The notes beneath the pieces are model-generated. The model ran no database searches and was not told the origin of the DNA. It was given only the letters and a program-made list of their open reading frames with translations. The translations under genes and the position numbers were made by a program. Shown here piece after piece: positions 1 through 49,714 of a DNA stretch of 49,714 nucleotides; position 1 is the stretch's first letter, and each line of letters begins with the position of its first letter. The stretch comes from Diploschistes diacapsis (Eukaryota): positions 1 to 49,714 of the forward strand of contig JALAIB010000016.1 of the NCBI GenBank assembly GCA_023645945.1, written 5' to 3'.

Positions 1-1674
1 AAGGTGGGGGTCTCGGGAGCGGGGAGGAACGCATGTGGTGTCCGGGTGGTAGGCGAGTCGCCGGGCCAGGTTGGCGTGGACAGTTCGGCTGGGATGCAGC
101 CTTTGTCGTCTTTGATGGTGAGGTCGGAGACTTCGCGTTTGCGTGATCTGGTGCGCTGCATGGTGCTTGGGGGCTGCTTAGAGGGCGGAGATGGGCTTTG
201 AGAATCTGGTGGTGAGGGTGGGAGAGGCGATGTCGGGTTGTGGAAGGACTGGAAAGAGTCCGACGAGTCCACACTAGAGGCATTGCTAACTGTCTCTGGA
301 TCATCAAGACTGTTCTTTGTGGTATGGTCTGTTGGTCTGCGATTTTGATTCAGAATTAGCGGAGCAGTTATGGACCTTAGTGAGGTAGGTAGCTGGGGGT
401 CAGTTGGTGTTATCGTATCTGCGAAATCATCTAGCCAAATGAATTGCTCTTTTTCCTGCTTGTGAAGCGTGGAGGGACTCGTGGTGGAGCTAAGATCGGG
501 AGACGAGGCTTTAGTTTCGTCACTAGAATGAGTCTTCGTCTGTTGATCAAAGGGCTCGGTTGTTCGACCTGGCTGAGCGAGCGTGACTTCCCTCTCTTCA
601 TCTGCGGGCTTTTTGGCTGTCTCTTCAGCCTGTGAAAGCAATGTTGCTACAGAAGACTCTTGCATGTCAGGCATTCGACTTTCTGCAGGCTTAGACAGAA
701 AGTCTTCCCGTGAGGCAACATCCACGGGCTGGACATCATCGTCGATGATTTTGTTGCTGCGAAGGTCTTCGAAGGTTGCTACAAGCTGCCCAACCTTCTC
801 CGGCTCTTTATCGGTTGTTGAGCGATAGCTAGTCGTAGGTTCAGGGAGGACTTCTTCGTGGGTGCTTGATATACGCGTCGCTAATACGTTTTCACCTTTA
901 TATTCCGGTTCAGCTAAAGCCTGGTTGGGCGAGTTCGAGCGCTCCACATCCGGATCTGTTGCTGTCTTGCCATCAGGGGAAAAAGGAGTCGGCGAGCTCG
1001 GTAGGTGCTTTGGCTTCCATGGTCGCTTTGGGGTTTGAGGCCTTTCTGGCAGTTCAACGGAGAACCCTCTTTGAAAGGGACAGGCCGTCTTTTCGTACTG
1101 CGCTATTCTATCAAGGACTGATTCGAACTCCTCCGCAATCACTTTATCCTCGGGACTTTCATTTGGTAGCTCGATTCGGTAGTAATTATTGCTCCTTATG
1201 CGAAGAACAAAGATAGTTTCGCCGTCGACACACCAGCATTGCGACTTTGGCAAGATTGGATGAACGGTCTTGAGGTTGCCATAGTTGAGAAACGTAACAC
1301 TGTTAGGGACCTTGTAAATTCGAATGAGACCTATGGCAAATATGAGTTATTGGGCGCGGGAAGGAGAAATATGAATGCTAACCTGCCGCTACTGTCCTCT
1401 CCGTTTGCGAACGCCACGGTAATGCTCCGACAGGTTCATTTTGACGAGTTGTGCTGGCGACCGAAGCGGACCTTGATCTTTCGCCGCCCAGTGATGTAGT
1501 GAAGGAAACAATCTTCCCTCTGTGATGGATAAACAACGTTTCGACGCCGGCACCTTCCGGCGACTTGGGCGTAACCGGAGACTTTGGGGAGCGACTGAGT
1601 TTAGGAGGCAACGTAAAGGATCGCTGGATGCTAGGGTGGTGCGCCGGCGTTGACGGAGCAGTAGAGGTAGCCAT
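1..1674 (-). CDS. INP1: Inheritance of peroxisomes protein 1 (Inp1)-like, 3' end runs off the window
   Basis: Exon 1 (1674-1383) ETLFIHHRGKIVSF...LPWRSQTERTVAAG. Intron 1382-1331 (GTTAGC...TAG). Exon 2 reads LIRIYKVPNSVTFLNYGNLKTVHPILPKSQCWCVDGETIFVLRIRSNNYYRIELP...QYEKTACPFQRGF, typical of fungal Inp1, then a low-complexity Ser/Pro tail. Confidence 0.8.
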
Positions 1675-2125
1675 GGCCACAGGCTCACCTTAGCATGGCT
1701 GGATCGGGGGGCAGCACGTTTATTGAAGCGACTAGCTAACTAGCTTGAATTAGCCATCTTGCTCTGGGCCCATTGCGCCGAATGTTTTATATGCATCTGC
1801 AAGGGAGTTGGCTGGTAGCGGAGTAGTAATAAGGTACAGCGCTTCACATAGGAAAGGCTGGTGATACTGCCCAGCCTGCCGCGAGTATATAATGCGGCAT
1901 AGGATTGATGATGCTTACTGCAACGACCGAGTCAGTAGAACTCTACTTCTACCTCTCTACTGAATCGCTAAACTTCGTCTATCCCAGGAACCAGGACAAT
2001 AAATACATGTACGTTGTATAGTGCTGAATGTATAATTACCTTATGTGAGGAACGATTCTGATAACTGCCCAGGATCAATACACGTCTTGTGGGCTGCCAG
2101 ACCTGAAGTATAGCATCTGGGAAGG

Positions 2126-3512
2126 ATGGCATCGGAAACAGATATAAAAGGTCTAGTCCACGAGACTCGCAAATCACTTGCCGAATCGTCAGCAAATTTT
2201 GATGTGAATGCTATCCTGAGAGGTGCTCAGTTGACGATTGTTGGAGGTTCGAAGCAATCTACTTCTAACGGTCAAAAGGTTTACTGACAATACGCTAGCT
2301 TTACGAGCTCTTCAGAACCCTGGCATCTTCCAATATGAGCACTATCGTCAAGCTGCTCTCGCCGTTTGTGCCGGTATCGCCTTGAGACTTATTATCGCGG
2401 CTCCTGTATGCCTGAGCCTCCCGTTTCGCTCTTTTTCTCATTGGATTGTGGAGCTTATTTCGTGATTAGATCCTCTTACTCAAAGCCACAATCTGGTGTT
2501 TATCATTCCTCATTAACACTAAAACCGCGACATGGGATGACAAGCTCGTGGATGGGCTGGAATTTATTGCCAATCATGTTCTTCAACTGCCATTCTTCGT
2601 CATGAGCCTTATGAGCCATATTACTCCCACATTGGATAACGTGTACGATCCTCCATTCAATCTTTGGTAGTCAAGTGCTAAGCAAATTCGATAGGTTCAT
2701 GGATTCATTAGCCTGGGTGGATCGGACCTATGTTCTGAAGCACAAGTCGGACGATCCTACGAATCTTCGTGCCATGTACTATCCAAACCTACGCATGTAT
2801 TCCACGCATGGACAATCGGGTGGAAGGAAACCCGTTCTGGAAGCAGCGCTTGCATTTTTCCTACGCTTCGGACGTAGGGCCGCCATTTCACTAGGCGTTT
2901 ATGCTTGCTCCTTTTTGCCAGTAGTGGGGAGGTTTGTTTTGCCAGCATCTAGCTTCTATACGTTCAATGAGGCGGTTGGACCCGTCCCCGCTACGATCAT
3001 CTTCGCCATTGGTGTCCTGCTTCCCCGGCGTTATCTCGTCATATTCCTTCAAAGTTATTTTGCGTCAAGAAGTCTTATGAGACAATTAGTGAGCAAGCCT
3101 ATCTTTTGCCCTGCAGCGTTGCTGACACTGCGACAAGCTTCAGCCTTACTTTGCACGGATACGCTTCAACTCAGACCAGAAAAAAAAGTTTTTTCGGGAT
3201 CGCGAGGGCGTCCTTTTCGGGTTTGCAATTGGGTTCTACACGTTTCTCAAAATTCCCTTGTTCGGGGTCTTGATCTACGGCGTTGCGGAAGCGTCAACAG
3301 CGTATCTGATCACGAAAATAACTGATCCTCCACCACCGCCGACAGCTGGTGCGCAGTATGTCCAGAGTCAAGTACAGTGGAGGAACAAGCACGAATTTCT
3401 AAGGCTACCACTCGATAGCCTCGACAGCTATAATGTAGCTGGGGCCGACAGGAATTCTGATTCAAGACTTGTGGAACAGCAGCAGCCGCTCGAAGGGAAG
3501 AAGTATTCCTGA
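2126..3512 (+). CDS. usgS: Transmembrane protein UsgS (4 introns)
   Basis: Spliced reading MASETDIKG...NFDVNAILRGAQLTIVG|ALRALQNPGIFQYEHYRQAALAVCAG...FMDSLAWVDRTYVLKHKSDDP...FGVLIYGVAEASTAYLITKITDPPPP. Lies directly upstream of fmdS, as usgS does in A. nidulans. Confidence 0.85.
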
Positions 3513-4116
3513 TCCTGGTACCATTGATGCTCGTCAACGAGAAGATGTGTGGCTGAAGGCAGCTATGCAGTGACGCAACTGGATTGAGCAGCAATATATC
3601 TCGGTTTTCTCCAAGTGGTTGAGTATGATGACTCGGAGCCAAGAGGGGCCGTTCTGTGCACGAGAAGGAGTTTCAACGAAGGGCTGTGGCAGTTGCGTTC
3701 GTTGAAGAAATGCGACGTCTAAATGCCTTTGAATCAATCAAATTGTATTCTATTTTCATGCCTTCACTTCATTCCTAACTGCAGGGGTGGGTGCGGGGCT
3801 TTGGGCAATGGTTATCATCAGACGTTTATTACTACCCCACATACTACAAGATGGAGTACTCGAAGGAGTTTGATGGCACTGCTTGCCTTCCGTCTCTGGA
3901 TAGTCTTATCGCATGCCTGCCTCTAAACAGCCACGAGGCGTTTACCTTGAACTCCCCGCAATACCGGATGTCGACGTCAGAGACAGGCTATCAGATCTTT
4001 GTATCGCAGAGCCCCCAGCAATGGTGTCTCGGTCAGCTCGCAATTCACGAGGAACTCATAAGAGAAATCGCATCATCTTGCTCTGAAACACGTTTGTTGT
4101 GTCAGCCGCCTCGACA

Positions 4117-5760
4117 ATGGGTCTTCATGAGATTCGCACAGTATGCAAAGTAGATCTGGCAAAACCAGCTGATCAGCAGTCGTACCTTCATGTGAGGATT
4201 CAGGACCGTAATAAGGCAATGGCACTAACAGATACTTCTAGAATAGATGGCATCCAGAGGGTAAGCTGCGAATACCGAATCCTTTGACGTGGTATCTGAT
4301 ATAGTCTCAGTACCATTTGCCGGGACGATCAAGAATGATGAGGTGGTGAAGATTGAATGCATTGATTGGACCGGTACGGTCCACCACTCCTTTACACTAT
4401 GCCCACTAAACACTTTCTTAGGTGGGCAAATCAAAAACAACGATAGCGCGGACGACGTCAAGAACGTAGATCTGACAAAGGTCCATTACCTATCCGGGCC
4501 GTTCGAGATTGAGACGGCCGAGCCAGGCGACGTGCTTCTGCTCGAGATCCAGGATATCCAGCCGATGCAGGAGCAGCCGTGGGGCTTTACTGGTGTCTTT
4601 GACAAAGATAATGGCGGTGGTTTCCTTGATGAGATGTACCCTAAAGCGTAGGTCTATGCCCTTCTATCATGCTTCCATAGGTTCATCTGGGACTTATAGG
4701 GCGAAAGCCATCTGGGATTTCGAGGGTATCTTTTGCTCCTCCCGGCATGTAGGTAGACAAAATCTTACAAATGGTGAGGCTGGCTGACCAAACAGATTCC
4801 GGGAGTCCGCTTTCCCGGCCTGATCCATCCCGGCATCCTGGGTTGCGCTCCTTCTGCTAAGATCCTGCAAACCTGGAATGAGCGCGAAGCGAACCTCATC
4901 AATACAACCTCACTGAAGCGCACCGTCGCCCAGCCCCCAGAACCGCAAAATGCACATGCCGGGAGCGCTCCAGAGGATGTCAAGGCTAAAGTGGGAAAAG
5001 AAGGCGCACGCACAATCCCCGGACGCCCCGAGCATGGAGGAAATTGTGACATTAAGAATCTGAGCAGAGGCAGCAAGGTCTACCTCCCCGTCCACGTCAA
5101 GGGCGCTAAGTTCAGTGTCGGCGATCTGCACTTTTCACAAGGTGACGGAGAAATTTCGGTACACGCACACTTAGACCAGCAGTATTTGGGCTAACACTCA
5201 TCAGTTCTGTGGCGCAATAGAGATGGCGGGTGTCATCACGATGAAGTTCACGGTGATGAAGAATGGGATGAAGGATCTGGGCATGGTGTCCCCAATGTTT
5301 CTGCCTGGGCCGGTGGAACCGCACTATGGCCCTGGAAGATACTTGACCTTTGAGGGCTTCAGCGTCGACGAGCATGGACAACAGCACTATTTAGATGCTA
5401 CGGTTGCGTATAGGCAGGCTTGTTTGAGGGTCATTGAGTATTTGAGGCGATTTGGTGAGCTACCCGGTTTATCGAGCTTGCTGCAAATCTCCACCGATCA
5501 GTGGTCGGCTAATCCTAGTCTAGGATATGACGACTACCAAATATATTTGATGTTGTCGTGTGCACCTATCCAGGGGCATGTTGGGGGTCTTGTGGATTTA
5601 AGTCCTTCTCTGTATGGTTTACAAACGACCACTAAGATTCTACTAGATTCCTAACGCTTGCATGACGCTGGGCCTACCGATGGACATCTTTGACTTCGAT
5701 ATCTCCCCTGTAGGTCCGGCGCAGAAGAAGAATATGGGCTCTTGCGCTTTTGCCAGTTAG
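4117..5760 (+). CDS. fmdS: Formamidase (FmdA/AmdA family), 8 introns; last intron has a non-canonical donor
   Basis: MGLHEIRTVCKVDL..LH|NRWHPE|VPFAGTIK..CIDWTG|GQIKNNDSADDVKNVDLTKVHYLSGP..RTIPGRPEHGGNCDIKNLSRGSKVYLPV..VGDLHFSQGDGEIS|FCGAIEMAG..GHVGGLVD|IPNACMTLGLPMDIFDFDI, stop TAG at 5758-5760. Confidence 0.93.
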
Positions 5761-5967
5761 TGAACCGGCTGGTACTGCGAAGAAGAGCAGTTGCAGGCAT
5801 GCTTCTTTGGCTTAGTCTTCTACATAATGTTGTTTCATATATTCTCAAGCTTCTAGGAATTGTTTTCCAGAGGTTGTATGGGGCTGTATACTTGAACAAT
5901 GTCTATTTCCAAAAGCCTTTCTGGTACGTGACCTTATCAACGATCGTTCTCTCCAATCCGCTACCCT

Positions 5968-8448
5968 CTAATGACTAATATATTGGAAAACCGCACTCAC
6001 GTCTTTTTCCTCGGTCTCCTGCCTCAAGAGCAGGTCCTGAATTTCCTTGAACGGCCCCTTTGGCCCCTCGTTTACAAAGTGATTCCAAGAACTCGTATCT
6101 CCATACAGCATTGCCGGCGCCTTGATGAACTGCCTCGACTCCTTGCACCGCTTGCATTTGAACGTATCATGCGTGTCACTTGTCGTATCGGGTTTGAACT
6201 GGAAGAGCTCCCTGAGAGAGTCGAGCGTGAAGTGCCGCTCTACATCCTCGACTGAATCGACGACACAGGACGAGAGGGATTGCTTATGCGATTGTCGCTG
6301 GAAAATTTTTTCCTCTATCGAACCCGTGCAGATGAATCGGTAAACGAAACAGTCCTTCTTCTGGCCATCGCGCCACACCCGGGCAAGGGCCTGCTGATCT
6401 GCCGCTGGGTTCCAGTCCGGATCGAAGAGGACGAGTCGGTTCGCGCCGATCAGGTTCAGCCCGCACCCACCAGCTTTGGAGGAAAGTAGAAAGACAAACT
6501 CTTCACCGTTCGGGTCGTTGAACTTGTCAACAAGCTTCTGCCGCTTGTTGACGTTCATGGTGCCGTCGAGCCGGAGCACACCGTAGTTGCGCGACCGGCA
6601 GAGACGGTCGAACATGTCGAGAGTTTGGGTGTAGTTGCTGATCAGGACAATCTTGTCGTTCGTGTCGGCACGAATGCGGGCGAGCATGCGGTCGAGGACT
6701 TGCATCTTGCCTGAATACCAAGATCTTACGTCGCGGTCACGGCCACGAGCTTCTTTGGGAACATAGTCCTCTGGAAAGAAGGCTTCCGAGCCTGGGAGAT
6801 CAGATGTAAGATCTAGAAGATCCGGATGGTTGCAGAGCTTCTTCAACAACCCGATAGCCTTGAGGGGTTGCGAACCTTTTCCACGAAGGAGGCTTTTGAT
6901 TTCGGGCGATTTGAGGAAGTGGTTATACAAGTCCTTCTGGAAAGGGGCAAGGTTGCAAAACACCACGTGTTCGTACTTGACTGGCAAATACTTGGAAAGG
7001 ATGTCATTCGTTCGCCGAATGATGAACTTGTTGACGATACTGAGTAGCTCAGAAAGTCGTTCGTTCCCTTTCTGTTGGTCGACATCTGTCCCAGCGGCGT
7101 CCCGGCCTTTGAGGATGGGAAGTTCGTATTTCTTGCGAAACTCCATCCTGGTTCCAAGGAGATTTGGATTGGCGAAGTCTAGCAATGAGAAATATTCCGA
7201 CAGATCGTTCTGAATGGGTGTTCCCGATAGGATGACTCGGCGCCTTACGTTCAGTCCGTTAATGGCAGTGTATGTCAGACTTTCGAGGTTCTTGAGGCGA
7301 TGGCCTTCATCGCAAAGTAGCAATCCAATTGGAGTATCTCCAAACTCTTCCACATAGAGCCGCAAAGTCTCATACGAGACGATCAATACGGGGCGAACAA
7401 CGGCACGGCCGCTTGCGATACACCATTGCTTGATCTGTGAAATGAGCTCAGCCTTGGTGCCTTTACCATCGATCGCAAACGGCGTGACAGCATCCTTTCC
7501 AAGCCATTTAACAAGCTCATTTGCCCAGTTCTTGACCAGACTCGATGGGCAAGCGATCACACACTTCTGAATTGTACACTTGCCCGCGTCCGACGACTGT
7601 TTCAACAAGGTCCACATCAGCGTTATGCACTGAAGTGTCTTCCCAAGACCCATCTCATCCGCCATGATGCAGCCATGAGCTTTCTCGTCGATTAGACCGG
7701 TGACACACTTGTAAAGGAACTTCACACCCTCTACTTGATGGGGCCTTAATACCTTGGCAAGACGAGGATCGATAACCACCGGAACTTTGGGATGCTCGTT
7801 GTCGACTTGCTTCTTTATACCTAGAATTTCCGCCAGGCTCTTGTGCATAAGAGACACTTCCACTTTAGGCTTGCCCTCCTCACCGTGCTCATCCTTCTTC
7901 TCCAGCAAAGTAGGCTTTCCGTCTATCGTTGGGTCAAACAATACAATAGCAAACTCTCCACTGGGATCATGCAGAGGCTTCGCAACAAATCCAGCGCCTT
8001 GCCGCATTCCCAGGGTCGGTGCGGGCCTTGAGGGGTTGTAGCTCGTAGGATCTTTATTGGTCAACGGTATGCAGAATCGCTGGCGAAACATGGTCTCTTT
8101 GTCCTTGACCTTGAATATCGGGAACCTGTTGGCATCACGATTCGCGAGTGCCAGCCGCTCTTCGTTAGTCCATGGTTTGTCGCCATCTTCAGTCGAATTA
8201 TCAGCACCGGCATAGTTGATTTTTCGTCGCTTACGAGCATGTCCTTCTCGTTTGCTGGAGCTCGCAGACCCTGGACACTTGAAAGGTTGAGCTAATCGAT
8301 CCGTAGATTGCGAACCTGGGGCGTACAAGCGTATTGGCTTCTGGGCGGAAGTGGTATTCTCCTTTTCCGAAGCTTTTCGTAGAGGCTTTGGCCTATGCCT
8401 GCAAAGTAAATTAGCTACAAAAGTTTCAGCATACGGGGTCATATACAT
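5968..8448 (-). CDS. RAD54: DNA repair/recombination SWI2/SNF2 ATPase Rad54
   Basis: Rad54_N motif (RPAPTLGMRQGAGFVAKPLHDPSGEFAIVLFDP), motif I GCIMADEMGLGKT, CDEGH, ILSGTPIQNDLSEYF, FLLSSKAGGCGLNLIGANRLVLFDPDWNPAADQQALARVWRDGQ, C-terminal VFQYISH. Start probably at 8448 rather than 8550. Confidence 0.96.
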   Translation of the reverse strand: MYMTPYAETFVANLLCRHRPKPLRKASEKENTTSAQKPIRLYAPGSQSTDRLAQPFKCPGSASSSKREGHARKRRKINYAGADNSTEDGDKPWTNEERLALANRDANRFPIFKVKDKETMFRQRFCIPLTNKDPTSYNPSRPAPTLGMRQGAGFVAKPLHDPSGEFAIVLFDPTIDGKPTLLEKKDEHGEEGKPKVEVSLMHKSLAEILGIKKQVDNEHPKVPVVIDPRLAKVLRPHQVEGVKFLYKCVTGLIDEKAHGCIMADEMGLGKTLQCITLMWTLLKQSSDAGKCTIQKCVIACPSSLVKNWANELVKWLGKDAVTPFAIDGKGTKAELISQIKQWCIASGRAVVRPVLIVSYETLRLYVEEFGDTPIGLLLCDEGHRLKNLESLTYTAINGLNVRRRVILSGTPIQNDLSEYFSLLDFANPNLLGTRMEFRKKYELPILKGRDAAGTDVDQQKGNERLSELLSIVNKFIIRRTNDILSKYLPVKYEHVVFCNLAPFQKDLYNHFLKSPEIKSLLRGKGSQPLKAIGLLKKLCNHPDLLDLTSDLPGSEAFFPEDYVPKEARGRDRDVRSWYSGKMQVLDRMLARIRADTNDKIVLISNYTQTLDMFDRLCRSRNYGVLRLDGTMNVNKRQKLVDKFNDPNGEEFVFLLSSKAGGCGLNLIGANRLVLFDPDWNPAADQQALARVWRDGQKKDCFVYRFICTGSIEEKIFQRQSHKQSLSSCVVDSVEDVERHFTLDSLRELFQFKPDTTSDTHDTFKCKRCKESRQFIKAPAMLYGDTSSWNHFVNEGPKGPFKEIQDLLLRQETEEKDVSAVFQYISH

Positions 8449-8532
8449 GTTTGATGTAAGGTGAAAGGGGGATGTAGTGTGTGGATTTGCCACAAACGCC
8501 GCAATGTAAAAGGAAGCGCGTTCGAGGGCGGA

Positions 8533-8558
8533 ACGCGAAAGTCTCTTCAAGTCACGTG
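8533..8558. promoter_or_regulatory. MCB/SCB-like ACGCGAAA and E-box GTCACGTG in the ~230-bp divergent RAD54/desaturase promoter
   Basis: Motifs seen directly at 8533-8540 and 8551-8558. ACGCG cores are typical upstream of fungal G1/S and DNA-repair genes; function here is inferred. Confidence 0.4.
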
Positions 8559-8679
8559 GAACGCTGTTTGTACCTCGACCAAGCGTTTGAGCAGAATTTG
8601 GCCCACATCACTACTAGGTACTCACTACCGTGTGCCCAACCCAACCACCGCAATTGACTGGCCAGTCTCTTTCCTGGTC

Positions 8680-10427
8680 ATGACGCAAAAGTGTCTTATC
8701 CCCAATGCGAAGGATGAGTTGCTCTCGAGAGGGACGATCGAGGGACTTATCGCTCAGGGTAAGAAGATTATAGTCGTGGACAAGAAAGTGTTGAAAGTGG
8801 ATGCATGGCTACCTTATCACCCTGGAGGTGACAAGACTATTCTGCACATGGTTGGGAAAGATGCTACAGATGAAGTTAATGCGTACGACGTCGTTGTTGA
8901 ATGGGCGCTGTAGGATGCTTCTGATAATCGTATAGATTACATTCTCCAGAGGCCAAGGAGAGTATGAATGCATACCAGATTGGGAGGATACAAGGTGCTT
9001 GGAGGAACTTCAAACCGCCAATACAGAACGGTCACTTCAGGCTGCCGGAGGAGCAGGAAGCGCTACCAGAAAGGAAAGATGAGGATGGAATGTCGGCTAG
9101 CGATATGAGTTCACGCTCCGCAACCCCACTTTTCGATCGAGAAGAAGAGGTGGGCTTAAGAGACAGGAGCGCCAAGGGCAGTCGGGGAGATGTGACGCCT
9201 CTATCTTCAGTATCATCCGAAGGAATCTCAAGCGCATTAGGCAGCACTAACTTATGGACGTTTGATGCCGTCACCCAAAAGGAAATTGACTTCGACCTAG
9301 CCAAATATCCGTCCCTCGATCAAGACACGCAAGGACGCATTATCGAACGATACCGTGAGTTGAATCAAAGAATCAAGAACGAAGGACTTTACAAATGCAA
9401 TTACTGGGCTTACGGCATTGAAGCTCTCCGCTACTCCCTCCTCTTCGCTCTCTGCATGTTCTTCCTTCATATTGGCTGGTACGGCACAAGTGGTGCATTT
9501 CTGGGTATGTTCTGGCATCAGCTCGTCTTTCTCGCTCATGACGCTGGCCATATGGGCATTACACACGACTTCCAAACAGATACGGTTATCGGCATTATTG
9601 TGGCCGACTTTATCGGTGGTCTGAGCCTGGGGTGGTGGAAGCGCAGCCACAACGTGCACCACATTGTGACCAACTCGCCCGAACACGACCCGGACATCGA
9701 GCACATGCCCTTCTTTGCCATCTCACACCGCTTCTTCGACTCCCTTTACAGTACCTACCACGATCGCATCATGGCTTTTGATTTTGTCGCCAAACGCACC
9801 GTCCGTATACAGCACTATCTCTACTACCCCCTTCTCCTCTTTGGCCGCTTCAACCTTTACGTCCAGAGCTGGATCTTTCTGATCTTTGGGCTGGGCCCCA
9901 GGAAAGGGCAAGCGTGGTGGCACCGCTGGTTTGAGTTCGCTGGAAATGCCTTTTTCTGGCTCTGGTTCGGCTACGGCATCATGTACAAGACCATCCCCAC
10001 CGCCTCGGGCCGCTGGGCGTTTCTGATGGTGAGCCACATGGTGACGGCGTTGCTGCACGTGCAGATTACGCTGAGCCACTTTGCGATGAGCACGGCGGAC
10101 CTAGGCGTCAGCGAGTCGTTTCCGCAGCGCATGCTGCGAACCACCATGGACGTCGCGTGTCCGCAGTGGCTCGACTTCTTTCACGGCGGCCTCCAATTTC
10201 AGGCCATTCACCACCTTTTCCCCCGCATTCCACGGCATAATCTCCGGCAGGCACAGAAGCTTGTGCAGGGGTTCTGTAAGGAAGTTGGGATACCCTACGC
10301 GCTCTACGGCTTCGTAGACGGGAACAAGGAGGTACTCGGGAGGCTCGGCGAGGTTGGACGGCAAGCCACGATACTGGCGAAATGCCAGCAGTCGTTGGCT
10401 GAGAAGCCGGACTTCGGTTTGCACTGA
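8680..10427 (+). CDS. SLD1: Delta-8 sphingolipid desaturase (cytochrome b5 fusion)
   Basis: Cyt-b5 HPGG motif (WLPYHPGGDKTILHMVGKDATDEV), intron 8883-8935, and His boxes HDAGH, HNVHH and QAIHH. Confidence 0.9.
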
Positions 10428-10663
10428 AGTTCCACGTTTTTGATTTTAGCGTCACAGAGAAGACGAAACAGATTTCATGTCCTGCAATTGAGATCATGGT
10501 GTACACAATTTTTTGTTTTTGCTTCTACGTACAAATTGAGTGCGACATGCCTTTCCTTACTCCCTTTGTGCGCTCGATGAATGCAGGTCAATGAGTACCA
10601 CCGCCAAGAACGTTCCTAATATACAAGCATGCTATTCAAACCGCTTCTCAGATCACGCACGCT

Positions 10664-12412
10664 CTAGTAGTGGATCGCCTTGGAGTATGTCGCCATAGCC
10701 GCCTCCTTGAACGCCTCCGCCAGTGTCGGGTGCGCGTGGCACGTCCTGGCCACGTCCTCCGTCGAAGCCCCGTACTCCAGCGCCAAAGTCCCCTCAGCAA
10801 TCATCTCTCCCGCGTTCGGCCCGATGATGTGAACGCCCAGTATCCGATCTGTCTCCGCATCTGAAAGGAACTTGACAAAACCCTCCGTCTCGAGGTTGGT
10901 CTTCGCCCGCGAGTTGGCCGAGAAAGGGAAGTTGCCGACCTTATACTTGACGCCCGATTTCTTGAGATCCTCCTCATTCTGCCCCACCCACGCAACTTCC
11001 GGGTGCGTGTACATGACAGCGGGAATGGCGTTGTAGTTGACATGCCCGAAGCCCTTGCGGATGTACTCGACAACGGCGACGCCCTCTTCTTCGGCTTTAT
11101 GCGCCAGCATGGGGCCGAAGGTACAGTCGCCAATAACCCGGATGTGGGGAACCTTGGTGCGATATTCTTGGTCGATGATGATGCGACCTTTGTCGTCAGT
11201 TTCCAGGCCAATGTTCTCGAGGCCAAGGCCTTTAGTGTAGGGTCTCCTGCCGATGGCAACAAGAACGACGTCTGCGTCCATCTGCTGAACTATTAGCCAT
11301 CCGTTTCTCGAAAAGGGGTGGGTACGGTCCATACCGTCTCCTTCTTGCCACCCTTTACTGACTCAACATCAACAGTCACGCCCTCCCCACTGGCATCGCC
11401 GCTCATTACTTTGGTGTTAAGCTTGAACTTCAAGCCTTGCTTCTGGAGAAACTTCTGTGTCTGCTTGGCGATCTCTACGTCCATACCTGGCCCGCCAATT
11501 AAGTCCAGGAACTCGACAACGGTAACGTCTGCGCCGAGCCGTGACCATACGGAAGCCTATGAAAATGTCAGCGAAGCTAGTCCGGATTGCCTTCCGATAC
11601 CAAGCTAACCATCTCCAAGCCAATGATCCCACCACCAATGACTACCATTTTTTTGGGTACTTCGTCCAGCGAAAGGGCGCCTGTGCTTGTAATGACCTTC
11701 TTTTCATCGATCTTGAGACCAGGGAATGGTGTTGCTTCGCTTCCAGTAGCGATTACTATGTTCTTGCCCCTCAATGTCCGCTCGCCGCCCTCGTTCAAGT
11801 CGACCTTGACCTCGTTCTCGTTCACGAATGTACCAGTGCCTTTCACATAGTCCACGTTGTTTTTCTTCAATAAGAACTCCACACCCTTTGTCAAGCCCTC
11901 CACAGACGTGGTCTTTGCAGACATCATCTGCTTGAGATTGAGTTTGAGGTCCCCAATCTCAATCCCTCGCTTCTTTATGTCGTGCTTGAGCATATGGTAT
12001 ATTTGTGAGTTGTATAGTAATGACTTCGACGGAATGCAGCCCACGTTGAGACATGTGCCGCCGAGAGCGCCGCGCTTTTCTATACACGCCACCTGTCGAA
12101 ACTCATTTAGCGATGAATAATGACCGGTAAAAGGCTGCAAACCTTCATCCCATCCTGACCCGCTTTTATGGCTCCCACGTATCCCGCAACGCCGCCACCA
12201 ATGATGATGAGATCATGTTCTTCTAGTTTAAATTAGTGTTTTTAGACATACCTAGGTCCAACACAGCAAGACATACGTGCTTCCGTAGCGTATCCTCTTC
12301 TTGACTTTTGTAGGCAGTAGAAGCTGGGGGTTATCGGTGGATGTAGCGCGGCGCCTCTCGACTGCTGTAAAGCTATCCTTGGGGCTGCGCGAGGGATTAC
12401 GGAGCGGAGCAT
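10664..12412 (-). CDS. LPD1: Mitochondrial dihydrolipoamide dehydrogenase (E3), 4 introns
   Basis: Presequence ending [25 protein letters not shown], redox disulfide [25 protein letters not shown]-terminal [15 protein letters not shown]. Confidence 0.96.
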
Positions 12413-12664
12413 AGTCGAAGATGATGGCATGGAGCACCAGAAGGTGAAGAGGAACGAGGGAACACTATGGCCGAGTAGAAAGTGAAGAATGAAGACTTGT
12501 GGTGGTTGCAACTTGCAGCGGCGAATACCTTTAGAAAAAAACCGCAACTACTGGAGCCCATCGGGCCGGAGAAAAGCTTGGCGAAGCGTCTGGTGTCACA
12601 CGTCGACTACGCCATGATTCTTCGCCACATCCAGTTCTCTGCTTCGAGATGATCTAAGAGCCAC

Positions 12665-15315
12665 TCAACAATCAATAGCTGCTGCGTTGTCGATCTTTGA
12701 GCTCGTAAATAGGTTTGCCAACACTTTCTCCGCCCCTTTGCAGCCTTCCCGGACTGCTCTCTTCTCCCCCGAGCTCCTGACAAGATCGGATTGTTTCACC
12801 GTTTTCTTCAGAAATACTCGTAACCCGGACGCCATTGCAGGCATCTCTTTGCAAACCGTAAAAATGCTTTCGATCCTCTGCTTACTCACTTCTTTGGTAT
12901 CCTTGCTATATGTGTCGACAAAGAGCGTGACAAGGAAGACCTCGACAAAGCTTTTAATTTTGGGCTGTAGGTAAGTGAGGTTCAAGTTCTGTATCCAAAA
13001 AGATCTTCTCAGCCTTGTCTCAAGCAATATGAGATTACTCTTACCTTAAACAGTGATATGCCGAGCTTGCTATCGGCGACCAATGTGCCGAACATTCTAG
13101 CAAGGTTCACCAGTGCCCGCATGTCCAGGCGGTCTCCAAAATCATCCTCTAATTCTTTCTCATCCTCCTCCATACCTTTGAACTCATCCCAAAGACAAAA
13201 CTGAAATGCCATTCTTATTCTGTGGTCTTTACATAGTTCTCTTGATATCAACGTGTAGAAAGGATTGTAGGATTTCTCGGCACCAGCACAGCGAAGAATA
13301 ACCTTTGGAATCTCAAGTTCTTGTGCCTTCTTTAGCCGGAGCTTCAGCAACCGCTGGGTCGCATCTCTATAGTCGGTTGAAGATAGGATACTGACGAAGA
13401 TAGAACGACGAACATCGGTATTCATTCTTTGTTCTCTAGCCAGTTGCAAAAGATCTGTCGCCGCATCAAGGTCCTGCTCGTCTTCAGCTGATGTCCCTTG
13501 GATGCTAGACTTCGTCGCGATATTATTCGGAGCATTTGCGCCTCCATCACGGTAGCTAGCCCCAATAAGCCACCACCTGCCCTTCTTGTTACTGTTTTGG
13601 ATATCTCTTAACGTGATTCTAAGAGGTTCGCTAGACCTAGCGCTTCCCTGGCTGATTGAAGCCAAAACCTTCTTCATCCTAACCGTGTGTTCAGATGTGA
13701 CAGAAGAGGCGGCAAACCCGGTCTTCATGCGGTTATTCTTCAGGTTTTCTATGGTCTCGATCATGAATTTGCTTCGGACAGACAGTGCATCAAAGCCAGT
13801 CTTGGCGACTGCGCTCTGAATCAAAGCCACCGTGTCTTTTAACGATGATGGATCATCCTGTCGTAGTTGAGGCCCGGAGAGTCTAGCAATCTTCAATAGT
13901 AACTCAGTGTGCTCTTCCGATAGATCGGCAACGAATATGCGAATATAGTCGTAAATCAAACCGCTTCCAACGACTTGAAAATTATAGAGCTCAGCGAGGA
14001 ATGTGATCAGGTTTGACAATTGCTTGCCCGTCTCTCCGCCTCGAGCCTGACGAGGAGTAAATCCCTCAAAGTTCTCTGCAACTCTTTGAACGGCTTGTGC
14101 AGCAAATTCCATTCCCAACGTCCTATGTAGAGCAGCGACGAAACCGCCGTGGAGGATCATAAAAGTGTCCGATAATGGAGAAACATCGCAGATGAGACCG
14201 AAAAGGCAATCAAGAAGTAGAGAGGATACATGCTGACGTGGATTCTGGCGGTACAACCCCTGGATATCGCGAACTATCCCAAGCATATTTGCTTCTGCGA
14301 GACGGTTCAAGGTTCCCTGTATCTGCCTTTTAAGCTTTGTGAGGCTTTCCTGGTTCGAGGAATCTTGCATGCGCAGAGAAGGGGGCACATATTTGGATGC
14401 TGTATTCCCCAGAGATGTTCGTGGAGGCAGGTACGGATTCTCCCGTAGTTTAGACGCAGATACTAGAGAAGCTGTTTCATATACGTCGAAACCGCTGAAC
14501 TCATCATCTTCGCACTCCTCTGACATATCACCCTGCAAAGCGTCCCTCGGTGTGGAGCAATGTTCAAAGTTTTTTCTCTCGACGTTGGGGAATATATCAT
14601 GGCGAGTGTTCGTATCAGACCTCAGTCGAGCTTTCTTACGTTTCTCTCGTAACCAGTCATCTCCTTCGTCCCTCCTCCGTTTCTTAATTTTGTCATCCTC
14701 AGAGGCAGGGCTACCGAGAGTGCCTAGGAGATCATCGAGTCCATTCCCATCAAGGGGATTCGAATTTTTCCCGCTGCCTTTCATGCCTAGCTTCCGTTCC
14801 AACGCCTTGATGTCTGCATCATCTTCAGCGAGCCTCGTTGCTACAGCACGGGATATCCCGGGCTGTTTGGGACGAGCTTCGAGGCTTTCCTCATCAGAGG
14901 TTAGTTGCTCGCTATTCGCAATATTATCCGAAGGCTTGAAGTTATCTTGAGCATGAACAACAGGTCGCTTATCTCGCATGGTTATGGCCGTATGAGAGGT
15001 GTCAATATCTTCATCTGAATAGTCGTCATCCTCTTGTGGCGACAGCTTAGTCAATAGCTTCTCTGATGTGCCGTAGGCACCCGAAGCCCACTTCTTCTGG
15101 CTGTGGACCCGTTGAGTTCGTTTCTCTACCCGTGCTGCTGTTCTTCTCTCCTTTCTGACCGAAGGTAACCGCTTATGTCTCGGACCCGACCCCAAACCGC
15201 TGTCTTTACAGGTCAGGGGGCTCTATACCCAGCTTCAAGGAAACGCACCAGCTTGGCCAATCCTATCCAAAAGCTCCCGCGGTAGCTGGGGCCCATTCCG
15301 CAGAGGTTTCGGCAT
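12665..15315 (-). CDS. SGD1: Nucleolar MIF4G/MA3 protein Sgd1/NOM1
   Basis: Start MPKPLRNGPQLPRELLD, then KYVPPSLR, GTLNRLAEANM, SGPQLRQDDPSSLKD, RSKFMIETIENLKNNRMK, GRWWLIGAS, QRMNTDVRRSIFVSILSSTDYRDA. Introns near 15210-15249 and 12991-13044. Confidence 0.92.
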
Positions 15316-15358
15316 GACTGCCTACCCCCAGAGAGACAACTTGGTCAAAGTTCTTATA

Positions 15359-15527
15359 CGATGAGCTGCTTCGAGAAAGTGAGGAAAAATGTGGGCGGTC
15401 TTGGTGGCAGACAGGGGCACTGAGATGGTACGTAGGGCTTATCGATAAGAATCAAGATCGCCAAGCTTTCACGGCCAGCTCCACAACTCCGCGCCTACTT
15501 ATAGACTATAATATTATAATATTATAT
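15359..15527. promoter_or_regulatory. Bidirectional SGD1/SRP14 promoter: PAC-like CGATGAG, palindrome CTTATCGATAAG, AT-rich tandem TATAATAT
   Basis: Motifs seen at 15359-15365, 15438-15449 and ~15507-15527. Regulatory role is inferred. Confidence 0.4.
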
Positions 15528-15636
15528 CTAACTGGGTCTTGATGTCCAGAAGCGCCCCGTGTCACACCTGCATCCTGGATTCCTGTGAGCACGCTGTTAT
15601 GCAGCTCCACAATCTCATGGATAATAGAGTGTAGGC

Positions 15637-16150
15637 ATGGAGAAGCACCATCTTTCAGTTGACGATGTTGGTTCTATCTCAGGTAGCTGCTGCCGCGCAA
15701 CACTAAGAACCATCAGTTCTTCGTTCAGCTAGCAGACCTCTTCGACTCACGCCGCAAAGAAGATAAAGGCTCCATCTTTCTCACGCAAAAGCGACGTATG
15801 CTCTTACCCTTGAATAGTAGCCAACCACTCAACTTTCCGCAGTTTCCTCCCCTAATGCCAAGACACCGGGTGTTCCAAACCAACCCGACGACCTCTCGGA
15901 CCTGAACCTCTTGGAGCCAGTCCCGGTCCTGATACGCGCTACAAACGGCAAGTCGAAGGAGAAGCGAAAGGACAAGGTCAAGATCTCTACAGTTATCAAG
16001 CCAGCGGAACTGGAGAGGTTCTATGTGAGGTATGGCGAGGTGTGCAAGAGTGGGATGTCTGGGCTGAAGAAGCGGGATCGGAGCGGGGCCAAGGCCAAGG
16101 CTAAAGCAAAGGCAAAGAAGAGGAAAGAGGGTGAAGGGGAGAAGAAGTAA
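15637..16150 (+). CDS. SRP14: Signal recognition particle 14 kDa subunit (2 introns)
   Basis: MEKHHLSVDD|FFVQLADLFDSRRKEDKGSIFLTQKR|...PVLIRATNGKSK..KVKISTVIKPAELERFYVRYGEVCKSGMSGLKKRDRS plus a Lys-rich tail. Confidence 0.92.
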
Positions 16151-17421
16151 GGGCGACGACGCTGGTTTTGTGGAAGTATTGGCGAGCGCAGGTTATAGTG
16201 GACTTTGTGTGGAAATACCCCATAGTTTTTGCGATTTTGCAGGAAGAACCTAGCTCTAGCAATTGCCTCACCATACTGCAGTCTCGCTTGTTACGCTTTA
16301 TGGTGTGGACGCATCACGTTGAAACAGAGAGGAAAGTTTACATGAAGTCACTCTTGACAGTGCAGGAGGTCAACAGACAACGTATGAAGACGTAAAATAG
16401 TAGGCTAATATTGACTTTGGAGCCCTTTTTGATAATGGATCTCTTTCCCTACATGTTGGGGGTATAATTTCTTCGCTTGACATCTATGGCGACTTTCCCG
16501 TCGCCCAGATCGGTGAAACCACCAGAGCGTTGGTTAGCAACGCTGCAGTCACCGAATATGGGTCGGTCTGTTCATATCGTCTTTAAGCCTCTTCCTTCTT
16601 CCTTCGCTAGCAAGGGCTTTTTGCTTTTTGCAGGGTTACTCGTTATCGTAAATAACCACCGTAACCTTTCTTGTAGACTACCTTGCGTAGCGGGAGCTTC
16701 CCAAAGCGTGTGCATAGCTGGCAAGCCCACTCACGCGAAAAGACCCATATCATGGCCAACGCATAGCATCGATCTGCAACATGCCCACTTTGGGCTCCTA
16801 CAACTTCGCTTGTAGAATGGCCCCTCCGCACAACTCAGGGTATGCATGTATGACCCTTGGCATACAACTCCGTGAAGTCATTTGCCTGGGCCGGACCGTG
16901 AGCATCGACAGTAATCTCAAGCACGTTCCTACTAGCAACACCAACAAGCAGGATCTCACATCCATGCCGCCATTACCGCTCCGACCTATCCTACAAAAGA
17001 GCTTCACAATCGCCACGAACTCGGGGGTTCGGAGTGTATGGGCTTGTTTCTGGCGTGACCAAGGTAGGCGAAGTCGACTTTCTGGTGGAACCTTCACATA
17101 TCACTCAATTCCGTCACGCCAGGCACCACCATCTACCGTCGTTTCCGCAGCCTCTTTCATTGCCAGCAGTCAACCTTTCTCCATTACTACCCAGGCACAC
17201 CTCAACTATCAAATAGTATGCCCTTTGCATAACATGCATGCAGGTTTCAGTAAGATCACCCGTGAGGTTTGCAGTAAGATTTTGCTAGCGTTTTGCCCCC
17301 CAAGTTTCTCCTCCACATTAATCAAAGAAATATTCAGTGGACCCAAGATTGACCAAGGGATATTAGGAGTATCGGAAAGCGTACCAATTTTTTTTGTTGA
17401 GCGAGGCATGAACTTTTGGAA

Positions 17422-19799
17422 TCACATCATCTGCTCTTGTGACATGCCAATTGGCTCAGTACCTGGCATGCTGTCACCAGAAGCGTTGGTGTACTTAACG
17501 AAAGTCAAACCAAGGGGGCGACCACCGTACTGGTAGCCTGTGAACTTCGCTATAAGATAATTAGCACAAGGGGTAAATGCGAGAAGTTTTTGTAGTTACC
17601 GATAGCAGTTTCTGCATTATCCGCTGTGTCGAATTGTACGACGCCAGTGCCGCGGGAGCGCCCATTAGGCTCGTACTGGATTTCGGCACGCTCCACCTTG
17701 CCAATAGTGGTAAAGAGCTCAATTAGATCTTCGTTGCTTGTCGACCATGGCAACTAAGACTCTTAGCGTGAAACTAAGCAGATGCAGACATATTGACTTA
17801 CGTTGCGGACGTAAATGATCTCAGACTTATCTCCTCCAGATGTTGCAAAGTCGGTAAATTCATTCTGAGGAACTGGTTCAAAGGACGGAGGAGCACCGCC
17901 GAAGCCTCCGCCGAAGCCGCCACGACCTCCGCTGAAGCCACCCCCTCCACCACCATATGCACCGCGCGCAGCGAGTCCGCCTCTTCCGCCGAAGCTGCCA
18001 CGGTCTCCATACCCACCTCTAAAGCCTCCGTAGCCGCCACGGCCGCCGCCAACCGGGCCAGCAAAACGATCCTCGCGAACCTCGAGAGTGCGACCCTCCC
18101 AATTGTATCCGTTGAACTGCGCGATGGCGTTACGAGCGTCGTTTGGACTTTCAAAAGCAACTATGCCAGAACCCTTGGGACGGCCATCCGAAGCGAGGTG
18201 AACGTCAGCGCGAACGACATTACCTTCTTGCACTGCGGTAAAGGTTTAGTGTCGCCCTCGAACACAAGCCCAAAGTTTCCATGGGGTAACGTGCTACTTA
18301 CCTGCTTGGCGGAACAAATCCTTCAGATCTTGCCAGCCAACGGTATAAGGCAGCTGTATGAACATGTCAATCAACGTGAAATATGAGGGGGCTGTGACTG
18401 GAAAAAAACAAACATTGTTGACGAAGATCTGGCGGCCACCAGAACCGCCTCCGTGACCGCCGCTAAAGCCACCGATGGACCCACCTCGAGGCGCTGTTGC
18501 CCCGTCGTAGCCGCCACGATTGGGTGGTGCGGTGCCGGTAAAGCGAGGCTCGGCCTCTCGATCCTAGGTAAATTCGGCGTGAGTGTCCAGAAAACAGGAC
18601 TGGAAGTTTTAGGGGGTTAATAGTACCTCTCGAACGTAGACTAGGCGGCCCATTAGATTTTGGTTTGAGAGGGTGTTGACAGCGTTCTGCGCTTGGTCCC
18701 TTGTAGCATACTCGACAATCCTGCATCCGCTGTCAGACATGGAAGAAATCGGTTGGCAAACTAGCCGTACCCGCATCCCTACATTGCCAGCGGCCAAGGC
18801 CCGATCCGTCAATCCAACGTCCAACCAAAAAAAAAAGAATAGAAAAAGCCAGAAGACCAGCCAGCCTTATGCATAGAAGCCCACCTTCGACATTCCATTA
18901 GGAAGCATCAGCACATCCGCAAAAAGCACTTCTCCAGCTATCTCAAAAGATCAGCGCGTTCAACCAAGAGTATATTTATTCCAAAACACCAACCTTGTCT
19001 CATGAAATCTTTTAGGTGATGCCATTTCACGTCATAGGACAGATTGCCCACATAGACCCGGCGCTCTTGCTGCGAAGATTCTCGAACCGAAGCCATCATT
19101 TGCTCTTTAGCCTGGGCACGTTCTTCGAAACTGCGAGGTGGAAGACCACCACTCCCACGGCCGTATCCCGGTGTTCCTCCGGATGGGGCTGCTGCTCCGC
19201 TCATAGGAGAACGTGAGCGACGATCGGATCTGCGGTGATCGTCACGACTCCGTGAACGGCTTCTGGAATAAGAACGTCTGCGACGGGGGCTGCGTGATCG
19301 GCGTCTCGGGGAGCGAGACCTCTCGCGCTATAGGATGCCCGCCATCAGCCTCAAATATAACACACAACGATATGGTCAGAGAAATAGCTCAAGCTCGTTT
19401 AGGGATGACTGAACGAGACCGCGTCATCTCTAGTTGTCATGCTTGTCAACATAAAAACACTGCTGCTCTGCAGTGACCCGGAGAGACGGCTGCCGCTCGC
19501 AGGGCCGCTTTCCCCCCGAGATATCACAGTCCGTTAACCGACACCGTGAAGTGGAAGATGGTAAGATCTCATGTTAATAGAGTTTAAAATGTCTAACTCA
19601 CAGTATAGGGGCGGTATACGTCGGCTGAATCTAGGATGAAAAGCAGTAAGCTATCGGAAAGTCTTTACGAGTTTTGACAAAAGCCTCAGCGAAGACTGAT
19701 GGCTTTGAAGCAACCAATCTTTCAGAGGGGCTCGGCCAAAATAGGCTTAGCACCGCAGCTGTACATAGACCTAGGGGAAGAGGAGGGACACCAACCCAT
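17422..19799 (-). CDS. GBP2: SR-like, three-RRM mRNA-binding protein of the Gbp2/Hrb1 (SnxA) family, many exons including micro-exons
   Basis: RS repeat RERSRSPRRRSRSP. RRM1 RRVYVGNLSYDVKWHHLKDFMRQ|AGEVLFADVLMLPNGMSK|GCG|IVEY. RRM2 QIFVNN|LPYTVGWQDLKDLFRQ..KGSGIVAF. RGG linker. RRM3 IIYVRN|LPWST..RGTGVVQF..|AKFTGYQYGGRPLGLTFVKY, stop at 17424-17422. The N-terminal exons (19799-19796, 19624-19602) are my inference. Confidence 0.88.
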
Positions 19800-22700
19800 A
19801 CTGAAAGCCTTTGGGTACAGTTACCGGGAAGGTGGATGGTGCTGTTCGGATCAAGTAGAGTGAGATTTCGAAATGTGCTGCATGAACATCAACTTGACTC
19901 TCATGAAGGACAAGGGTCACTTGGGGCGAGTTTGGTGGGGGAGCGCCTGCCACTGCTTTTGTGGTGGTTACTGCGCAATGGGTAACTCGAATTTGTGGAC
20001 CAACCAGTTCAAGCAAAGTTTGAATTTTCCCTACCGTGCCTCTGTATTATGGTCATTAAGAGCACGGAGTAATTGACAAGCTGAAGTCACTGCGAGGCTA
20101 ATTGCCTACTTTTTGCCTTGTACTTGAAGAATATGATAGGCCCGTTTGCTGGAGTCCTGTTCCTAGCGTTTGCAAGTAGTTAGCACTACTATTGTGTTTC
20201 CCACCAACAGGGCAGGCAGGCAGGAGACGCAGGGGGGGGAGGGGGGTTTCCCAGGCCAGGCGGGACCCGTGAGCTTTGGTGTTGTCCGACATAAGGACGG
20301 AATGCAATCTAATTTGGGTGTGACAGCCTGCCAAAGCCATAGGGAGAGATAAAAGAATGAAGGGCGCGACGGCAAGACCACCTTTGCTCGATATAGACGT
20401 GGTACACCAGCTGTTGAAGAACGCGTCCGGCAACTCTTGAGACCAGCGAATGATCGAAGGTACAAGACTCACCAAAGAGATATCCTTGGTCTGTAACGAG
20501 AGGCTGTTAATCTGAGATGGCTATAGATTTGGAGGAGTGATGGCAGGCACTGGTGCCGGGAGGCGGGTATGCAGAGTTGTGCGAAGACGCAGTAGCTCGA
20601 GGAATCGAAGAGTAGTATGAGGGGCGTGTGGAGGGAAGGCAAGCTTTCTAGAGCGTGCCAACAAGCTTGTGAGGTAGCTAAGGTTGCAGAAGTAGTGTAG
20701 ATGGATGGATGGTGTGAGGCCGGCGGGAAGAGGCAGGAAACTTTGGACATGAAGCTTTGAGGGCTTGGCGGCCACTAACCCTTTGTGGTTGCTCATGGGC
20801 AGAAAACAGAAATCTCCGACATCCATTCATTTTGTCCACCATCTCCATTCACCAGCAAACAGGGGCTTCCCTTTACTACGCGCATTTTGGGGCACTACTC
20901 GAGGTGTCTAGCAGTTTCGGCTTGCATCAACTTGAGCCAATTAGATCCTCAAGATTTTCCAAATCCAGGCTTCTGTAATGGGAGCCAAAACTGCTTAATA
21001 CTTCCCATCTACAGACATTCAATTTTCGTCACCGAGGGCTGCCGAGTAGGGAAGAGAGGCGGCGAATAAGTGAGGTCAAGTGCTTGATTTCCAGGTGTAC
21101 GTTCAGGTATGATGTCGACTCTCTTCATGAGAATTTATTGCCTTCCTTGACCTTGGTCAACAATCTCTGTATATGTATGAAGGGTCTCGAGGAGACGTTA
21201 GTTGTTACACCGCCACATTCTGAAGTTTTTAATGACGCTCGTCAATCACTAATTTCAATTTCCAAGATCAGTATCTAAAATTTGAGCAGCTAAATAAAAG
21301 TTGCTTGAGTGTAAGGACGGACAACAAGGTCCTTCCCACGCAGCCACACACATTAGTCATGGTGTTTGCACCAGTTATGCAATAATCGGCTCCGTTCTCT
21401 ATCTTGCTCGCACGGGACACTGGTACTGGAAAACCGAGTGTTCGTGAACTGAATGAGATATCCCCACTGCGACAATAGGAATTCCTGACTCGAAATTCCG
21501 ACTATGATGGACTCGCAAATGTTTTTAAGACCAGCCCTAAGGTAACGCCGAGTGAAGATCTACGTTGCATAAAGAATCCCACCCGAACTTCTTCTCTGCT
21601 GGAACTCGATTGTTCAGAAAGTCCGGCAGGCAAGACGGGGGAGGAGTGCTACCCGCCAATCCCAATGAATCCCAGCCTGATCATCTCTAGTGACGTTTCA
21701 CGACGTATACCTTGATTCCGCAAGATTCCTTACAGCTTTTCAATTAGCGCAAAGGCAGGTGAAAGCCAGTGCATTACGTCCAGGCTCGAATCAAGTTAGT
21801 CAATCCAAGATTGCGCACAACCACAGCATATCAGGGCATTAGGCACTACACAAAGACAACAGCCGAGTATGAGCAAGTCCTCCGCTGGCCAATACTATCA
21901 CTTAATGTGGTCTATCATGCTTCTCTTTCCAAAGCGCACTCGATCCTGTCCTCGTATGCCTAATGATACCAGAGAAAGAAGTTGTGCCAGTTTTCTTGGA
22001 ACAGATAGGTAAAATCATCTAGGGGAGACCTGGGGGCATATGCTTGCACTAAAGCGAAGACATGGATTTCAAATATTTCAAAAAAGAGAAGCTGGGGTTT
22101 CGGTGCTTGAGTCATTGAACGCCATGCCGTTGCGAGAAATTACTAGTGCAAACTGGCTCATTATTGCATCCTTATCTTTCCGCAGGCTCGTGTTGGATTC
22201 GCAGGGCCTCTGTCGGGATAGCCTGATCACTTGGGGTGGCTAAAATACCGGAAAGTGGAGCCAGGGGCCAATTGTCATACGACGCCACAAGCCGGTGTCC
22301 AGTGTCAGTCATCTAGTAGAGAACAATACCTTACAAGGATAATCGGCTTCCATGCAGGAAATGATTATTGTCTTTCTAGCATGCCGTCTGACTCGGTCTG
22401 AACCCCTCACCTCCACTAAGAGACCCCTTAACCCCATTCTATGAAGGGCCGGAGCATGTCGGAACCAGCGGCTGAAGAAGCCTTCCCCAGAACGTGCAGT
22501 TCTTTACTCAAGAGAAGCCAAAATAGCTTTGCATGCGTTAGAAAGCTGTGTAACGGTGCCTGTGGAAACCGTATCATGAAGAAAGCAACATAAGAGTGCG
22601 AGATAGGGTTTCTGGAGCAGGGAGGAGATAAGAGAACAGGCTAAACTCAATTGACATGCGCGATTGCTAACTTGGCTTTGCTGGTCGCTTGGAAGTATTT

Positions 22701-23701
22701 TGTACGTCAAGGGGAGGACGATACTAAATTTGTATAGGGTACTCATCATTCTTGGTTATTACCATTCATATGTACGACGATCCAGAAATGTGTATTTCTC
22801 AGCTGAGCTAGTCTTGGTTGCTTACCCAAACCTCATAGTTTACTTCCTGCACTCTAAGGTAGAGAGCAAGACACTCGCCATGATCCTATCCCATCAGTCT
22901 CTGGAGAACCCACAGAATTTCGACAAAACCGTGAAAAAAAAGAGGCTAAAGTTCTACCCATGAACGACAAACATTTTATCATAATATGGATGATCCAGCG
23001 AGACATTATCGATGGGGCCTGATCCAACAAGGTTAGACTATACACGCAGTCGGAATAAAATGCAAAGCCACGGACGTCTTATCTCCAGATCGCATGAATA
23101 AATGACATTATAGCTAACTGCCTAAGTCATTAGCTACAAAAATCCGAGTTATCGCGTCAACACCACAGCAAGCAACCCACGTCATCGATGTCTATGCAGC
23201 CGTTAACTTACAATAAGCACGCTAGCCGAAATATGCCTGCCTCGAGCTTCCGCAGCCGTTTGGTTTTCTTAAGGCCTTGCACGCGGTAAAGGATACTATA
23301 GGACCGGATTGGCGGAGTATGACTTCCGCCGAATACACTAGAGATAGAAGCTGCTAGTAATAGATCGGTTATCACTAGCAAGAGACAGCAGCCACTATTT
23401 GCAATTGATTTGTCGGCTTATGCAAGATGAAGTCGTGAGCAAGGTCCTTGGGATTCTTTCCCAGTCGGTGCAGAATTCCCTCTTTGATAACTCGCTACCG
23501 CTCGCTCTCAAACCCTCGTAACTTGGATCTGCCCTATAGGGCTGACATATTTATGTAGAACGTAGACATCCATGTCTTCCTCCTATCCTTGGACCTCTTA
23601 ACTTGACCTTCCTTCTTCTTCACAACTTGTGTCCGCCCAGCATTGATCAATTGATCATCTGTGGACCAGCCAAGATTTTATATCGACACCCAAAGTCAAT
23701 A

Positions 23702-24940
23702 ATGAATCGGTTTAGTCTATTACGTGGTACAAAGAGCCTCGTTACCCCTATATTCATATCGCGCCATTGCACGTCGTGTATTCATACTCCGCGTATCTTA
23801 TCCCCTTCGCACCTTTATTCAAGGGATACAGTACGATCTTCATCAGCCTTCGTTACTACTTTGAACTCAGACAAACTTCGCAAGCTGAACCGTCGAAGTT
23901 ACCGCTCTCAAGACCATAACCATACACCGCCATTCCCGCCTGCAGCCACTGCCATTCTAGCATCCGCTCTTAGTCACGTCCCTGCTTACGGTTTCACCGA
24001 CACCGCTCTTTACTCTGGGGCCCGAGATGCAGGTTATCTCGAGGCGTCAATCAACCTGTTCCCCAAGGGCGCCTTTGACCTTATCTTGTATTACCTAGTG
24101 ATCCAAAGGTTAAGCTTGAGGAACTCTGTGCAATTCCCGGAAGACAAGCGACTCAGTATCGGTGCAAAAGTAAGGTCTCTAGCGCTGCATCGTTTGAGAG
24201 CCAACGATGGCGTTGTACGGCATTGGGAACAGGTGCGTTTGAGATTTTTTTTTTTCAACTTTCCTCTTCTGTGCAGGGCCATGACCTAGCACAAGCCTCT
24301 CAGCTTACCATGGGTCACGAAGGCTAGCACAAGCTTGTGCTGCGAGTCACTGACCTAGCATTGCACTATGTTGTCACTAGCGCATCCCATACGCTCCATT
24401 ACGCCGAAAGTTTGAAGAATAGAATCGCTGCGCTTCAGGGTGTGCTACTGGCGTCTAATGCACAGACGTATCCACTTCGTGCACAACCCACTCCATATTC
24501 TTTGCATATGACTCGCATTCTTTTATCGAACTAATCTTGCACTCCTCGCCCAAGGTTGCCTCACAAGGCTTCCCGAGTTCTCCTCTGCTAACTCTTGACC
24601 TTACCAGGCACTAGCAACCATGGCGCAGCCAACCTATGTTCCCCGTTCGCTCCATGAGCTCTTCCTCCTTTCCGACGAGATCTGGCATTTGGCCGGTGAC
24701 ACCTCCGTCGATTCGTCGTGGTACACCAAGCGCGCCTCGCTATCAGCGGTATACGCGAGCGCAGAGGTGTTCATGACGACTGACACTTCAGCTGAATTCG
24801 CCGAGACAGAGAGGTTTCTTGATAGAAGACTCGAAGAGTTGAAGGTTGTGGGAGGAACCCTGAGCGCCGTGGGCGAGTGGGCGGGCTTCAGCGGGAAGAC
24901 GCTTGTCAACGTGTTAAGAAGTAAAGGGGTGAGGATATAG
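23702..24940 (+). CDS. COQ9: Ubiquinone biosynthesis protein Coq9 (one 375-nt intron, 24233-24607)
   Basis: Mitochondrial presequence, ILASALSHVPAYGFT, LFPKGAFDLILYYL, WEQ|ALATMAQP..LSDEIWHLAGDTSVDSSWYTKRASLSAVYASAEVFMTTD..FLDRRL. Confidence 0.92.
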
Positions 24941-25045
24941 ATAGAGCAAAAGCTAGCACGGCGGACAATGGTCGTTGCCGGCCCGTTGCATGTACAAAAG
25001 TAATACTCCGTATATAACTTACACTTGGAAGCTTCTGATCCCACT

Positions 25046-27232
25046 TTATCCACTTCCACCAGCAGCAACAGTCATCCTTTCCTCTTCTTCCCCCTCCTCC
25101 ACTGCCTGGTCTAGCACAGTGATTTCCGGCTCAAGGTTCTTTTCGCTCTCACCGCTTTCGAGCGCCGCTGCCGCCTTTTCTGCATCCAGCGCCATCCTCA
25201 CCTCACTAATTCTCCGTAGCTCTTCCTCCCGCCTACGAACAGCCTCCGCCTGCGCTATCTTCCACCGCTCCCATCCCGCCCTAGTCGCCTGCATCCGCCA
25301 CCACCCAGCCGCCACAGACGTAACGCGTATCCCTTGCATCCGACCCGAGTAATGCGGCACAGCCAAGTTACTACTCGCCCGTTGCGTCGCGGAGGACCGA
25401 CCCTGCGTGCCGGCCGTGACAAGCCCCCCCTTGTTTATCCGATCCGCGGCCTCCACCATGGCTGCCGCTTCGCCTTGCCCTGCCCGTTCGGCCCTCGGCC
25501 ACGCTAAGCTTGTCTCCGTCCCCGTCCCTCTCTCCGGCCCTGGCCTCAGCCGCTTCTCGGGCGCTGTGTGCAGCGGCATCTGCCACGTCTTCTCCCGCCG
25601 CCGCACCTTGCCTGCGTCGCGTAGGACCGCTGCGGTTCGTGCGTCGGCCGTCAGGCCGCGGGCGGTCATTTCCTCGACGAGGTCGGCGCAGCCGTGGAGG
25701 TCTCTGTACTGCGTCCATTTGAGGTAGAGGATCTCGTTGTACAGAGCGGTCGAGGCGCCAAGCACGTAGGATATCGCGCCGAGGGACTTGATTGTTGGGA
25801 GGAGGGCGAGAGCGTAGGGGGACCGTGGGAAAATGGTGCGGAAGAGGCGAGCGGCGTAGAGGAGGGCGGGGCCGTAGATGGGGACTAAGAGTTGGAGTGG
25901 ATGCAAAGAAGGAGAGGCGGAGCTGAGGGCTGGAACAGTCGTCAGTGATGAGGGAAAGGTTTGTTGCCCGGATTGAGCTGGGTCGGTGAAGGGTTTCTGA
26001 GTTGAAGGTTGGTCGGATGTTAGGGACTCAGAAGATGGTTGTCCTGAATGGGACTCCTCCGATGTGCGCGTCTCAGATAAGGAAGGCTCAGCTACGTGAG
26101 TTTTGCCTTTTCCTGAACGTTCTCTCCTTTTTTGTGATGAATCTTCCTGGTCTTTTAAATCAGCAGCCTTTGGTTTCTCACATTTCTTTTCTACATCTCT
26201 TACTTCTTTCTTCCGTTTGGGAGCAGACTCTGCAGCGGTAGCAGCCGCAGCAGCTTCTTCCTGCGCTTTCGTCTCCTTCTCAAGATATTCGTTCACCTCG
26301 CGCATCTTGCTGAAGACTTCTAGATCCAGAAGACGCCACATGCCGGAGTCGGTTACAGTCCTTGCAAAGAGGCCTTCAAGGCGTCGCGTGCTATCGCGCG
26401 TGGCTGCTGCAATCGCCATCTCTTGCTCGGAGGCCGGTCGGCTCTGCGCAACTACTGTAGCGGGTTCATCCAGAGTAGAAGGTGAAGCTGCATCTCTCGA
26501 AAGCTTTGCGTGCTTTACCGCGAAGAAATGGGGAGCAGAGTGATTTGAGCTCGACCCAGTCTCCTGGTTCGAAGCGAGCCCTGTCTTCCTGCGCGTGTGC
26601 ACGTTACCAAAGGTCCTCTCCTTGTGTAGAGCCTCGTCGAATATTGCCTCGAGCGTCATATCTGCGGTTTTTCCTTCAGTTTCCGGGCCTGAAAACCCTT
26701 CCTGGCCATCAAGACTATATGCGGTCGGCTGGCTGACGGGCGCTTGCCCCGAGCCAAAAAGTCTCTTGAAAATCGAACGCTCTTTATCAGTCAGAGTGGA
26801 GGTATCCGGTGGTATGCTCGACGAGCTATCCTCGATGCCTTCGCGAGGACTATCCTGGGCAATGTTCGCGACATAACTCATCGTCTCCTCTGCCTCTTCG
26901 CGCCCCTCGGCAGGTTGTGAATGATGCGAGCTTTGATTCAAAGGGTGGCCTTGGTCTTGAGTTCCAAGTCTTCGAAAGGTATGCCTTTGAGCAGACTCGG
27001 GCTGATCTGGACTTCGATTCAAGGGGAAATCTCGATCTAGCTTTCCAGCTCTTTGAGTAATGGTAACGCTTTTCCTGCCGACAGTTTTGAAGCCGGCGGC
27101 GAAGTGTTTCGACCTCGGCCATGCTGCAGCTCTTAGAGCCGCTGTCTGGTAGAGGAAAGGGCAGAAGGTAAGGTGTAGATGGGGTCTTATTATGTGTTCG
27201 GGACATTCGAGCAGTTGAAGACTGCGTGACAT
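25046..27232 (-). CDS. Mtf2/Nam1-family mitochondrial protein (putative)
   Basis: N-terminal FCPFLYQT and STLTDKERSIFKRLF. C-terminal YGPALLYAARLFRTIFPRSPYALALLPTIKSLGAISYVLGASTALYNEILYLKW resembles the Mtf2 C-terminal domain. Long intronless ORF. Confidence 0.7.
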   Translation of the reverse strand: MSRSLQLLECPEHIIRPHLHLTFCPFLYQTAALRAAAWPRSKHFAAGFKTVGRKSVTITQRAGKLDRDFPLNRSPDQPESAQRHTFRRLGTQDQGHPLNQSSHHSQPAEGREEAEETMSYVANIAQDSPREGIEDSSSSIPPDTSTLTDKERSIFKRLFGSGQAPVSQPTAYSLDGQEGFSGPETEGKTADMTLEAIFDEALHKERTFGNVHTRRKTGLASNQETGSSSNHSAPHFFAVKHAKLSRDAASPSTLDEPATVVAQSRPASEQEMAIAAATRDSTRRLEGLFARTVTDSGMWRLLDLEVFSKMREVNEYLEKETKAQEEAAAAATAAESAPKRKKEVRDVEKKCEKPKAADLKDQEDSSQKRRERSGKGKTHVAEPSLSETRTSEESHSGQPSSESLTSDQPSTQKPFTDPAQSGQQTFPSSLTTVPALSSASPSLHPLQLLVPIYGPALLYAARLFRTIFPRSPYALALLPTIKSLGAISYVLGASTALYNEILYLKWTQYRDLHGCADLVEEMTARGLTADARTAAVLRDAGKVRRREKTWQMPLHTAPEKRLRPGPERGTGTETSLAWPRAERAGQGEAAAMVEAADRINKGGLVTAGTQGRSSATQRASSNLAVPHYSGRMQGIRVTSVAAGWWRMQATRAGWERWKIAQAEAVRRREEELRRISEVRMALDAEKAAAALESGESEKNLEPEITVLDQAVEEGEEEERMTVAAGGSG

Positions 27233-27553
27233 GCTTGTACAATCACAATAGCTATGTGAGTTGACATCGAACCGTGATAATATCCAGATTCGGCGAATGC
27301 CAACCAATCATATCACTTTCGGCAAAGCCAGCCGCCCGTTTACTAGCCCGACCTTTACTCTCCATTACGACTTGTAGTATAGTATGACGAGGGTTGGAAA
27401 GAATAGCAAATAGAATTGAACATGGATTAATGCGGAAACATACTAGATACCCTGGGTATCTCTTATCATTAATACTATAGACATCGACGCTATGCATGTC
27501 CCGCTCCAAAAGTAAAAACGCAACCGTGGTATCTCTAACAAACTCCTTAAGCC

Positions 27554-28561
27554 TTATGTTAGGCTTGTCCAATTCAAATTATCAATCTTGCGCTCCTTCG
27601 TCTCTCTACTGACCTCTCGCGCCGCTTGAAGTTCCCCGAGCGCCATGTAACGCATGATAACCGTATCTTTTGCGCCGAACAGTGCCTTGCCCTTGCCATC
27701 TAGTAGATGTTGCTGGAACCAAGATTGTTCTTCCTGGTCAAATGGAAGGCCAATGAGCTCAATTGCTCGGTCTGAGCGCTGCTTTCCACTAGAAGAACCT
27801 AAAATGAAAGAGAGCATCTGCTCGAACAGGCGACGATGGTTCTGAATACCTTGGCTCCTGGCGAAGTGGAATGCTTCTGTTATACTAGACTGGCATACGC
27901 ATTGAAAATATGCATCCAGAACCTTGGACGTGTGGATCGGTGGTGACACGGTGTGGTAGTACTGCAATGGAATCGTATGGTCATGTTGACAATGTCGCGA
28001 AAGCGTGTACAATATCTCCTCTGGAAATGTAGGAATGAGACAGGGTTCGGTCAAGTAGTTGAGTGCCTCCTAGATCTTGTCAACTCTGATTTAAATATAA
28101 GCATCCAGCAGCCTGCCGACCTCTAGCACTAAACGGTCAAGATACCATATTCCATCAATAAATATTCTGTACCTTTCTGGGAGATATACTCTTGTAGCAA
28201 AGGTTTCCGGATCCCGGTTTCTTAATTTAAGGTCTTTGAGGATATAGTACACAAGGGAGTGTTTGTGATGATTTTGCGCCGGTGCACTAGTGATGCTATC
28301 ATAGAGAATACGCAGATCCTCGTTGGATTTTGGTGGATACAGTTGCGAAGCTGAAAGTCGTTTAGTTTGTTGAATACAAGGCCTTTGCTCGTACACACCG
28401 TCCTTAATTCCCAAGGCACCGAGTAGCCGATCGAAGAATAAGATGCTTTCGAGAAGACGGCGATTCTTCAAAAGCTTCTCGATCGTTTTATGATCGTAAG
28501 CAAGGTCGATATCCCCGCCGAAGACGACACTGAATTCCTCGAACTCCTCCATATCTTGCAT
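27554..28561 (-). CDS. ELYS-domain nuclear pore assembly protein (2 introns)
   Basis: LFFDRLLGALGI|..LYPPKSNEDLRILY..HHKHSLVYYILKD..FIDGIWYLDR..|EALNYLTEPCLIPTFPEEIL..YYHTVSPP..SITEAFHFAR..ELIGLPFDQEEQSWF. Confidence 0.8.
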
Positions 28562-28837
28562 ACACGTAGGAATATAAGCTCATCGGTGCTTTCACAACAC
28601 TGTTGAAACGTATCGAAGGTCCAGGCAGAGGTCCGCAGGACTATCAACAGAATAGTATGTACTTTGTGGTAGGGCTTGGCGTGACGGAAATATTCCGTTG
28701 TTGTTTTATTGTTTACTTCATAGGGCTGAAAATAAATAAACGGCGGGGCATCCTTTAAACCTTGATGCATCGAAAGCGTTTACGACCAGAAGCTGCAGCT
28801 AAGCCCGAATATCCTTTGGAAGAAGTTGAGGTCCATC

Positions 28838-31800
28838 ATGTCTACAGCAGCAAATACGCGACCTACGCGCAGGACGCGAAAAAAGATCGTCTTTGATGAA
28901 CCCGAGGAGGAAGAGGCTGCGCCTGCGAAGCAGACAGTGGACGATAATACAGGCTTCACCCCGGCCCCGGCGCGAAGCCCACAGAAGTCGTCCAGACGAA
29001 AGACCGTCGATGCTTCACCATCAAAAACAGCGGTGCGAAGAAGACGGACTACCGCGAATACGGAGAACGTTGAACCTTCCGAGGTCTTTGACGCCGATGT
29101 GACGATGCCACCAACCCCAGCTTCGCCGACAAGAAGAGGCTCCCCAGGGAAAAGAAAGAGTGCGCCAACAACCAAAGCTCCGCGAGAATCCGTCCTATCC
29201 GAGGCTCCTCCGCCTCTGCCTACACCTCAGCCATCAGTTACACCGGAGCTCACGCAGGCGCATGCGGAACCTCTGGCTGACATAACGAATATCACAATCA
29301 ACGAGAAAACCCCTAAAAAATCGCACGATGGTCAGATAGAGGTTGCGAAAGTCAATCCTATGAGCACCATTCTCGAGAAGCCCATGGATATAGTCGTCCG
29401 GACGCGAGCCCTGGGCGTGCCAAAGACTGTAGAGCCTGTGGGCAACGAGCAGAGAACAGTCATCAGGAACCTTGTTTTGATCAACTTCAAGAGTTACGCA
29501 GGTAGACAAGAAGTGGGCCCATTTCACACATCGTTTTCTTCAGTTGTTGGACCTAACGGATCCGGAAAGTCGAATGTCATTGACTCGCTCCTGTTCGTGT
29601 TTGGATTTCGCGCAAGCAAGATGAGACAGGGGAAGATTTCTGCTCTGATTCATAATTCTGCGAACTTTCTCGACCTCAATTATTGCGAAGTTGAAGTCCA
29701 CTTTGAGGAGATCATTGACCTGCCGAACGGCAAGCACGAGACCGTTCCGGACTCGCAGCTTGTAATTTCGAGAAAAGCTTTTAAGAACAATTCAAGCAAA
29801 TACTATCTAAACGGGCGCGAATCGAACTTCACTGCCGTCACTACCCTACTTAGGGATCGAGGCGTGGACCTGGATCACAAGCGGTTCCTAATTCTACAGG
29901 GCGAGGTCGAGTCAATTGCTCAGATGAAACCGAAAGCTGGCAATGAGCACGAGGATGGACTTCTAGAGTACCTTGAGGATATTATTGGGACTTCAAAGTA
30001 CAAAACGCCAATCGAAGAGTCTGCTACAGAAGTAGAAGCGCTTAACGAAGTGTGTGTGGAGAAAAGCGCCCGGGTCAAACATGTGGAGAAAGAGAAGAAC
30101 AGCTTGGAAGACAAGAAGGACAAAGCTCTTGCATATGTGAGGGACGAGAATGAGCTCGCATACAAGCAATCAAGTTTGTACCAGATTTTCGTTCAAGAAT
30201 GCAACGACAACCTCAAGGTGACGGAAGAAGCCATCACTCAGATGCAGTCAAAGCTAGATGAGGAGCTTGGCAAGCATAAAGGCAATGAGGATGACATTAA
30301 GAAACTGGAAAAAGCCTATGGCAAGGGACAAAAGGAGTATGACGCCTTAGAGAAAGACACCCAAGTAATCTTAAAGGAGATGGCAAAACTCGAAAAAGAG
30401 AAAGTCAAGTTCGAGGAGAAAAGGAAGTTTCTTGCTGGAAAGCAGAAGAAGCTTGAGAAGGCCCTTAATACGAGCCGCCTCGCTGCCTCCGAGGCTTCGA
30501 GTTCGGTCCAGAAATACATTGACGACATAGAACGAAACGAAGCTGAGATCTCTATACTTGAAGATTCAATGAAAGCCGAAGCTGAAGAACTTACGTCAAT
30601 TCGAGAAAGCTTGAAAGGCAAGACGCAAGGTCTCTCGGACGACATCGCGGTCAAGCAAAAGCAACTCGAGCCATGGAATGAAAAGATCAGTCACAAGCAG
30701 TCTGCAATTGCTGTTGCCCAGAGTGAGCTTGACATGCTCCGAGAGAAAGCTTCGGCTGGTGCTGTTGCCATTGATGATGTTCAGACAAAGATCAGTTCAT
30801 TAGAAGAGGCTCGACAGGCTAAGCTTCAAGAGTTTGAGAATGTAAAGAATCAAAGGGCTGAGCTCGAAAAAGAGGCCAAGAAAACTCAGCAGGACCTGAC
30901 GAAATTGGCGCAGAAGGAGCCAGATTTAAGATCGCAACTTTCAAATTTGCGACAGAAGGCTGATGAAGCACGCGCGAGTTTATCCAACACTCAGAGCCTA
31001 GGTAATGTCCTCAATGGTCTAATGCGACTCAAAGAATCCGGACGCATCGAAAGCTTTCACGGTCGATTAGGCAACCTAGCCACCATCGATCAAAAGTACG
31101 ACGTAGCCATTTCGACAGCGTGTCCTTCACTAGAAAATCTGGTAGTCGATACTGTCGAGGTCGGCCAGCAGTGCATAGACTATCTCAGGAAGAACAACCT
31201 AGGTCGGGCCAACTTCATCCTCCTTGATCGGCTAGCGAAGCGTGATATGTCCCCTCTTGACACACCCGAGAATGTCCCGCGCCTCTTCGACCTGGTCAAG
31301 CCGAAACATGAGATGTTCAAACCGGCATTCTATAGCGTACTTCAAAATACGGTGGTAGCTAAGGACCTTGAACAAGCGAATCGTATCGCGTATGGTGCGA
31401 GACGGTGGAGAGTCGTTACTCTGGATGGTCAGCTCATTGACGTATCTGGTACAATGAGTGGTGGGGGTACTAGAGTTGCGAGAGGAGGTATGTCTTCGAA
31501 ATTGGTGGTTGAGACGACCAAAGAGCAGGTGGCCAAGCTCGAGGTCGACCGGGATGCTCTGGAGCAGCAGTTTCAGGAGTTCCAAGGCAAGCAACGTGAG
31601 CTTGAAACGCGGTACAAGCAACTGCAGAGTAATCTACCTGAAATCGAAACACGGATGCAAAAGATTAATCTGGAGGTTGAAAGCTCGAATCGAAACATCT
31701 CTGACGCCGAGCGCAGAATCGTCGAATTGACAACCGAGCAACAGTCGTCGAAAACTGACGACGCACAGATCTCGAAACTCGAAAAGCAGATCGCTCAGCT

Positions 31801-33182
31801 TGAGAAGGAGCTAGCAAAGCTCCATACTCAGAGTGCCGGTCTTGAGGCTGAAATCAAGGAGCTCCAGGACAAGATCATGGAGGTCGGCGGTATACGACTG
31901 CGCACGCAAAAGGCAAAGGTCGATGGGCTGAAGGAGCAGATTGACACCCTTACGGAAGAGACATCGAATGCGCAAGTAGCAAGGTCTAAAGCGTCAAAAG
32001 TCAAGGTCAAACACGAAGAGGCATACGCTCAGGCCGAGAGGGACATTGCAGGAGCGGCAGAAGAACTCGACCGGCTCAATGCGGAGGCGAACAACCAAAC
32101 AGCTGATGCAGATGGTTCCCAGCAAAGAGCCGAAGAAGCACAGTCCAAGCTGGAGGACAAGAAAGAAGAGCTTGGGGCCATGAAACAAGATCTCGAAGAA
32201 AAGACGGGACAGCTCAATGAAACCCGTGCCAGCGAAATCGAGATGAAAAACAAGCTTGAGGAGAATCAAAAGGTCTTTTCCGAAAACCAAAAGCGCCTTC
32301 GCTACTGGACTGAGAAATTGGGCAGGCTCATCATTCAATCTCTGACAGACCTGGGCGAAGAACAAGAAGCGCCTTCCCTCCCACAATACACCGAGGACGA
32401 GCTAGCGGACATGTCCAAGGACGCTCTCAAAGCTGAGATCGCCGCGCTCGAAGAGAAGACCGAAAAGGCCAACGTCGACCTCGGCGTCCTGGACGAGTAC
32501 AGGCGCCGCGTCGAAGAGCATACGTCCCGCAGCAGCGATCTGCAAACTGCCGTATCGTCGCGGGATACCGTCAAGAAAAGGTGCGACGACCTCCGCCGGC
32601 TGCGGCTCGAGGGCTTCATGGAAGGGTTCAGCATCATCTCGCTCCGGCTCAAGGAGATGTACCAGATGATCACCATGGGCGGCAACGCGGAGCTGGAGTT
32701 GGTGGATTCTCTCGACCCGTTCTCGGAGGGGATTCTGTTCTCGGTGATGCCGCCGAAGAAGAGCTGGAAGAACATCAGCAACTTGTCGGGCGGGGAGAAG
32801 ACGCTGAGCTCCTTGGCGCTCGTGTTTGCGCTGCATCATTACAAGCCCACGCCACTGTACGTGATGGATGAGATTGACGCTGCTCTGGATTTTAGGAACG
32901 TGAGTGTTCGACCTTTCGCGGAATCTGTGTTAGGCGCAGAGGCTCATTACCATTGCAGGTTTCAATCGTTGCGAGCTATATTCGGGAGCGAACAAAAAAC
33001 GCGCAGTTTATTGTCATTTCGCTGCGGAACAACATGTTCGAGCTCGCCTCGAGGCTTGTAGGTATCTACAAGGTCAACCATATGGTAAGCTGTTCCAACA
33101 CTATCCGAATGGGAAGGTGAACTAAACATTGCCACAGACTAAGAGTGTTACGATAGAAAATAAAGATTATATCCGCCAATAG
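28838..33182 (+). CDS. SMC4: Condensin subunit Smc4 (Cut3)
   Basis: NFKSYAG, Walker A VVGPNGSGKSN, RFLILQGEVESI, hinge HGRLGNL, coiled coils, LSGGEKTLSSLAL, Walker B YVMDEIDAALD. Introns 32900-32958 and 33085-33137; last exon TKSVTIENKDYIRQ*. Confidence 0.97.
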
Positions 33183-33762
33183 TACACGAATGACGAACTC
33201 AGGAATCTTGTAATGAGGAAGGAGAGTTGTGGGTTTGGAGGTCACGGTGCAGGTCATAGTGTCTAGCGTTTTGATCTGGATACTTGCGTGGCGTTGTTTT
33301 CTGGGTTGGCATCGGCCCCCCTTGAGCTGAAACATTGAATTTATTGTATGTATATAACTGGCGAAGTCGTGGCCGCTTCACTGTTGCATCTACTTGTCCT
33401 ACTTAGCTAGGCATGAGCCTCGACTGAACGTGTTAAGGACCAACACTAATAGGACCTCTTTCTCACAAGTACTTCTTCGTTCTGGTTTAGCATCATATAT
33501 GCATTGTCGCAATGTCGCAAGGCCATGAATCCATACAGTCCATGACCTTTTTTTTTGGCCATCTCAACCTGCAAAGCAGCGCATGAGACACAACTGAAAT
33601 CTTCCGAAGGCGTGGAAGAAGACAATAAAATTGAGCTTCACGCATATACCTTTGCTGACCTTGGGCAAACCAAAGTAGCAACCACAAGCTGCGCAGAAGC
33701 CAGACTGACAGTGTGTTTCACATCTTGTTGACGATATGAATCCTACAATCCCGACGACACCT

Positions 33763-35281
33763 TCAGGTGACCCTGTCCACCCGTAATAGTTCGGCAAAGT
33801 CATCCAATTCGATGACACGAAATGCAGCCCCCCATCGCGCAATCCAGGCTGGATTACGATAAGCAAAACTGATATTGGCTTTCCACGCGACGATTTCGAC
33901 ATTCCATCCTCTGCGGAGAGCCCGCTCGACGGACTTGAGGAAACCATCCGAGAATTCTCCCTGTGCTGCGTCTCCGCTAGCTAGGATGATCGTCGATGGC
34001 TCGTCGTTGTCTATGATACTGTTGCCAATGTGCAGTTGTAGAATTTCGTCTACAGCTTGCTCGCCCTTCCGTGTCGACCGCAAGGGTCTTGCTGAGTCGG
34101 AATCGCTCGGCATAGCTGGTGGTCCTTCCTTGTCGGGTTTCTCAACCCTGGCAAGGATATGGGTACCGTAGCCAATTGCTTTGGCTTCCTGTATCGAATC
34201 AAGGTTGTCAGACCCTGCAAGGAGTTTCTTTGCCACTGGTCGGCCTCTTTCGAGAATGAGCGACAACTTGTGAAAAGAGAGCGATTGCCGCGGGATACGA
34301 TGGTCTTTACGTAGCCCCATTCGGAGCTTCAGCTTATCGTGGAAACCAATAAGTATCTAAGTTAGGAATTGTCAGTCGAGTACGAGACGAGATGCTGCGT
34401 GTTGTACGAACATTTGATATATCTACAAAGACATGAATGCCTTGCTTGTATAGGGGTCCACCAGGAAGCTCTGAACAAGCTCTGAGCGATGAAACACTCT
34501 CCGGAAAGCGTTCGGAAAGCAAGACCAGTAAACTGATGATTTTTTGGACCGAGAGACTAATATCCGGCTTGTGAAGTACAGAGGGCTGATGACTAGCGAC
34601 TGAGCTCGGAATGAGGTTCAATCGAGCTTCTACAACTATAGCTCCCCTACAGTTAGGCGTAGAAGACTTCTCTGAACATTCTCGCATGATCTTGCGACGT
34701 TTCTCCTCGTCCAAGTTGGCTTTCTCCTTCAGATGGTCGGCGTAGGATCCTGAGAGTCTGGAGCTATCGTGCACCTCCAAGGTGGTCTTTACGGTTCCCT
34801 TCATAAATTTCCTAACGTTCCCTTTCTTATGGCCGCGAAACCTCACCTTATGAGAGGGTGTTGGGCCAGAGCGCTGCTTCATGAAGCCACCAATATCCTT
34901 TGAAACATTTGAAGCTAAGCAAGGCGCATCTCCTATGTCGGAGTCAAGAAGAGGTGAGCTCGAATGATTGGTCTCTGGAACAGTATAAGCCGAGAGATGC
35001 TGCGGGCCTGCGTCTGACTTGAGAAAATCCCATACGAGATCAAAGTTCCCAAGGATAGGAACTTCCGGCGCATCTTCGAGGGCATCATTCTTGCTTTCTC
35101 CACTTGGGTTTGCTTTGGACAGAGAGATGTCATCGGTTGAAACTTCTAATCGTGAGGCAGTGTCCGAGCTGCTTCGAGATACGCTAGCAATAGGTGCGCT
35201 TAATATCTCCAGAGCGGCGCTGAAATCCCAGGCTCTAGGAGAGGTTGCCATCGGACTTTTGACATCCACAGCCGGGACCAT
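33763..35281 (-). CDS. Fungal NYN/PIN (LabA-like) domain protein
   Basis: GIHVFVDISN|ILIGFHD..LILERGRPVAKKLLAGS..EQAVDEILQL..TIILASGDAAQGEFSDGFLKSVERALRRGWNVEIVAW matches the acidic PIN/NYN pattern. Intron ~34359-34410. Confidence 0.75.
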
Positions 35282-35814
35282 ATATGTCGCAAAGTACTCA
35301 ACGAGCTATTCTTACCCATTTATTTCTGACAGCAGAAGTGTACAGGCTGCATAGTGTAGCCCCAAACCAGGTATTCTGCACAAAAGCCAGTAGTCAAAGA
35401 CAGTTGTCGCTTGCAATGCGCGGAAGATGGGGGATTTTGAAGAGGAAATCAAAACAGCGAAGTAGCGAATGCAAGTACAACACGTAAGATCATTACTTGG
35501 TAAATTGAGTGATCAGAGAGAAAAATGGTAGAATTACGAGCGATGAAGTGCTGTCGTTAGTGTAGCATATCGAGGCACAATGAAATCATCAATTGCTGGG
35601 GCGAGATCTGTTGCACGTGCACAAGGCTAGATAGGTGTATTGTATTACTACCCGATTCAGCCCTACAGTGGGCAACCATTCAGGACCAAAGCACGCCTGC
35701 CATCCCTCAATCTTTCTCGCCTTTGTGCAGGATATGGGATTTATCTAACATTGGAACAAATCCGCTAGAAATACTAGTAGCAATTTCACTCCCCATTTCC
35801 GCCTCGGAATCGTG

Positions 35815-36869
35815 TCATGGCTTCTTCAGAGCTCGCATAGTCCATTCATAAACAGCCCACTTGCGCTCTCAGCAATCACCTCACCTGCCATGTTTCGGAG
35901 CGACACGTACCTGCACAGCGTTGACAATGAACGCTCGGACACTGCAAACACCCAGACCACGGAAAAAGCTGCCGAAGCCCTCTTGCCGGTATACTTGTCT
36001 GGCAACTTCGGCAGCGCTTACTTTCCTCTCGATTTTTCCTGCGAGCAAATGCTCTTCGGCCATATGGGAAAACGTCGCATCAAACATCTTCGGACTCTGT
36101 ATGCGAGTCTTAATAACATCCAAAGGGAATATCGAAGCCCACGTAACAACCCCTGCTATTCCACCCGCGAGCAGAATCTTCAAGTTCGCATTCCCTTGCT
36201 CTTCTTGATAACAGAATGCTCGCTTGCTTAGTTCGTATGCCCAAAAGCTTGTCCGATCAGTCAATGAGAGTGGCATAGTTTTATGGACAACTCTTGCGAG
36301 ACCTACTAGAAGCCATATCCGATCGAGTCACGCAGACTTGTCACCGTGCCCCCGCGATATAGCCCCGCAATACCCCTTTGCTTGTATATATCCCTGGTAA
36401 CCGACCATGAGTTTGAACCCTCTCCTGCCAGCTGGGCCTGGCATTTAATAAGCTCAGACGGTGCTGAGACAGCCCAAATGGCTAGACCTCCTGCTGCGCC
36501 TGCTGCCCAGATTTTCCAAGGCTCTGTGTGGGGTACATTTAACGGATCTTTGATTGCCGGATCAAATCCGAGGAGGACCCGATTATAGGAGACGAAGAGC
36601 AACGCGTTCAGTGCGCCGTAAGCTACCGCTGGAGCCGTAACTCCTATTTCCAATGTCTCAATACTTGCTTGACACGCTAGTCTGGTTCCGTTGCCATACT
36701 GACCTCTTACAAGCGAGGTAAGCCGTGAATGACCTGGGTCTGATGCAAGTAGACCTTTTGCAGAACCTTCCTGGCCCGCCTGCATTCGTACCTTGAGGAT
36801 GTCAAGAGGGTTGCCGATGACTATGCCGGCAAAGCCACTGGCCCATCCGGCGCAGAAATCCACAGACAT
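35815..36869 (-). CDS. Mitochondrial carrier (SLC25; acylcarnitine/basic amino acid-like), 3 introns
   Basis: Three PxD/ExxK motifs: GNPLDILKVRMQ, APSELIKCQAQ, FPLDVIKTRIQ. Also GLYRGGTVTSLRDSIGYGFY, RAFIVNAVQ|WAVYEW. Confidence 0.88.
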
Positions 36870-37510
36870 TCCTATCGAGAGTATCTGATTCCTGTACGCA
36901 TTGTTGCACCATCTGTAAAAGATCTTAGTGTTTCGGTGCCTAACACGCAAAAGGTCCCAGCTGTTGACAATAACAGAGGTCTTTCCACCTAACAAAGAAG
37001 CTAAGTTTCAAGCTCAAGAGAGTCTAACGAAACGTTACCAACCAAGTTTGTAAAAACTGAAAGGGGACGCTTGAAGCTGCTTGGAAGCATGCAATACTAG
37101 AAATCACTGCCTTAGAGCCTAGCCTTTCGCGGTGCTTGATTATGATTGTGTATTACGGTTTGACGAACCTTCTGTGTGGTATCAGGGGATAGAAATAGCG
37201 GCGAGCCAGGTATGTAGTGGGGGTAGAGGCATAACAGGTACCACACCTTCACGGCACATAGATTGATGCAAATTTGCAACTATGTGGTAACATGTAGTGC
37301 ATCTCGAGTTCTGATGAGCAACTATTGTAAAGGGCAAGTGAATCATACAAGCCGCTGAAGAGTGCTCATGCTTATTCTTGTCAATGTATCATTCTCAGCC
37401 TTGACCTTAGGGATGTCTGAGAACTCGAGCCCACCCTGTATTGTAGGCTGATATCTGTATAGCATGGTCGTAGTCTGATTCGCAAGTCATCTAGGAGACA
37501 TCGCTTCATC

Positions 37511-38572
37511 ATGACGCGAATTTGGAGTCTACAAAAGGCCAGCAAACGACTTGGAGAAATGTCAAAGCAATCAGTTGAAGACGATTTTGCAATCAGTTGC
37601 AAACGGGGGTTATCAAAGCAGCGCTCGGCTTTGGTTCATCTCATCAAAAGAGAAGATTCTCTCTTGTGAGAGCATTAACATTTCAATCGGCTTTGTGCCT
37701 TGGCCTCGGTAGCCTGGAGAAAGCCGAACACTTGCCACTCGACAATCCCATGAAGGAGCAAGGGCTCGAACTTCTATTGGGAAGCATTAGCAGTGTTCCT
37801 CTCTCATGGGAAGATGGATTTATATCTGATAACAAGCATGAATGAATTGAAGAACCCTCCGAGCCGATATGTCGCGGCCGTCCCATCAATCGCTCGCTCT
37901 ATCAACTCATCCTTTCCGAGACAGTGCTTGGGTGCCTCCAAGAGAAGTTCGGCAGCATCGTTGCCCATTCCAAGACCCAGCTTTTACAAAGACTGATCGG
38001 CAATACTTGAAGCAAAGAGGCCACAAGGTTTTACCGTACACAGTGTCTCGGGACAGGAACATCAAACCTCTTGATCCAGCTGCACTTAAAGTGATCTGCG
38101 AAGCTACATTTTTATTTGAGCCATATGTGGACCGTCGTGTCGTCATCGAGGTGGTTTGCGCTGGAAGACCGTCACTATATCTGGGTCCAGACCTTGCGCG
38201 GGATTTCGCGTATCTTTTCATGGTGAGTCGTTAAACAGTGTCTGAATAGAAGCTCACAGCCCATACTTATAGCCCCCTGAGTGTTCTGGGCCGTTTGAAA
38301 AGTATATATTGTCTCATAGCTTCCTCAAAGTCAAGGGCTTGGGAATGCACGATGTCGGCTTCATGTGGCCAGCTAACCTCAGTGATGAACGGGTTTTGCG
38401 CAGACAGGAAATTCGATTGCAGGATGCTGAACACATGAAGGCTAAAATGGAAGAATTCTGGAAAAACATGGAACCATCAAGCAGAGCAAAACCTTCCAAC
38501 AACATCGTTTATTCAAAAAGCAGCAAAGGATACACACCCCATGCTCTAGGCACCACCAGATCAAAAAGATAA
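37511..38572 (+). pseudogene. Disrupted SRR1-like domain gene
   Basis: SALCLGLGSL, then in-frame TGA at 37843-37845, NRSLYQLIL.ETVLGCLQEKF, a 1-nt frameshift near 37966, then FQDPAFTKTDRQYL..TFLFEPYV..PSLYLG. Confidence 0.65.
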
Positions 38573-38989
38573 CGTCCGATAAACCATCGTCAGGCTGACA
38601 GGATCCGGCTCGGAGAAGCACTCATGAGATATACCAGGAAGAAGCCACAGAGGGTGTCCCACTTTGACTCCGGAAAGGAAATGATTCTGGATCTGCACTC
38701 AAGAGCTAATGTGAACTTCTGTCTATTGTCCTATAATCATTCAGAGTGGTTGACTCACTGTTGGAAGTTCATGATCTGCCTCTGCAGCTGCAGATATGGA
38801 CACAAGACCCTAATCAATTTTCGCACCGATCACCTGAAGCCCTTTCTCTTCTGAAGATGCGTGTTATACAATGAAGAGAAGCGAAGTCTGCAATATGGAG
38901 CTATTCATTAAGCATGCATCTAAGTTATAATTCTCTAGCAGCTCAGCCAATAGAGTTTTTATGGTTCTGTCCTTCGACATCCACACAGT

Positions 38990-41000
38990 AGCATAGCAGC
39001 TTTTTTCGCGGCTATGAAACCAACTATCCACCCGGCCACCATATTGACCTTCCCGGACCCAGCCCGTAGCCACAGGCGCCGTGCCGTTTCCGCTCGAGGT
39101 GAAAACTGTCGTCCAATTTCCGCCCTCTGGACCGTGCATACTCCAGCTTTCGTTGGAAGACGCCACCTGCACGCTAACGTTCTTGCCCGGCCCACTCAAA
39201 CTAACCGTTCCTGATCCCAAGTTCGCCAAGCTCAGGCTTCCGCTCACACCAGTTGGCGTCGAGAATCTTAACTGCGTAACAAACCCGTTGTTCGCCGAAA
39301 CATTCGAGTTGAACGCCGCCAGTGGCGTTCTGGATCCCGGCCTCAATACGACTTAGATTCCCCGGCTGCGGCACAATTGTTCACATCTTCCCCACGGCAC
39401 TCTCCAGCTGCAGGTCCGCCACATAGAATGTCAGCACGGGCGTCGGCCCCGTCGCCCATTCGTGCGCGTGGCTGACGCGCCGACCGCCGAACATGAAGTC
39501 AGCCCACATCATGCGTACGAGATCAAGTGCCGTGTCGGGATCGGAGGCGAGGAAGTGCAAATCGAGATTAAAGCCCGAAATGAAGAGCCCCAGCATGAGT
39601 GTGAGAGGTCGGAAGTGGCGGTGGTCTGGAAGGTGTGCTGGGTGATGTTGGCTTTCATGGCCCACGAGTTGCCGTCCTACGGCGCGATGGTCGTGGTTTG
39701 GTTGCCGTGAAAGTAGCCGTCGGTTGCGTTCCAAAGGAGTCCGGTTGTGGCTACTTTGACGCCTTCGCCCTTTGCGGCTCATGCGCTTGCCGAGCTGGTA
39801 TCCTTCTTGACGGAATTTATGAGCATGATGCCCTGCTAGGTTGTATGGTAAGAGAATGGTGTTTGCTTCCATGTTTTGTGCGCCTATGTCGAAGCGGGAC
39901 CAGTCGTCAGGGGAAGTGACATTCATGGGCTTAGGGCTATCGATATTATTCAGGGAAAAGTTCAAACTGATTGTGAAATTGGTCCAGTGGCCTTGGATGT
40001 AGTGAAAGTCACCGGCAAAGGCATAGTAATAGGACATGCCGATGAACGAGTATAGGTGATATGTGAAGGAGAACGCAGCTGAGCCGCTTATCTTCGCTTC
40101 TTCTTGGCTGAATGATGTCCCAGTGTATTGAAGCTGCCCGGCCCTTGCGTTTGGGGAGAATTAGCAGCAAGCCGAGGGAGTTTCTGATACCGACCATGTC
40201 GCTCGTGCTGACGAAGATCCCGGGAGCAGGTGTTGACATATCGCCAAGCCAGACCAGTCGATCTCGCTTAGCTCCGTTGGTGAAGTACGCTGCTACCGTT
40301 TGCAATGGTGTAATTCAAGTACCATGGATCGAAAGTCGGCAAATGGATGTCCTTGTTTTGAGTTTACAAACCCAAGGCGCGCCAGCGAGTCTCCATGCGT
40401 CGGATCAATTGTACCCAGTTGGTTCGTGCATGCTCCGGGGTACCAGACCCTATCGACCTTCTCGTCATCCGAGTGAGAATAGCCACTGTAAGCTCCAAGA
40501 CCCTGAATGTTGGCATTGCTGTGAAGTTGACCGTGGCATCAGAGACCCATAACGCCTGTCCCGCGATTAATTAGACTGAAGTACCTAAACACCCCCTTTT
40601 TGTGTCCTCTATCGACAGTATATGTGCCCGGGCCAGTCGAGTTGATGTAATAAGGGCAATTGAGGCCTGCATCAGCCGTTGCATCGCAGGCTTGACTATC
40701 ACCAAGCGAGGACTCGGTGTATGTGAGGGCGACACTCGAAGATATAGAGCTATCGATATTCATGAAGATGAATCCGGCAATGTCCTTGCCGAAATCGAGT
40801 GTAGTCGAGGACCCGTTGTTTATCGAAGCATTCCTAGACCCACCGTCTACAAGGTTCGGAGTTTTGTTCGCAGTGCTATTGACCCTATGGATCGTTGCGG
40901 GACGATTGTTTGGTTACAAGAAGCTGGAATATGCTGAGAGTATGGCACCGCAGCCACGACGACAAAAGAGGAAAAGACATTATAACGAGCAGGCGATCTG
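38990..41000 (-). pseudogene. Degenerate GH78 alpha-L-rhamnosidase
   Basis: Fragments in shifting frames with stops: TLDFGKDIAG, CDATADAGL, FRYFSL, GYSHSDDEKVDRVWYPGA, GAKRDRLVWLGDM, SFTYHLYSFIG, DWSRFDIGAQNMEANTIL, SHAHEWATGPT, PQPGNL. Confidence 0.85.
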
Positions 41001-42862
41001 GTTGCAAACCCCCAGGTGAAATTTCGTCCAATAGACTTGGATATACCTATGCAGCAAAGCATGACTTATGAACCTTCTCGCATAGAATGGGTACCTAACC
41101 CGACTACACCTTGCCCCGCAGAACCGCACGTTCCATCGATCCTTCATGGCTGTTCCTAGATCAGAATGGGGATGTCCCCAAATTGGTCAGGAACTAGCGA
41201 TGGCGTAGATTGAAAGTCCATGATTCCTGCCAACGGCCACTGAACTCTATGATGGTTGTAATTTTGTCGACGATTTTAAAGCTTCAAACGCGGCGGTCAA
41301 ATATCACGTTGTATAAGTGAGGAAAACTCACCGAGCACAGTCTTTGCAGAAGATCCACGGCCCAAATCAGCTCGAGCTTTAGCACAGACACAACAATAAG
41401 CATTATAGAGCATTATGGGACATTTTGAATTCATTCAAGTAAAACATGAAATATACAAACCAGTCCAGTTGAAACAAGGGCTGGTTGCTCATGCCAACGG
41501 AACTTGAACTTCAACCTATCACCAAGATAGAAAAGTCCGGTGAAAGTACTATGCTTAGAGCAAAATCATCACATGATGGTCCAGCATGAATTGCATATGG
41601 AGAGAAAAATGCGGTTCAGCTCCGTAGCTTGATGTCGAGGTCCAGATGTCAGTCAATGCGACACAATGTTCGGGGTGTGGAAGAAGCCTGCCAAACGACC
41701 GGGTTCCAAAACCTGGAAAGTCGACTCAAACGCTGTGCTATTCCCCGATATGAAAGTGTCCGTTGGCTTCGGAACGGTGATTCCCACAGTATACGCAAAC
41801 TCTGACCTTCACTGCCACCGAATTGCCTACCAATAAGACGCATAAACATTCCAACCAGCGACTACCAAAGCAAAAACTGCAGTATCTCGGTACCTGTAAT
41901 TTCCAATAAACCCTCTCGCCATTGAACGACAATGTTGTTCCAGTAGAACCTTAAACGCTAATCCAGATTGTCGACCAACATTTTGATCCAAAGATTCTAG
42001 GCTCTGTGTTGCAAAACAGTGCAAACATAATTCATAGCAATGTCAGGCCGAAACCGTTGGAAGGTTCATCGACGGACCGACATTGGATGGTTCTCAGGAA
42101 TTTTGGAGTATCTTTCTGCAGAAAATTAAATTGACGGTCAGCTATGAGCCATTATGGAAGAGCATCTCCCTAAACCGAGATATTTTAGAACCTTTCGCAA
42201 ACCATACGGATACGACGTAGTAGTTGCAGAACGGAAGGAAAGGTTGAAGCTCCTCCAAGACTGACAAAAGACCAGCCACCTTCTTTCTACGCCAGGGCGC
42301 GATCGTGACGCCCGTTAGACTGAGCGAATCTGGCGATTAATTGCACATCAAGGTGGTGGGGGTGCTCCTTGCCTATCCAGCCTAGGGCAGGCAATCCAGG
42401 CTAGGCAGGCACAGAGGTGCGTGTAGATATGGTGCCAGCGAGTTGCAGTGATCACTGGGGGTCTCCAAACGCACCTAGGTGGTCGATATGGGTTACCATG
42501 AAGGGTGCAGAGCAGCGCCACAGGCGCTTGAGGCGTGTTTATAGGCGTATGTCACAGTAGAGGGTGGCAGTGGGTGACTCAGCAGCGCGTGACAGACGCC
42601 TTGTTGTCGTGTGTAGGTCTCGAGGTATCCCAATCCATCTGAAAGCTGTATTGAATGAAATCTTCTAGTTGAACGTGGTTTGGGAAACACAAGTAACTTA
42701 CTATCCAGAGCCACTACAATACAACGAAGGACCTTTTCAAACAACAATTAGTGCCATTGGATTGCTCTAAGTCCCCACTATTCAAAACAAAACGGTATTT
42801 TAACGGTTTCTCCATGGATGGGCATTCGCAAAAATTTTAAACCTAGAAAAGAGCTCATAAAT

Positions 42863-42867
42863 AAAAA
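42863..42867 (-). terminator. Pol III oligo-T terminator of the tRNA-Gln gene
   Basis: TTTTT on the minus strand 11 nt after the discriminator base. Confidence 0.7.
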
Positions 42868-42878
42868 TAATGATTTAC

Positions 42879-42997
42879 AGGTCGATCTGAGACTCGAACT
42901 CAGGTTGCCGGAATCAGAATCCGGAGTCTAACCTTGTTAGACTCTGACCAACATAGAGATCATTAATAACTTACGATAACCGCTACACTAAACGACC
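42879..42997 (-). tRNA. tRNA-Gln(CTG) interrupted by a 47-nt GT-AG intron in the D-stem (exon 1 42997-42975, intron 42974-42928, exon 2 42927-42879)
   Basis: Joined exons give a 72-nt cloverleaf: GGTCGTTTAGTGTAGCGGTTATC|ACTCCGGATTCTGATTCCGGCAACCTGAGTTCGAGTCTCAGATCGACCT. Anticodon stem CCGGA/TCCGG, T stem CTGAG/CTCAG, D stem GTG/CAC, acceptor stem 6/7 pairs, U73 discriminator. Confidence 0.93.
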
Positions 42998-43224
42998 GAT
43001 TATAGATATGATTTGACCTTAATTGTATATACTTTACATACAATAGAATGTCTAAGATAGTTTTGGGGCATTCCGTAGCGGTTCTAGTTATGGATGTATA
43101 AATTCGATCCAATGCGTCCACTTTTGTTGAAGTCATTTGTTCTAAATCATGTAACCAAGGAATTTTAACAGGTTAGTCCTGACCCTTTGGGCTCAAAATA
43201 CCCCAGTACTAGACCTTCAAAGCA

Positions 43225-45199
43225 ATGGAAGGTCGAAATGTAGACGTTAGGGTTCTTGCCCAAGAATGGCTTCGCTTGGACAAGGTAATCTGAATACTCA
43301 CCACAAGGGGGTAGTCTGATATTAAATAGGATTTGGCTACAAGAGCTGAGATCCAAGTTCTCCTGGATCGCGATGACCTATTCGAACTCCAAAAGCGTTT
43401 TCATCCTAGTATGCGACTGTTATACGTTGGATTGGCCGAGTGTGCTCTGACAGGCTGTAGGAATCACATTCGGCACAGCAGGTCTCAGAGCACGCATGGA
43501 AGCTGGCTTTGCCCGTATGAACTGTCTTACTGTCATACAAACCTCGCAAGGGCTCGCAGAGCATCTCCTCAAGTGCTCGAGCAGCAATAACCCGCTAAAA
43601 GTAGTCATCGGATATGATGGCAGGCATTACTCCAAGCGCTTTGCGGAGCTTGCAGCAGCCGCATTCCTTGAAAAAAGCTTCTCGGTCATATGGTTTCGTG
43701 ACGTTGTTCATACTCCTTTAGTACCTTTCGCTGTGCGCACCCAATGTGCAGATGCTGGTGTTATGATCACAGCAAGTCATAATCCCAAAAATGACAATGG
43801 TTACAAGGTATACGTAGGCAATGGATGCCAAATCAACTCTCCACAAGACCAGGCGATCGCTAAGGCCATCATGAAGAATTTAGAGCCAGTCACTTGGAAC
43901 ACCACCAAAGTCTATGGTCTTGAGGATTCATTGGACAGGATTAGAGATGCCTACATCCTCAGTCTTACCCACCCTCTCTGCATTGAAGGTCCGACTCCGC
44001 CGGTTGTGTATACGCCGATGCATGGAGTGGGCTTAGGTTTCTTTATGCTAGCGGCTAATCGCTTGTTATGGAACGTCCATTCCTTCGCTGCAGAGTTACC
44101 GAAAGAAGACCTAGATGGCACTATAGGAGATCTACAACGAAGGACCAAGATCGTCAAAGAGCAAGCCTACCCCGATCCTGAATTCCCCACGGTAGAGTAT
44201 CCAAATCCTGAAGAGCATGGAGCCTTGGATCTTGCAAAAGCGGAAGCAGACAAGCTTGGCTTTAAGCTACTTTTAGCCAACGACCCTGATGCAGATCGGT
44301 TCGCGGCTGCTCAAAAGCTGGAAGATGGCAAATGGTATCAGTTCAAGGGCGACGAAATGGGTGTCATACTTGGGGTGCATGTCTTTGAGAAATGGCGTTC
44401 CAAGCAATTACAGCAAGGAAAACCTCTCATGGTCACATCTGCAGTTTCCTCGCAGATGTTGGCAGCAATAGGTAGACGCGAAGGTTTTGAAGTCCTCGAG
44501 ACCTTGACTGGATTCAAGTGGATTGGGAACGCGGCCCTCGAAGCCGGCAGCAGAGCTCTGTTCGGCTATGAGGAAGCACTAGGGTACATGTTACCGGACA
44601 TCGTCCATGATAAGGATGGCATATCGGCCGCGTACTTGCTTTTGGAGGCTTGTTCGAAGTGGCAGCGTATGCCTTACGAGATGCTCCAGGATCTTTACAG
44701 AAAATATGGCTACTTTGAGACCGCGAATACGTATTGGAAATCGCCAAGTCTGGCTTTGACAAAAGAAACCTTTGAGCACATTCGGGCGAACCCGAGGTCA
44801 ATCCTGCACTCATTGGCTCCTTCCACGCGATGTCGCATCAGAGATGCTATCTCGGGAACCGACACCGGGACAGAGGATGGTCGATCGACATTGCCTTCTG
44901 TGTTAGATAATCTCATGATTACCCTGTGGCTGTCGAGCAGCTTGGAGCTTCAGGAAGGTGTCCGGGTCACTATCAGAGCGTCAGGGACGGAGCCCAAGAT
45001 CAAAGGTAAATACATTCCCAGTAGCTTGATCATCTGTGCTTATAGCGGGATGACAGTATACGTTGAGTGCCAAAGCCGCGTCGGTTCAGCGGAGGCCAAA
45101 TCTGGAGCACTTCTAGTGCTGAGGACTGTTCGACGCGTCTGGTTTTGCCATCCTCGGCTCCAGATGGAGAACAAATATGAAGCTGAAACTCGAAGCTAG
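43225..45199 (+). CDS. Phosphoglucomutase-2/phosphoribomutase (PGM2/Prm15-like), 3 introns
   Basis: MEGRNVDVRVLAQEWLRLDK|DLATRAEI..|ITFGTAGLRARMEAGFARMN, catalytic ITASHNP, metal loop NDPDADR, GYEEALG, RASGTEPKIK. Last intron 45006-45056 is 51 nt and in frame. Confidence 0.9.
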
Positions 45200-45280
45200 C
45201 GGTTATCTCATTACTGCAAGCGTTTATGCTACGAGTAACAGACCCTTCAAGCATTGTGTATCACCTGCCCTCCCTAATCC

Positions 45281-46829
45281 TCACGGAAGTGCCTCGCCAA
45301 GGGCCTCCATCAAAAACCCATCCTCCCACAACCCCTCCACTCTATCCTGCAGCGGCTCCACGTCGACCATGCCTCTTGCCGTATCCTCCACCCCCTTCAA
45401 CACCCTCAACACGTTGCCTCCAACCACTCCCTTCAACTCCCTCACCGACACGCCCCTTCCGTGCAACTCCCTCACCAGGTCCGGGTACTTGCTCACATCC
45501 TCCAAGCCCTTGGGTCCCTTTGGCATGCCATCGAAGTCGGACCCGAGTCCGACGTGCTCGTAGCCGATCAATTTGCCTATGTGCTCTACGTGGTCCGCGA
45601 TGTCGCCGAGACTCGCCTCAGTCTTGTTCCTACAATTCGTGAATTCAGGGACAAAAGTCACGTGCACCACGCCCCCGTTGGCCTTGACGAGTTGCAGCAC
45701 ATCGTCCGGGACGTTACGCGGGTGGGCGCACACCGCGTACGCGCTGCTGTGGCTGAAGATGATGGGTGCGCGCGTCACATTTAGGGCATCGCGCATGGTG
45801 GCTGGCGAAACGTGCGAGAGGTCGACCATCATGCCGATGCGGTTCATCTCCTGAACCATGGCGACTCCGGCTTCAGAGAGGCCGCCATGGAGAGGCTTGG
45901 CAGGAGAGCAACTGTCGGCATACTTGTTGTGGCAGGAGTGCGTGAGCGTGATGTAACGGACGCCGAGGGCATAGTAGAGGCGCAAAATGGAGGCTGAGTT
46001 GGCGATTTGATGGAGGCCTTCAGCGCCCATGAGGGAGGATATTAAAGAGCTGTTGTGAGGGAGCGAGTGGAACTGGTGCCAGATAGAAGAGGAGGTTAGG
46101 GCGGGGGAGAGGTTGGAAGGAAACCGCGCGTAAAGGCGGTGCACGAGATCGATTTGCTGGAGGGTCTGACGTACGGCGGGAAGGTAGACGGCGTTGGAGT
46201 AGTCGTCCTTCGTGGCCGGAAAGACATCTTCGGGGCTAGTGGGAAAGGTCTGTGTTAACAGGGTCGACGTGAGGCATGGAAGATGCGATGGTTTAGTGAC
46301 AGACGCTTACCAGCCCACGTAGACGCTCCAGAACTGGCCGCGGACGCCGCCCTGATGTAGTCTCGGGAAGTCGACCTGGCCGAAGAGCTCGGACGTGTTC
46401 GTGAAGTTCTTCTGCTGCAAGTCGTTCTTGTAGAAGGCACGGATCCAAATTGGGAAGTCGTTATGCGTATCTGGACTCGGGTCAGTGAGCTGAAAGTTCG
46501 AGAGCCGCTTGCGACCCAGCATTGTGTGAGGGCTTGTTGTAACCTATCAAGGGCGCACCCCGGAGCACAGCTTCTACGGGATCTGACGGCCGAGTTACTG
46601 AATCGTACAGACACCTGGCTAGTTCGCTGCGGCGGGTGCTGAAGAAGTATGAAAGTATGCAAAGGAAAGGGAGCACGGTGGTGATGAGCAACAGTCTTCT
46701 TCGCCGGCTGGTGGCAGGGCCGATATTGATCAGCCCTTTCTGGCCGGCGCTCTCGCTCGGTATCTCGACTTGGCCGTAGTTGATGTTGAGTGCTCCTTTC
46801 TGGGAGACGGAGTCTTGGGGCTCTGCCAT
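45281..46829 (-). CDS. Membrane dipeptidase (peptidase M19), type II membrane anchor, 2 introns
   Basis: TM segment after RRRR, PLI|DTHNDFP, GQVDFPRLHQGGVRGQFWSVY, GAEGLHQI, LGVRYITLTHSC, MVDLSHVS, FSHSS, VGLGSDFDG. Confidence 0.92.
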
Positions 46830-47329
46830 GTCGTTGTGTTAGGCTTGTGTTAGTTGCATGTGCAACAACCCAATCTTATATTGGGTAACGGGTCGCTATA
46901 TTGGAAGAGAGAGAGGATGCAGTGGATTAGTAATTATGGGGCCTCCGTAGCAGAAGCACTGGCTCCAGCAAAGGGCCCGGCCCGGATGTAATATCCCCCC
47001 CATTCACTCGAAATTACTGTAGATTTCATCTATGTGTACGTTGGAGATTGATTTGTACAAATTTTGATCAAACAATTGCAAACAATTTGCGTTCTCGAGT
47101 AATATCGCTGACAGCAATGGCTGCTGCTGAAGTTTCAACAAAAGGAAGACGAGGCCAGAAGGCAGGTGAGCACGTGATTGTGGGCGGGTATAAGCCATCT
47201 CTCGAAATTGCATCCCTAATCGTTTTCTTTCTTTCTTTATAAATAGATGTAACCGCCAACGCCATGCTGTACAGAGCTCCATACCAAACGGACGACAGGA
47301 TGCTAGATAGAAGTGCCGTTTCTATTTCA

Positions 47330-49014
47330 TTACATCCATAGACACAACTTGCCGCTCGCAGTGCCTGCAGCTATCCAATCTTTTGTCGGGTGAAACTGTG
47401 CAACAGCTGGCACTGCGGTGATGCCAGGACCGCCAAGCTGAGCCAGTTGCTCGCCGGAGCCAGAGTAGACGTCAACGAAACGGTTCATGTTACCGATAAC
47501 GAATCGTTGCACGCCGTCTGATGGATCGGCTTGCCATTGAGGTCGGAGGCTGCACATACATGTCAGTATTCCCTGAGCCAAGAATTAAGGCATTACGTTT
47601 TCCTTACATTGTCACCCATCGTCCTGTCTGATTGTTATGCTTCACGACGTGCGTGGGCTCCATTGTGCTGTCATCAAGCGCCTTGCCCTCTTTCCAGCTG
47701 CTCATGCCTTCGAAATTGTAGACTTTGATGGTGTCGTCATAGCTGCTGGTGGCAACCTGGCCCACGCTATTGAACGCAGCATGACTGATGCTCAATCTAC
47801 TCATGTGGGAGCCCAGCAACGCTGGTATTTTGCCGTCACCTTCCCAAAACGTTAGCTTTCGTAAGTCCCAAAGACGCATCGTCCGGTCGAGAGACGCCGT
47901 AGCCAGGTAGTGTGAGTACTGAGGGTGGATGCTGAACCCCCCTATCTTCTTTTCGGACAGCTGCCAAATTGTCGCAGCTGAGGCTTGTTCCCTTGTGTCG
48001 TGTCTTCCGATGCAGCCATCTAGACGAGAGAAGTAAATGACCTGTGGCGTTTTGGGATCGATCTGAAGACCTGATAGACAATCATCGGCTTCCCGGTCTT
48101 GAGGGCCATATACCTCAGTCGCCTTGGATGTTGCCAGATCAAGTAAGCGAATCGAGGAGTCGTAGGAGCTTGTATATATGTGCGAAGGATTAACCGGCGA
48201 GAATTCAATGCCAGTGATGGTGCGGGTGTGCGCATGCAGTTGGGTAATTTCAGGATCTGGAATATCTTCTTCGTCCTCCACATCATCATCTTCCTCTTTC
48301 TTAACTGCATTTGATGGACCCATACGCTGGGAGGCATCGAATATTCCCATGTTACCGAACTTGTCCCCTGCGAATACTAGAGCTTTGGCCGGCTCAGGGT
48401 GGAATGCGATTGAGTAGATTCTGTCCTGGGTGAGCTTGATGCCTGTTGTGGTGAGCAACCTTCATAGGACCACAATTTCCCAGCTTACTGTTCGGCTCAA
48501 AGCCTTCGTATAACTGCAAGCCACTCATTTGCTCTCTCAATGCCTTCAACTCCTTGTTCGATGTCTCTTTGACCTCCGTCTCGCCAAACGTTCGCTCATA
48601 CGGGTTCGCGCCACGACTGACCACATCGGCGAAGGCAGCCTTCCCCTTGTCCCACGCATTGCCTGCCACCACAATATCACGGAGATCCAAATCCCCGGAA
48701 TGTCTTTGCCGCTTGACCCTTGCTTGCTCCTGCGCCACCTCATACTCCTCGTCCGCCTTGCGCTTCGCTTTCTCGCTGTCCGCTTCGATGCCAGCCAGCC
48801 GCGCTGAAGTACGGCGCGGTACTACCTCCTTCTTTATTCTCTGCACTTGCGTCGTCCTCCCGGGCGGCCTTCCCGGTGCGGCGGCCTTCTTTGCTGGCTT
48901 GGGCGCAATGCCTGCGCTGGCAGCATCCAGTGCCAACCGCTTGAGCAGCGCATCGCGTTCGGCAATATTCGCCTGGCGCTGCCGTTCGTACTCACTCAGC
49001 TCCTTAGGGGGCAT
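47330..49014 (-). CDS. CMR1: WD40 DNA-damage-binding protein Cmr1/WDR76 (2 introns)
   Basis: [121 protein letters not shown]. Confidence 0.93.
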
Positions 49015-49425
49015 ATCAGTACAGTCTTGTGCACAAATCCCCAGGAATAAAGTATAGGGACAAAATGGCACTGGGTTTTGGAGACCCTTTGCCAGATGAG
49101 ACTACCGCATCAAACAGACTAGAAGAAAACTACTAAAAAGAAGTTGGTGCGGGAGTGACGCGGATCTCGTCGGTGGAGGTGATATGACTCGGTGGCTGTT
49201 TTATGATAGTCAAGTCAAATATATTTTTAGTCTCGCCTTGATTTCAATAACATTGTACGATTTTGAATCGTTCTCAAAACAAGCATCGCTGTTCAGCTCC
49301 CTCAAAATCTGTAAGGGAAAAGGGGGAGCTGAGGCATATCACCACGTTTTAGGCTCTAACGACTTTAAGCGTAGTCTAAATAAAAACTGGAGTAATCTAA
49401 TAAGAACTACACCCCAATATCTTCA

Positions 49426-49676
49426 CTTTTTTTTTATTGATGGGGATTGTATCCCCATATTCCAGCCTATATAGTTCGGAACGAATCGATTTTTTCTCGA
49501 ATACGCGATAGGGTTTTAATTAAAACATTATTCTTAATAAATAACGAGAAGCCTCGTTATTGTGATTTTATTAAATAATAAATATTAAAAGTTTTTTAAT
49601 ATAAATTCGTTCATCCCCGCCGTTATCTCCTACTTTCTTAAAACACTTACTGTGTATGTTTCGTTATTCAAAAGCT
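49426..49676 (-). mobile_element. AT-rich, probably RIP-mutated repeat; possible 3' end of a LINE
   Basis: Abrupt rise in AT and TpA content. Minus strand ends TGGGGATACAATCCCCA (hairpin) + TCAAT + A10. Confidence 0.4.
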
Positions 49677-49714
49677 TAACGTGTTTCACGGGGATTCCGG
49701 CCACCCCCCGATTC
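49677..49714. mobile_element. Start of a Fot1/Pot2 (pogo, Tc1-mariner)-type terminal inverted repeat, truncated by the window end
   Basis: TA followed by ACGT..GATTCCGGCCACCCCCCGATTC. The TA target, ACGT terminus and internal GATTC repeat resemble fungal Fot1/Pot2/Vader TIRs. The other end is not visible. Confidence 0.55.

Follow-up and report, generated by a model that had tools for sequence, protein, structure and literature searches.

A split tRNA-Gln(CUG) gene

The window, by which we mean the whole 49.7-kb stretch of DNA that was analysed, carries on its minus strand, from position 42997 to 42879, a tRNA-Gln(CUG) gene in two pieces. The coordinates and letters given in a preliminary description of this locus agree with the window, and we found the same layout that it had claimed: a tRNA-Gln split between tRNA positions 23 and 24 by 47 nt. 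Exon 1 (42975..42997, minus strand, 23 nt, tRNA positions 1-23) contains the 5' strand of the acceptor stem, U8, the 5' strand of the D-stem, a D-loop with GG, and the first two bases of the 3' strand of the D-stem; an A-box region lies within it at about 42979-42990. The insert (42928..42974, minus strand, 47 nt) is of spliceosomal intron type. Exon 2 (42879..42927, minus strand, 49 nt, tRNA positions 24-73) supplies the remainder of the D-stem, the anticodon arm with CUG, a variable region of 4 nt, the T arm, the 3' strand of the acceptor stem and U73, and includes a B-box region at about 42889-42901. A T5 run on the same strand (42863..42867) is found 12-16 nt past the 3' end of the tRNA; it resembles a Pol III terminator and probably acts as one. 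Because of the A- and B-box regions and the T5 run beginning 12 nt downstream, we regard the gene as one of Pol III type and not as a Pol II host. The host of a spliceosomal intron is usually, if not invariably, a Pol II gene, and the tRNA-Gln locus departs from this rule.

The nearest neighbour, outside the feature itself, is a divergent phosphoglucomutase-family gene on the plus strand (43225..45199). Its ATG is at 43225, 227 nt from the 5' end of the tRNA, and its product contains the Pfam domains PGM_PMM_I, II and III, with E values from 1.7e-37 to 9.3e-17.

When the two exons were joined by script, with precise GT-AG removal of the insert, ARAGORN reported a tRNA-Gln(ctg) of 72 bases, which bears out the earlier statement that such removal restores the tRNA. 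The acceptor stem of the joined molecule has one mismatch, U6.U67. The unjoined stretch received no call from ARAGORN, which found 0 tRNA genes in the whole window, and Rfam returned a single match (34.1 bits, against a gathering score of 29) at 42949..42879, in which the 3' part of the insert is taken as a poor 5' half. In other words, the expectation that tRNA finders would overlook or mis-call this gene was correct. Introns like this one would escape notice because tRNA finders allow introns only at 37/38 or with a bulge-helix-bulge (BHB) motif. With the -i option, ARAGORN called a tRNA-Ile(aat) on the unjoined stretch, and we rejected this call as an artefact of the forced anticodon-loop intron.

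Splice signals of the insert

All three splice signals claimed in the preliminary description are present in the insert, on the minus strand. The 5' splice site is GTAAGT (42969..42974), which fits the U2-type GTRAGT-like consensus; the branch-site motif is CTAAC (42936..42940), of the form CTRAY; and the 3' splice site is TAG (42928..42930), of the form YAG. Eight nucleotides follow the CTAAC motif, and the presumed branch A, at 42937, is 9 nt before the 3' junction. Exon 1 ends in the three bases ATC, which depart from the sequence usually seen on the exon side of a 5' splice site. The longest T run within the insert is 2.

To express how unusual this combination is, we counted the 47-mers on both strands of the window that start with GTAAGT, end with YAG, and contain a CTRAY motif whose A lies 6-20 nt before the end. 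Only 1 of 99,336 has these strict signals, namely the insert; with relaxed signals, 2 of them pass. Two introns in the neighbouring phosphoglucomutase-family gene, placed by frame continuity, served as comparators: 43285-43329 (45 nt) and 43409-43460 (52 nt), both on the plus strand. In both, the distance from branch site to intron end is 10, versus 9 in the insert. Since these introns are 45 and 52 nt long, the claim that the insert, at 47 nt, has the size of an mRNA intron holds. Across the window, 38 intron candidates selected on signals and frame range from 34 to 112 nt, a set that includes false positives and the insert itself. A dispersed intron-generating element of introner type would have many near-identical copies in the genome; a blastn-short search of the 49.7-kb window with the insert turned up no further copy, and beyond the insert itself no match exceeded 11 nt. 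A group I or group II intron was dropped as an explanation on size, the insert being 47 nt long.

Junctions of the same type in metagenomes

A search with the junction pattern gave three metagenome matches (L001, L002 and L003) and no matches in either genome_contigs or viral_contigs. L003, an environmental contig, encodes an intact tRNA-Gln(CUG) with 7/7 bp in the acceptor stem and a T7 run. It is interrupted at 23/24 by an insert of 49 nt with the signals GTAAGT..TAGTAAC..AAG, and a second insert, of 13 nt at 37/38, can be read as an ordinary tRNA intron. The position of the first insert was fixed by the search pattern, so that its agreement with the window gene is uninformative about how frequent other sites are. 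An ARAGORN -i call of tRNA-Arg(tct) on the unjoined L003 stretch was again an artefact of the forced anticodon-loop intron.

In L001 the T arm is destroyed, yet GTAAGT, a branch-like motif and TAG are present. Because this locus is broken but still bears the signals, intron-like signals can outlast function. The branch motifs of L003 and L001 differ only at the R position. The window insert has similarity scores of 0.037 against the L003 insert and 0.0055 against the L001 insert, but such scores are not evidence of homology because common splice signals inflate them. L002 was set aside: there is no 3' half of a tRNA after the match, it has an internal T4 run, and both Rfam and ARAGORN returned nothing for it. 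None of the four ORFs tried in L001 and L003 matched a Pfam family. A 175-aa ORF in L001 matches only unnamed clusters of bacterial type, with low recognition (Atlas).

Relationship of the insert to the sequence before it

The 47 nt immediately before the insert (42975..43021, minus strand) consist of leader positions -24 to -1 and tRNA positions 1-23, and this is the presumed parent unit of the insert. A global alignment of the two is colinear, with 31 of 51 columns identical. The alignment score was reached by a fraction of 0.007 of 10,000 shuffles and 0.0008 of 10,000 random 47-mers from the window, as compared to 0.31 for a control in which the insert was aligned to the following 47 nt; the duplication test was chosen only after the alternative alignment from Rfam had been seen. 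The inserts of L003 and L001, compared with their own preceding units, gave 0.09 and 0.37, neither of which is significant.

The resemblance of the insert to the preceding 47 nt suggests birth by tandem duplication, and most likely the intron arose as a duplicate of the 47-nt unit of leader plus tRNA positions 1-23. The upstream duplicate would have been retained as exon 1, while the downstream duplicate decayed and its A-box region turned into the branch site. Exon 1 is a perfect tRNA 5' half and its presumed copy in the insert is decayed; selection has thus maintained the upstream copy, which would be of use only if the insert is removed.

Evolutionary conservation

Two further runs cover the locus; two others, X4 and X5, gave no sequence over it. 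X2 is a run of a related organism, with a contig that spans 42822-43091; the X3 contig spans 42861-43162, at a depth of only 3.8. Since both contigs cross the insert unbroken, the insert is not an assembly artefact. Neither contains a joint that skips the 47 nt, a search in which the 23-nt side cannot exclude intron-less paralogues.

Splice signals that decay in orthologues while the exons drift had been named in the preliminary description as the mark of a dead insertion, and X2 displays the opposite. None of the 72 exon bases is changed relative to the window, as against 13 substitutions in 151 flanking positions and 2 one-base insertions (Fisher p 0.005). To judge from this comparison, both tRNA halves are under purifying selection and have been since the intron was in place. 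The X2 intron has only two changes: GTAAGT and TAG are intact, and CTAAC has become CTAAT (42936, G>A on the plus strand), which is still CTRAY. Taken by itself, the intron is not significantly better conserved than the flanks (2/47 versus 13/151, p 0.26). In X3 there is no listed substitution in an exon or splice signal, and 16 substitutions fall in the flanks; its 8 gap columns are unlisted. A dip in depth suggests a 2-nt deletion within intron positions 16-39 of X3, and about 6 inserted letters are unplaced. The T5 run has no listed difference in X2 or X3.

These comparisons bear on the possibility of a dead tRNA, whose gene would have been broken by a duplication or insertion of 47 nt. Its remnants would then be kept for some other reason, or the lineages would be too close for decay to be visible; in one variant the pieces would be conserved as, for example, a TFIIIC-binding site or a boundary element by the phosphoglucomutase promoter. 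The lack of an ARAGORN call at the locus and the U.U mismatch in the acceptor stem are consistent with a dead gene, L001 demonstrates that a plainly broken locus can keep intron-like signals, and the comparison involves just two relatives, one of which (X3) has unlisted indels. The contrast in X2 between the exons and their flanks argues the other way. The A and B boxes cover just about one third of the exons, yet all 72 bases are kept. The consensus signals sit exactly at the junctions that the tRNA itself defines (1/99,336), and a dead gene does not predict a decayed downstream copy beside a perfect upstream half. We consider a dead tRNA unlikely.

Predicted RNA structure

Every fold that we computed predicts a 9-bp hairpin at 42924..42944 (minus strand), with a perfect stem and a loop of 3 nt. 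Intron positions 31-39 form one strand of the stem, and intron positions 43-47 together with exon 2 positions 24-27 form the other, so that the predicted stem encloses the 3' splice site as well as the branch site. With 8 nt added, the insert folds at -15.5 kcal/mol (z -2.74), a stability reached by 2 of 200 shuffles; in the predicted minimum-energy fold the hairpin occupies the place of the D-arm. The two changes in the X2 intron, at 42936 and 42932, are a compensatory pair that turns the closing C-G pair into U-A. Judged from this pair, the hairpin is kept by selection. With branch site and 3' splice site both covered by it, binding of U2 should be hindered, and a selected hairpin hints at a structure-dependent step that a spliceosomal reading leaves unexplained. 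The insert of L003 is without a hairpin and folds at -2.1 kcal/mol (z +2.04).

The same hairpin figures in an alternative product, a 71-nt tRNA-like RNA corresponding to the Rfam match (42949..42879), for which exon 1 would provide only the A-box promoter and the leader. Cleavage by RNase P would fall before GGTC in the insert, and the 9-bp hairpin would replace the D-arm. The Rfam score exceeds the gathering score, the minimum-energy fold sets the hairpin at the position of the D-arm, and, apart from the compensatory pair in X2, the hairpin and the internal GGTC have no listed substitution. The molecule itself would be a poor tRNA: its acceptor stem has four Watson-Crick pairs and one G.U, two positions of the model are missing, and it has neither U8 nor a normal D-loop. 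ARAGORN does not call it, and it is the joined exons that give a normal cloverleaf instead. Such a product also leaves two facts unexplained: X2 keeps exon 1 in full, 23 of 23 bases, and GTAAGT follows position 23 exactly. In L003 no comparable alternative fold exists, the score there being 23.1 bits, under the gathering score. We regard the 71-nt RNA as very improbable.

A second alternative accepts that the gene is live but assigns removal of the insert to proteins. An endonuclease, either a relaxed tRNA splicing endonuclease or another structure-specific nuclease, would cut with the conserved hairpin as its guide and a tRNA ligase would join the halves, the GT-AG signals being leftovers of the origin of the insert. 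Selection is directly evident for one feature of the intron only, the hairpin, in which X2 has the compensatory C-G to U-A change; the position of the hairpin around the 3' junction and branch site is awkward for a spliceosome. In addition, the tRNA introns described in PMC10275265 and PMC12530127 are removed by protein enzymes. In eukaryotes the tRNA splicing endonuclease acts at 37/38, and this insert is at 23/24. A BHB consists of a 4-bp helix flanked by two bulges of 3 nt at the junctions. The preliminary description had stated that no BHB can form here, and we reached the same conclusion: when the central helix is placed in the canonical register, the window gene can form 2 of 4 pairs, both of them G.U, L003 none of 4 and L001 just 1 of 4, so that none of the three has a BHB or near-BHB. 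The sole candidate helix with 4 of 4 pairs is off-register and consists entirely of G.U pairs, and it was rejected. The 3' junction lies, by prediction, within the unbroken 9-bp helix and not in a bulge. Junctions of Ire1/HAC1 type were likewise rejected, since the loop pattern of that motif is not visible by eye at either junction. L003, which lacks the hairpin, still has GTAAGT, a branch motif and AG, and a protein route leaves the perfect, conserved set of GTAAGT, CTRAY and YAG unexplained. On balance, removal by a protein endonuclease and ligase seems decidedly improbable.

A candidate spliceosomal intron in a putatively live tRNA gene

The explanation that we favour, and hold to be somewhat more probable than not from the sequence comparisons, is a live tRNA gene, of Pol III type and from a lichen-associated ascomycete, whose 47-nt intron at 23/24 is of the spliceosomal kind (U2-type, GT-AG). 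The splice signals are the best in the window, and the size of the insert and its branch distance match those of the neighbouring introns. A second lineage, represented by L003, has a like intron at 23/24. The hairpin, the resemblance to the preceding 47 nt and this L003 intron are additions to the preliminary description. Several features count against this explanation: the 5' exon is only 23 nt long, on an uncapped Pol III transcript; the acceptor stem has the U6.U67 mismatch; the exon ends in ATC; and the hairpin lies over the branch site and the 3' splice site.

In the proposed mechanism, TFIIIC and Pol III would use the A box of exon 1 and the B box of exon 2, and transcription would stop at the T5 run. 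The precursor is predicted to fold with its acceptor, anticodon and T arms in place and with the 9-bp hairpin where the D-arm should be. We infer that the intron is removed by the spliceosome, which would read GTAAGT, the branch A at 42937 and TAG, release the intron as a lariat, and join C23 to A24. Only with C23 and A24 joined would the true D-arm form.

More broadly, the locus may belong to an overlooked class of nuclear tRNAs that depend on the spliceosome, with a duplication-born lariat intron in which a decayed D-arm copy survives as the selected 9-bp hairpin, gating the 3' splice site and branch site, and with like introns in other eukaryotes (L003); we give this wider proposal an even chance of being right. 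It would matter for several reasons. According to PMC12530127 and PMC10275265, introns of tRNAs and spliceosomal introns are unrelated, and it is a protein endonuclease together with a ligase that removes those of tRNAs; a tRNA dependent on the spliceosome would, if real, overturn this distinction. Few non-Pol II RNAs have mRNA-type introns, namely U6, other snRNAs and rRNA; tRNA would join them, and the decoding of CAG codons would become tied to spliceosome activity. As an example of how an intron is born the locus would also be exceptionally clear, since its junctions are set to the base by the tRNA fold and the parent unit adjoins the intron. Finally, the tRNA gene sets of lichen fungi, and perhaps of other eukaryotes, may be missing genes that standard tools cannot see.

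Comparison with known introns

Maturation of this tRNA may need the spliceosome, and a full-text literature search found no published spliceosomal intron in any tRNA, in agreement with the earlier claim that none had been reported. According to PMC5855946, mRNA-type introns occur in the Pol III U6 genes of fungi, in U1, U2 and U5, and in rRNA genes; tRNA is absent from the hosts that this review lists. The U6 cases include Schizosaccharomyces pombe and others (Tani and Ohshima 1989, 1991, cited in PMC5855946). The tRNA-Gln insert is like those of fungal U6 in being a short GT-AG intron with a branch site in a small structured Pol III RNA gene, the RNA of which works only after the intron is removed. 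The two differ in that U6 lies within the catalytic centre of the spliceosome, with reverse splicing as the presumed source of its introns; a tRNA is not placed so close to that machinery, and the tRNA-Gln insert looks tandem-duplicated.

Lichen-forming ascomycetes also have spliceosomal introns in their rDNA (Bhattacharya et al. 2000, cited in PMC8527467), and yeast was shown to splice one such lichen intron out of Pol I rRNA (PMC8527467). Like the insert studied here, these introns are ectopic, short and in a non-Pol II host, and they come from the same ecological group, the run that best matches the window being a lichen metagenome. They differ in that their host is Pol I rRNA and their removal is known from experiments, whereas here the host is a 72-nt Pol III tRNA and removal is inferred.

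Other tRNAs split outside 37/38 are known from archaea and from Cyanidioschyzon merolae, in which ectopic introns are cut at a BHB (PMC3728597). These resemble the present case in that the D-arm is among the interrupted sites and the genes are hidden from standard finders. They have no sequence signals and need a BHB, in contrast to the tRNA-Gln insert, which has the mRNA-intron consensus and no BHB. Canonical eukaryotic tRNA introns lie at 37/38, are removed by the tRNA splicing endonuclease and a ligase, and are described as having no conserved terminal sequence motifs (PMC10275265). They too interrupt a nuclear tRNA gene, and L003 seems to hold both kinds; the tRNA-Gln insert differs from them in position, structure and terminal motifs alike.

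Birth of introns by tandem or segmental duplication has been described (PMC3265369, PMC4974935). As in those cases, the length of the tRNA-Gln insert equals that of the duplicated unit, so that splicing out one unit restores the product. Those introns are in protein-coding genes, whereas in tRNA-Gln the similarity between the two copies is old (31/51) and the splice sites needed extra changes.

A tRNA-Gln gene divided by a GT-AG insert

On the minus strand of the window, a tRNA-Gln(CUG) gene lies in two parts. Exon 1 (42997..42975) is a flawless 5' part comprising tRNA positions 1-23, and exon 2 (42927..42879) supplies the CUG anticodon, the T arm, the acceptor 3' strand and U73. The 47-nt insert that separates them (42974..42928) begins with GTAAGT, ends with TAG and contains a CTAAC whose second A is 9 nt from the insert end; its longest T run is not above 2. 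A five-T run follows the tRNA at 42867..42863. When the exons were joined by coordinates with a script, ARAGORN returned a tRNA-Gln(ctg) of 72 bases with one U6.U67 mismatch. The unjoined stretch gave no ARAGORN call in default mode, and the tRNA-Ile reported in intron mode was forced and spurious. These results confirm the coordinates, signals and restored cloverleaf of the preliminary description, which had proposed a tRNA-Gln(CTG) split by an insert with GT-AG ends and a CTAAC branch site.

That description had also expected standard tRNA finders to fail on this gene, and they do: ARAGORN called no tRNA gene in the whole 49,714-base window. The single Rfam match (42949..42879) scores 34.1 bits, where the gathering score is 29. 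Its 5' half is a poor one drawn from the 3' part of the insert; two model positions are absent and the acceptor stem has mismatches. It is very improbable that the real product is a 71-nt tRNA-like RNA with this span; the match does exceed the gathering score, with those defects, and the joined exons form a cloverleaf with one mismatch. GGTC occurs both at tRNA positions 1-4 (42997-42994) and at insert positions 26-29 (window 42949-42944), so that either of two 5' strands could pair with the acceptor 3' strand of the precursor, in competition with each other.

Splice signals and fold of the insert

We asked how often such signals occur by chance. The strict set (a GTAAGT start, a YAG end and a CTRAY whose A lies 6-20 nt before that end) is present in one of the 99,336 47-mers on both strands of the window, and that one is the insert; relaxed signals are present in two. 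The divergent neighbour, a phosphoglucomutase-family gene by Pfam, has introns 1 and 2 of 45 and 52 nt as assigned by frame continuity, with a branch-to-end distance of 10 in each. The insert therefore shares the size and layout of host mRNA introns, in line with the similarity of size first noticed, and its consensus signals are better than those of these two introns. The phosphoglucomutase-family gene is tail to tail with a membrane dipeptidase gene (45281-46875, minus strand; Pfam Peptidase_M19, E 9.3e-93), and in the ORF list neither strand has a long open frame over the ~1.6 kb downstream of the tRNA gene (41200-42870).

The bulge-helix-bulge (BHB) cut by tRNA splicing endonuclease was sought at the junctions. 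In the canonical register the 4-bp central helix would have two pairs, both G.U, and the sole 4-pair alternative, which is off register, has G.U pairs throughout. The 3' junction falls inside an unbroken 9-bp helix in every predicted fold. The predicted structure thus does not match a protein-spliced tRNA intron, and the earlier statement that no BHB can be built here stands. The helix belongs to a hairpin (42944..42924) in which insert positions 31-39 form a perfect duplex with positions 43-47 of the insert and the first four bases of exon 2, giving 9 bp and a 3-nt loop; both the branch motif and the 3' junction lie within it. The insert plus 8 nt folds at -15.5 kcal/mol (z -2.74), a stability equalled by 2 of 200 shuffles.

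Conservation in related data sets

The locus is present in three DNA data sets: the lichen metagenome X1, possibly the source, the organism A run X2 (share 0.45) and the rock metagenome X3 (share 0.27). Contigs from X2 and X3 cross the entire gene, insert included. The X2 record comprises 274 letters over 42822-43091, with two gaps, both listed, and 18 differing letters, of which 15 are listed; only differences away from contig ends are listed, so the other three should sit at the ends. None of the 72 exon bases is changed in X2, compared with 2 of 47 in the insert and 13 listed substitutions in 151 flanking bases, which also hold two 1-base insertions (Fisher p 0.005 for exons and 0.26 for insert, each against flanks). 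X3 is weaker, with 306 letters over 42861-43162 at a depth of 3.8 and eight gap columns whose places are not listed. Sixteen of its substitutions fall in the flanks and a single one (42950) in the insert, with no exon substitution listed; a local loss of depth points to a 2-nt deletion at some place within 42936-42959. GTAAGT, TAG and the T5 run are without listed change in either run.

The X2 gene is changed at only two positions, 42936 (G>A) and 42932 (C>T; both on the plus strand). These bases pair with each other to close the hairpin, and the pair goes from C-G to U-A. The change at 42936 also turns CTAAC into CTAAT, which is still CTRAY. By a rough estimate rather than a computed test, two random substitutions in 47 nt would make such a pair a few times per thousand. 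Since both changes form so rarely expected a compensatory pair, the hairpin seems to matter; it is an awkward feature for a spliceosomal reading. Elsewhere, X2 contigs have a 20-nt insertion behind 42821 and stretches replaced or deleted between the tRNA gene and the phosphoglucomutase start (43091-43200). Over 42678-42849 the X2 contigs come in two variants of unequal depth, which may reflect two alleles or strains in that run.

Origin of the insert

The odd Rfam alignment led us to compare the insert with the 47 nt preceding it (leader -24..-1 and tRNA positions 1-23). The two align end to end, with 31 of 51 columns identical, a score attained by shuffled inserts at a frequency of 0.007 and by 47-mers drawn at random from the window at 0.0008 (10,000 of each); for the control, the following 47 nt, the value was 0.31. 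This is good evidence for an origin of the insert as a tandem copy of the preceding unit that has since decayed, short of conclusive because the comparison was picked after seeing the data. Such an origin would explain the second, poor 5' half found by Rfam. In the alignment, leader TAAGGT stands opposite GTAAGT and the A-box bases of the copy stand opposite the branch motif; the D-arm of the copy appears to have turned into the long hairpin.

The upstream copy is still a flawless tRNA half, while the downstream copy is not. Such asymmetry would not be expected unless the upstream copy were in use, and its use needs exact removal of the 47 nt, which argues for function. That the gene is dead and retained for another reason is accordingly unlikely: the asymmetry would not be expected of such a gene.

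Proposed mechanism and precedents

We consider it fairly probable, judging from DNA, that the insert is a spliceosomal intron of a tRNA gene, a confidence held down in part by the conserved hairpin, which this reading does not explain. The spliceosomal interpretation of the preliminary description is to that extent supported. Pol III would transcribe the gene from its intact A- and B-box regions and terminate at T5; the spliceosome would recognise GTAAGT, the branch A at 42937 and TAG, joining C23 to A24; and the intron would have arisen by duplication. There are precedents for spliceosomes acting on non-Pol II RNAs: mRNA-type introns are reported in fungal U6 and in U1, U2, U5 and rRNA genes (PMC5855946), and yeast has been shown to splice a spliceosomal intron of lichen rDNA out of Pol I transcripts (PMC8527467).

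According to a 2025 paper, the three types of intron in eukaryotes seem to have no relation to one another at all (PMC12530127). In a 2023 review, tRNA introns are said to be cut by a protein endonuclease and to have termini without conserved motifs (PMC10275265). The first reading knew of no spliceosomal intron in a tRNA, and we likewise found none published for a tRNA gene in the full-text literature, whose coverage omits most subscription journals and is no proof of absence. To our knowledge, this mRNA-type intron in a non-coding, non-Pol II gene would be the first in a tRNA gene.

Similar loci in metagenome contigs

Metagenome contigs were scanned for GTNNGT directly behind the final 16 bases of exon 1. 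Three loci matched, for which the common 23/24 site is imposed by the pattern and is no independent coincidence; one (L002) was set aside, being without a tRNA 3' half. L003 carries an intact tRNA-Gln(CUG) (269-402, minus strand of the locus) whose acceptor stem is fully paired and unlike that of the window gene, and which is followed by a seven-T run. Its 49-nt insert at 23/24 starts GTAAGT, ends AAG and has a TAGTAAC whose A lies 11 nt before the end, and when a script removed this insert ARAGORN called tRNA-Gln(ctg). Neither a hairpin (z +2.04) nor a BHB (0 of 4 pairs) is present in the L003 insert, which also shows no significant likeness to its own preceding unit (0.09). What the two lineages, that of the window gene and that of L003, have in common is the set of splice signals, not the fold. 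An alternative is that the gene is live and that a protein route, guided by structure and centred on the hairpin, takes out the insert. This would suit the compensatory pair in X2; with no hairpin in L003, we regard that route as quite improbable. L003 seems to hold two kinds of intron, the 49-nt GT-AG one at 23/24 and a 13-nt one at the ordinary 37/38 site; the latter is our reading of the anticodon arm, where ARAGORN draws an extra arm.

L001 (1494-1640) is a relative of the L003 locus, 80.7% identical over 393 columns. Its anticodon loop is UUG-type, and it has a similar GT-AG insert with branch motif GTGAC and end TAG; this insert too is not significantly like its preceding unit (0.37). 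Because the T arm is partly missing and no tool calls it, L001 is a dead copy still bearing the intron signals. The likeness of L001 to L003 is confined to a stretch that starts ~55 nt upstream of the tRNA and runs to the contig end. Since 62 nt of L001 (1208-1269) have a match at another place in L003, these genes may have a repeat beside them. Downstream of the L003 tRNA gene lies a long, nearly perfect inverted repeat (23-106), which Rfam scores weakly as mir-515, at 31.7 bits where the gathering score is 68; the name is surely false.
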